IMG/VR virus record: IMGVR_UViG_3300028965_000008
Coordinates: 1-10,386 of that record
Source: a virus
Lineage: Duplodnaviria; Heunggongvirae; Uroviricota; Caudoviricetes
Length of the DNA: 10,386 nucleotides
Strand: one strand, 5' to 3'
Shown here: in pieces, positions 1-10,386 of the stretch
How the letters are laid out: each line of letters opens with the position of its first letter
Position numbering within the stretch: the stretch's first letter is position 1
Program-made: the position numbers and the translations under genes
Notes under the pieces: generated by a model
Seen by the model: the letters and a program-made list of their open reading frames with translations, nothing else
Database searches by the model: none
Told to the model about the DNA's origin: nothing

Positions 1-9
1 AAATCCATA

Positions 10-165
10 TCACTCACCTGAGTTTCTTTCCAGCCAGCGACGGGCACCATTTTCGGTTTTAAACGTTTTGCTTTTGGTATACGTCATCGCGGTGAATGTG
101 CCGTCCTGGTTGGGAAACACGCCGTACACCAGAGATTCGTTGTTGCCAAGATCGATAGTATCCAT
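10..165 (-). CDS. ydfA: YdfA-like small prophage protein (DUF1391), 51 aa
   Basis: Within minus ORF 10..219; an internal ATG at 165 gives MDTIDLGNNESLVYGVFPNQDGTF..., preceded by a GAGG Shine-Dalgarno about 6 nt upstream. Lies downstream of the dicA-like gene in the same orientation, as in Qin. The product identity is from memory of YdfA and is not verified. Confidence 0.6.
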   Translation of the reverse strand: MDTIDLGNNESLVYGVFPNQDGTFTAMTYTKSKTFKTENGARRWLERNSGE

Positions 166-219
166 GTTGACCTCATTTCCCCTTAACGCCGGGGTAGCGG
201 AACTGTTTGCTGAGAACAC

Positions 220-368
220 CGTGCGGTGTCTTGATGAATAAAATTTAGAATAACCTAAGGTGGATGGTCAAGGTTTTTGTGTAGAAAAACCTAAGTTTTT
301 TTGATGTAAAAAACACAAGTGTTTGAAAGTTTGTGCTTTTTATTACAGGGTGTGGAGAAAAAAGGGGG
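220..368 (-). promoter_or_regulatory. Intergenic region between dicA-like stop and ydfA-like start: probable pL-like promoter/operator and dicA 3' end
   Basis: AT-rich 149-bp gap. Contains CCTAAG motifs at 253-258 and 290-295, with ACCTAAGGT (252-260) a short palindrome; the minus strand reads TTGACC followed about 17-19 nt later by TAAAT-like hexamers. A weak AT-rich hairpin GGTTTTT-gtgtag-AAAAACC sits at 272-291. Confidence 0.35.
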
Positions 369-776
369 TTATTTGTTTGCGCTTCTTTTGCGAGCTTTGA
401 GTAGTTCTTCAAAAAGTTTGTTGAAATTTTCAACTCGAGCACGCATCTCTGACAACAGGGCCTTTTGCTCTGACTCAGGCAGTGCGTCGAACAGTTGAAG
501 TAACTCTTTTTGATCTTCTGTCAGAATGGCTGGTTGATTATCCGGGAGCGGTTCGCCTGGTTGTTTATCTTCATCCCCAAAAAGAAGCCAAGTCGGTGAG
601 CACTGAAGCGCTTGGCTCAGTGCGAATAATCTTTTCCCCGCCGGCTGTGTTTCATCTCTTTCCCATTGAGAAATTGTTACGTGAGCCACTTTGACCAGCT
701 TACCTAATGCGGCCTGAGACAGTTTTAATTTTTTACGCCTATGTAAGAGGCGAGCACCGAAGGTTTCGTTTTTCAT
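369..776 (-). CDS. dicA: HTH (XRE-family) prophage repressor, DicA-like (CI/C2 functional analogue), 135 aa
   Basis: ORF translation MKNETFGARLLHRRKKLKLSQAALGKLVKVAHVTISQWERDETQPAGKRLFALSQALQCSPTWLLFGDEDKQP...NFNKLFEELLKARKRS closely resembles E. coli DicA as recalled, with the HTH at the N-terminus; divergent from the Cro-like gene. Confidence 0.85.
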   Translation of the reverse strand: MKNETFGARLLHRRKKLKLSQAALGKLVKVAHVTISQWERDETQPAGKRLFALSQALQCSPTWLLFGDEDKQPGEPLPDNQPAILTEDQKELLQLFDALPESEQKALLSEMRARVENFNKLFEELLKARKRSANK

Positions 777-852
777 ATTAGGGAATTCTAATTTTTCTTG
801 ACTTAGGTTTCTCTACGATCTAGTTTCCTTAGGAAAATCTAAGGAGTTCGAT
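777..852. promoter_or_regulatory. Divergent immunity promoter/operator region (pR-like for dicC; pRM-like for dicA)
   Basis: Candidate -35 TTGACT at 798-803, a 17-nt spacer, a weak -10 TAGTTT at 821-826, then AAGGAG (841-846) 6 nt before the dicC ATG at 853. Operator-like inverted repeat CCTTAG-N6-CTAAGG at 827-844 and CTTAGG at 802-807 overlap the promoter. Confidence 0.5.
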
Positions 853-1080
853 ATGTTGAAAATTGATGCTATAGCGTTTTTTGGCAGCAAAACAAAGCTT
901 GCCAATGCCGCAGGAGTTAGGCTGGCAAGCATTGCTGCATGGGGGGAACTGGTTCCTGAAGGTCGCGCGATGCGCCTGCAAGAGGCATCCGGCGGGGAAC
1001 TTCAGTACGACCCTAAAGTTTATGACGAATATCGTAAGGCAAAGCGGGCGGGGCGGTTGAACAATGAAAATCACCCCTGA
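853..1080 (+). CDS. dicC: Cro-like regulator DicC, 75 aa
   Basis: MLKIDAIAFFGSKTKLANAAGVRLASIAAWGELVPEGRAMRLQEASGGELQYDPKVYDEYRKAKRAGRLNNENHP resembles DicC as recalled; divergent from the dicA-like gene; strong SD AAGGAG. Confidence 0.8.
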   Translation: MLKIDAIAFFGSKTKLANAAGVRLASIAAWGELVPEGRAMRLQEASGGELQYDPKVYDEYRKAKRAGRLNNENHP

Positions 1081-1615
1081 ACAGGTTTGTGAGGCTCTGG
1101 ATGCCTGGGTATGCCGACCAGGAATGACACAGGAGCAGGCGACGATATTAATCACGGAAGCATTCTGGGCTCTGAAAGAACGCCCGAACATTGATGTTCA
1201 ACGCGTCACGTTTGATGATGGCGCGGTTGATCAACGGGCACTGGGCGTTAACCGGGTGAAGATATTCGAACGCTGGAAAGCTATCGACACCAGGGATAAG
1301 CGTGAAAAATTCACGGCGCTGATTCCGGCAATTATGGAGGCTATCCGGATCAGCGATTTCAGGTTGTATTGTGAAATTACTGACGGAAAAAGCATTACGT
1401 ACATGATCGCCGGGTTAAACAAAGAATATGGCGATGTGGTGGAGTCCGGGCTGCTTTTTGCGGATCCAGCTGTTGTGGAGCGTGAGACTGACGAGCTTAT
1501 AGAAAAAGCTATTGCTTTCAAGCATGCGTATCGTCAGCAATACCAACATTACTTTGCAGATAAACAAATATCTGTCTGGGGTTCGTATGAGTATCGATGC
1601 ACTACGATGGGCTAA
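1064..1615 (+). CDS. YdaT-like protein (CII-position prophage regulator/toxin family), 183 aa
   Basis: ATG at 1064 overlaps the dicC stop. The segment DKREKFTALIPAIMEAI resembles the conserved core of Rac YdaT; position immediately after cro matches the cII slot. Confidence 0.55.
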   Translation: MKITPEQVCEALDAWVCRPGMTQEQATILITEAFWALKERPNIDVQRVTFDDGAVDQRALGVNRVKIFERWKAIDTRDKREKFTALIPAIMEAIRISDFRLYCEITDGKSITYMIAGLNKEYGDVVESGLLFADPAVVERETDELIEKAIAFKHAYRQQYQHYFADKQISVWGSYEYRCTTMG

Positions 1616-2627
1616 AAAGGTGAAAACCGGCAGTTCATCCAGCAAGTCAGTATTGACCTGGCTTGCTGATATGTGCGGTGCCGATTTGTGTGCATACCCG
1701 TCTGTATCTGCACTGGCAGAAGTAACGGAACTGAACAAAAAGACTGTGCAGGACAGCTTACGACACCTGATGGAGATTGGGTTAATTGTTGATACCGGTG
1801 AGAGAAAAGGCAGAACAAAGCAAATTGTGGTGTACCGACTTATCGGTGTAGAAGAAAGTGTTGCCGAGCCTGAATACACCCAAAAACGGGAGTCTTTAAA
1901 GGTGGGTAAAATTGGTGCTGTTAATAAAAACAGTACCGAAAATGGTTATGTTTCAGCACAAAACAGCCCCAAAAACGGAACTCTTAGCTGCATGGAAAAT
2001 AACCAAAGACACCCAAATTTTCCATCAAAGACACCCAAAAACGGATCACGGAACCCAAAGGAACCCAAAGATCTAACCCCCACACATAACGCACGCGAGA
2101 GTGCTCCGACCAGTGAGCAGGAAGTTTTGTCGTTACAGGCAGCACCCCCTGTATTCCTGGGTGGCCTGAGCGAACCCATCGGAAAATTTCCGATGACCGA
2201 TAGCTGGTATCCGTCACGGGATTTTCGACGACGGGCTGCGTTGTGGGGGATGGCTTTGCCGGAGACAGAATTTACACCTGCTGAACTTGCCGCCTTCCGG
2301 GACTACTGGGCAGCGGAGGGGAAAGTATTTACGCAGATTCAGTGGGAGCAGAAATTCGCCCGTCACGTAAATCACGTCAGGGCGCAGGTTAAACCAGTCA
2401 GCAAGGGGGTGAACCATGCAGCAGCACCAGGTGGCACCGCATCACGGGCAGTTCAGGAAATTCGGGCAGCACGTGAGCAGTGGGAACGTGAAAACGGATT
2501 TATCAGCGACGGAAACGGCCTGGAAGCTGTGGGAACTCATGGGGGAGGTTTATTCGAACCGCTGGACTCAGAAGAACGGGGCCGCACCTTCGAAGCTCTG
2601 GATTGCACAGATTGGCGCGATGACTGA
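1587..2627 (+). CDS. Replication initiator (O-like): N-terminal HTH replication domain plus DnaT-like C-terminal domain
   Basis: The first ATG of the ORF is at 1512, but the ATG at 1587 (MSIDALRWAKKV...) just overlaps the YdaT-like stop. The C-terminal segment GKFPMTDSWYPSRDFRRRAALWGMALPETEFTPAELAAFRDYWAAEGKVFTQIQWEQKFAR resembles the E. coli DnaT C-terminus ([26 protein letters not shown]...[20 protein letters not shown]). The 3' end is uncertain because of the overlap with the next gene. Confidence 0.7.
   Translation: MSIDALRWAKKVKTGSSSSKSVLTWLADMCGADLCAYPSVSALAEVTELNKKTVQDSLRHLMEIGLIVDTGERKGRTKQIVVYRLIGVEESVAEPEYTQKRESLKVGKIGAVNKNSTENGYVSAQNSPKNGTLSCMENNQRHPNFPSKTPKNGSRNPKEPKDLTPTHNARESAPTSEQEVLSLQAAPPVFLGGLSEPIGKFPMTDSWYPSRDFRRRAALWGMALPETEFTPAELAAFRDYWAAEGKVFTQIQWEQKFARHVNHVRAQVKPVSKGVNHAAAPGGTASRAVQEIRAAREQWERENGFISDGNGLEAVGTHGGGLFEPLDSEERGRTFEALDCTDWRDD
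1967..2070. repeat. Iteron-like direct repeats inside the initiator gene (candidate replication origin)
   Basis: Five copies of the core (A/C)CCCAAA at 1967, 2011, 2033, 2053 and 2063, including a perfect tandem GAACCCAAAG x2 (2051-2070) and the longer repeat CAAAGACACCCAAA at 2004-2017 and 2026-2039; spacings are about 10, 20 and 22 bp; an AT-richer stretch lies at 1911-1960. Confidence 0.5.
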
Positions 2628-3081
2628 GCAGCAAATCCGGCAGGTCTGCCGCCAGTGCATGGACCGTTGCAGGGCAGGTGAAACATGGCCTCCGGACCTG
2701 GCTGAGTTTGTGGCGCTGATTTCGGAGAGCGGGGCAAATCCATTTGGTCTGACGGTGGATAACGTGATGGAGGAGTACCGACGCTGGCGCAACGAGTCCT
2801 GGCGATACGACGGAAGCGATAAATACCCGTGGTCTCAGCCTGTGCTGTATCACATTTGTCTCGAGATGCGTTCAAAGGGGATTGAGCGCCAGATGACCGA
2901 AGGGGAATTAAAACGGCTTGCAGAACGGCAACTGACGAAATGGGCAAAGCATGTTGGTAACGGACTGAGTGTTCCACCCGTCCGTAGGCAACTGGCAGCA
3001 CCCATACGTCCTGCGGGACCAACGCCAATTGAGTTGCTGAAACAGGAATATGAACGCAGGAAAGCGGCAGGTTTTGTTTGA
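2416..3081 (+). CDS. Lambda P-like replication protein (helicase loader), about 221 aa
   Basis: Similarity to lambda P as recalled: AGETWPPDLAEFVALISES versus PFLPSPGQFVAWCREE, a conserved YPW, and ELKRLAERQL versus ELRRKAADEL. Strong SD AAGGGGG 5 nt before the ATG at 2416. Alternative starts are ATG 2539 and ATG 2620; the latter overlaps the upstream stop as ATGACTGA. Confidence 0.7.
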   Translation: MQQHQVAPHHGQFRKFGQHVSSGNVKTDLSATETAWKLWELMGEVYSNRWTQKNGAAPSKLWIAQIGAMTEQQIRQVCRQCMDRCRAGETWPPDLAEFVALISESGANPFGLTVDNVMEEYRRWRNESWRYDGSDKYPWSQPVLYHICLEMRSKGIERQMTEGELKRLAERQLTKWAKHVGNGLSVPPVRRQLAAPIRPAGPTPIELLKQEYERRKAAGFV

Positions 3082-3110
3082 GTTGATAAGTAATTTTACC
3101 GGGAGGGTTT

Positions 3111-3506
3111 ATGGCGAAACCTTTTACACCCGAACAGCGGGAAGAGCTGAAGGCACGAATTATCGGATTGGTACGCAAAAATGGACGCATGACGATGTCG
3201 CAACTGGAGAGAGCGACGGGAGCTGGCTGGCATTCGGTCCGACGCTGCCTTGTGGATGTACTGGCTTGTGGTGATTTATACATGTCCGGGGAATACGGTG
3301 TTTTTGCATCAGAGCAGGCGTATCGTGAATGGCGTAAGACACCGGAGAAAACAACTGACCAGACACTGATTCGAAAGTTACCAGACGGAGAAATACGCCG
3401 CTACGACAGACACCTGAACATAATCTGTCGCGAGTGCCGGAAGAGTGAGGTTATGCAGCGAGTGCTGGCGTTTTATCAGGGGAAATTTCAGGAGGTGATG
3501 CTGTGA
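3111..3506 (+). CDS. Hypothetical prophage protein, 131 aa, possible winged-helix N-terminus
   Basis: SD GGGAGGG 4 nt upstream of ATG 3111. The N-terminus LKARIIGLVRKNGRMTMSQLERATGAGWHSVRRCL looks like a wHTH, judged by eye; no family recognised. Confidence 0.55.
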   Translation: MAKPFTPEQREELKARIIGLVRKNGRMTMSQLERATGAGWHSVRRCLVDVLACGDLYMSGEYGVFASEQAYREWRKTPEKTTDQTLIRKLPDGEIRRYDRHLNIICRECRKSEVMQRVLAFYQGKFQEVML

Positions 3507-3745
3507 GCGAATCAAAATGTCAGGTTAATGGCAATCAGTTAGAACTATGTGCGGCACTGGCAAAAGCCCTTGAGCATGATGCTGAATACACGATGCGAAA
3601 AGGTCTGCTGATATACAAAATCTGGAATGAGAATTTAACTCGCGCCCCTGATTTGGTGATGTTGCGTTCCGGTGAATTTTCTAAATCACCTATTCGAGTC
3701 TCATTTTGCCCGTTCTGTGGTGAAAGTCTGAAAACATGGAAATAA
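3503..3745 (+). CDS. Hypothetical small protein, 80 aa, GTG start, Cys-containing C-terminus (CPFCG)
   Basis: GTG at 3503 overlaps the upstream stop (GTGA); strong SD AGGAGGTGA at 3490-3498. Confidence 0.5.
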   Translation: MSESKCQVNGNQLELCAALAKALEHDAEYTMRKGLLIYKIWNENLTRAPDLVMLRSGEFSKSPIRVSFCPFCGESLKTWK

Positions 3746-3756
3746 GGAGACAACCA

Positions 3757-4281
3757 GTGAGCAAGATTGACTATCAGGCACTGCGTGGGGCGGCAGAAGC
3801 AATAAAAATAGCAGCCACACCACAAAAATTGCTGGCATTTCGTATGAAAGCCACACCTCAGGTTGTGTTGGAACTGCTGGATGAACTGGAAATTAAAAGC
3901 AAACGAATTAACGAGTTAATCAAGGGTGGTGAAAACGCCAAATACGTGACTGAAATTTTCCGACTTGAGAAAGAACGCATGGCGCTGGCGGCGGAGAATG
4001 CGGGGCTGAATAAATTTATCGTACAGAGTTGCTACGTGTTTGATGGCGAGCAGGATGAACTATCTGATGCGTATATCTGCGCAACAGACGGAGGTATGCC
4101 GCAAACCCCGGCTACAGATGCTTTCCTGGCTGATGTACGGGCGGTGGCGTTTGACGAACTTCGCGCGGCGTTTGTCAGGCACGTAAAAGTTGCAGGACTG
4201 GATGAGGCCGATACCGTAACGCTTAAGGAAGTGACAGAAGCATTGTTGCATTGTGCGGAACAGATTCGCGCGCCTGAATAA
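3757..4281 (+). CDS. Ead/Ea22-like family prophage protein
   Basis: The ORF is open from ATG 3736, but a GTG at 3757 has SD AAGGAG 7 nt upstream and lies after the upstream stop at 3745. SKIDYQALRGAAEAIK... with a coiled-coil-like N-terminus resembles Ead/Ea22-like proteins; family assignment is from memory. Confidence 0.55.
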   Translation: MSKIDYQALRGAAEAIKIAATPQKLLAFRMKATPQVVLELLDELEIKSKRINELIKGGENAKYVTEIFRLEKERMALAAENAGLNKFIVQSCYVFDGEQDELSDAYICATDGGMPQTPATDAFLADVRAVAFDELRAAFVRHVKVAGLDEADTVTLKEVTEALLHCAEQIRAPE

Positions 4282-4375
4282 TTAAATTTAGTGTTGTAAA
4301 TAAAATTTAATCCTTAACCGGAGGGATTTCTGCACCCTCAGAACATCAGGAGGCCGCCCGAAAGGGCGGTAATGA

Positions 4376-4594
4376 ATGGTCACATTATTCAGAAAAAAAT
4401 ATCCACGAAAGAGTAGAACAACAGAATTTCTGTTTCTCATTCTGTTTATCGTGTTGATGATACCGATATCCCCGCTAATTTTTGTCTGGGCAATCGGGAA
4501 AATAATTGAGCCAGTTATTGAATTGTATAACGACGTGGTGTGGGCGTCGTTCAACACACTGCACAATAAAATTAACCCGTATAAGGAAAGCTGA
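4376..4594 (+). CDS. Small predicted membrane protein, 72 aa
   Basis: Hydrophobic stretch FLFLILFIVLMIPISPLIFVWAIG; lies in an AT-rich segment; its stop at 4592-4594 sits directly before the HNH gene ATG at 4596 (translational coupling). A minus-strand ORF (4288..4602) overlaps it, so strand assignment is not certain. Confidence 0.45.
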   Translation: MVTLFRKKYPRKSRTTEFLFLILFIVLMIPISPLIFVWAIGKIIEPVIELYNDVVWASFNTLHNKINPYKES

Positions 4595-4595
4595 T

Positions 4596-4961
4596 ATGGC
4601 ACTGACGAAAAAGCAACGTGCAGAACTGCGCATGAAGTTCGGTGGTCGCTGTGCTTATTGCGGCTGCGAACTTGGCGAAAAGTGGCATGCAGACCATGTA
4701 AAACCGGTCATTCGTTTTGATGGAAATATGCTTCACCAGGAACGTGACGGTATATCCAACATGGTTCCGGCATGCCACCCATGCAATCTGCACAAGCATT
4801 GCAGTAGCCTGGAAGATTATCGGCGAATTATCAGTGATGGTCGTCGTGAATTCCTTGCGTCCGGGAAAGGCAAAGCGCTGGTTCGTATGGGATTGGTTGA
4901 AATGAAACCTGACCCGGTTGTGTTCTGGTTTGAAAAATATCAAGAAGGGGCTACAGCATGA
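4596..4961 (+). CDS. HNH endonuclease, 121 aa
   Basis: MALTKKQRAELRMKFGGRCAYCGCEL...HADHVKPV...NMVPACHPCNLHK carries the HNH signature (CxxC, H-N-H, CxxC); SD AAGGAAAG 5 nt before the ATG at 4596. Confidence 0.8.
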   Translation: MALTKKQRAELRMKFGGRCAYCGCELGEKWHADHVKPVIRFDGNMLHQERDGISNMVPACHPCNLHKHCSSLEDYRRIISDGRREFLASGKGKALVRMGLVEMKPDPVVFWFEKYQEGATA

Positions 4962-5521
4962 CCACTTTTACCAATAGCAAACTAACAGACGAATACGTTT
5001 CAAATGCAACGTTGATTCGGCTCATTCTGTGGGCTGACCAGCACAATAGTCATTATGTTGCAGCGGCTCTGCGCGAGCTACAGGAGCGCCGCAAGGCTGA
5101 TAGTGTGCCTGTAGAAATCAACGACGACATGGCTTACGCATTCCATCGCGCACTGTCAGATTCATCGCCAGGCGCTGATGAGGTAGAGGAAATTAAGACA
5201 GGGTTGCGTGCAGCCTTTGCCAATGTCACCACCCAACCAGCACCAGTAGTGCCGGAATTTGAAACATGGTTTAACAGCCAGGAGTCAGGGAGGAGTATAT
5301 GCAGCACACAGATTCGTCGTTACCTTCAGGAAATTTCATGGAACGCCTGCCGCGCCGCCATGCTTAAGGGAGATAAATCACGATTAATCGAACCAAACTG
5401 GAGCACATTCTCGAATATGCCAGGCAGCAGAAATGTATTGGGCAACTTTGTAAAATTCCACCAGGAGATATGGTTGAAATCGTGGAAATTGCCATGCGCA
5501 AGGCTGGCAACTCTCCGGTAA
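4958..5521 (+). CDS. Hypothetical prophage protein, 187 aa as read; the 3' end may be frameshifted into the DUF551 gene
   Basis: ATG at 4958 overlaps the HNH stop (ATGA), with SD GAAGGGG. The C-terminal tail WLKSWKLPCARLATLR looks non-native, while the alternative frame is open from 5377 and reads protein-like sequence. Confidence 0.5.
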   Translation: MTTFTNSKLTDEYVSNATLIRLILWADQHNSHYVAAALRELQERRKADSVPVEINDDMAYAFHRALSDSSPGADEVEEIKTGLRAAFANVTTQPAPVVPEFETWFNSQESGRSICSTQIRRYLQEISWNACRAAMLKGDKSRLIEPNWSTFSNMPGSRNVLGNFVKFHQEIWLKSWKLPCARLATLR

Positions 5522-5739
5522 CTCCGGATGGTTGGATAAGCTGTAGTGAGCGAATGCCGGATACCAAAACAGCCGTTCTTGTTGCCGTGGAGTTTGACAG
5601 GAAAGGTGACTGGCGAATGAAATGGGCGACTTACATCCCGGGGCATCCTGACGCTAATGATGGGTGGATAATTCCTGGTGCGTCGTGGAAACCGTCACAC
5701 TGGATGCCGCTACCGGAACCGCCACAGGAGGTGAGTTAA
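5470..5739 (+). CDS. DUF551 domain protein, 89 aa from ATG 5470
   Basis: The C-terminus ...DGWIIPGASWKPSHWMPLPEPP is typical of DUF551 prophage proteins as recalled. AGGAG lies only 2 nt before the ATG, and the frame is open upstream to 5377 with no canonical start, so the true N-terminus is uncertain. Confidence 0.6.
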   Translation: MVEIVEIAMRKAGNSPVTPDGWISCSERMPDTKTAVLVAVEFDRKGDWRMKWATYIPGHPDANDGWIIPGASWKPSHWMPLPEPPQEVS

Positions 5740-5822
5740 TGACCTGGCCTGAAGCATTCACAACGGTAGGAATTGCGATGGCGGTGGCGCTGGTGGTGTA
5801 TTCGATTTGCCGTTGGGGATAA
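5739..5822 (+). CDS. Small hydrophobic peptide, 27 aa (MTWPEAFTTVGIAMAVALVVYSICRWG)
   Basis: Excellent SD AGGAGGTGA 4 nt upstream; the ATG overlaps the DUF551 stop (TAATG); followed by a hairpin terminator. Below the size cut-off of the ORF track. Confidence 0.35.
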   Translation: MTWPEAFTTVGIAMAVALVVYSICRWG

Positions 5823-5834
5823 ATCACCGTAAAA

Positions 5835-5874
5835 AAAGATCCCGACACAAACATGAGCCGGGATCTTTGATTTA
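5835..5874. terminator. Putative bidirectional intrinsic terminator
   Basis: 10-bp stem AAAGATCCCG (5835-5844) / CGGGATCTTT (5859-5868) with a 14-nt loop; an A-run precedes it (a T-run on the minus strand) and TTTGATTTAT follows. Confidence 0.45.
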
Positions 5875-5940
5875 TATAGCTTACGAATCCGCCAGTAAGA
5901 GAGCGGGGCGGATGGCTTATTTTAACATTGGGGTGGAGGA

Positions 5941-5983
5941 ACCAAAAGTGTTGTTTTGGCTTACCAAAACGATCGTTTTGGTA
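5941..5983. promoter_or_regulatory. Tandem inverted repeats including a perfect 22-bp palindrome TACCAAAACGATCGTTTTGGTA
   Basis: Arms ACCAAAA / TTTTGG(C/T) occur at 5941-5947, 5954-5960, 5963-5969 and 5976-5982; the palindrome at 5962-5983 is perfect and centred on GATC. It lies upstream of the Doc cassette. Confidence 0.4.
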
Positions 5984-6094
5984 GCTAAAAATTTTTATCC
6001 GCATTAGACTAATCTAACCTTAGTACTACACTATTAATTACGCGCCAGGTTGGTGCGTTGGCCTTGCCAAAAGAACTTCAAGGGAAACGACAAG

Positions 6095-6274
6095 ATGAGC
6101 TACGCACTCAAGAAACACACACGGCTAAATATTCCGCCTCGCGACAAACGGGTTGTGGCAGCCCCTCGCCCGGCGATTGATGAAAACTGCACTCATCGTG
6201 AGCAGGTGAAAAATGCTTTCGATTTCGGTTTTTCTCGTTACGAGAAGGCAATGGAAGAACTTTCAAAAGTGTAA
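6095..6274 (+). CDS. Small protein, 59 aa; putative partner (antitoxin candidate) of the downstream Doc-family toxin
   Basis: ATG at 6095 (MSYALKKHTRL...) with SD-like AGGGAAA 9 nt upstream; ends 18 nt before the Doc ORF. No resemblance to Phd/YefM or YhfG noted by eye. Confidence 0.5.
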   Translation: MSYALKKHTRLNIPPRDKRVVAAPRPAIDENCTHREQVKNAFDFGFSRYEKAMEELSKV

Positions 6275-6292
6275 TGATGGGTATTGTGCTCT

Positions 6293-6772
6293 ATGGCTGA
6301 GATTGTTGAAGGAGTGCATTACCTTACGGTTGATGATCTTGTTGAAATCAATCGTTCCCTAATTGAATTACAGACGCCAGATGAGCCCGTTGGTGTTCTG
6401 AGTCCAGATAGCTTAAGTTCTTCTCAGGCCCGTCCCAGCATGGTTCGATGGTATGAACAGACTAATGACATGTTTGTACTGGTATCGGTATTGATTGAAA
6501 GTCTGATTCAGAATCATCCGTTTGCTAATGCGAACAAACGAACAGCTATGATGGCTGGTTACGTCTTCTTGTTGTTGAATGGCTATGAGTTAACAGCACC
6601 AGGCGATGAAATCGTGGAAATGGCAGAGGGACTGGCCTGCAAAACCTATACTCGAGAAGATCTCGAGAACTGGTTGTGTTATTGGTCTCGTGCGTATGAC
6701 AGCCGGGAATTATGTAAAACAGGCGCAACTATTGTTTTGTATGAAACTATCAAGCTTAAAATAGAACAGTAA
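6293..6772 (+). CDS. Doc (death-on-curing) / Fic-fold family toxin
   Basis: HPFANANKRTAMMAGYVFLLLNGYEL matches the Doc signature HxFx(D/N)(A/G)NKR and resembles P1 Doc (HIFNDANKRTAL...FLRRNG). Start is ATG 6293 or the in-frame TTG at 6284. Confidence 0.8.
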   Translation: MAEIVEGVHYLTVDDLVEINRSLIELQTPDEPVGVLSPDSLSSSQARPSMVRWYEQTNDMFVLVSVLIESLIQNHPFANANKRTAMMAGYVFLLLNGYELTAPGDEIVEMAEGLACKTYTREDLENWLCYWSRAYDSRELCKTGATIVLYETIKLKIEQ

Positions 6773-6792
6773 AACTAAAGGTGCTTCTAATG

Positions 6793-6816
6793 AAAACCCG
6801 CTTCGGCGGGTTTTTT
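6793..6816 (+). terminator. Rho-independent terminator
   Basis: GC stem CCCGC (6797-6801) / GCGGG (6806-6810), flanked by A and T runs, with a UUCG tetraloop and a T6 tract at 6811-6816; lies 21 nt after the Doc stop. Confidence 0.75.
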
Positions 6817-7007
6817 GTTGTTTATCTTCGGTGAGCTTGATGCATCTGGTTGTACTGATGTGGCTGTCTGATTTTGTTATTCAGGTGGCTTATTGCTGTT
6901 GATTGGTATGTCTTCACGGCTAGAATCGAGGCTCTTAAGTAGCGCGCAGGGAGAAGAGGGATGGACCCCGAACAGGGGAGTGCTATTTATCTGGAAGGAT
7001 TCTGTTG

Positions 7008-7268
7008 ATGAAAATCGAAGAATTGCGTGAAATTTTTAGTGAAGATGGCCTCTATACTGTGCGCGTTGAGAATGGCGCTATTGTCAGCCACTGCCGTATT
7101 AAATGTTTACAGTCTCAACAAAGGAAGAGTGGGGCTGCGTTAATTTACTTTGTGGATGGACTTGTGACGGATGGTTTTATTTTGCGTGAAAATGAATTTG
7201 TCACATCATTGCAGTCTCTGAAAGAAGCTGAGCTTAAGGCTGGTTTTTCTGCTTTTGAAGATGTGTGA
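7008..7268 (+). CDS. Hypothetical protein, 86 aa
   Basis: ATG at 7008 with SD GGAAGGA 8 nt upstream (the ORF track begins at the in-frame TTG at 7005). Confidence 0.5.
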   Translation: MKIEELREIFSEDGLYTVRVENGAIVSHCRIKCLQSQQRKSGAALIYFVDGLVTDGFILRENEFVTSLQSLKEAELKAGFSAFEDV

Positions 7269-7335
7269 ATTCAACTACAATTTAGCGCAGGGCTGAACCC
7301 CCTGTTGAGTAACACTGTGCCACCGGAGAAAACCG

Positions 7336-7614
7336 ATGGCGCAAAATTCCAGACTACACAATTCTGATAATTCAGCCGTCTTTGCCAGCAGGCACGGGCG
7401 GCGTTCTCATGCATTCAAATATGACTGGTACCAGCATGACCCATGCACTGAAGAACAGGCCGAATGGCTGATTCAGAACTACCGCAGACGTGGGTATGAG
7501 TTTAGGAAAGCCCTCAGCCTCGATTATCGTCACTGGATAATCTACGTCAGGCTCCCTTACTCCGAACGCCCACCGCGTCCGTCCCGCACATTCCAGCAAC
7601 GCATCTGGAGGTAA
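7336..7614 (+). CDS. Hypothetical small prophage protein, 92 aa (sits in the Qin rem-like position upstream of the DUF968 gene)
   Basis: SD GGAG 7 nt before the ATG at 7336; the stop lies immediately before the DUF968 GTG start. Confidence 0.5.
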   Translation: MAQNSRLHNSDNSAVFASRHGRRSHAFKYDWYQHDPCTEEQAEWLIQNYRRRGYEFRKALSLDYRHWIIYVRLPYSERPPRPSRTFQQRIWR

Positions 7615-7615
7615 C

Positions 7616-8665
7616 GTGCGGGTATTGCTTCGACCTGTTCCGGTACCGGAACTCGGGCTGGTGGTCTTTAAGCCTGGTCGTGAATCCATGCAGGTATTTC
7701 ATAACCCTCGAGTGCTGGTGGAGCCGGAACCGAAAAGCATGCGCGGTCTGCCGTCCGGAGTTGTTCCTGCCGTTCGCCAGCCGCTGGCAGAAGATAAATC
7801 ATTGCTGCCATTTTTCAGCGACGAACGGGTGATTCGTGCTGCCGGCGGCGCTGGTGCACTGTCTGACTGGCTCCTGCGTCATGTTAAATCCTGCCAGTGG
7901 TCTCATGGTGACTACCATCACAGTGAAACCGTCATACATCGTTACGGTACCGGCGCGATGGTGTTGTGCTGGCACTGCGACAACCAGCTGCGTGACCAGA
8001 CCTCAGAATCACTTGAGCAACTTGCTCAACAAAACCTGACAGCATGGATGATTGACGTCATCCGTCACGCAATAAGCGGTGCGCAGGAGCGTGAATTATC
8101 GCTGGCTGAATTATCCTGGTGGGCTGTCTGCAATCAGGTGGTGGACGCACTACCGGAGGTAGTATTACGTCGTTCTCTGGGGTTACGTGCGGAAAAAATT
8201 CGCTCGGTGTACCGCGAAAGCGACATCATACCGGGAGAGCAGACCGCCACCAGCATACTGAAGCAGCGCACAAAAAATCTTGCGCCGTTGCCTCACGCCC
8301 ACCAGCAACCGAACCCACCACAGGAAAAGACGGTGGTCAGTATCGCCGTTGATCCGGAGTCTCCTGAATCTTTCATGAAGCGACCTAAACGTCGCCGTTG
8401 GGTGAATGAGAAATACACGCGTTGGGTAAAGACACAGCCGTGTGCGTGTTGTGGTAAGCCAGCAGACGATCCCCATCACCTGATTGGTCATGGTCAGGGC
8501 GGGATGGGAACAAAATCCCACGATATTTTCACGCTACCGTTGTGTCGGGAGCATCACAACGAGCTTCATGCGGATCCGCTGGCGTTCGAAGAAAAGCATG
8601 GTTCCCAGATTGATTTAATTTTTCGTTTTCTTGATCACGCCTTTGCAACCGGCGTGCTCGGGTAA
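7616..8665 (+). CDS. DUF968 domain protein (YdfU-like), 349 aa, with a Cys/His-rich C-terminal module
   Basis: GTG start at 7616 with GGAGG 5 nt upstream. C-terminus CACCGKPADDPHHLIGHG...CREHHNELH; length and position (before rusA/Q) match Qin YdfU as recalled. Confidence 0.7.
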   Translation: MRVLLRPVPVPELGLVVFKPGRESMQVFHNPRVLVEPEPKSMRGLPSGVVPAVRQPLAEDKSLLPFFSDERVIRAAGGAGALSDWLLRHVKSCQWSHGDYHHSETVIHRYGTGAMVLCWHCDNQLRDQTSESLEQLAQQNLTAWMIDVIRHAISGAQERELSLAELSWWAVCNQVVDALPEVVLRRSLGLRAEKIRSVYRESDIIPGEQTATSILKQRTKNLAPLPHAHQQPNPPQEKTVVSIAVDPESPESFMKRPKRRRWVNEKYTRWVKTQPCACCGKPADDPHHLIGHGQGGMGTKSHDIFTLPLCREHHNELHADPLAFEEKHGSQIDLIFRFLDHAFATGVLG

Positions 8666-8677
8666 AAGAGGTTACTG

Positions 8678-9052
8678 ATGCGTATAGAGTTTGTTTTGCC
8701 TTACCCGCCAACGGTGAACACCTACTGGCGACGTCGTGGCAGCACATATTTTGTATCAAAAACCGGTGAGCGTTATCGCCGGGATGTGGCACTTATTGTT
8801 CGCCAGCAGCAACTGAAATTAAACCTGTCCGGAAGGCTGGCGATAAAGATTATTGCAGAGCCACCGGATAAGCGCCGTCGTGACCTGGACAATATTCTGA
8901 AAGCACCACTGGATGCGCTGACGCATGCGGGACTGCTTATCGACGACGAGCAGTTTGATGAAATCAATATTGTGCGCGGTCAGGTCGTTCCCGGTGGGCG
9001 GTTGGGCGTGAAAATTTACGAAATAATGCATGACGGGCAGGTCAAAAAATGA
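8678..9052 (+). CDS. rusA: RusA Holliday-junction resolvase
   Basis: LPYPPTVNTYWRRRG...DKRRRDLDNILKAPLDALTHAGLLIDDEQ resembles E. coli RusA (LPWPPSNNRYYRH...[27 protein letters not shown]); SD AAGAGG. Confidence 0.85.
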   Translation: MRIEFVLPYPPTVNTYWRRRGSTYFVSKTGERYRRDVALIVRQQQLKLNLSGRLAIKIIAEPPDKRRRDLDNILKAPLDALTHAGLLIDDEQFDEINIVRGQVVPGGRLGVKIYEIMHDGQVKK

Positions 9053-9870
9053 AGCTGGAAGATTTACCGAAATACTATTCCCCGAAATCGCCTGGCCTGA
9101 CCGATGCGTCCGCCTCGACATCAAAAGATGCGCTGAGCATCACTGATGTGATGGCTGCGCAGGGTATGACACAAAACCGGGCTGAGATGGGGTTTTCTGC
9201 GTTCCTGGGGAAAATGGGCATTAGTATGAATGACAGGGCGCGGGCAACAGAATTACTGGCAGATTATGCATTAAGTCAGTGCGATCGCGTGGCGGCGTTA
9301 AGAAAGCTTCCGGCAGAAATAAAACCGGCAGTGATGCACATTATGGCCTCGTATGCCTTTGAGGATTATGCCCGCAGCGCAGCGAGTAAAAAGCGATGCC
9401 CTTGTTGCCGAGGGGAAAAATTTATTGAAAGCGAGGTTTTTACAAACAAGGTCCAGTATCCGGATGGTAAGCCGCCAGTATGGGCAAAGTGTACAAAAGG
9501 CGTGTATCCGTCTTACTGGGAAGAATGGAAAAAAATCCGGGAGGTGGTGAAAGTTTCCTGTCCTGAATGTAAAGGGAAGGGGGAGATTTCGACTGCCTGT
9601 AAAGATTGCCGTGGGCGTGGTGTTGCCATTCATCGTGAAGAATCAGAAAAACGGGGTATGCCTGTTATCAGGGACTGCCGGCGTTGTGGCGGTCGTGGCT
9701 ATGAAAGATTACCGTCAACGGAGGCATTTAATGCCATATGTGGGGTGACAAATCAGATAACACGCGCGTCATGGGAAAAAACGGTTAAGCAATTCTATGA
9801 CACGCTGGTGGTTCGGTTTGACATTGAAGAGGCATGGGCGGAGCGACAGTTAAAAAAGGTAACCAGATAA
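9049..9870 (+). CDS. Q-like late-gene antitermination protein, 273 aa, with CxxCxGxG zinc-finger repeats
   Basis: ATG overlaps the rusA stop (ATGA). Position immediately upstream of a late-promoter/terminator pair. Cys-rich repeats CPCCRGEK, CPECKGKG, CKDCRGRG, CRRCGGRG. Confidence 0.7.
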   Translation: MKLEDLPKYYSPKSPGLTDASASTSKDALSITDVMAAQGMTQNRAEMGFSAFLGKMGISMNDRARATELLADYALSQCDRVAALRKLPAEIKPAVMHIMASYAFEDYARSAASKKRCPCCRGEKFIESEVFTNKVQYPDGKPPVWAKCTKGVYPSYWEEWKKIREVVKVSCPECKGKGEISTACKDCRGRGVAIHREESEKRGMPVIRDCRRCGGRGYERLPSTEAFNAICGVTNQITRASWEKTVKQFYDTLVVRFDIEEAWAERQLKKVTR

Positions 9871-9875
9871 CAAGG

Positions 9876-9903
9876 TTGATTTTTCCGGAATCTGTGGTAA
9901 ATT
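9876..9903 (+). promoter_or_regulatory. PR'-like late promoter (probable Q-utilisation region)
   Basis: -35 TTGATT at 9876-9881, a 16-nt spacer, -10 TAAATT at 9898-9903 (the lambda PR' -10 is also TAAATT, from memory); 6 bp after the Q stop. Confidence 0.5.
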
Positions 9904-9951
9904 CGCCCTAACGATGGGCGTTTTGTGCCTGGCGTTAGAAGAATCTTTACA

Positions 9952-9975
9952 GCCCGCCATCGAGCGGGTTTTTTA
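9952..9975 (+). terminator. tR'-like intrinsic terminator
   Basis: Stem CCCGC (9953-9957) / GCGGG (9964-9968), loop CATCGA, then T6 at 9969-9974; about 50-70 nt downstream of the predicted late promoter. Confidence 0.7.
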
Positions 9976-10095
9976 TGCCTGGAAAATGGTGCAGAACATC
10001 AAACGCTCTGGTGGTTGCAAATACTGGTCTTTCGGCTTGCATTTTTGTAAAGCGATATATACTTATCTTACAATCAGTAATGTCAGGTAAGTTGA

Positions 10096-10386
10096 TATGA
10101 ATGAAGCCTGTTCTGTTGTTTTTGTTCATTCCCCGTTTGTTGTGCTCTTTGAAGGAAAAGAGCTCTCTCTGGAAAGTGGTAGTGCACTTCTTGTCAGGGG
10201 GGGAGCTGGATCGTTATTGCCCTTTTCGGAATGTTTTCGGCGAATAAGTCTCAGTGAATCAACAATTATCCGTTACCTGTTGTGTGGAGACGAAAAACAG
10301 GATGTAGTTTTAGTCCGGCAAATACCACGATATCTTTGCGTGAGTTTTCCCAAGGCAGAATTGATGGGCATCCTGATTGATTATCT
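10096..10386 (+). CDS. AraC-family transcriptional regulator, YdeO/AppY-like N-terminal part (partial; continues beyond the window)
   Basis: ATG at 10096 with SD AGGTAAG. MNEACSVVFVHSPFVVLF...STIIRYLLC resembles the N-termini of YdeO (MSLVCSVIFIHHAF...NTIKKYLQC) and AppY (MDYVCSVVFICQSF) as recalled. The ORF is open to the end of the window. Confidence 0.6.

Follow-up and report, generated by a model that had tools for sequence, protein, structure and literature searches.

The interval 1873-2066 of the analysed DNA, a stretch of 10,386 nt referred to here as the window, is probably a cis-acting array of initiator-binding sites belonging to a Qin/Rac-like lambdoid prophage; it most likely serves as the replication origin of this prophage and lies within the gene of the initiator itself. 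According to the model that we propose, the winged-helix domain of the initiator (aa 1-90) would bind a repeated 11/12-mer, CCCAAAAACGG(G), and this binding may give rise to a nucleoprotein complex resembling the lambda O-some. Strand opening or helicase entry would probably occur at the flanking GGAACC repeats and at the conserved AGATCT joint, while the C-terminal DnaT-like domain would hold single-stranded DNA and/or dock the P-like protein, which would deliver the host DnaB. We infer that replication starts at the array. The features concerned are listed in Table 1.

With regard to the initiator, the C-terminal domain matches the Pfam family DnaT (PF17948) at aa 201-267 with 61.4 bits (cutoff 25; E 6.5e-17), and Foldseek retrieved the DnaT structures 6aeq and 4ou6 for this domain (E 1e-5, 49-58% identity, target-normalised TM-score 0.83-0.91). 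The family HTH_36 is matched at aa 36-67 with 20.8-23.8 bits, which is slightly below the 25-bit cutoff, and it scores 40-50 bits in the initiators of phiV10, H20, AP22, and Bcep176; both domains of the HTH_36 + DnaT-C type (DopC-like; PHROG 1032) are present at these scores, and the initiator fits this type. In the AlphaFold2 model, aa 1-90 form helices and a beta-hairpin wing (pLDDT 70-89), and the linker spanning aa 91-195 is predicted to be disordered (pLDDT < 50). The Foldseek matches of the N-terminal domain are MarR-like winged-helix proteins, including the plasmid Rep N-terminal domains 5kbj and 4pql. The protein belongs to phrog_1032, 'replication initiation protein' (E 1e-90), PGAP labels it 'DnaT-like ssDNA-binding domain-containing protein', and the motif DTGER.G.T is invariant among its homologues. 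These domain boundaries agree with the original prediction, which had placed the repeats in the linker between an HTH domain and a DnaT-like domain.

The product of the downstream gene resembles the lambda P protein (BLASTP, E 4e-7) and is assigned by PHROG as 'P-like helicase loader'. The start of this gene was taken from the PGAP annotation of a homologous gene, at locus position 7034 in L113, and converted to window coordinates. A P-like gene also lies directly downstream of the initiator gene in the 8 relatives whose downstream ORFs were read.

Table 1. Coordinates in the window of the initiator gene, the candidate origin array and its repeats, and the downstream gene.
Feature	Coordinates	Strand	Basis and remarks
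Initiator gene, 346 aa (winged-helix N-terminal domain, disordered linker, DnaT-like ssDNA-binding domain)	1587..2627	+	Translation, Pfam, PHROG, PGAP
Winged helix-turn-helix domain, aa 1-90, presumed iteron reader	1587..1856	+	AlphaFold2, Foldseek
Whole repeat array (iterons and GGAACC tandem), module-specific part of the linker	1873..2066	+	Repeat families D1 and D2; homologue arrays at matching gene offsets; mosaic junction at 2067
Iteron 1, exact CCCAAAAACGG, codon phase 1 (T-Q-K-R)	1879..1889	+	Sequence; homologues in register
Decayed iteron GGTAAAATTGG	1905..1915	+	Relatives carry CCCAAAAACGG at that gene offset (319)
Degenerate iteron ACCGAAAATGG	1935..1945	+	Repeat family D3; ACCGAAAACGG in relatives
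Iteron, exact CCCAAAAACGG, phase 0 (P-K-N-G)	1968..1978	+	Sequence; homologues
Variant site CCCAAATTTTCC	2012..2023	+	Counterpart is CCCAATTTTGG in Edwardsiella, Plesiomonas, and Serratia types; perfect palindrome CCCAAATTTGGG in AP22 and Bcep176
Last iteron, exact CCCAAAAACGG, phase 0	2034..2044	+	Overlaps GATC at 2044
Second repeat class, tandem GGAACCCAAA x2.1	2050..2070	+	Tandem Repeats Finder: period 10, 100% matches
Conserved joint AAAGATCTAACCCCCACACATAACGCACG, with GATC at 2070	2067..2095	+	Common to initiators with unrelated N-terminal modules; marks recombination boundary
DnaT-like three-helix ssDNA-binding domain, aa 201-267	2187..2387	+	Pfam PF17948; Foldseek
Lambda-P-like helicase loader gene	2620..3081	+	PF06992, E 8e-17; start overlaps initiator stop (ATGA)

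The original prediction had taken ACCCAAA as the repeat unit and 1967 as the left boundary of the array, and both were wrongly set. The conserved unit is the 11-mer CCCAAAAACGG, or an 11/12-mer if the trailing G is included, and the array extends from about 1873 to 2066. Five copies of ACCCAAA had been placed in 1967-2070; four of them are there (2011, 2033, 2053, and 2063), but position 1967 carries CCCCAAA in place of the fifth, and the remaining exact copy lies outside this interval, at 1878. All the exact copies are on the + strand. Taken alone, ACCCAAA is a weak signal, with five occurrences in the window against 2.1 expected and five being reached in 12 of 200 shuffles, and it was dropped as the repeat unit owing to this marginal enrichment. 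The exact 11-mer is present three times where 0.02 copies are expected, and at least three copies arose in none of 200 shuffles of the 10,386-nt window. The other repeats that had been predicted were recovered as described, namely the perfect tandem, now attributed to a second repeat class, and two longer repeats present twice each, CAAAGACACCCAAA at 2004 and 2026, and CCCAAAAACGGA at 1968 and 2034, the latter having a third copy, CCCAAAAACGGG, at 1879.

The remaining iterons of the window have decayed, so that about three degenerate copies stand beside the three intact ones, all within codons 98-153. Every copy is on the coding strand and in one orientation, the spacing between iterons is irregular (26, 30, 33, 44, and 22 bp), and the symmetry of the unit CCCAAAAACGGG is only partial, being limited to CCC/GGG (CCC-N6-GGG). 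The initiator gene is the sole location of the 11-mer (up to one mismatch) in a related prophage genome of 44 kb, apart from one chance match on the opposite strand.

The 11-mer recurs 4-7 times at the matching place in homologous initiators from about 12 genera. In Kluyvera, Enterobacter, Scandinavium, Edwardsiella, Plesiomonas, Serratia, and Superficieibacter, the copies occupy matching offsets within the gene and are confined to the coding strand, and related arrays are found in phiV10, Vibrio phage H20, Acinetobacter AP22, and Burkholderia Bcep176. The variants of the iteron comprise CCCAAAAACGG, CCCGAAAACGG, GAACCCAAAT, and GTCCCAAA, and in some relatives the spacing is regular (22 bp in Bcep176, 24 bp in H20). 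Iteron 1, at gene offset 293, is kept in 9 of the 10 homologues scanned, the copy having been lost in L008. Across genera, the best-conserved part is the last iteron with its flank. Among 53 close E. coli variants (92-99% identical), the linker varies least at 2007-2066, a comparison that weighs little since the entire N-terminal half varies little. Repeats equivalent to the second class, consisting of (C)AGAACC or GGAACC units with a period of 10-12, lie 3' of the last iteron in Enterobacter, Superficieibacter, Vibrio H20, AP22, and Bcep176. This GGAACC/AGAACC tract accompanies the N-terminal module regardless of the type of C-terminal domain.

Such a pattern could in principle be a feature of the peptide, that is, a low-complexity linker of the PKNG type whose likeness in DNA is a by-product of recent duplication or of codon bias. 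PKNG, PENG, and TENG do recur in the linker of all homologues, the majority of the copies are in one phase, and length variants (324 aa) are consistent with slippage between repeats. Nevertheless, the 11-mer is read in two codon phases, as PKNG or as TQKR, and the array of Bcep176 passes through all three. The rare proline codon CCC is used in 31 of 31 motif codons versus 31 of 190 elsewhere (p 7e-21), the lysine codon AAA in 26 of 26 versus 124 of 237, and the asparagine codon AAC in 42 of 43 versus 124 of 199, and synonymous-codon shuffling (n=300) does not reproduce the 44 11-mers observed (mean 14.8, maximum 23), related sequences being counted as independent in both the codon and the shuffle tests. 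Moreover, the lineages differ by frame changes at the motifs, and a comparison of lineages that use different reading frames gives 69-87% identity over the 52 nt formed by the last iteron and its flank, whereas the DNA of the folded winged-helix domain is 64-70% identical, with 31-48% at third positions. Intergenic arrays, described below, also speak against the peptide. This explanation is already disfavoured, and we regard it as extremely improbable.

The comparisons above indicate that the repeats are under selection at the level of DNA and not of the peptide. The original prediction had named a lack of DNA-level conservation in homologous initiator genes as the result that would count against it; conservation was found in about 12 genera, with frozen synonymous sites and with persistence through frame changes. 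As the repeats are conserved as DNA and not as protein, they are most likely binding sites of the initiator within its own gene. Because of its place in a disordered linker, the array would impose its DNA requirement on the linker peptide (PKNG, TQKR, NPKEPK), and not the reverse. As an example of cis-acting DNA that constrains a protein-coding region through a change of reading frame, the array is unusually clean.

The array co-segregates with the winged-helix domain, whereas upstream genes, C-terminal domains, and downstream partners vary. Proteins from Edwardsiella, Plesiomonas, and Serratia have only aa 1-163 in common with the initiator, which corresponds to the domain and the array, and have Phg_2220_C at the C-terminus. 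Other initiator types match only from position 2067 of the window onwards, where the local alignments to L002 and L005 both begin. L002, which has a different N-terminal module, carries other repeats at the same place, TGTCACGACGAGTCACG and three copies of ACAGATAAAGAT. This distribution indicates that the winged-helix domain and the array form one mosaic module, inherited together and ending at 2067. When IMG/VR loci were retrieved with the DNA pattern alone, this winged-helix domain was found directly upstream and on the same strand in 109 of 120 loci. An exception is L160, in which a true Phage_rep_O gene (PF04492, E 1.5e-31) contains three copies of TTACCCAAAAACGGGTA with the same CCCAAAAACGGG core, in the form of a perfect palindrome, TTACCC-N6-GGGTAA.

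The association with the winged-helix domain is also informative as to whether the repeats could be bound by something else, be it a host protein, Dam/SeqA, or a further protein of the phage, or could function at the mRNA level as signals for translation or frameshifting. Because all copies lie on the coding strand, and are transcribed in the sense direction, orientation alone would be compatible with a role at the RNA level. The two GATC sites of the element, at 2044 and 2070, are the only ones between 1463 and 5838 (4.4 kb), and the frame changes between lineages occur at the motifs. However, the array tracks the winged-helix domain while neighbours and C-termini vary, a different N-terminal domain is accompanied by different repeats, copies exist in intergenic DNA, and no Rfam family was matched in a scan of the whole window. 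We consider roles of this kind very unlikely. Programmed ribosomal frameshifting was considered separately and rejected, because there are only five A's in the motif, and no copy is in phase with a canonical slippery site (X XXY YYZ).

Arrays can exist apart from the initiator gene, since six further exceptions among the 120 loci, L196 and five other contigs, hold intergenic arrays, with the repeat outside any long ORF. L196 possesses an in-gene array and a second, intergenic array located 7.3 kb from the initiator gene, and in the other five loci (L148, L207, L213, L221, and L229) no initiator was found in the stretch fetched around the intergenic array. This observation would be in line with the repeats being real initiator sites that serve in autoregulation or copy control, through a roadblock in the initiator's own operon or through array pairing, with replication starting elsewhere. 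Control iterons of this kind are known in iteron plasmids. The lack of an AT-rich unwinding element adjoining the array points in the same direction: the maximum in the gene is 68% AT (1920-1959), and the 60 nt past the last iteron are 47% AT. Near the array, neither consensus DnaA boxes nor convincing promoters or terminators were found. In contrast, the equivalent in-gene array of lambda is the origin (PMC7466680; annotation), the surroundings of the replication genes showed no further cluster of repeats and no other candidate origin, and in every lineage the array is directly bordered by the conserved joint and second repeat class, which would be expected of an origin core. A purely regulatory function is thus considered unlikely, and an origin remains the preferred reading of the array. 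A hint of initiator-dependent replication comes from a record of 8,461 bp deposited as a circular plasmid (NZ_CP148379.1), which is possibly an assembly artefact and contains little beyond repressor, cro, ydaT, this initiator, and P.

Among known systems, Bacillus phage SPP1 (oriL, oriR, G38P) and lactococcal phage rep genes have origin repeats inside the initiator gene. SPP1 has a second set of binding sites elsewhere in its genome, an arrangement that the in-gene and intergenic arrays of L196 resemble. The initiator fold and the hosts of the SPP1 and lactococcal systems are nevertheless unrelated to those of the present system, and the repeat sequences differ. Iteron plasmids of the RK2, pSC101, R6K, and P1 type have direct repeats in the same orientation that are bound by a winged-helix initiator, and their origins are intergenic, with DnaA boxes, AT-rich 13-mers, and a regular spacing of about 22 bp, to which the spacing in Bcep176 (22 bp) and H20 (24 bp) is similar. 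Unlike these, the present array is coding and irregularly spaced, has no consensus DnaA box or AT-rich tract, and belongs to an initiator that is not of the Rep_3 family.

In the lambda-type origin, the iterons lie inside O, and Stx phages have 6-iteron origins (PMC7466680). The comparison with lambda made in the original prediction was accurate, as the four iterons of lambda, ATCCCTCAAAACGAGGGA, are annotated inside O at codons 117-145, directly after the N-terminal domain (PF04492, aa 22-115). The present iterons are likewise in the initiator gene, directly past the N-terminal DNA-binding domain; their copy number is similar to that of lambda and Stx phages (4-6); and their core (ACCCAAAAACGGGA, CCCAAATTTTCC) is similar to that of lambda (TCCCTCAAAACGAGGGA, TCCCTCAAATTGGGGGA). 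Further likenesses are the P-like helicase-loader gene downstream of the initiator, the N-terminal domain and iterons as a specificity module exchanged by recombination, and the use of the CCCAAAAACGGG core by a PF04492 O-family gene, that of L160. In contrast, lambda has ACAAAAGACACTATTACAAAAGAAAAAAGAAAAGATTATT, an AT-rich tract of about 40 bp, which is absent here, where the GGAACC tandem and an A+C-rich stretch are found instead. In lambda, a dimer binds each iteron, which forms an imperfect inverted repeat about 19 bp long; the unit described here has only the CCC/GGG symmetry, and perfect palindromes occur in relatives (CCCAAATTTGGG in AP22 and Bcep176, TTACCC-N6-GGGTAA in L160). The irregular spacing of the iterons also differs from lambda, as does the C-terminal domain, which is DnaT-like and not Phg_2220_C. 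At the protein level, BLASTP of the initiator against lambda O gave no significant match, and the score against PF04492 is below the gathering threshold (14.9 bits versus 28.7, E 0.04). Kinship to lambda O was judged from this weak match, from PHROG families labelled 'O-like', which match the initiator at 1e-10 to 1e-5, and from an HHpred statement in PMC5509034.

The DopC/DopE pair of Cellvibrionales and Oceanospirillales, which its authors derive from lambdoid O/P genes, has an identical two-gene layout, with HTH_36 and a DnaT C-terminal domain followed by a lambda-P-like protein (PMC5509034). DopC is a domesticated chromosomal gene, and the authors found no iterons in dopC and no origin there by GC skew (PMC5509034). 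The phage initiator differs from DopC as reported (PMC5509034) in that it carries a conserved iteron array, and this difference fits a loss of the origin on domestication.

A more general reading may be put forward tentatively, as a possibility that we hold to be less than probable. One ancient iteron core, CCCAAA(AA/TT)NGGG, which is observed in phages of Enterobacterales, Vibrio, Acinetobacter, and Burkholderia, might have evolved together with a superfamily of winged-helix initiators to which lambda O belongs. The linker peptides would then be by-products that can be interchanged by frameshift, and the origins would lack an AT-rich element and open at the GGAACC/AGAACC tract by the AGATCT joint. 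If this co-evolution did take place, the origin DNA would write the linker sequence of its own initiator, and the ssDNA-binding C-terminal domain might act at the GGAACC/AGAACC tract, even though the tract goes with the N-terminal module and not with a particular C-terminal domain. The intergenic arrays of L148, L196, L207, L213, L221, and L229 would then act as second origins or would belong, as origins, to elements that use the initiator of a helper phage.

Iterons inside the initiator gene are, as a kind of system, textbook knowledge. The array described here is, judging from its sequence, of the lambda style, either as an origin or as a set of initiator-binding sites, and its family is without description in the literature searched, which contained nothing relevant to this initiator and array, and origin annotation is absent from the records inspected. 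Based on these results, a precise candidate origin can be given, with its 11-mer, copies, and boundaries, together with a simple DNA signature that points to the upstream winged-helix domain in 109 of 120 viral loci. The finding also bears on the domestication of DopC/DopE (PMC5509034), as the phage ancestors carry iterons and the domesticated copies are reported without them. Among 5,426 complete E. coli genomes, 908 contain the N-terminal part of the initiator (1587-2100), O157:H7 and further Shiga-toxin-producing strains being among them. How lambdoid prophages replicate has an effect on induction and toxin output in such strains (PMC7466680), and the origins of co-resident prophages are useful to know for this reason.

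A repeat search recovered in the window all of the repeats behind the original prediction, which placed iterons with an ACCCAAA core at 1967-2070, within the initiator gene, as a lambda-like candidate origin. The left limit was too narrow, and the array extends from about 1873 to 2066. ACCCAAA was rejected as the meaningful unit, being barely enriched (5 copies, with 2.1 expected). The real unit is the 11-mer CCCAAAAACGG, which is found exactly at 1879, 1968 and 2034, with 0.02 copies expected by chance and 0 of 200 shuffles reaching three. The predicted perfect tandem does exist, although it is not an iteron and represents the local form of a second conserved repeat class. The five ACCCAAA copies span all three codon phases (T-Q-K, H-P-N, T-P-K, N-P-K and E-P-K), which is a first sign that the repeat is a feature of the DNA and not of the peptide.

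Features of the window (window coordinates) and repeat units of related phages
Feature	Position	Strand	Remark
Repressor	369-776	minus	
Cro-like gene	853-1080		
YdaT-like gene	1064-1615		
Initiator	1587-2627	plus	
Decayed iteron GGTAAAATTGG	1905		Intact copy in relatives at same place
Decayed iteron ACCGAAAATGG	1935		Intact copy in relatives at same place
Variant site CCCAAATTTTCC	2012		
Perfect tandem GGAACCCAAA x2	2050-2070		Second repeat class
Lambda-P-like gene	2620-3081		BLASTP to lambda P, E 4e-7
DUF977 gene	3111-3506		
phiV10 array			Seven copies CCnAAAAACGG
Vibrio phage H20 array			Six copies CCCGAAAACGG, five at 24-bp spacing
Acinetobacter AP22 array			GAACCCAAAT, 3-4 copies
Burkholderia Bcep176 array			Six copies GGAACAGTCCCAAA, 17-22 bp spacing, all three codon phases
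H20 second repeat class			AGAACCAGTCAT x3
Bcep176 second repeat class			GGAACAGTAG x4

Two natural variants of the initiator of 324 aa (P0006 and P0007) lack exactly 22 codons (66 nt), corresponding to window codons 128-149. This gap equals the spacing of the iterons at 1968 and 2034, and the deletion fits a change in copy number via recombination between iterons. With regard to GATC, the sites at 2044-2047 and 2070-2073, both inside the element, are the sole ones from 1463 to 5838, an interval whose length alone predicts about 17. AGATCT is kept at the joint of the modules in most relatives, Vibrio phage H20 among them, and this placement may reflect Dam or SeqA control.

Conservation at the DNA level in homologous initiator genes, the decisive test of the original prediction, was observed, the repeats being kept at the same offsets on the coding strand. 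The homologues, obtained by protein search and locus retrieval from Kluyvera, Enterobacter, Scandinavium, Edwardsiella, Plesiomonas, Serratia and Superficieibacter, are full-length or N-terminal matches with 37-61% amino-acid identity. Each gene exhibits 4-6 copies of the 11-mer (up to 2 mismatches), confined to the coding strand, at shared offsets of 293, 319, about 350, 370, 403 and 458/478. More distant phage initiators (phiV10, H20, AP22 and Bcep176) share the winged-helix domain and likewise exhibit arrays at the same place.

The repeats are real and are under selection at the DNA level. The 11-mer is translated in two ways depending on phase, as P-K-N-G or as T-Q-K-R. Within [PT][KE]NG motifs, proline is encoded by CCC in 31/31 cases, compared with 31/190 in the remainder of these genes (Fisher p 7e-21), lysine by AAA in 26/26 (124/237 elsewhere) and asparagine by AAC in 42/43 (124/199 elsewhere). 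Within-gene permutation of synonymous codons (300 trials) gave a mean of 14.8 and a maximum of 23 11-mer matches, compared with 44 observed; related sequences are counted as independent here, and the permutation errs on the cautious side, since iteron codons are left in the codon pools. Across the last iteron and its 3' flank, the Enterobacter and Kluyvera lineages encode P-K-N-G-T-R-N-L-P-R-N-H-K-D-L, whereas in Edwardsiella, Plesiomonas and Serratia the same DNA is read in another frame, as (T/P)-Q-K-R-D-(T/P)-E-S, and a one-base indel farther along brings the frame back. Between these two frame groups, DNA identity across this 52-nt stretch is 69-87%, whereas that of the folded winged-helix domain is only 64-70%, with 31-48% at third codon positions. 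With its DNA better conserved than that of the folded domain, and this across a frame change, the disordered linker is selected as DNA. These four results place the constraint on the DNA and not on the protein.

Similarity of the Edwardsiella, Plesiomonas and Serratia proteins to the window protein is confined to aa 1-163, which comprises the domain and the array; beyond aa 163 they exhibit a different C-terminal domain, Phg_2220_C, a domain assigned to lambda O (PMC5509034). The E. albertii and Salmonella initiators, which have unrelated N-termini, match from window 2067 onward only, at the joint AAAGATCTAACCCCCACACATAACGC. The E. albertii locus L002 (2139-2175, 2420-2503) has the same DnaT-like C-terminal half as the window and an unrelated N-terminus. 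It exhibits its own repeats at the equivalent linker position, directly left of the joint, namely TGTCACGACGAGTCACG and three copies of ACAGATAAAGAT; the former occurs in six copies in two clusters, three of them just left of the joint. The genes upstream of the initiator and its downstream partners differ between lineages: most have a P-like partner, AP22 has a DnaB-like helicase, and in H20 and Bcep176 other proteins take this place. In a reverse test, IMG/VR was scanned for nothing but a DNA pattern, a pair of exact 11-mers separated by 7-37 nt, which gave at least 120 loci; among the loci listed, 109 of 120 exhibit a winged-helix-domain HMM match directly upstream on the same strand (median E about 1e-37). 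The array travels with the winged-helix domain, and the two form a single linked module. Several of these results contradict each of three further readings: a repeat at the peptide level only, a binding site for some other factor, and an RNA-level signal.

Some loci depart from this arrangement. L160 (2346-3138) encodes a true member of the lambda O family (PF04492, E 1.5e-31) and exhibits in that gene, just past the domain, three copies of TTACCCAAAAACGGGTA together with TTACCCAAATTCGGGTAA, which ties the 11-mer core to that family. Six other loci (L148, L196, L207, L213, L221 and L229) exhibit two to four copies of CCCAAAAACGGGTACATTCAAAAT, ending in CCCAAAATTGGG or CCCAATTTTGGG, crossed only by short ORFs of 59-101 aa. 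Where neighbours were mapped (L148, L196, L213 and L221), the array lies in a gap of several hundred bp without long ORFs, with divergent genes on either side. L196 has its intergenic array at 7875-7935 and, at a distance of 7.3 kb, an initiator gene that contains an array too; no initiator was found within the stretch fetched for L148, L207, L213, L221 and L229. The intergenic arrays may be second origins or elements borrowing the initiator of a helper phage.

The window comes from a lambdoid prophage, of which it is the early-right region; it has 98.7% identity to the 'PPompW' prophages of Shiga-toxin-producing E. coli, and is Qin/Rac-like based on the gene names in the PPompW records (dicA, dicC, dicB, ydfC, rem, hokD and rusA). 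The start of the P-like gene (window 2416-3081) is ambiguous: the frame is open from 2416, with an overlap of ~210 nt with the initiator 3' end, PGAP places the start at 2620, with an ATGA overlap with the initiator stop, and the PPompW depositors at 2659. Just past the repressor 3' end, a 24-bp tandem, CAAGTGTTTTTGTGTAGAAAAACA, of 2.4 copies lies at 269-324 in a stretch of 80% AT; it may represent operators, a terminator or a further array for protein binding. The window's highest AT content over 40 nt (88%) is at 4278-4317, where ORFs 3736-4281 (+) and 4288-4602 (-) converge, and this may be a module boundary or terminator region.

In the initiator, aa 201-267 form a DnaT domain, and aa 36-67 weakly match HTH_36. 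The AlphaFold2 model (21 homologues) predicts aa 1-90 as a winged helix and aa 200-266 as a three-helix domain, with no confident structure at aa 91-195 (pLDDT < 50). In Foldseek, the C-terminal domain matches the DnaT ssDNA-binding domain (6aeq and 4ou6, E about 1e-5), and the N-terminus matches MarR-like winged helices, including plasmid Rep N-terminal domains. BLASTP detected no likeness to lambda O, and PF04492 gave E 0.04.

In the lambda record, four iterons (ATCCCTCAAAACGAGGGAAA, ATCCCCTAAAACGAGGGATA, ATCCCTCAAATTGGGGGATT and ATCCCTCAAAACAGGGGGAC) are annotated at 39034-39118, within O (38686-39585) and directly after PF04492 (aa 22-115), followed by an A-rich, AT-rich tract. The lambda origin comprises iterons, each a 19-bp imperfect inverted repeat, and an AT-rich tract mid-O, two iterons and the tract being the minimal unwinding unit (PMC7466680). 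The window element is similar in position, copy number, A-tract core between CCC and GGG, presence of an AAATT variant, and the P-like gene downstream. In contrast, sequence comparison does not identify its initiator as lambda O, the C-terminal domain of this initiator resembles DnaT, and the AT-rich tract is absent, the 60 nt after the last iteron being 47% AT. The top strand is A+C-rich at 2000-2080. In every lineage examined, the second repeat class follows the last iteron on the 3' side, as GGAACC or AGAACC units with a 10-12 bp period, and in most lineages AAAGATCT comes next. This class is a candidate unwinding site, ssDNA contact or helicase entry. The HTH_36 and DnaT-C protein followed by a P-like protein is exactly the architecture of the DopC/DopE pair, which Brezellec et al. 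derived from lambdoid O/P genes (PMC5509034). However, no iterons were found in dopC (PMC5509034), whereas the phage form in the window has them.

The 11-mers are very likely initiator-binding iterons, and they probably mark a replication origin. By analogy with lambda (PMC7466680), the winged-helix domain would bind the 11/12-mers and form an O-some-like complex, the DNA would then open nearby, and the C-terminal domain and the P-like protein would recruit DnaB. Room for the main rival explanation, in which the sites bind the initiator and serve control, not initiation, comes from the missing AT-rich tract and from the intergenic arrays that occur separately. One E. coli record of 8,461 bp, NZ_CP148379.1 (L116), was submitted as a circular plasmid; it is 96% identical to the window over 939-3117 and contains only repressor, cro, ydaT, the initiator with three exact 11-mers, P, hokD, rem and a few defence-like and toxin genes. 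This could be a natural lambda-dv-type mini-replicon, a weak hint of self-sufficiency, or it may be an assembly artefact.

Iterons within the initiator gene are a textbook arrangement. No origin annotation for this module was found in the database records inspected, and no description of the in-gene array in this initiator family in the literature searched. What is new is a defined origin candidate for a replication module that about 17% of complete E. coli genomes carry, an iteron core common to phages of several orders and to a true O-family gene, and an unusually clear case of a DNA constraint overriding the reading frame.

What the first reader, a model, noticed from the sequence alone, without database searches (positions are those of the whole stretch)
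3111..3745. Coupled pair of hypothetical genes: a wHTH-like protein and a Cys-containing 80-aa protein
The 131-aa protein has a winged-helix-like N-terminus and a C-terminal CRECRK motif. The overlapping 80-aa gene (GTG start, strong SD) ends in CPFCGESLK, with further Cys residues near its N-terminus, and may be a zinc ribbon. Their tight coupling in the nin-like region and lack of an obvious family make them candidates for a small regulatory or anti-host module.
Basis: inference. Interest (0 to 1): 0.28.

Follow-up and report, generated by a model that had tools for sequence, protein, structure and literature searches.

The report
Ren-like gene plus small four-cysteine gene
These are two real but separate accessory genes of a lambda-like prophage: a relative of lambda's Ren protein (family DUF977) and a small uncharacterised phage protein with four invariant cysteines, which are often neighbours but do not form a dedicated pair.

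Summary
Both ORFs exist as described: 3111-3506 (131 aa) and 3503-3745 (80 aa, GTG start, AGGAGGTGAT Shine-Dalgarno, GTGA overlap). The claim of "no obvious family" is wrong for the first gene. It is a full-length DUF977 protein (Pfam E 3.6e-63) and matches PHROG_142, "Ren-like exclusion protein". It aligns with lambda Ren (hhalign 96%) and sits in the ren slot just after the P-like replication gene. Its N-terminus is a confident winged helix. CRECRK is not a zinc site. The family is present in 77% of complete E. coli genomes.

The 80-aa protein is a real gene (median dN/dS 0.19). It matches PHROG_4030 (function unknown) and no Pfam family. A full-library search shows a wider family of 80-100-aa proteins, found in phage or prophage contexts wherever I looked, with C6, C16, C69, P70 and C72 invariant. 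This supports a metal site, though not a classical zinc ribbon.

The pairing is frequent from the small gene's side (42 of 80 viral loci) but optional. At most about 4-5% of DUF977 genes can have it downstream, and it also follows other genes, usually with the same short overlap. No defence or toxin-antitoxin signature was found. Verdict: an ordinary lambdoid mosaic. The only mildly novel item is the uncharacterised four-cysteine family.

The parts
3111..3506 (+). Ren-like / DUF977 gene (131 aa), in the ren slot directly after the P-like helicase-loader gene
   Evidence: Pfam PF06163 DUF977, E 3.6e-63, 212 bits against a cutoff of 22.1, full length. PHROG_142 'Ren-like exclusion protein', E 2.5e-44. 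hhalign of the family profile against lambda Ren gives probability 96.3%, E 1.9e-9, covering Ren residues 5-93. The exact protein is on 98 public contigs named 'DUF977 family protein [E. coli]'.
3141..3320 (+). Winged helix-turn-helix domain (about residues 11-70) of the Ren-like protein; its sequence varies strongly between alleles
3378..3479 (+).
   Evidence: It is nearly invariant across 31 DUF977 alleles. It is the only part conserved at DNA level across E. coli alleles (query nt 267-392). BLASTP to the lambda Ren C-terminus gives 55% identity over 20 aa. AF2 confidence here is only 58-69.
3490..3499 (+). Shine-Dalgarno sequence AGGAGGTGAT for the 80-aa gene, embedded in the last codons of the Ren-like gene
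   Evidence: Read directly from the sequence. Equivalent GGAGG or AGGAG runs precede the start in most of the other genomic contexts.
3503..3745 (+). Small four-cysteine protein gene (80 aa here, 82-88 aa in most relatives); PHROG_4030, function unknown
   Evidence: PHROG_4030, E 5.3e-38. No Pfam, NCBIfam or PADLOC family. Median dN/dS 0.19 and a conserved GTG start. The wider family has 243 clusters at E<=1e-3. Cys codons lie at 3518-3520, 3548-3550, 3707-3709 and 3716-3718; these four Cys and P70 are the only invariant columns among 61 diverse members.
3743..3743 (+). Single extra T relative to the closest relatives; it creates the TAA stop that removes the 8-residue acidic tail and opens ATG 3736 for the next ORF
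   Evidence: Alignment A4 with STEC719 (L001) and IMG/VR locus L006. The closest homologues are 88 aa and end in WKKETTSEQD.
3757..4281 (+). Ead/Ea22-like gene, the next module; its probable true start is GTG 3757 with AAGGAG at 3744-3749, not the ATG at 3736
   Evidence: Pfam Ead_Ea22, E 9.3e-10. RefSeq annotation of the 97%-identical STEC719 locus starts at the equivalent GTG. Alignment A4.

Best explanation
The locus holds two independent accessory genes of the rightward early (pR-type) operon of a lambdoid prophage. They lie between the replication genes (DnaT/O-like, P-like) and the nin/Q region.

Gene 1 is a member of the DUF977 family, a longer relative of lambda Ren. It has an allele-variable winged-helix domain and a highly conserved C-terminal segment that it shares with Ren. 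By homology and position I infer that it does what Ren does: it protects the phage's own lytic development from Rex-type abortive-infection exclusion by resident lambdoid prophages. This probably works through protein contacts of the conserved C-terminus with exclusion or replication proteins, with the variable winged helix providing phage-specific recognition.

Gene 2 encodes a small protein of an uncharacterised family. In every context examined it lies in a phage or prophage. Four invariant cysteines (C-x9-C ... C-P-F-C-G) most likely bind one zinc ion that ties the N-terminal hairpin and helix to the C-terminal beta-hairpin. I infer that it acts alone as a small zinc-stabilised binder of a host or replication-associated target.

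The 4-nt overlap is ordinary translational coupling of tightly packed phage genes. The frequent adjacency reflects a shared mosaic slot, not an obligate partnership.

Shown: gene reality, family membership, the winged-helix fold, cysteine invariance and the distribution. Inferred: Rex-countering activity, zinc binding and the target.
For: Identity of gene 1: DUF977 E 3.6e-63; PHROG_142 Ren-like E 2.5e-44; hhalign to lambda Ren 96.3%. It occupies the same slot as lambda ren, directly after P. The winged helix is confirmed. Ren is non-essential and is reported to interact with Rex proteins in a two-hybrid assay (bioRxiv 10.1101/2021.04.19.439022; PMC10695390).

Identity of gene 2: PHROG_4030; purifying selection; 243 clusters with invariant C6, C16, C69, P70 and C72; weak resemblance of the CPFCG knuckle to the zinc ribbon of archaeal RpoM/TFS.

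Independence of the two genes. DUF977 is in 4152 of 5426 E. coli genomes at 7642 places. The small gene is in 403 genomes at 469 places, 129 of them on plasmids, apparently P1/P7-like from the records inspected. In 80 IMG/VR loci, DUF977 is directly upstream in 42, separated by other genes in 11, absent from the upstream sequence held in 24, and not assessable in 3. Other upstream partners are Ead/Ea22, DUF4752, a methyltransferase and phrog_874 (P7 upf86.8). In distant phages they are a DnaB helicase or a pyrophosphatase-like protein.

There are no promoter-like sites and no plus-strand terminator-like site between 2400 and 4700. There are no PADLOC hits.
Against: No experiment links any DUF977 protein to Rex exclusion. 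Similarity to lambda Ren is remote: BLASTP sees only 20 residues, and Ren itself does not score on the DUF977 Pfam model. Ren's own mechanism is unresolved.

Among chromosomal E. coli copies of the small gene, 19 of the 23 sampled lie directly after a DUF977 gene, including a different DUF977 allele and replication module in strain H19. Some functional link therefore cannot be excluded.

The AF2 model of the small protein was poor (pLDDT 51), so the geometry of the Cys4 site is not shown.
Confidence: 0.6

Rival explanations
1. The two proteins form a dedicated two-component module (regulator plus zinc-finger partner). They would be made in fixed ratio through translational coupling and act together against the host or a competitor.
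For: They overlap by 4 nt with a strong SD. The adjacency recurs in 42 of 80 IMG/VR loci and in 19 of 23 sampled chromosomal E. coli copies. It also occurs with a divergent 140-aa DUF977 allele next to a different replication module.
Against: At most about 4-5% of DUF977 genes in E. coli can have the small gene downstream (340 chromosomal places against 7608). Other genes such as DUF4406 or DUF1627 follow DUF977 in other records. The small gene occurs without DUF977 in P7-like plasmid prophages, in mEp460, in a Xenorhabdus prophage and in metagenomic phages, and usually overlaps whichever gene precedes it. Neither protein hits PADLOC. The conserved 3' end of DUF977 is itself a recombination-prone homology block, which explains the linkage without any shared function.
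Confidence: 0.12
2. The DUF977 protein is a sequence-specific DNA-binding regulator or replication accessory factor of the phage. It would act at the origin or on early transcription and have nothing to do with exclusion.
For: It has a confident winged helix of the ArsR/MarR/GntR/Z-alpha type, with allele-variable residues in the predicted recognition region. The gene always follows the replication genes. The authors of the RexA/RexB preprint describe ren as 'likely involved in DNA replication' and list Ren with the replication proteins.
Against: No operator-like repeats were looked for or found here. The most conserved part of the protein is the non-winged-helix C-terminus. Lambda ren is dispensable for replication and plaque formation (PMC3640518; PMC10695390).
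Confidence: 0.25
3. The small Cys4 protein is a replication-associated zinc finger, for example a helicase, primase or loader accessory, rather than a host-directed binder.
For: In several unrelated contexts it lies immediately downstream of replication genes: after P and Ren here, directly after a DnaB helicase in L089/L090, and in the early operon in the other loci.
Against: It also lies in early-left/ea-type regions (mEp460, a Xenorhabdus prophage near the integrase) and after Ead/Ea22, DUF4752, methyltransferase or pyrophosphatase-like genes. It is present in only about 7% of E. coli genomes, so it is not needed by most lambdoid replication modules.
Confidence: 0.15
4. The 80-aa ORF is a chance ORF, not a gene.
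For: It is short, has a GTG start and matches no Pfam family.
Against: Median dN/dS is 0.19. The start and SD are conserved. There are 243 homologous clusters with invariant Cys positions. It matches PHROG_4030 at E 5e-38.
Confidence: 0.01

Closest known systems
Bacteriophage lambda Ren (gene ren, lambdap62), grouped with this protein in PHROG_142 'Ren-like exclusion protein'
   Same: It occupies the same slot directly after the P-type helicase-loader gene in the pR operon. It has the same two-part layout: an N-terminal winged helix followed by a conserved C-terminal segment, N-x-x-x-x-E-C-R-x-S-x-x-M-x-R-V-L-A-x-Y. The profile alignment covers Ren residues 5-93 at 96.3% probability.
   Different: It is 131 aa against 96 aa, with an extra segment of about 21 residues (SEQAYREW...LPDGEIRRYDR) between the winged helix and the C-terminal core. 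Pairwise identity is detectable only over 20 residues. Lambda Ren does not score on Pfam DUF977. No exclusion phenotype has been tested for any DUF977 protein.
Pfam DUF977 (PF06163), lambdoid prophage proteins of Enterobacteriaceae
   Same: It is a full-length match at 212 bits. The exact protein is already deposited many times under that name.
   Different: Nothing differs; it is a typical member. The family has no assigned function beyond a predicted winged helix (PMC2686095).
PHROG_4030 (unknown function), which includes phage P7 Upf87.4
   Same: The 80-aa protein matches over profile positions 2-81 of 85 at E 5.3e-38. P7 upf87.4 is about 81% identical at DNA level.
   Different: The window copy lacks the last 4-8 variable acidic residues because of a 1-nt insertion.
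Zinc ribbons (for example the archaeal RpoM/TFS N-terminal ribbon; Pfam Zn_Ribbon_1 and Zn_ribbon_11)
   Same: It has a C-P-x-C-G knuckle between two predicted beta strands, and four conserved cysteines in all.
   Different: Only one CxxC knuckle is present. The other two ligands are spaced C-x9-C and sit about 50 residues upstream, in a hairpin and at the start of a helix. No zinc-ribbon model reaches its threshold.

Membership tests
Pfam DUF977 (PF06163) | Score above the curated gathering threshold over the full model | tested here: met
   212 bits against a cutoff of 22.1; residues 1-127 match model positions 1-134 of 134.
Lambda Ren family (PHROG_142) | Detectable sequence homology to lambda Ren | tested here: met
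   PHROG_142 E 2.5e-44. hhalign probability 96.3%, E 1.9e-9, over Ren residues 5-93. BLASTP alone detects only the C-terminal 20 residues.
Lambda Ren family (PHROG_142) | Gene lies directly downstream of the replication helicase-loader gene in the rightward early operon | tested here: met
   The P-like gene ends at 3081 and the Ren-like gene starts at 3111. The order is the same in STEC719 and in lambda.
Lambda Ren family (PHROG_142) | Confers resistance of the phage to Rex (RexA/RexB) exclusion | not testable with these tools
   This needs plating of a deletion mutant on Rex+ lysogens.
Winged helix-turn-helix DNA-binding domains | A three-helix bundle plus a beta-hairpin wing that superposes on solved winged helices | tested here: met
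Winged helix-turn-helix DNA-binding domains | Actual nucleic-acid binding | not testable with these tools
   Many winged helices mediate protein contacts instead; no target site was sought.
PHROG_4030 | Significant full-length profile match | tested here: met
   E 5.3e-38; residues 2-80 match profile positions 2-81 of 85.
Classical zinc ribbon | Two CxxC (or CxxH) knuckles, each in a beta-hairpin | tested here: not met
   There is one CxxC (C69-P-F-C72). The other invariant cysteines are C6 and C16, spaced x9 to x10.
Classical zinc ribbon | Match to a zinc-ribbon family model above threshold | tested here: not met
   Only sub-threshold hits were found: DUF6980 at 14.8 bits against 27, and Zn_Ribbon_1 or Zn_ribbon_11 in 1 of 61 members each.
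Cys4 metal-binding small protein (generic) | Four ligand residues invariant across divergent homologues | tested here: met
   C6, C16, C69 and C72, together with P70, are the only invariant columns among 61 sequences of 24-43% identity.
Cys4 metal-binding small protein (generic) | The four cysteines converge in 3D and bind zinc | tested here: inconclusive
   The AF2 model built from the shallow alignment had pLDDT 51. Metal content needs an experiment.
Known anti-phage defence or toxin-antitoxin modules | Match to a PADLOC model, or obligate co-occurrence of the two genes | tested here: not met
   No PADLOC hits at E<=1. The two genes are distributed independently.

The most novel reading that the evidence does not exclude
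The 80-aa protein may represent a previously undescribed zinc-binding fold (C-x9-C ... CPFCG) of small early phage proteins. The family has at least 243 clusters at 50% identity, no Pfam family and no solved structure. It could work as an inhibitor of a host defence or a host replication factor, possibly in functional cooperation with Ren-like proteins in E. coli lambdoid prophages.
Probability: 0.15. Interest if true: 0.45.

Novelty: new member of a known kind. Interest (0 to 1): 0.17.

Why it matters
The result matters mainly for annotation. The "hypothetical" 131-aa gene can be labelled a Ren-like / DUF977 protein, which links a family present in 77% of complete E. coli genomes (7642 copies) to the only genetically characterised relative, lambda Ren. 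If DUF977 proteins do counter Rex-type exclusion, they would be among the most widespread counter-exclusion genes in E. coli prophages. That claim is testable but not shown here. The small Cys4 family is a reasonable, low-cost candidate for screens of phage accessory or anti-defence proteins and for structure determination.

Tried and rejected
1. AF2 of the 80-aa protein with the shallow Enterobacteriaceae alignment A2 gave pLDDT 51, which is unusable.

2. The afdb50 fold library was not available.

3. I recalled that E. coli K-12 YdaW (Rac prophage) was a DUF977 protein. That would have transferred the report that ydaW blocks the retron-Sen2 toxin (bioRxiv 10.1101/2020.06.22.160242). The recall was wrong: YdaW is a winged helix plus DUF1627 and shows no similarity to the window protein. 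The lead was dropped.

4. NCBIfam and PADLOC gave no hits for either protein or for the downstream gene.

5. Sequence searches of the PDB gave only generic winged-helix (Z-alpha) hits for DUF977. For the small protein they gave a motif-level hit to the RpoM zinc ribbon, which weakened to E 0.22 with the deeper profile.

6. The idea that CRECRK is a zinc site was rejected. There are only two Cys and no other conserved ligands, and the first Cys is Lys in lambda Ren.

7. My first impression, that the pair is almost never together (6 genomes with >=80% coverage), was an artefact of megablast on divergent DUF977 alleles. It was corrected.

8. Thomason & Court 2022 (PMC9529316), the main recent paper on ren, is not held in the library.

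9. No heterodimer prediction was possible with the tools.

Full report
**What is there**

The window is the early-right arm of a lambdoid prophage of E. coli type. The gene order is:

| Coordinates | Gene |
|---|---|
| 369-776 (minus strand) | CI-like repressor |
| 853-1080 | P22-Cro-like protein |
| 1064-1615 | YdaT-like protein |
| 1512-2627 | DnaT/O-like initiator |
| ending at 3081 | P-like helicase loader |
| 3111-3506, 3503-3745 | the two genes of the finding |
| to 4281 | Ead/Ea22-like gene |
| 4506-4961 | HNH endonuclease |
| 5470-5739 | DUF551 |
| 6284-6772 | Fic/DOC protein |
| 7616-8665 | DUF968 |
| 8678-9052 | RusA |
| 9049-9870 | Q antiterminator |

A 97%-identical locus in E. coli STEC719 is annotated the same way.

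Both ORFs of the finding are exactly as described. The 131-aa gene runs 3111-3506. The 80-aa gene runs 3503-3745 and starts at a GTG that overlaps the upstream TGA (GTGA). A perfect AGGAGGTGAT lies 7 nt upstream. There are no promoter-like sites and no plus-strand terminator-like site between 2400 and 4700. All of these genes therefore appear to belong to one rightward early operon.

**The 131-aa protein**

- It is a full-length member of Pfam DUF977 (E 3.6e-63, 212 bits against a threshold of 22.1).
- It matches PHROG_142, named "Ren-like exclusion protein" (E 2.5e-44).
- The exact sequence is already deposited on 98 contigs as "DUF977 family protein".
- Lambda's ren gene occupies the same position, directly after P.

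Pairwise BLASTP to lambda Ren finds only the last 20 residues: NIICRECRKSEVMQRVLAFY against NLVFKECRQSAAMKRVLAVY. Ren itself does not score on the DUF977 model. However, a profile of 31 DUF977 alleles aligns with Ren residues 5-93 at 96.3% probability. The protein is therefore a longer relative of Ren.

The alignment shows an unusual pattern. The winged helix, especially its third helix, differs strongly between alleles. The C-terminal segment LPDGEIRRYDR..NIICRECRKSEVMQRVLAFY is almost invariant and is the only part conserved at DNA level across E. coli.

The CRECRK motif is part of this conserved segment, but it is not a plausible zinc site. No other conserved ligands exist, and lambda Ren has Lys in place of the first Cys.

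**The 80-aa protein**

It is a real gene.

- Median pairwise dN/dS among 37 distinct alleles is 0.19.
- The GTG start is kept in 75 of 79 loci.
- An SD-like run precedes the start in most genomic contexts.

It matches PHROG_4030 (unknown function, E 5.3e-38). It matches no Pfam, NCBIfam or PADLOC model.

A word-indexed search found only 65 close clusters, all from Enterobacteriaceae. A full HMMER scan of 1.84 billion representatives found 243 clusters at E<=1e-3. Almost all of those listed are 70-130 aa and align nearly end to end. In an alignment of 61 of them (24-43% identity to the window protein), the only invariant columns are C6, C16, C69, P70 and C72. L19, G34, G57, F71 and G73 are nearly invariant.

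It is not a classical zinc ribbon, because there is one CPFCG knuckle plus a C-x9-C pair about 50 residues upstream. No zinc-ribbon model reaches threshold. The similarity to the RpoM/TFS ribbon is at motif level only.

The AF2 model built from the shallow alignment was unusable (pLDDT 51).

**Are the two genes a module?**

I tested this three ways.

1. *Complete E. coli genomes.* DUF977 DNA is found in 4152 of 5426 genomes at 7642 places. The small gene is found in 403 genomes at 469 places: 340 chromosomal and 129 on plasmids, apparently P1/P7-like from the records inspected. In an evenly spaced sample of the ranking, 19 of 23 full-length chromosomal copies have a DUF977 gene as the overlapping upstream neighbour. 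Others have DUF4752 or a methyltransferase. Plasmid copies have an ASCH-domain or hypothetical gene upstream.

2. *80 IMG/VR loci, analysed with profile HMMs.* DUF977 is directly upstream in 42. It is upstream but separated by other genes in 11. It is absent from the upstream sequence held in 24, and 3 loci are not assessable. The upstream ORF, whatever it is, usually ends 4 or 8 nt past the small gene's start.

3. *Distant members of the small-protein family.* They lie after a DnaB helicase, after a pyrophosphatase-like protein, or near the integrase of a Xenorhabdus prophage. None has a recorded DUF977 hit within the 4 kb on either side. In mEp460 and P7 the close homologues also lack DUF977.

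The adjacency is therefore common from the small gene's side in E. coli chromosomes. It also occurs with a divergent 140-aa DUF977 allele next to a different replication module (strain H19). But at most about 4-5% of DUF977 genes can have the small gene downstream, and the small gene is not tied to DUF977.

The conserved 3' end of DUF977 and short recurring junction sequences (AAGGAGnCAACCAGTGAG) are the kind of homology at which lambdoid modules are exchanged. That feature is established knowledge of lambdoid mosaicism and was not tested here. It would explain the linkage without any joint function. A residual functional link cannot be excluded; I give it about 0.12.

**A detail at the 3' end**

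Relative to its closest relatives, the window has one extra T at 3743 (alignment A4). This has three effects:

- It produces the TAA stop right after K80.
- It removes the variable acidic tail (KETTSEQD in the 88-aa form).
- It puts ATG 3736 in frame with the Ead/Ea22-like gene.

The real start of that gene is probably GTG 3757, as annotated in STEC719. The conserved core through W79 is intact, and the exact 80-aa form is seen on 9 other contigs. It is a natural variant and probably functional.

**Most likely mechanism**

For the DUF977 protein I adopt the Ren model. It would be an early, non-essential protein that lets the phage escape Rex-type exclusion. The ren phenotype comes from Toothman and Herskowitz 1980, cited from my own knowledge. 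Non-essentiality is supported in PMC10695390. Two-hybrid contacts of Ren with Rex proteins are reported in bioRxiv 10.1101/2021.04.19.439022. The conserved C-terminus would be the effector surface and the variable winged helix a specificity element. This is inference from homology and position only.

For the small protein I propose a zinc-stapled mini-domain that acts as a stand-alone binder of a host or replication-associated target. This is weakly supported by its small size, its Cys4 invariance, its location in early operons where I looked, and its variable neighbours.

The main rivals are a DNA-binding or replication role for DUF977 (0.25), a replication-accessory role for the small protein (0.15), and the dedicated-pair model (0.12).

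**Novelty and score**

The first gene is an already catalogued, very common family. The second is catalogued in PHROGs but has no Pfam family, no structure and no function. Nothing here would surprise a phage specialist. The modestly interesting residue is the invariant Cys4 signature of a wider small-protein family, and the testable idea that DUF977 proteins are Ren-type counter-exclusion factors. Interest is 0.17.

Noticed in passing
window 3743 (and 3736-3759): A single extra T relative to the closest relatives creates the stop of the 80-aa gene, so it is 80 aa instead of 88. The same T puts ATG 3736 in frame with the Ead/Ea22-like gene, whose likely true start is GTG 3757. The exact 80-aa form occurs on 9 other public contigs.
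   Followed up: yes
window 6284-6772 (+): A Fic/DOC-family protein (Pfam Fic, E 5.4e-11) with an HPFANANKR motif lies in the nin-like region. The 74-aa ORF just upstream (6050-6274) matches no family and could be its antitoxin or partner.
   Followed up: partly
window 3744-3762; the same motif in loci L006-L085 at the start of the small gene: A short sequence, AAGGAGnCAACCAGTGAG (SD plus GTG start), recurs at different gene boundaries. It looks like the conserved boundary or linker sequences at which lambdoid modules recombine.
   Followed up: partly
window 3378-3506, compared with E. coli genomes: Only the 3' third of the DUF977 gene (query nt 267-392) is conserved at 85-90% DNA identity across thousands of E. 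coli prophages, while the 5' two-thirds is allele-specific. This may reflect a specificity domain, or a recombination hotspot inside the gene.
   Followed up: partly
L086 (E. coli K-12 Rac prophage, ydaW, locus 4753-5313): K-12 YdaW sits in the equivalent slot after the replication gene ydaV, but it is a winged helix plus DUF1627 protein, not DUF977. DUF1627 also occurs next to or fused with DUF977 in other prophages (H35; P0099). The post-replication slot therefore seems to hold alternative winged-helix proteins.
   Followed up: partly
window 1512-2627 and 2416-3081: The longest ORFs of the DnaT/O-like and P-like genes overlap by 212 nt. In the annotated relative STEC719 the P gene starts much later and overlaps by only 8 nt, so the true P start in the window is probably near 2620. 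PHROG_15931 matches both proteins as if they were fused in some phages.
   Followed up: no
window 9049-9870 (+): The Q antiterminator carries a DnaJ-type CXXCXGXG zinc-finger segment (Pfam DnaJ_CXXCXGXG, E 9.7e-8) in front of the Antiterm domain.
   Followed up: no

What the first reader, a model, noticed from the sequence alone, without database searches (positions are those of the whole stretch)
4282..4961. AT-rich insert: small membrane protein translationally coupled to an HNH endonuclease
The segment from about 4282 to 4600 is visibly more AT-rich than the flanking prophage genes, suggesting a separately acquired moron. It encodes a 72-aa protein with one strongly hydrophobic segment (FLFLILFIVLMIPISPLIFVWAIG) whose stop lies one nucleotide before the start of a 121-aa HNH nuclease. 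A membrane protein coupled to a small nuclease is unusual for a simple homing endonuclease and could be a two-component defence, exclusion or abortive-infection module; equally it may be a free-standing HNH homing endonuclease with a fortuitous upstream ORF.
Basis: partly seen in the sequence, partly recalled or inferred. Interest (0 to 1): 0.5.

Follow-up and report, generated by a model that had tools for sequence, protein, structure and literature searches.

The report
Two unlinked prophage accessory gene cassettes
The small membrane-protein gene and the HNH nuclease gene are both real. They are separate, already catalogued accessory genes that lie side by side in a shuffled gene array of a lambda-like prophage, so this is ordinary and not a two-part defence system.

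Summary
Bases 4282-4600 are 39.5% GC against 48.5% for the window. A 72-aa single-pass membrane protein (4376-4594) ends one base before a 121-aa HNH nuclease (4596-4961).

The interpretation as a coupled module does not hold.
- The small ORF is a full-length member of Pfam DUF4014 (phrog_1832).
- The HNH is a bare Cys4-zinc HNH core.
- Each gene is common without the other. Among 5426 complete E. coli genomes, DUF4014 is in 825, the full HNH in 385, and the pair in 217.
- In P22-like phages and HK225 the order is reversed (HNH then DUF4014), and the HNH is again present in some and absent in others.
- The same TGA-N-ATG junction joins DUF4014 to at least 10 other gene families.
- The HNH follows many other upstream genes, mostly Ea22-like.
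- The HNH is about three times less diverged at synonymous sites than the DUF4014 gene beside it.
- The HNH family spans Enterobacterales and beyond. DUF4014 is confined to Escherichia, Shigella and Salmonella elements.
- No promoter, terminator, Rfam or defence-system match was found.

Best reading: these are two independent cassettes of the Ea22-type accessory array, and the HNH is a mobile, probably homing-type, nuclease cassette. Interest is low.

The parts
4282..4375 (+). Portable 94-nt non-coding leader between the Ea22-like gene and DUF4014
   Evidence: This stretch alone (query 1-95) matches well over a thousand E. coli genomes at 87-95% identity, at places with no annotated feature. 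In other prophages it precedes a DUF7167 gene instead. No Rfam family, promoter-like or terminator-like site was found. The RNA fold has a z-score of -2.6.
4348..4378 (+). Translation start region: AGGAGG (4348-4353), hairpin GCCGCCC-GAAA-GGGCGGT (4353-4370), 5 nt, ATG (4376)
   Evidence: Read directly from the sequence. The same Shine-Dalgarno, hairpin, 5-8 nt, ATG layout precedes three unrelated gene families in related loci. All stem variants seen keep pairing. Its function as a hairpin that brings a distant Shine-Dalgarno site close to the start codon is inferred, not shown.
4376..4594 (+). DUF4014 family gene: 72-aa single-pass membrane protein
   Evidence: PF13198 full length, E 1.6e-25. 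phrog_1832, E 9.7e-45. Length and 24 invariant residues are kept across homologues about 50% identical. dN/dS is 0.22-0.26. RefSeq annotates it as 'DUF4014 family protein'.
4427..4498 (+). Transmembrane segment (residues 18-41, FLFLILFIVLMIPISPLIFVWAIG)
   Evidence: Kyte-Doolittle hydropathy up to 2.96. A positively charged N-terminus (+5) precedes it.
4583..4598 (+). Gene junction: AAGGAAA Shine-Dalgarno inside the DUF4014 3' end, TGA (4592-4594), T, ATG (4596)
   Evidence: The same 1-nt junction links DUF4014 to at least 10 other downstream gene families.
4596..4961 (+). Free-standing 121-aa HNH (His-Me finger) nuclease cassette with a Cys4 zinc site
4958..4961 (+). ATGA stop/start overlap with the next cassette (phrog_12449 gene, 4958-5521)
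   Evidence: Downstream neighbours of the HNH differ between loci, but all start at this same overlap.

Best explanation
The segment holds two independent accessory genes of the hypervariable Ea22-type gene array found in lambdoid and P22-like prophages. Here the array lies in the early-right operon, between replication gene P and the nin/Q region.

Gene 1 is a DUF4014 protein of 72 aa, a single-pass inner-membrane protein, probably N-in and C-out. A portable leader with a Shine-Dalgarno, hairpin, ATG layout sits in front of it and probably starts its translation.

Gene 2 is a minimal Cys4-zinc HNH nuclease.

They are neighbours because both are cassettes that slot into the same array through short conserved junction sequences (...GGAG..TGA-N-ATG..., with similar first codons such as MA(T)LTKK or MTTxTKE). 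The 1-nt stop/start spacing is the grammar of the whole array. It is not a device that couples these two proteins.

Shown here: the two genes are separable, their order can be reversed, they have different evolutionary histories, the junction is generic, and both are under purifying selection.

Inferred: the HNH is a mobile, homing-type or marker-exclusion nuclease. It would be made during lytic growth, and it would nick or cut related genomes that lack it, so that recombinational repair copies it in together with a short stretch of the neighbouring gene. DUF4014 would act on its own at the inner membrane; its target is unknown.
For: Identity of the genes:
- DUF4014 is a curated family matched end to end.
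- The HNH fold and catalytic residues are confirmed.

Separability in IMG/VR loci:
- Of 80 loci with a DUF4014 at least 90% identical, 29 have the HNH directly downstream, 2 have it one gene away, 45 lack it and 4 cannot be judged. One that lacks it has a 100% identical DUF4014.
- Of 79 loci with an HNH at least 88% identical, 42 have DUF4014 upstream and 35 have none. Two of those 35 have a 99% identical HNH.

Separability in 5426 complete E. coli genomes: DUF4014 is in 825, the full HNH in 385, and the joint segment in 217.

Public phage records: 130 match the DNA of this stretch, and only 4 of them cover the DUF4014-plus-HNH stretch. 933W has a different 95-aa gene at the same 1-nt junction.

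Reversed order: it is HNH then DUF4014 in HK225, g341c and BIS08P22. Of 42 loci with the Salmonella-type DUF4014, 11 have the HNH upstream and 31 have an Ead-like gene there instead, a clean filled-site versus empty-site polymorphism.

Generic junction:
- At least 10 downstream families share the 1-nt junction.
- HNH-only loci have diverse upstream genes, mostly Ea22-like and ending AAGIxVKGE*.

Different histories:
- In the same 29 haplotypes, dS is 0.247 for DUF4014 and 0.088 for the HNH.
- Diversity falls from 0.12-0.16 at the DUF4014 5' end to 0.02 at the junction.
- The HNH has more than 686 clusters across Enterobacterales and beyond, and occurs in T1-like, T4-like, Acinetobacter, Vibrio and Streptococcus phages. 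DUF4014 has 142 clusters, nearly all named ones from Escherichia, Shigella or Salmonella.

Literature: a survey of lambdoid phages also notes sporadic, apparently mobile HNH genes (PMC12315714).
Against: - The pairing is more frequent than random placement would give. About 56% of E. coli genomes with this HNH have it next to DUF4014, and three HNH subtypes abut DUF4014 on one side or the other. I attribute this to a shared preference for the position after Ea22, plus hitch-hiking, but I ran no phylogeny-aware test.
- The HNH is only 121 aa and shows no recognisable sequence-specific DNA-binding domain, which is atypical for classical homing endonucleases.
- Its very low dN/dS (0.04-0.06) would also fit an enzyme that is useful to the phage.
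- Every cassette of this array is sporadic, so sporadic distribution alone does not prove homing.
- The function of DUF4014 is unknown. The legacy labels 'sugar acetyltransferase inhibitor' and 'released from the phage upon host infection' have no support that I could find.
Confidence: 0.75

Rival explanations
1. The HNH is not selfish. It is a phage-beneficial early enzyme, for example one that nicks or cuts DNA to feed recombination-dependent replication, degrades host or competitor DNA, or assists packaging. It simply travels as a cassette like its neighbours. DUF4014 remains unrelated to it.
For: Purifying selection on the HNH is very strong (dN/dS 0.04-0.06). The protein is a bare catalytic core without a specificity domain. 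Its nearest small structural relatives are the Gme and GVE2 nicking HNH enzymes. It lies in an early operon beside other DNA-transaction genes, namely DUF968/HNHc_6 and RusA. The literature lists several roles for phage HNH genes.
Against: It is absent from most otherwise similar prophages, so it is dispensable. It is not adjacent to terminase genes and has no detectable similarity to HK97 gp74. The window already encodes other junction and HNH-like nucleases.
Confidence: 0.3
2. DUF4014 and the HNH form a functional two-protein module. A membrane protein would sense or anchor, and the nuclease would act as effector in exclusion or abortive infection.
For: The two genes are adjacent in 217 E. 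coli genomes and in about half of the close HNH loci. HNH subtypes abut DUF4014 in both orders in distant phages. One natural 194-aa DUF4014-HNH fusion exists (P0002). The HNH has weak domain-level similarity to PtuB and to retron HNH effectors.
Against: Each gene is common alone, even at 99-100% identity. Order is not conserved. Synonymous divergence differs threefold. The HNH ranges far beyond the taxa that carry DUF4014. The junction is generic. DUF4014 has no PADLOC hit. There is no own promoter, so expression from the repressed prophage is not expected. The fusion is a single sequence.
Confidence: 0.05
3. The AT-rich block 4282-4600 is a classical moron: a separately acquired, autonomously transcribed lysogenic-conversion gene encoding an envelope-modifying membrane protein.
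For: The GC content of the block is 9 points below the window mean. The leader travels with different genes. Legacy annotations call homologues 'sugar acetyltransferase inhibitor'. Small phage proteins that alter O-antigen are known (Gnarl proteins, PMC12373910).
Against: No promoter-like or terminator-like site lies in 3600-5600 on either strand. In 933W and P22-like phages the gene has no leader and is joined to its upstream gene by the 1-nt junction, so it is operon-embedded. The low GC is expected for a Phe/Ile/Leu-rich membrane protein. I found no experimental support for the acetyltransferase label.
Confidence: 0.1

Closest known systems
Pfam DUF4014 (PF13198) / PHROG 1832, e.g. 933W L0067, ES18 gp39, epsilon34 gp27, g341c gp23
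   Same: Full-length match. It has the same 72-aa length, the same basic N-terminus, transmembrane segment and conserved HNK(I/L)NPY tail, and the same position after Ea22/Ead-like genes.
   Different: Nothing substantive; it is an ordinary member. In this window it has a 94-nt leader rather than a direct 1-nt junction with the upstream gene.
Free-standing phage HNH endonuclease cassettes (PHROG 2118; ArgO145 gp11, HK225 gp55, g341c gp24, IMM-001 HNH, RB49-group HNH)
   Same: 98% identical to ArgO145 gp11, and 42-77% identical to homologues in T1-like, T4-like and P22-like phages. It shows the same sporadic presence and absence between conserved neighbours.
   Different: Classical characterised homing endonucleases such as I-HmuI and the Mob and Seg enzymes (from my own knowledge) are larger and carry DNA-binding modules. 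This protein is only the catalytic core plus a few helices.
HK97 gp74-type terminase-associated HNH proteins (Kala et al. 2014, cited)
   Same: Similar size (119 vs 121 aa) and a bare HNH core.
   Different: There is no detectable sequence similarity (BLASTP found none; hhalign probability 0.5%). The gene lies in the early region, not next to terminase.
Septu PtuB / retron-associated HNH effectors
   Same: They share the HNH fold and the CxxC...HxDH motif region.
   Different: The hits are weak, domain-only and far below family cut-offs (TIGR02646 19.7 bits against a cut-off of 52). No PtuA ATPase or retron partner is present.
Start regions where a hairpin brings a distant Shine-Dalgarno site close to the start codon (T4 genes 38 and 25; from my own memory, not checked here)
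   Same: AGGAGG lies 22 nt upstream of the ATG, and a stable GNRA hairpin in between would shorten the effective spacing to about 5 nt. The layout is conserved before three gene families.
   Different: It is untested. The only evidence is conservation plus a few pairing-preserving substitutions.

Membership tests
Pfam DUF4014 (PF13198) | Full-length match to the family profile above the gathering score | tested here: met
   89.7 bits against a cut-off of 23.2; residues 1-71 match profile positions 1-71 of 72. phrog_1832, E 9.7e-45.
HNH / His-Me finger nucleases (PF01844) | Profile match, with the catalytic His, the structural Asn and the metal ligands conserved | tested here: met
   25.5 bits against a cut-off of 21.4. 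C19, C22, H31, D33, H34, N55, C60, C63 and N64 are invariant in 37 homologues.
HNH / His-Me finger nucleases (PF01844) | Beta-beta-alpha-metal fold | tested here: met
Free-standing homing endonuclease | Presence/absence polymorphism at a precise site between conserved flanking genes | tested here: met
   Ead-like then DUF4014 (empty site, 31 loci) versus Ead-like, HNH, DUF4014 (filled site, 11 loci). DUF4014 followed by the HNH or by other genes at one and the same junction.
Free-standing homing endonuclease | Element younger than its flanks, with a co-conversion gradient in the flanking gene | tested here: met
   dS is 0.088 for the HNH and 0.247 for DUF4014. Diversity falls towards the junction. 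Ordinary cassette recombination would give the same pattern.
Free-standing homing endonuclease | Sequence-specific DNA-binding module or long recognition site | tested here: inconclusive
   No extra domain was found by Pfam, PHROGs or fold search; the protein is 121 aa of HNH core plus helices. Specificity itself cannot be read from the sequence.
Free-standing homing endonuclease | Cleaves the endonuclease-less allele and is over-transmitted in crosses | not testable with these tools
   Needs nuclease assays and phage crosses.
Two-gene anti-phage defence or abortive-infection module | Obligate co-occurrence of the two genes in a conserved order | tested here: not met
   Each gene is frequent alone. 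The order is reversed in HK225, g341c and BIS08P22.
Two-gene anti-phage defence or abortive-infection module | Match to a known defence-system protein model | tested here: not met
   In PADLOC, DUF4014 has no hit, and the HNH has only partial PtuB and PDC-M01B hits of 30 bits or less.
Two-gene anti-phage defence or abortive-infection module | Protective phenotype that requires both genes | not testable with these tools
   Needs plaque assays.
Moron (autonomous lysogenic-conversion cassette) | Own promoter and terminator flanking the gene | tested here: not met
   There are 0 promoter-like and 0 terminator-like sites in 3600-5600 on either strand. This was a consensus scan only.
Moron (autonomous lysogenic-conversion cassette) | Base composition differs from the surrounding phage genes | tested here: met
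   39.5% against 48.5% GC, but only for the leader plus DUF4014, not for the HNH.
HK97 gp74-type packaging HNH | Sequence relatedness to gp74 and a position next to terminase genes | tested here: not met
   No BLASTP alignment; hhalign probability 0.5%. The gene lies between replication and nin/Q genes.

The most novel reading that the evidence does not exclude
The enrichment of DUF4014-HNH adjacency is not just linkage. About 56% of E. coli genomes with this HNH show it, and HNH subtypes flank DUF4014 on either side in distant phages. One possibility is that the HNH family homes specifically to the Ea22/DUF4014 junction region, with the DUF4014 gene as its recognition target. The other is that the membrane protein modulates the nuclease, giving a facultative membrane-tethered exclusion pair.
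Probability: 0.07. Interest if true: 0.45.

Novelty: already known. Interest (0 to 1): 0.15.

Why it matters
It matters little as a discovery. Both genes are already annotated in RefSeq as 'DUF4014 family protein' and 'HNH endonuclease', and the same pair sits in phage ArgO145 and in hundreds of E. coli prophages.

The useful result is negative. Tight stop/start coupling in lambdoid accessory arrays is generic junction grammar, and it should not be read as evidence of a functional pair.

Two things remain worth a modest follow-up:
- DUF4014 is a widespread small membrane protein with no known function.
- The portable leader with its Shine-Dalgarno, hairpin, ATG layout is found in a large share of E. 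coli genomes.

Tried and rejected
- An Rfam scan of the whole window at E<=1 found nothing in 4282-4961. The only hits were sub-threshold rsmX/istR hits on a terminator at 6727-6817.
- The promoter and terminator scan of 3600-5600 found none.
- PADLOC gave nothing for DUF4014. NCBIfam gave nothing for DUF4014 and only far sub-threshold IscB and retron-HNH hits for the HNH.
- PDB sequence searches gave nothing for DUF4014. For the HNH the best hit was the Gme HNH, 4H9D, at E 0.056.
- Literature searches for 'DUF4014', for 'epsilon15' plus 'acetyltransferase inhibitor', and for 'released from the phage upon host infection' gave 0 papers. The epsilon15 genome paper (PMC2698709) is not held. The two legacy product names could therefore not be traced to any experiment.
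- Gnarl small proteins (PMC12373910) were considered as an analogue for DUF4014. Nothing links them by sequence, so this stays an analogy only.
- The genome-contig scan returned only 2 species representatives and added little.
- The HK97 gp74 packaging-HNH idea was rejected.
- Structure prediction of the natural fusion P0002 as a proxy for an interaction test was considered and not run, because the tool returns no inter-domain error estimates.

Full report
**Setting.** The window is the early-right region of a lambdoid (Rac/P22-Cro-type) prophage of Escherichia. In order it holds:
- an HTH repressor (369-776, minus strand), a P22-type Cro (853-1080) and a YdaT-like gene;
- a DnaT-domain replication initiator and lambda-P-like replication genes (1512-3081);
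- a run of small, tightly packed accessory genes: DUF977 (3111-3506), an 80-aa gene, an Ea22-like gene (3736-4281), the two genes of the finding, a phrog_12449 gene (4958-5521) and a DUF551 gene;
- a Fic/Doc gene, DUF968/HNHc_6, RusA and antiterminator Q.

**Observation.** The coordinates and features are correct.
- The 72-aa ORF runs from 4376 to 4594. TGA is at 4592-4594, a single T at 4595 and ATG at 4596. The 121-aa ORF ends at 4961, and its stop overlaps the next start (ATGA).
- Residues 18-41 form a strongly hydrophobic segment (Kyte-Doolittle up to 2.96). It is preceded by a +5 N-terminus, which suggests an N-in, C-out single-pass inner-membrane protein.
- Bases 4282-4600 are 39.5% GC against 48.5% for the window, within the lowest 1% of equal-sized windows. 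The dip belongs to the membrane-protein gene (37.9%) and its leader. The HNH gene (48.9%) has the same composition as both flanking genes. Composition therefore does not mark the two genes as one insert.

**What the genes are.**
- The small ORF is an end-to-end member of Pfam DUF4014 (E 1.6e-25) and of phrog_1832. RefSeq annotates it as such.
- Its homologues keep the 72-aa length and 24 invariant residues at about 50% identity, and dN/dS is 0.22-0.26. It is a real gene, not a chance ORF.
- The family is narrow: 142 clusters at 90% identity, with nearly all named ones from Escherichia, Shigella or Salmonella prophages and phage-plasmids.
- Its product names in some records, 'sugar acetyltransferase inhibitor' and 'released from the phage upon host infection', could not be traced to any paper.
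- The second ORF matches PF01844 and phrog_2118. It has an invariant CxxC...HxDH...N...CxxCN set.
- It models confidently (pLDDT 88.7) as an HNH core plus helices. Its nearest solved folds are Cas9 HNH domains, McrA, Cap5, the GVE2 and Gme nicking HNH enzymes, and PtuB. No additional DNA-binding domain is seen.
- It is unrelated by sequence to the packaging HNH gp74 of HK97.

**Are they a pair?** The evidence says no.
- In public phage genomes, 130 records match the DNA of this stretch and only 4 of them cover the DUF4014-plus-HNH stretch: ArgO145, held as two records, and two Stx2a phages.
- In 933W, DUF4014 (L0067) is followed at the identical 1-nt spacing by an unrelated 95-aa gene.
- Of 80 IMG/VR loci with a DUF4014 at least 90% identical, 29 have the HNH directly downstream, 2 have it one gene further on, 45 lack it and 4 are too short to tell. 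A locus with a 100% identical DUF4014 lacks it.
- Of 79 loci with an HNH at least 88% identical, 42 have DUF4014 upstream and 35 have none. Two of those 35 have a 99% identical HNH.
- Among 5426 complete E. coli genomes, DUF4014 occurs in 825, the full-length HNH in 385, and the joint segment in 217.
- In HK225 and the P22-like Salmonella phages g341c and BIS08P22, an HNH 50-61% identical lies immediately upstream of DUF4014, the reverse order. ES18, epsilon34 and P6 have DUF4014 with no HNH.
- Of 42 loci with the Salmonella-type DUF4014, 11 have the HNH upstream and 31 have an Ead-like gene joined directly to DUF4014.
- The HNH family is also far broader than DUF4014. It has more than 686 clusters in Yersinia, Klebsiella, Pantoea, Providencia and beyond. 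It also occurs in T1-like, T4-like, Acinetobacter, Vibrio, Caulobacter and Streptococcus phages that have no DUF4014.

**The coupling is generic.**
- At the same TGA-N-ATG junction, DUF4014 is followed by at least 10 different gene families, all with similar first codons (MA(T)LTKK..., MTTITRE..., MTITTKE...).
- Upstream neighbours of the HNH in HNH-only loci are diverse. Most are Ea22/Ead-like proteins ending AAGIxVKGE*, whose last codons supply GGAG, TGA and one base before the ATG.
- The HNH's own stop overlaps the ATG of whichever gene follows, and those genes again begin MTT(F/I)T....
- Within the window the neighbouring genes are joined in the same way, with -4, -10, +1 and -4 nt.
- The stop/start arrangement is therefore the array's junction grammar, and it presumably serves as micro-homology for cassette exchange. 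It says nothing specific about these two proteins.

**Different histories.** In the 29 distinct DUF4014-HNH haplotypes, synonymous divergence is 0.247 in DUF4014 and only 0.088 in the HNH. Nucleotide diversity falls from 0.12-0.16 at the DUF4014 5' end to 0.02 at the junction. The HNH has therefore spread recently onto already diverged DUF4014 alleles, carrying a short piece of the neighbour with it. That pattern fits homing by double-strand-break repair. It fits ordinary cassette recombination equally well.

**Expression context.** No promoter-like or terminator-like site lies in 3600-5600 on either strand, and there is no Rfam match. The genes sit inside the early-right operon and are expected to be expressed during lytic growth, not from the repressed prophage. 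That is a poor fit for a prophage-encoded defence module or a classical moron. PADLOC has no model for DUF4014 and gives only weak domain-level PtuB hits for the HNH.

**Mechanism I commit to.** These are two independent cassettes (confidence about 0.75).
- For the HNH, I favour a mobile homing-type or marker-exclusion nuclease. The support is its precise filled and empty sites, its younger age than its flank, the diversity gradient, and its occurrence in unrelated phage types.
- Against that reading are the lack of a specificity domain and the very strong purifying selection (dN/dS 0.04-0.06). The main rival is therefore a phage-beneficial early nickase or cutter (about 0.3).
- A survey of lambdoid phages likewise describes sporadic, apparently mobile HNH genes outside the recombination modules, and warns against reading function from position (PMC12315714).
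- DUF4014 most likely acts alone at the inner membrane. Its target is unknown.

**Residual doubt.** Adjacency is enriched: 56% of E. coli genomes with this HNH have it next to DUF4014, and three HNH subtypes abut DUF4014 on one side or the other. There is also a single natural 194-aa fusion (P0002). I attribute this to both cassettes preferring the slot after Ea22-like genes, plus linkage. A site preference of the HNH for the DUF4014 region, or a facultative functional link, is not excluded (about 0.07).

**Side finding inside the coordinates.**
- The 94-nt leader (4282-4375) is itself a portable element. On its own it matches well over a thousand E. coli genomes, at places with no annotated feature, and it precedes other genes such as DUF7167.
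- It carries AGGAGG (4348-4353), a GCCGCCC-GAAA-GGGCGGT hairpin (4353-4370), 5 nt and then the ATG.
- The same layout precedes three unrelated gene families, and every stem variant seen preserves pairing.
- This looks like a start region in which a hairpin brings a distant Shine-Dalgarno site close to the start codon. I recall this for T4 genes 38 and 25 from memory and have not checked it here. It is untested.

**Verdict.** The module interpretation is not supported. The genes are known families in a known kind of mosaic array. Interest is low.

Noticed in passing
window 4282-4375 (hairpin 4353-4370): The intergenic leader is a portable element. On its own it matches well over a thousand E. 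coli genomes, at places with no annotated feature. Its layout of AGGAGG, a GNRA hairpin, 5 nt and ATG recurs before DUF4014, a 60-aa DUF7167 gene and a 135-aa gene. All stem variants seen keep pairing. It may be a start region where a hairpin brings a distant Shine-Dalgarno site close to the start codon. It has no Rfam family.
   Followed up: partly
window 3111-5739 and loci L001-L218: The whole accessory array uses one junction grammar. Upstream genes end ...AAGI(K/G)VKGE* or ...KGE*, which supplies GGAG, TGA and one base before the ATG. Downstream genes begin MTT(F/I)TKE.. or MA(T)LTKK... These short shared ends probably serve as recombination joints for cassette shuffling.
   Followed up: partly
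window 4911-4961: The last 50 or so bases of the HNH gene (...VVFWFEKYQEGATA*) occur alone in roughly 320 E. coli genomes, across the boundary of two other hypothetical genes. A 35-residue match of 57% identity also appears in several IMG/VR loci. These are either remnants of HNH loss or a shared 3' joint.
   Followed up: no
window 4589-4591; loci: DUF4014 alleles next to the HNH end KES (AGC). Most HNH-less alleles end KEN (AAC). This is a linked polymorphism one codon before the stop.
   Followed up: no
window 6727-6817: A strong intrinsic terminator (AAAACCCGCTTCGGCGGGTTTTTT) lies just after the Fic/Doc-family gene (6284-6772). It produced sub-threshold Rfam hits to rsmX and istR. With the unannotated 74-aa ORF at 6050-6274 upstream, this Fic/Doc unit is a better candidate than the finding for an autonomous two-gene moron or toxin-antitoxin pair.
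   Followed up: no
window 7616-8665: The window holds a second, unrelated HNH-like nuclease gene (DUF968 with a weak HNHc_6 match) directly upstream of RusA. The prophage thus carries several DNA-cutting functions in its early-right operon.
   Followed up: no
P0002 (Shigella sonnei, 194 aa); L009:1995-2450 (phage D6): There is a single natural DUF4014-HNH fusion protein. In phage D6, DUF4014 is fused to its different downstream gene. Both look like loss of the stop at the 1-nt junction rather than designed fusions.
   Followed up: no
L037, L087: Some IMG/VR prophage fragments carry two DUF4014 copies, or extra HNH-tail fragments, within a few kb. This suggests repeated cassette duplication or exchange inside a single array.
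   Followed up: no

What the first reader, a model, noticed from the sequence alone, without database searches (positions are those of the whole stretch)
6095..6772. Doc-family toxin paired with a small partner that does not look like Phd
The 160-aa ORF carries HPFANANKRTA, which matches the Doc kinase signature HxFx(D/N)(A/G)NKR rather than the Fic AMPylation motif HPFx(D/E)GNGR. The 59-aa gene immediately upstream (MSYALKKHTRLNIPPRDKRVVAAPRPAIDENCTHREQVKNAFDFGFSRYEKAMEELSKV) shows no resemblance by eye to Phd/YefM or to the FicA/YhfG inhibitory-helix motif [S/T]xxxE[G/N]. The pair is bracketed by terminators (5835-5874 and 6793-6816), so it looks like a self-contained cassette. It sits in the slot between the DUF551 and rem-like/DUF968 genes where K-12 Qin carries relBE-hokD, suggesting a hotspot for swapped toxin or defence cargo. 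This is a candidate non-canonical toxin-antitoxin or abortive-infection module.
Basis: partly seen in the sequence, partly recalled or inferred. Interest (0 to 1): 0.68.

Follow-up and report, generated by a model that had tools for sequence, protein, structure and literature searches.

The report
Doc toxin with unannotated mini-antitoxin
A movable two-gene cassette in a Qin-like E. coli prophage encodes an ordinary Doc-type growth-arresting kinase and, just upstream, a conserved 59-residue protein of an undescribed family that is most likely its antidote, which extends a well-known kind of toxin-antitoxin system rather than founding a new one.

Summary
Window 6095-6274 encodes a 59-aa protein. 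Window 6293-6772 encodes a 159-aa Doc toxin: NCBIfam TIGR01550 scores 126 bits against a cut-off of 38.65, and the motif HPFANANKR is at residues 75-83.

The small protein matches no Pfam, NCBIfam, PADLOC or PDB entry. Its only match is phrog_2208, "unknown function". Profile comparison with Phd gives 1.3% probability. It lacks the FicA motif [S/T]xxxE[G/N].

It is nevertheless a real gene (dN 0.02-0.06 against dS about 0.5). An ORF carrying the Doc motif follows it in 95 of 95 related loci, with gaps of -1 to 18 nt. These loci span several prophage contexts in E. coli, Salmonella, Morganella and Ewingella. Three sequenced phages, two of them Pseudomonas phages, also carry both genes.

AlphaFold predicts an extended N-terminus and one confident amphipathic helix (residues 34-57), with no DNA-binding fold. 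The hydrophobic register of that helix (F42, F46, Y49, M53, L56, then three residues to the end) mirrors the published hot spots of the Phd C-terminal helix.

Best reading: a type II Doc module with a minimal antitoxin that only neutralises and works like Phd-C. The slot is a real cargo hotspot (relBE-hokD, KwaB-like with Hok, KilA-N with hokD in relatives). Toxicity, neutralisation and any defence role are untested. This is a new variant of a known kind, of moderate interest.

The parts
5835..5878 (+). Upstream hairpin terminator that ends the preceding 52-aa ORF and insulates the cassette from the prophage early operon
   Evidence: RNA fold gives -16.4 kcal/mol, z = -5.0, followed by TTTGATTTAT. 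The pattern scan did not list it; the apical region between the main stem arms exceeds its 3-8 nt loop limit.
6003..6010 (+). ATTAGACT, a candidate -10-like promoter element (inferred)
   Evidence: A (G)TATTA(G/A)A(C/T)T element, often preceded by TGG, recurs 40-105 nt upstream of the small ORF in otherwise unalignable upstream regions from several lineages. The consensus promoter scan found no strong sigma-70 site here.
6040..6068 (+). Two short inverted repeats or hairpins in the presumed 5' leader: ACGCGCCA-GGT-TGGTGCGT and TGGC-CTT-GCCA. Their role is unknown.
   Evidence: RNAfold finds both. Comparable inverted repeats lie 15-57 nt upstream of the ATG in most lineages, but not in the O157-type context.
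6080..6085 (+). Shine-Dalgarno-like AAGGGA, 9 nt before the ATG of the small ORF
   Evidence: Read directly from the sequence. Purine-rich equivalents occur in all lineages.
6095..6274 (+). Gene for the 59-aa partner protein, the putative minimal antitoxin (phrog_2208, unknown function)
   Evidence: ORF. Purifying selection. A Doc-motif ORF follows it in 95 of 95 loci. No Pfam, NCBIfam, PADLOC or PDB match. phrog_2208 at E 1e-40.
6125..6148 (+). Codons for the conserved N-terminal linear motif L11-x-I13-P14-x-R16-D17-K18
   Evidence: I13, P14 and R16 are conserved in at least 90% of 39-41 family members down to about 40% identity. AlphaFold predicts this region as extended, with pLDDT about 77-85.
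6194..6271 (+). Codons for the C-terminal amphipathic helix (residues 34-59), the putative Doc-neutralising element
   Evidence: AlphaFold helix 34-57 with pLDDT above 90. Nearly invariant among close relatives. Hydrophobic moment 0.47 against 0.21 for shuffles, p = 0.015. The F42/F46/Y49/M53/L56 register matches the Phd hot spots reported in PMC9207808.
6293..6772 (+). Gene for the 159-aa Doc-family toxin
   Evidence: TIGR01550 DOC_P1 at E 9.5e-37, 125.9 bits against cut-off 38.65. Pfam Fic at E 5e-11. phrog_577 Doc-like toxin. PDB 9VZC_A at E 5e-13 and P1 Doc 3K33 at E 1.6e-4.
6515..6541 (+). Codons for the catalytic motif H75-P-F-A-N-A-N-K-R83
   Evidence: Regex match. H75, F77, N81, K82, R83, T84 and A85 are invariant in the alignment that includes P1 Doc.
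6792..6825 (+). Intrinsic terminator closing the cassette
   Evidence: Pattern scan: 10-bp stem with 5 G-C pairs, followed by a T run. Fold.

Best explanation
This is a prophage-borne, two-gene type II toxin-antitoxin cassette.

The downstream gene encodes a Doc-family kinase. By analogy with P1 and Salmonella Doc, it would phosphorylate EF-Tu and stop translation (inferred from family membership).

The upstream 59-aa protein is its dedicated antitoxin. It lacks a folded DNA-binding domain and consists essentially of a neutralising element. Its C-terminal amphipathic helix (residues 34-59) inserts its hydrophobic face (V38, A41, F42, F46, Y49, M53, L56) into the concave groove of Doc. This is how the bent C-terminal helices of P1 and Salmonella Phd, of E. 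faecalis Phd and of the PanA 'Phd-C' element work (inferred). The conserved extended N-terminal motif LxIPxRDK probably adds further contacts with Doc or governs the antitoxin's stability (speculative).

Tight spacing (18 nt here, -1 to 18 nt elsewhere) keeps the two proteins co-expressed.

The cassette moves between accessory-gene slots of temperate phages. It most plausibly serves prophage retention and/or exclusion of other phages; that role is untested.

Shown: gene reality, family assignment of the toxin, absence of any known antitoxin domain, strict pairing, mobility and hotspot location.

Inferred: binding, neutralisation, EF-Tu as the target, lack of autoregulation and the biological role.
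For: - The toxin is a Doc: TIGR01550 at 126 bits against a cut-off of 38.65, the Doc motif at residues 75-83 aligned with P1 Doc H66..R74, and best PDB matches to the Doc chains 9VZC and 3K33.
- The partner is under purifying selection.
- A Doc-motif ORF lies immediately downstream of the partner in 95 of 95 loci, across unrelated prophage contexts. Two of those loci had no gene called at that position.
- Three sequenced phages (two Pseudomonas, one Salmonella) carry both genes; the two annotated Pseudomonas records show them adjacent.
- All 125 complete E. coli genomes that carry the cassette have both genes, always on the chromosome.
- AlphaFold with 41 sequences gives mean pLDDT 82, a single helix at 34-57 with pLDDT above 90, an extended N-terminus and no beta-alpha-alpha or beta-barrel fold.
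- The helix is amphipathic. Its register F42-x3-F46-x2-Y49-x3-M53-x2-L56-x3-end is the same as the experimentally mapped Phd hot spots F56, M/F60, H63, L67, L70-x3-end, including the 14-residue spacing of the two 'gatekeeper' residues (PMC9207808).
- There is published precedent that Doc-binding helices share no detectable sequence similarity between systems (E. faecalis against P1; PMC13034048).
- There is published precedent that a Phd-C element alone, fused to SUMO, neutralises a Doc, and that antitoxins made only of a neutralising domain exist (PMC10440598).
- A profile search of 1.84 billion representative proteins found only short family members of 38-95 aa, apart from one 2,917-aa protein matched over a 25-residue stretch. 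The 82-95 aa members have a Met at the usual start. So there is no longer ancestor form with a DNA-binding domain.
- In O157-type prophages, similarity to the window begins exactly at the ATG of the small gene. A nearly identical protein therefore works with a different upstream region.
Against: - There is no direct evidence of interaction.
- Similarity to the Phd C-terminus is not statistically supported. hhalign gave 0.15% and 1.3% probability. The end-anchored score gave only p of about 0.03 and was variable across the family. The register match could be what any amphipathic helix gives.
- Short inverted repeats upstream of the gene in most lineages could be operators, which would imply DNA binding by the small protein or by the complex.
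- The strongly conserved N-terminal motif has no assigned role.
- Toxicity of this Doc subfamily has not been shown. One published Doc (Dickeya, canonical Phd partner) was only weakly toxic.
Confidence: 0.65

Rival explanations
1. The small protein is a complete type II antitoxin that also represses its own promoter. It would bind DNA through a new minimal N-terminal element (for example a dimeric beta-ribbon formed by the LxIPxRDK segment) that recognises the inverted repeats upstream of the gene.
For: Inverted repeats (TGCAC..GTGCA type, TGGC-N3-GCCA type, others) lie 15-57 nt upstream of the ATG in most lineages. The N-terminal motif is as conserved as the helix and resembles the 'hxIPxx' strand-turn of AbrB/MazE and RHH antitoxins (from memory, a lead only). 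Canonical type II antitoxins autoregulate (PMC8630535 abstract).
Against: No Pfam AbrB/MazE, RHH or Phd model matches any of the 39 members at E<=1. AlphaFold predicts no strand or helix-1 in residues 7-33. Only about 25 residues precede the helix, too few for any known antitoxin DNA-binding fold. The spacer length of the inverted repeats varies from 3 to 8 nt, and all arm mismatches seen are G.U-compatible on the sense strand, which fits RNA hairpins better than operators (my reading). The O157-type context lacks these repeats although the protein is about 95% identical.
Confidence: 0.2
2. The small protein is a truncated true homologue of a Phd-type antitoxin. It would be a Phd/YefM, AbrB-like or other Doc antitoxin that lost its DNA-binding domain and diverged beyond recognition. 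The family would then be a degenerate member rather than an independent invention.
For: It has the same gene order and the same position at the extreme C-terminus. It has the same hydrophobic register and ends three residues after the last 'gatekeeper' leucine, as in P1 and Salmonella Phd. hhalign's best though insignificant alignments fall in Phd residues 44-57.
Against: No statistical support. No intermediate longer forms were found among 1.84 billion representatives. The conserved N-terminal motif has no counterpart in Phd.
Confidence: 0.25
3. The small protein is not the antitoxin. The Doc homologue would be non-toxic or controlled otherwise (by a host factor or an RNA), and the small gene would be a co-transcribed phage moron or regulator with its own function.
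For: Nothing in the sequence proves neutralisation. No known antitoxin domain is present. A weak sub-threshold Rfam istR/rsmX match overlaps the 3' end.
Against: The two genes are paired in 95 of 95 loci with gaps of -1 to 18 nt across unrelated contexts and genera. They are retained together in all 125 E. coli genomes that carry the cassette. The catalytic motif of Doc is intact and invariant, so an uninhibited copy should be harmful. The Rfam hits are far below gathering scores and coincide with the terminator.
Confidence: 0.07

Closest known systems
Phd-Doc of bacteriophage P1 and of Salmonella Typhimurium (PDB 3K33, 3DD7; PMC9207808)
   Same: The toxin belongs to the same family and has the same catalytic motif HxFx(D/N)(A/G)NKR. 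The antitoxin gene lies immediately upstream. The putative neutralising element is a C-terminal amphipathic helix with the same hydrophobic spacing and the same distance to the C-terminus. The element is phage-borne.
   Different: The partner has no Phd/YefM N-terminal DNA-binding domain (59 against 73 aa; PF02604 not matched) and no significant sequence similarity. It has a conserved LxIPxRDK motif absent from Phd. The toxin is only about 24% identical to P1 Doc and carries a conserved C-terminal WLCxWSR..D..LC extension. The cassette sits in integrated prophages and never on plasmids, unlike the P1 plasmid-prophage addiction module.
Enterococcus faecalis Phd-Doc (PDB 9VZC; PMC13034048)
   Same: This Doc is the closest solved relative of the window's Doc (E 5e-13) and also has N at the D/N motif position. 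Its antitoxin has no sequence similarity to P1 Phd, yet binds through a bent C-terminal helix. This shows that partners of Doc diverge or are exchanged.
   Different: EFPhd has a folded AbrB-like 'beta-dome' DNA-binding domain (residues 1-55) and neutralises through toxin dimerisation. The 59-aa protein has no such domain, and its family profile does not match any PDB chain.
Corynebacterium doosanense Doc:PanA with a 'Phd-C' element (NetFlax; PMC10440598)
   Same: It shows that the Doc-neutralising helix is a portable linear element. Phd-C alone (as a SUMO fusion) suffices for neutralisation, which is the logic proposed here for a neutralising-only antitoxin.
   Different: In PanA the element is appended to a globular Panacea (DUF4065) domain. 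Here it stands essentially alone, and no Panacea match exists.
Class I Fic toxin / FicA-type antitoxin (VbhT-VbhA, FicT-FicA, YhfG)
   Same: A small helical partner is encoded upstream of a Fic-fold toxin.
   Different: The inhibitory motif [S/T]xxxE[G/N] is absent from the small protein, and the toxin has the Doc kinase motif, not HPFx(D/E)GN(G/K)R.

Membership tests
Doc toxin (Fic/Doc fold, NCBIfam TIGR01550 DOC_P1) | Sequence matches the family model above its curated cut-off | tested here: met
   TIGR01550 at 125.9 bits against cut-off 38.65, E 9.5e-37, full-length match 2-122/122. Pfam Fic PF02661 at 43.7 bits against 24. phrog_577 'Doc-like toxin' at E 5e-50.
Doc toxin (Fic/Doc fold, NCBIfam TIGR01550 DOC_P1) | Catalytic motif HxFx(D/N)(A/G)NKR rather than the AMPylation motif HPFx(D/E)GN(G/K)R | tested here: met
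   HPFANANKR at residues 75-83; no AMPylation motif. H, F, N, K, R, T and A are invariant and aligned with P1 Doc H66..A76.
Doc toxin (Fic/Doc fold, NCBIfam TIGR01550 DOC_P1) | Phosphorylates EF-Tu and arrests growth when expressed without its antitoxin | not testable with these tools
   Needs expression and kinase assays.
Doc toxin (Fic/Doc fold, NCBIfam TIGR01550 DOC_P1) | Fic/Doc all-helical fold | tested here: inconclusive
   The AlphaFold model from a shallow alignment of close homologues had pLDDT 46. Its six predicted helices are compatible with the fold, but the model is unusable for fold search.
Phd/YefM antitoxin | N-terminal Phd/YefM DNA-binding domain (PF02604) | tested here: not met
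   No Pfam or NCBIfam hit at E<=1 for the protein. Across 39 family members there were only scattered single-member chance matches (best E 0.026), none to PF02604. hhalign against P1 Phd gave 0.15%, and against a Phd alignment 1.3%. AlphaFold shows no globular N-terminal fold.
Phd/YefM antitoxin | C-terminal helix that binds the Doc groove (Phd-C) | tested here: inconclusive
   A confident amphipathic helix is present at the C-terminus, with the same hydrophobic register as the Phd hot spots. Sequence similarity is not significant, and complex prediction was not possible.
Phd/YefM antitoxin | Encoded immediately upstream of doc and co-oriented with it | tested here: met
   18-nt gap on the same strand. 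Gaps are -1 to 18 nt in 95 of 95 loci.
FicA / YhfG / VbhA class I Fic antitoxin | Inhibitory helix motif [S/T]xxxE[G/N] | tested here: not met
   The regex finds none in the 59-aa protein.
AbrB/MazE/SpoVT-type or RHH-type antitoxin | Swapped-hairpin beta-barrel or beta-alpha-alpha DNA-binding domain | tested here: not met
   No Pfam match in any of 39 members. The AlphaFold secondary structure is coil plus one helix. Foldseek against PDB gave no match.
Panacea (PanA, DUF4065) antitoxin | Panacea domain | tested here: not met
   No Pfam match. The protein is far too short.
Type II toxin-antitoxin module (generic) | Two small adjacent co-transcribed genes, one a recognised toxin, strictly co-inherited | tested here: met
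   and contexts.
Type II toxin-antitoxin module (generic) | The antitoxin protein binds and neutralises the toxin, and the antitoxin is labile | not testable with these tools
   Needs rescue assays, pull-downs and stability measurements.
Type II toxin-antitoxin module (generic) | Autoregulation through an operator bound by the antitoxin or the complex | tested here: inconclusive
   Inverted repeats occur upstream in most lineages, but they are variable and absent in the O157-type context. No DNA-binding fold is predicted.
Known anti-phage defence system (PADLOC models) | Match to a model of a described or candidate defence protein | tested here: not met
   There is no hit for the small protein. 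Doc gives only marginal hits to Fic-motif regions of PDC-S23 and PDC-S05 (E 0.005-0.04, 11-14 bits).

The most novel reading that the evidence does not exclude
The 59-aa protein may be more than a passive Phd-C mimic. It could be a minimal antitoxin without a DNA-binding domain whose invariant N-terminal linear motif (LxIPxRDK) is the functional switch. That motif might reach into the Doc active site as a new inhibitory element. Alternatively it might act as a degron or decoy that an infecting phage (or loss of the prophage) removes. In either case the cassette would be a prophage-encoded, EF-Tu-targeting abortive-infection system with a sensing mode not yet described for Doc.
Probability: 0.15. 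Interest if true: 0.65.

Novelty: new variant of a known kind. Interest (0 to 1): 0.4.

Why it matters
- Doc is one of the best-understood toxin folds, yet the partner in this widespread prophage version is annotated only as "hypothetical protein". This holds in every record examined: 125 of 5,426 complete E. coli genomes including O157:H7, plus Salmonella, Morganella, Ewingella and Pseudomonas phages. As a result, TA and defence finders will score the toxin as an orphan.
- Recognising the small protein as a new Doc-antitoxin family (phrog_2208) would fix that annotation gap.
- It would provide a natural example of an antitoxin reduced to its neutralising element, a concept so far supported mainly by engineered constructs.
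- It would give a compact 59-aa scaffold for studies of peptide inhibitors of Doc.
- Its position in a prophage slot that elsewhere carries relBE-hokD or a Kiwa-like gene makes it a reasonable candidate to test for phage exclusion.
- It does not open a new category of system.

Tried and rejected
- Complex prediction. No model of the complex could therefore be made.
- Doc monomer model. The alignment of 36 close homologues gave pLDDT 46, so no fold search was attempted on it.
- Fold search with the small-protein model against PDB returned nothing, as expected for a single helix.
- Phd homology. hhalign against P1 Phd and against a Phd alignment (which had little diversity and contained some frameshifted rows), together with an end-anchored BLOSUM test, gave no significant signal. 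I therefore do not claim homology.
- RHH or AbrB idea for the N-terminus. I considered it because of the 'RLNIPPRD' resemblance to strand-turn motifs. I rejected it as a membership claim after the Pfam and AlphaFold results.
- The search for related loci with the wide alignment failed because no conserved stretch was available. The close alignment worked.
- Literature. Accession searches found nothing. The Dickeya and Erwinia 'Phd-Doc' papers concern canonical Phd partners. The Pas sRNA preprint matched 'doc' only inside other words.
- Rfam scan. It gave only sub-threshold hits driven by the terminator.
- A GTDB-wide scan for taxonomic range was not run because the cost was not justified by the question.
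Full report
**What is there**

On the + strand, an ATG at 6095 opens a 59-codon ORF that ends at TAA 6272-6274. It is preceded by AAGGGA at 6080-6085. Eighteen nucleotides later, in the same frame, an ATG at 6293 opens a 159-codon ORF that ends at 6770-6772.

A G+C-rich hairpin with a T run follows at 6792-6815. Upstream, the pattern scan did not list a terminator. Folding 5825-5885 nevertheless gives a hairpin of -16.4 kcal/mol (z = -5.0) followed by TTTGATTTAT. The two-terminator bracket is therefore real.

**The toxin**

- The 159-aa protein matches NCBIfam TIGR01550 (death-on-curing family toxin) over the full model at 125.9 bits, against a cut-off of 38.65.
- It also matches Pfam Fic/DOC and phrog_577 "Doc-like toxin".
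- Its best solved relatives are the E. faecalis Doc of 9VZC (E 5e-13) and P1 Doc (E 1.6e-4).
- HPFANANKR at residues 75-83 fits the Doc kinase motif. The protein contains neither the Fic AMPylation motif nor an alpha-inh motif.
- H75, F77, N81, K82, R83, T84 and A85 are invariant in an alignment that includes P1 Doc.
- The subfamily (at least 290 clusters at 90% identity; the 120 listed are at least 65% identical to the query, all Enterobacterales) has a conserved C-terminal WLCxWSRxYDxRxLC segment followed by a variable tail.

**The partner**

- The 59-aa protein has no Pfam or NCBIfam hit at E<=1, no PADLOC hit and no PDB sequence hit.
- Its only family assignment is phrog_2208, "unknown function".
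- Every source that names it calls it hypothetical or "phage protein".
- A profile of 14 relatives searched against 1.84 billion representative proteins found 38 clusters. Apart from one 2,917-aa protein matched only over a 25-residue stretch, which I treat as spurious, all are 38-95 aa. The 82-95 aa members have a Met at the usual start, so they are over-extended gene calls.
- None of 39 members hits a Pfam family beyond noise. The wide profile hits nothing in the PDB, including the Phd and EFPhd chains.
- hhalign gives 0.15% probability against P1 Phd and 1.3% against a Phd alignment.
- The FicA motif [S/T]xxxE[G/N] is absent.

**Is the partner a real gene tied to Doc?**

Yes.

- Against E. 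coli-type relatives dN is 0.02-0.06 and dS about 0.5. The C-terminal 26 codons have dN 0-0.016 in that group. In more distant lineages dS is saturated, while dN stays near 0.2 overall and between 0.05 and 0.18 in the C-terminal part.
- I examined 95 loci: 80 IMG/VR contigs found through the small protein, plus loci found through Doc or by DNA similarity. In all 95, the small ORF is followed within -1 to 18 nt by an ORF carrying the Doc motif. Two of these loci had no gene called at that position.
- The pair occurs in unrelated settings:
  - the nin-like region of lambdoid prophages;
  - between tail and baseplate genes in Ewingella and Morganella prophages;
  - beside hok, parDE and vapBC in a Salmonella prophage;
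  - between KilA-N genes near the tail module in another Salmonella prophage;
  - next to dinI-umuDC;
  - next to the integrase in Pseudomonas phages Sirocco and LPPA56.
- In complete E. coli genomes the cassette is present in 125 of 5,426. Both genes are always present, and the cassette is always chromosomal. It is absent from the plasmid collection, apart from one mislabelled 4-Mb Proteus record.

**Anatomy of the partner**

Two conserved blocks stand out. The first is an N-terminal linear motif, L11-x-I13-P14-x-R16-D17-K18. The second is a C-terminal segment, H34..Q37-V-x-N-A41-F42-x3-F46-x-R-Y49-E-K-A-x3-L56-S-K-V59, which is nearly invariant among close relatives.

AlphaFold with 41 sequences gives mean pLDDT 82. 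It predicts one helix at 34-57 with pLDDT above 90, and an extended N-terminus with pLDDT about 77-85. There is no strand or helix that could build an RHH, AbrB or Phd/YefM domain. Foldseek against the PDB finds nothing.

The helix is amphipathic, with hydrophobic moment 0.47 against 0.21 for shuffles (p = 0.015). Residues V38, A41, F42, G45, Y49, A52, M53, L56 and V59 lie on one face.

**How it most likely works**

Published work shows three things.

- In P1 and Salmonella Phd, residues 52-73 alone neutralise Doc. The hot spots are F56, I59, M/F60, H63, L67 and L70, and the 'gatekeepers' F56 and L70 lie 14 residues apart, three residues from the C-terminus (PMC9207808).
- The E. faecalis antitoxin binds its Doc through a bent C-terminal helix, although it has no sequence similarity to P1 Phd and a different, AbrB-like DNA-binding domain (PMC13034048).
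- A 'Phd-C' element attached to a Panacea domain, or merely to SUMO, neutralises a Corynebacterium Doc, and antitoxins made of a neutralising domain alone exist (PMC10440598).

The 59-aa protein shows the same register: F42, F46, Y49, M53, L56, then three residues to the end, with F42 and L56 again 14 apart. I therefore propose that it is a minimal antitoxin that only neutralises, and that its C-terminal helix occupies the Doc groove.

This is an inference. The sequence similarity is not significant, and I could not model the complex.

The role of the conserved N-terminal motif is open. It could provide additional contact with Doc, a degron, or something newer.

**Regulation**

No strong sigma-70 consensus lies between the upstream terminator and the gene.

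Upstream regions from different lineages are largely unalignable. They do share a (G)TATTA(G/A)A(C/T)T element (window 6003-6010), often in an extended -10-like context. They also share short inverted repeats 15-57 nt before the ATG (window 6040-6058 and 6059-6068).

By my reading, the spacers of these repeats vary from 3 to 8 nt, and the arm mismatches I saw are G.U-compatible on the sense strand. This favours leader hairpins over operators.

In O157-type prophages, similarity to the window starts exactly at the ATG, and these repeats are missing although the protein is about 95% identical. This fits an antitoxin that does not depend on a cognate operator, but it does not prove it.

**Context**

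The window is the immunity-to-Q segment of a Qin-like lambdoid prophage. In order it carries:

- a DicA-like repressor;
- Cro;
- YdaT;
- DnaT-like and P-like replication genes;
- DUF977;
- Ead/Ea22;
- HNH;
- DUF551;
- the Doc cassette;
- two small ORFs;
- DUF968;
- RusA;
- Q.

These assignments rest.

The slot upstream of the rem-like and DUF968 genes (after DUF551 in the window and in two of the relatives) carries different cargo elsewhere. K-12 Qin has relBE-hokD. Strain CEA224S has an unknown protein, a KwaB-like protein and Hok. Strain PSJ-22 has KilA-N and hokD. O157:H7 strain F6294 has hokD followed by this pair.

A role in prophage retention or phage exclusion is plausible from this company. 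Nothing here tests it, and PADLOC has no model for the pair.

**Comparison and verdict**

The toxin is a member of the Doc family. The partner fails the membership tests for Phd/YefM, FicA, AbrB/MazE, RHH and Panacea, and belongs to an unnamed family.

Functionally the pair looks like Phd-Doc with the DNA-binding half of the antitoxin missing. Exchange of partners and modular neutralising elements are already established themes in the field. A SLING-based survey of E. coli TA systems also lists many unnamed partners of Fic-domain toxins (PMC10790755).

I found no paper that describes this family.

I rate it a new variant of a known kind. It is real, widespread and unannotated, and worth a simple rescue experiment and a model of the complex, but it is not a categorical surprise.

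Noticed in passing
window 5941-5983: Four alternating copies of CCAAAA(C/G) and GTTTTGG form a very stable double hairpin (-19.7 kcal/mol, z = -5.4). The closest E. coli relative (L001) has a version 22 nt shorter with a single hairpin, so the window carries a local duplication. The element lies between the upstream terminator and the cassette. Its function is unknown.
   Followed up: partly
window 6040-6068, and equivalent positions in L005, L010, L013, L038, L064, L070 and others: Short inverted repeats lie just upstream of the ribosome-binding site of the small gene in most lineages (TGCAC..GTGCA type, TGGC-N3-GCCA type, ACATCAATTGATGT). Spacers vary, and mismatches are G.U-compatible on the sense strand. 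The repeats are absent in the O157-type context. Whether they are leader RNA hairpins or operators is undecided.
   Followed up: partly
window 6003-6010, and 40-105 nt upstream of the small gene in other loci: A semi-conserved (G)TATTA(G/A)A(C/T)T element, often preceded by TGG (extended -10-like), is the only sequence shared by otherwise unrelated upstream regions. It is a candidate promoter for the cassette.
   Followed up: partly
window 6727-6816: Sub-threshold Rfam matches to rsmX (32 bits against gathering score 56) and istR (25 against 45) span the 3' end of doc and the terminator. They are probably driven by the terminator hairpin.
   Followed up: no
L096 7143-9345 (E. coli CEA224S), L097 6513-7966 (PSJ-22), L100 4120-4873 (K-12 Qin): The same prophage slot carries a hypothetical protein, a KwaB-like (Kiwa) protein and Hok in one strain, KilA-N plus hokD in another, and relBE-hokD in K-12. 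It is an accessory and defence cargo hotspot next to the rem-like and DUF968 genes.
   Followed up: partly
window 6293-6772 (Doc residues 127-141): This Doc subfamily has a conserved C-terminal segment W127-L-C129-x-W131-S-R133-x-x-D136-x-R-x-L140-C141, absent from P1 Doc. It is followed by a tail of about 18 residues that varies freely between lineages.
   Followed up: no
window 1064-1615: This ORF corresponds to what PGAP names 'toxin YdaT family protein' in syntenic prophages. A structural paper retrieved in passing (PMC9986795) describes YdaT as a functional equivalent of the CII repressor, so the 'toxin' label is probably misleading.
   Followed up: no
window 9049-9870: The Q antiterminator homologue also matches the DnaJ CXXCXGXG zinc-finger model, just below the Pfam cut-off (32.6 against 32.7 bits).
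   Followed up: no
whole window; L016, L017: No complete E. coli genome in the collection matches the window end to end. The best is 81% coverage at 95.6% identity, and the best cassette match is 98.5%. Two IMG/VR contigs (UViG_2548876696_000001 and UViG_2526164688_000017) encode a small protein 100% identical to the window's.
   Followed up: no
window 4958-5739: The 187-aa ORF (4958-5521, no Pfam match) overlaps the start of the 89-aa DUF551 ORF (5470-5739) by about 50 nt in another frame. In a syntenic prophage the DUF551 protein is a single longer gene (693 nt), so a frameshift or a fusion/split may be present here.
   Followed up: no

What the first reader, a model, noticed from the sequence alone, without database searches (positions are those of the whole stretch)
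9871..10386. AraC-family (YdeO/AppY-like) regulator as a moron directly downstream of the Q-dependent late promoter
The Q gene is followed by a PR'-like promoter (-10 TAAATT) and a tR'-like terminator. Instead of lysis genes, the next ORF is an AraC-family regulator whose N-terminus resembles YdeO and AppY, which are regulators of acid resistance and anaerobic genes. This is the same position that Stx phages use for stx, so the gene is placed for Q-dependent, induction-coupled expression and may also have its own promoter (TTGCAT…TATACT around 10036-10062). A prophage-borne regulator here could rewire host acid-resistance or virulence regulons.
Basis: partly seen in the sequence, partly recalled or inferred. 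Interest (0 to 1): 0.55.

Follow-up and report, generated by a model that had tools for sequence, protein, structure and literature searches.

The report
Prophage AraC regulator gene after Q
The window ends in the first 96 codons of a prophage-borne AraC-type regulator gene, an uncharacterised cousin of the known E. coli acid-resistance regulators YdeO, PatE and PsrB. It sits as a self-contained add-on gene between the phage late-gene switch (Q) and the lysis genes, which is real and tidy but a known kind of arrangement.

Summary
Window 9049-9870 encodes a lambda-family Q antiterminator. It is followed by a lambda-type late promoter (TTGATT-16-TAAATT, then AACGATGGG six bases later, as in lambda PR') and an intrinsic terminator (9951-9974).

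An ORF starts at ATG 10097 and runs off the window end. Its 96 codons are identical to the start of a 247-aa protein in E. coli STEC308. That protein has the AraC-type double helix-turn-helix domain and aligns end to end with YdeO, PatE, PsrB and AppY (28-38% identity).

It is a distinct, rare subfamily, found in 65 of 5,426 complete E. coli genomes, and it is under purifying selection (dN/dS 0.32).

In 43 of 45 viral contigs the gene lies just downstream of a Q gene of one of five or six Q types, and in 40 of 45 it lies upstream of lysis genes.

It carries its own 3' terminator and lower G+C. A 34-nt upstream core (TTGCAT-15-TATACT) is invariant among alleles whose coding DNA has diverged 11-18%. 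These are the marks of a moron cassette with a private promoter that Q-modified polymerase would also read through.

The Psr regulators of EHEC occupy the same slot, so this is a new member of a known kind. Target genes are inferred, not shown.

The parts
9049..9870 (+). Q antiterminator gene (273 aa, lambda-Q family, with CxxCxGxG zinc-finger repeats)
   Evidence: Pfam Antiterm 1.1e-53. PHROG 127 'anti-termination protein Q-like' 2.9e-111. 31% identical to lambda Q, E 1e-38.
9876..9903 (+). PR'-type late promoter: -35 TTGATT (9876-9881), 16-nt spacer with TG at 9895-9896, -10 TAAATT (9898-9903)
   Evidence: Read from the sequence. It has the same -10 as lambda PR'. It is conserved behind the same Q type in CP-933N/Sp6, O103 and PSJ-22 prophages.
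9910..9918 (+). AACGATGGG, the -10-like sigma70 pause-inducing element at the predicted +1 to +9 (the Q-loading site)
   Evidence: Identical sequence and identical 6-nt distance from the -10 as in lambda. Chance expectation is 0.01 per window. The role of the element is taken from established knowledge of lambda PR'.
9951..9974 (+). tR'-like intrinsic terminator (7-bp G+C-rich stem, 6-nt loop, T6). It predicts a short leader RNA of about 65 nt (9910-9974) in lysogens.
   Evidence: Terminator scan and RNA fold. A hairpin plus T-run sits at this position in all 7 alleles, with a different stem sequence in L024.
9977..10040 (+). Conserved post-terminator linker, also present in prophages that carry other cargo here. 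It marks the mosaic junction where the regulator-specific DNA begins (about 10041).
   Evidence: Alignments A2 and A6. blastn end-points fall at 9977 and 10040, and there is a 78-nt match in the PsrB locus.
10036..10069 (+). Invariant 34-nt core CTTGCATTTTTGTAAAGCGATATATACTTATCTT: probable private promoter (TTGCAT 10037-10042, 15-nt spacer, TATACT 10058-10063), possibly with an operator
   Evidence: Identical in alleles whose CDS is 81.5-88.7% identical. In L024, all 15 differences in the 91 upstream nt avoid the core. A related box, AAAGYG...TATACTT, lies upstream of patE and of another post-Q paralogue. Promoter activity was not tested.
10084..10090 (+). Shine-Dalgarno-like AGGTAAG, 7-13 nt before the start codon. 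It includes the in-frame TAA (10088-10090) that fixes the start.
   Evidence: Read from the sequence.
10097..10386 (+). 5' part (96 codons plus 2 bases) of a 247-aa AraC/XylS regulator of the YdeO/PatE/Psr/AppY family. This is the N-terminal regulatory domain; the window ends before the DNA-binding domain.
   Evidence: Translation. 100% amino-acid identity to STEC308 WP_235384692.1 residues 1-96. YdeO model E 1.5e-5 for the fragment and 3.9e-43 for the full length.

Best explanation
Positions 9871-10386 are the leader of the late operon of a lambdoid (Qin/Rac-like) prophage. A compact moron cassette has been inserted into that leader. The cassette encodes a 247-aa AraC/XylS regulator from a new, rare subfamily of the YdeO/PatE/PsrA-B/AppY group.

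Two modes of expression are expected:

1. In the lysogen, PR' fires constitutively but RNA polymerase stops at tR' (9951-9974), giving a leader RNA of about 65 nt. The regulator is then made, if at all, from its own promoter in the invariant core (TTGCAT-15-TATACT, 10037-10063). Its transcript ends at its own terminator about 25 nt past the stop codon, as seen in relatives.
2. After induction, Q loads onto polymerase paused at AACGAT (9910-9915). The modified polymerase reads through tR', the regulator gene and its terminator into the holin/endolysin genes. The regulator is therefore co-expressed with late genes, as stx2 is.

The protein most likely acts as its characterised relatives do. It would bind AT-rich sites through two helix-turn-helix motifs whose recognition helices are nearly identical to those of YdeO, PatE and PsrB, and activate host acid-fitness-island promoters such as gadE and hdeA.

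Shown here: gene identity, family, position, cassette boundaries, terminators, constraint on the upstream core, and purifying selection.

Inferred: promoter activity, Q read-through in this particular prophage, and the target regulon.
For: Identity of the protein
- The full-length homologue has HTH_18 and HTH_AraC.
- It aligns collinearly with YdeO (36%), PatE (36-38%), probable PsrB (36%) and AppY (28-30%), and shares the N-terminal MxxxCSV motif.
- It matches PHROG 1450 over its full length.
- In the AF2 model the C-terminal domain superposes on the GadX DNA-binding domain (TM 0.91, rmsd 0.9 A). The whole chain aligns to Rns/CsvR/ToxT at E 2e-12.
- dN/dS is 0.32.

Late-promoter anatomy
- It matches lambda in its -10 and in the sequence and spacing of the pause element.

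Position
- The same gene (>=99% identical) lies behind Antiterm-273, ydfT-250, DUF1133 and Phage_antitermQ-127 types of Q, and in front of holins.
- Among IMG/VR loci, 43 of 45 are post-Q and 40 of 45 are pre-lysis.
- Related prophages with the same Q and PR' carry other cargo in this slot.

Cassette features
- A 3' terminator is found in STEC308 and A2.
- G+C is 39-44%, against 48-53% in the flanks.
- The upstream core is invariant.

Function of relatives
- PatE and PsrB activate gadE and hdeA, and PsrA/B repress T3SS through GadE/YhiF (PMC10877973, PMC8565820).
- AppY directly targets gadE (PMC10057817).
- PR' is constitutive and terminated at tR' in lysogens; stx1 additionally has its own promoter (PMC7547250).
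Against: - The window stops at codon 96, so the DNA-binding domain of this particular copy is not seen.
- The candidate private promoter has a poor 15-nt spacer, and the consensus scan did not call it. The one promoter that scan did call (TTGTAA-18-TACAAT, 10045-10074) is not conserved in other alleles.
- The conserved core could be an operator or an RNA element rather than a promoter.
- Identity to every characterised regulator is only 28-38% (18-30% in the N-terminal domain). It falls far below the YdeO equivalog cut-off (148 against 348 bits), so target specificity may differ.
- Whether this prophage is inducible and its Q is active is unknown.
Confidence: 0.72

Rival explanations
1. The gene is a pure late-operon passenger with no promoter of its own. 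It is transcribed only by Q-modified polymerase from PR' during lytic growth, and its product serves the phage in the dying cell, for example by adjusting host physiology or lysis timing.
For: The gene is on the same strand only 120 nt after tR'. The consensus promoter scan finds no more sites than chance. The TTGCAT/TATACT spacing is 15 nt. The gene always lies between Q and the lysis genes, whatever the Q type.
Against: The gene has its own intrinsic terminator directly after the stop codon, which a mere passenger would not need. A 34-nt upstream core is invariant while the coding DNA diverges up to 18%. The characterised relatives PatE, PsrA/B and AppY act in lysogens (PMC10877973, PMC10057817).
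Confidence: 0.15
2. The regulator mainly controls phage genes, such as the late or lysis region or neighbouring cargo like the DNA methyltransferase, in response to an environmental ligand, rather than controlling the host acid-resistance regulon.
For: The whole-chain fold search finds ligand-gated (fatty-acid-binding) regulators Rns, CsvR and ToxT as best matches. The N-terminal domain is the most divergent part (18-30% identity, dN/dS 0.46). The location next to the lysis cassette is fixed.
Against: The model is of low confidence in the N-terminal half (pLDDT 37-76) and TM is only 0.40. Downstream neighbours vary (methylase, tRNA, ORF-less, TerB), so there is no fixed cis target. The recognition helices SESLLKKxLKxE and SYFISVFR are almost those of YdeO and PatE.
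Confidence: 0.08
3. In this genome the gene is an inert remnant of a decaying cryptic prophage, either silenced by H-NS or truncated beyond the window, and has no current function.
For: The window ends inside the ORF. The host element resembles defective Qin/Rac-type prophages: STEC308 has a frameshifted replication gene and rearranged structural genes. The gene is AT-rich. Truncated cluster members exist (P0006-P0011).
Against: The 96 codons are intact and identical to a full-length allele. Thirty-eight complete genomes carry alleles at >=99% identity and 65 carry full-coverage matches. dN/dS of 0.32 indicates selection on the protein.
Confidence: 0.05

Closest known systems
PsrA/PsrB (prophage-encoded secretion regulators, EHEC O157:H7; Z1789/Z2104)
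   Same: Both are AraC/XylS regulators of about 240 aa and are collinear over the full length. Both are prophage-borne. The probable psrB gene (EDL933_RS10010) lies in the same slot, downstream of a Q gene (DUF1133 type) and upstream of tRNAs, TerB, nanS and the holin. In phage phiSTEC1575-Stx2k a Psr-like gene lies between Q and stx2. The family is known to activate gadE/hdeA and to repress T3SS indirectly (PMC10877973).
   Different: Identity is only 36% (30% in the N-terminal 96 residues). Psr-type genes occur in 726 of 5,426 complete genomes, usually in two copies, against 65 of 5,426 for this subfamily. The upstream regulatory DNA differs. The hosts here are mostly bovine or porcine STEC, ETEC and environmental strains. 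The identification of RS10010 as PsrB rests on its position in OI-57, not on a published sequence.
PatE (Z0321/ECs_0287, prophage CP-933H/Sp1)
   Same: It is the best-scoring characterised relative: 38% identity over 234 aa, E 8e-50, and the same length of 247 aa. It shares an upstream box, AAAGYG...TATACTT, at a similar distance from the start codon. PatE activates gadE, gadBC and hdeAB (PMC10877973).
   Different: patE lies at the right end of its prophage, after tail-fibre and invertase genes, not behind Q. The same is true of the PatE-like gene of phage mEp332.
YdeO (E. coli K-12 chromosomal regulator of the EvgAS-YdeO-GadE circuit)
   Same: The NCBIfam YdeO model aligns over residues 2-230 at E 3.9e-43, with 36% identity. 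The first recognition helix is nearly identical (ISESLLKKRLKEE against ISESLLKKKLKQE).
   Different: The score of 148 bits is far below the 348-bit equivalog cut-off, so it is not YdeO. ydeO is chromosomal, next to safA and ydeP, and not in a prophage.
AppY (DLP12 cryptic prophage, K-12)
   Same: It is a prophage-encoded member of the same family and directly activates gadE and acid resistance (PMC10057817).
   Different: It is the most distant of the four: 28-30% overall and 18% in the N-terminal 96 residues. It lies at the right end of DLP12 after tail-fibre remnants. None of the 11 AppY-like viral loci has a Q gene upstream.
stx1/stx2 in Stx phages (late-leader cargo under PR'/Q/tR')
   Same: The genomic slot and expression logic are the same. 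PR' is constitutive, tR' stops it in lysogens, and Q read-through follows induction. stx1 additionally has a private promoter (PMC7547250).
   Different: The cargo is a transcription factor, not a toxin. The distance from PR' to tR' is about 65 nt here, against 258 nt in Stx phages, so the leader RNA is unrelated to StxS. There was no Rfam hit.

Membership tests
AraC/XylS family transcription factors | C-terminal DNA-binding domain of about 100 aa with two helix-turn-helix motifs (Pfam HTH_18 / HTH_AraC) | tested here: met
   Met for the full-length allele: STEC308, 99.5% DNA identity, first 96 aa identical. HTH_18 9.5e-13 and HTH_AraC 1.4e-12, both above the gathering score. GadX DNA-binding-domain superposition gives TM 0.91.
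AraC/XylS family transcription factors | The DNA-binding domain is present in the copy encoded by this window | not testable with these tools
   The window ends at codon 96 of 247, so the downstream sequence of the source genome is not available.
YdeO/PatE/Psr/AppY subfamily (PHROG 1450) | Length of about 237-253 aa, full-length collinear homology including the N-terminal domain, and the N-terminal MxxxCSV motif | tested here: met
   PHROG 1450 7.7e-55 over residues 3-233. YdeO model over residues 2-230. Alignment with YdeO, PatE, probable PsrB and AppY. The window fragment alone hits the YdeO model at 1.5e-5.
YdeO (equivalog NF007407) | Score at or above the curated 348-bit cut-off | tested here: not met
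   148 bits. It is a paralogue, not YdeO.
YdeO/PatE/Psr/AppY subfamily | Activates acid-fitness-island promoters (gadE, hdeA) | not testable with these tools
   The only evidence is inference from near-identical recognition helices and from the literature on relatives (PMC10877973, PMC10057817).
Phage moron (Hendrix/Juhala sense) | An extra gene inserted between genes that are adjacent, or differently filled, in related phages | tested here: met
   Prophages with the same Q, PR' and tR' carry TerB/DUF3927/nanS, or an OB-fold gene plus methylase plus tRNAs, in its place. The mosaic junction is at about 10041.
Phage moron (Hendrix/Juhala sense) | Own transcription terminator | tested here: met
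   AGGCTCGCTGCGGCGGGCCT plus T6 lies 25 nt after the stop codon in STEC308 and is identical in A2. It lies outside the window itself.
Phage moron (Hendrix/Juhala sense) | Own promoter | tested here: inconclusive
   TTGCAT-15-TATACT lies inside a 34-nt core that is invariant across diverged alleles. However, the spacer is sub-optimal, the consensus scan does not call it, and there are no transcript data.
Phage moron (Hendrix/Juhala sense) | Base composition different from the flanks | tested here: met
   G+C is 39-44% in the gene against 48-53% in the flanks.
Lambda-type Q / PR' / tR' late control | Q homologue directly upstream | tested here: met
   Pfam Antiterm 1.1e-53; 31% identity to lambda Q.
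Lambda-type Q / PR' / tR' late control | Promoter followed by a -10-like pause-inducing element in the initially transcribed region | tested here: met
   TAAATT-6 nt-AACGATGGG, as in lambda.
Lambda-type Q / PR' / tR' late control | Intrinsic terminator between the promoter and the first late gene | tested here: met
   9951-9974.
Lambda-type Q / PR' / tR' late control | Q binds its site between -35 and -10 and renders polymerase terminator-resistant | not testable with these tools
   This needs in vitro transcription or in vivo read-through assays.

The most novel reading that the evidence does not exclude
The terminator-linker-promoter-regulator-terminator unit is a self-contained cassette that moves between unrelated late-control systems (five or six Q types) by recombination at the conserved terminator and 65-nt linker. 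Its regulator has diverged from YdeO, PatE and Psr far enough, especially in the N-terminal sensor domain, to respond to a different signal or to control a different host regulon. That would make it a new lysogenic-conversion circuit in livestock-associated STEC and ETEC, whose output is additionally boosted in the induced subpopulation by Q read-through.
Probability: 0.2. Interest if true: 0.55.

Novelty: new member of a known kind. Interest (0 to 1): 0.3.

Why it matters
Prophage-encoded AraC-like regulators (PatE, PsrA/B, AppY) are known to plug into the E. coli acid-resistance network and, in EHEC, to control type III secretion indirectly. This finding adds an uncharacterised, rare subfamily found mainly in bovine, porcine and environmental STEC and ETEC strains.

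The survey here makes two points explicit. First, the slot between Q and the lysis genes, which is also the stx slot, is a preferred site for this class of regulator regardless of Q type. Second, the gene travels with a strongly constrained upstream element and its own terminator. That gives a concrete, testable model for dual (lysogenic and induction-coupled) expression of a host-rewiring regulator. It does not open a new class of biology.

Tried and rejected
- **Rfam:** a search of the whole window at E<=1 gave nothing in the leader. The only hits were sub-threshold terminator look-alikes at 6727-6817.
- **Scan-predicted promoter:** the consensus scan's only promoter, TTGTAA-18-TACAAT (10045-10074), was rejected as the conserved promoter. 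TACAAT is TGCGAC or TGTGAC in other alleles.
- **58-aa ORF and the ETEC1730 annotation:** the 58-aa ORF 9914-10090 and the 315-aa RefSeq annotation in ETEC1730, which fuses the leader to the regulator, were judged artefacts. In the window the frame is closed by TAA at 10088-10090, and it runs through the terminator.
- **Search for PsrA:** I looked for it in Sakai Sp6 and in the EDL933 CP-933N region, where the old Z-number suggested it should be. tblastn found no AraC-like gene in Sakai Sp6, and none is annotated in either stretch.
- **Unavailable papers:** Tree 2011, Bender 2012 and Yang 2015 are not held in the library. Statements about them come from reviews.
- **Species-representative genomes:** The search for related loci found no close relative outside E. 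coli.
- **Phage collection, DNA level:** the search gave only a 90-nt weak match. A protein-level search was needed.
- **Structure prediction:** it gave only a modest model (pLDDT 68), so nothing is claimed about a ligand pocket.

Full report
**1. What is in the sequence**

Position 9049-9870 is an ORF of 273 codons. It is a Q antiterminator:
- Pfam Antiterm E 1.1e-53, with DnaJ-type CxxCxGxG zinc-finger repeats.
- PHROG 127 'anti-termination protein Q-like' 2.9e-111.
- 31% identical to lambda Q, E 1e-38.

The rest of the window is the early-right region of a lambdoid, Qin/Rac-like prophage. It holds a cI-like repressor, YdaT, a DnaT-like replication protein, P, DUF977, Ead/Ea22 and HNH. By colinearity with the STEC308 locus it also holds DUF968 and RusA.

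The Q stop codon is at 9868-9870. After it come, in order:
- TTGATT (9876-9881), a 16-nt spacer that ends in TGG, then TAAATT (9898-9903).
- Six bases later, AACGATGGG (9910-9918).

Lambda itself reads TTGACT-17-TAAATT-TGACTC-AACGATGGG at PR'. The -10 hexamer and the sequence and spacing of the downstream -10-like element are therefore the same. From established work on lambda PR', that element induces the sigma70-dependent promoter-proximal pause at which Q loads.

The composite motif occurs once in the window, against 0.01 expected by chance. It also occurs once behind each of the seven fetched lambda-family Q genes that match, lambda included; L017, whose Q is 95% identical to ETEC1730's, did not match.

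An intrinsic terminator follows: stem 9951-9970, then T6 to 9974. It forms in the minimum-free-energy fold of the leader. The predicted terminated RNA is about 65 nt (9910-9974). Rfam has no family for it.

**2. The ORF**

ATG 10097 is preceded by an in-frame TAA (10088-10090) and by AGGTAAG, so the start is unambiguous. The frame stays open to the window end (96 codons).

A 99.5%-identical stretch in E. coli STEC308 has identical first 96 codons and continues to a 247-aa protein. That protein shows the following:
- HTH_18 (9.5e-13) and HTH_AraC (1.4e-12) at residues 158-233.
- A match to the NCBIfam YdeO model over residues 2-230 at E 3.9e-43. The score is only 148 bits against a 348-bit cut-off, so it is a paralogue, not YdeO.
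- A match to PHROG 1450 over its full length.
- The window fragment alone hits the YdeO model at 1.5e-5.

Identity to characterised relatives (by tblastn, by global alignment):

| Relative | Overall identity | N-terminal 96 residues |
|---|---|---|
| PatE (Sakai ECs_0287) | 36-38% | 18-30% (range across all four) |
| YdeO | 36% | |
| Probable PsrB (EDL933_RS10010, in OI-57) | 36% | |
| AppY | 28-30% | |

YbcM matches only in the DNA-binding domain. All four relatives share the N-terminal MxxxCSV motif. They also share almost invariant recognition helices, SESLLKKxLKxE and SYFIsvFR.

An AlphaFold model is confident only in the C-terminal domain (mean pLDDT 68). That domain superposes on the GadX DNA-binding domain at TM 0.91 and rmsd 0.9 A. 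The whole chain aligns to Rns, CsvR and ToxT at E 2e-12, but with TM of only 0.40.

Between the window-type and the porcine-ETEC allele, dN/dS is 0.32 overall, 0.46 for the N-terminal part and 0.26 for the C-terminal part. The gene is therefore a real coding gene under selection.

**3. How common it is and where it sits**

The gene is rare. It is found in 65 of 5,426 complete E. coli genomes. Thirty-eight carry alleles at >=99% identity, and 23 carry a 91-92% allele that, in the listed records, comes mostly from porcine ETEC. Sources are mostly cattle, pigs, farm environments and wildlife. No close relative was found in the species-representative genome set. The Psr-type gene, by contrast, is in 726 of 5,426 genomes, with a median of two copies.

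The position is remarkably constant. The same gene lies behind:
- a 273-aa Antiterm Q (window, STEC308);
- a 250-aa ydfT-type Q, 40% identical to the first (ETEC1730);
- a DUF1133-type Q (strain A2);
- a 127-aa Phage_antitermQ-type Q (L013-L015).

In each case it lies on the same strand, with holin and endolysin genes downstream.

In a survey of 80 IMG/VR loci, 45 encode a protein at least 74% identical:
- 43 of the 45 have a recognisable Q gene (five or six types) within 2.5 kb upstream.
- 40 of the 45 have lysis genes within 3.5 kb downstream.
- Of the 24 loci at 35-38% identity, 15 are also post-Q.
- None of the 11 AppY-like loci is post-Q.

Another paralogue (P0012, 41% identical) is post-Q as well. 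Prophages with the same Q, PR' and tR' carry other cargo in this slot: TerB/DUF3927/nanS-p in CP-933N/Sp6 and in O103:H2, and an OB-fold gene plus methylase plus tRNAs in PSJ-22. In phage phiSTEC1575-Stx2k a Psr-like gene lies between Q and tRNAs-stx2AB.

**4. Cassette anatomy**

- Homology with loci that have other Q types starts at 9948-9953, at the terminator.
- Homology with loci that lack the regulator ends at 9977 or 10040. The regulator-specific DNA therefore begins about 55 nt before the ATG.
- Directly after the stop codon there is a second intrinsic terminator. It is seen in STEC308 and is identical in A2.
- G+C is 39-44% in the gene, against 48-53% in the flanks.

The 34 nt at 10036-10069 are CTTGCATTTTTGTAAAGCGATATATACTTATCTT. 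They are identical in alleles whose coding DNA is only 81.5-88.7% identical. In L024, all 15 differences within the 91 upstream bases fall outside this core. My own rough estimate of the chance of that, (57/91)^15, is about 1e-3; no tool computed this.

A related box, AAAGYG...TATACTT, lies at a similar distance upstream of patE and of the P0012 gene. There it is accompanied by good -35 hexamers at 17-18 nt, TTGGCA and TTGGTA. That pattern was derived after the fact from the same data, so it is supportive only.

The promoter that the consensus scan reported, TTGTAA-18-TACAAT, is not conserved.

**5. Mechanism**

The best-supported model is a moron with two modes of expression.

In lysogens PR' is constitutive and is stopped at tR'. 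This is general lambdoid behaviour, reviewed in PMC7547250. The regulator then depends on its private promoter, which is probably weak or regulated, and its transcript ends at its own terminator.

After induction, Q-modified polymerase reads through both terminators into the lysis genes, so the regulator is co-expressed with late genes.

The protein most likely activates host acid-fitness-island promoters, because all four characterised relatives do so and the recognition helices are nearly the same (PMC10877973, PMC8565820, PMC10057817). This last step is inference. At 28-38% identity, and with a fast-evolving N-terminal domain, the signal or the targets may differ.

**6. Comparison and verdict**

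However, prophage-encoded AraC-like regulators of this family are an established class, and the probable psrB gene of EDL933 already occupies the post-Q slot.

The finding is therefore a new, uncharacterised member of a known kind. The points added here are:
- the consistency of the slot across Q types;
- the cassette boundaries;
- the private terminator;
- the constrained upstream core.

Interest is moderate to low.

Noticed in passing
window 9977-10040: A segment of about 65 nt just after tR' is shared with prophages that carry quite different cargo behind Q (CP-933N/Sp6, O103:H2). At 79% identity it is also shared with the PsrB locus behind a DUF1133-type Q (L009:32807-32884). It looks like a conserved linker where late-region cargo is exchanged. 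Its function is unknown.
   Followed up: partly
window 9904-9920: A second small hairpin, CGCCC-TAACGAT-GGGCG followed by TTTTG, overlaps the pause-inducing element. Its 5' arm lies upstream of the predicted +1, so it probably cannot form in the RNA. It is conserved with the promoter in related prophages.
   Followed up: no
L010:5000-5947 (ETEC1730, RefSeq WP_251706535.1): The regulator is annotated as 315 aa, starting inside the PR' leader and running through the terminator. This is probably an over-extended start call. In the window the same frame is closed by TAA at 10088-10090.
   Followed up: yes
L001:13042-14074 (STEC308): The DNA methyltransferase that follows the regulator is annotated as two overlapping CDSs, so it is probably disrupted. 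The first CDS is called from a start that overlaps the regulator's terminator. Other loci have no methylase here.
   Followed up: no
window 6727-6817: Sub-threshold Rfam hits to rsmX and istR (32 and 25 bits) are driven by a strong terminator, AAAACCCGCTTCGGCGGGTTTTTT, in the hokD region. They are most likely chance.
   Followed up: partly
window 9049-9870: This Q protein carries repeated CxxCxGxG zinc-finger motifs. It scores 32.6 bits on DnaJ_CXXCXGXG, just under the 32.7-bit cut-off, and weakly hits the anti-TRAP (RtpA) model.
   Followed up: no
L018/L019:4001-4729: A paralogue (P0014, 37% identical) lies outside any prophage, near a LysR regulator, a phenolic-acid decarboxylase and an HdeA-family gene. 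This hints that the link between the family and acid-stress genes also exists in non-phage islands.
   Followed up: no
window 4506-4961 and relatives: An HNH endonuclease ORF sits in the early (nin-like) region. The best whole-window relative (CEA224S) carries a Kiwa KwaB-like domain protein somewhere under its whole-window match.
   Followed up: no
L021 (phage phiSTEC1575-Stx2k) 3501-5824: A Psr-like AraC regulator lies directly upstream of the tRNA genes and stx2AB in an Stx2k phage. The regulator and the toxin therefore share the same late leader.
   Followed up: partly
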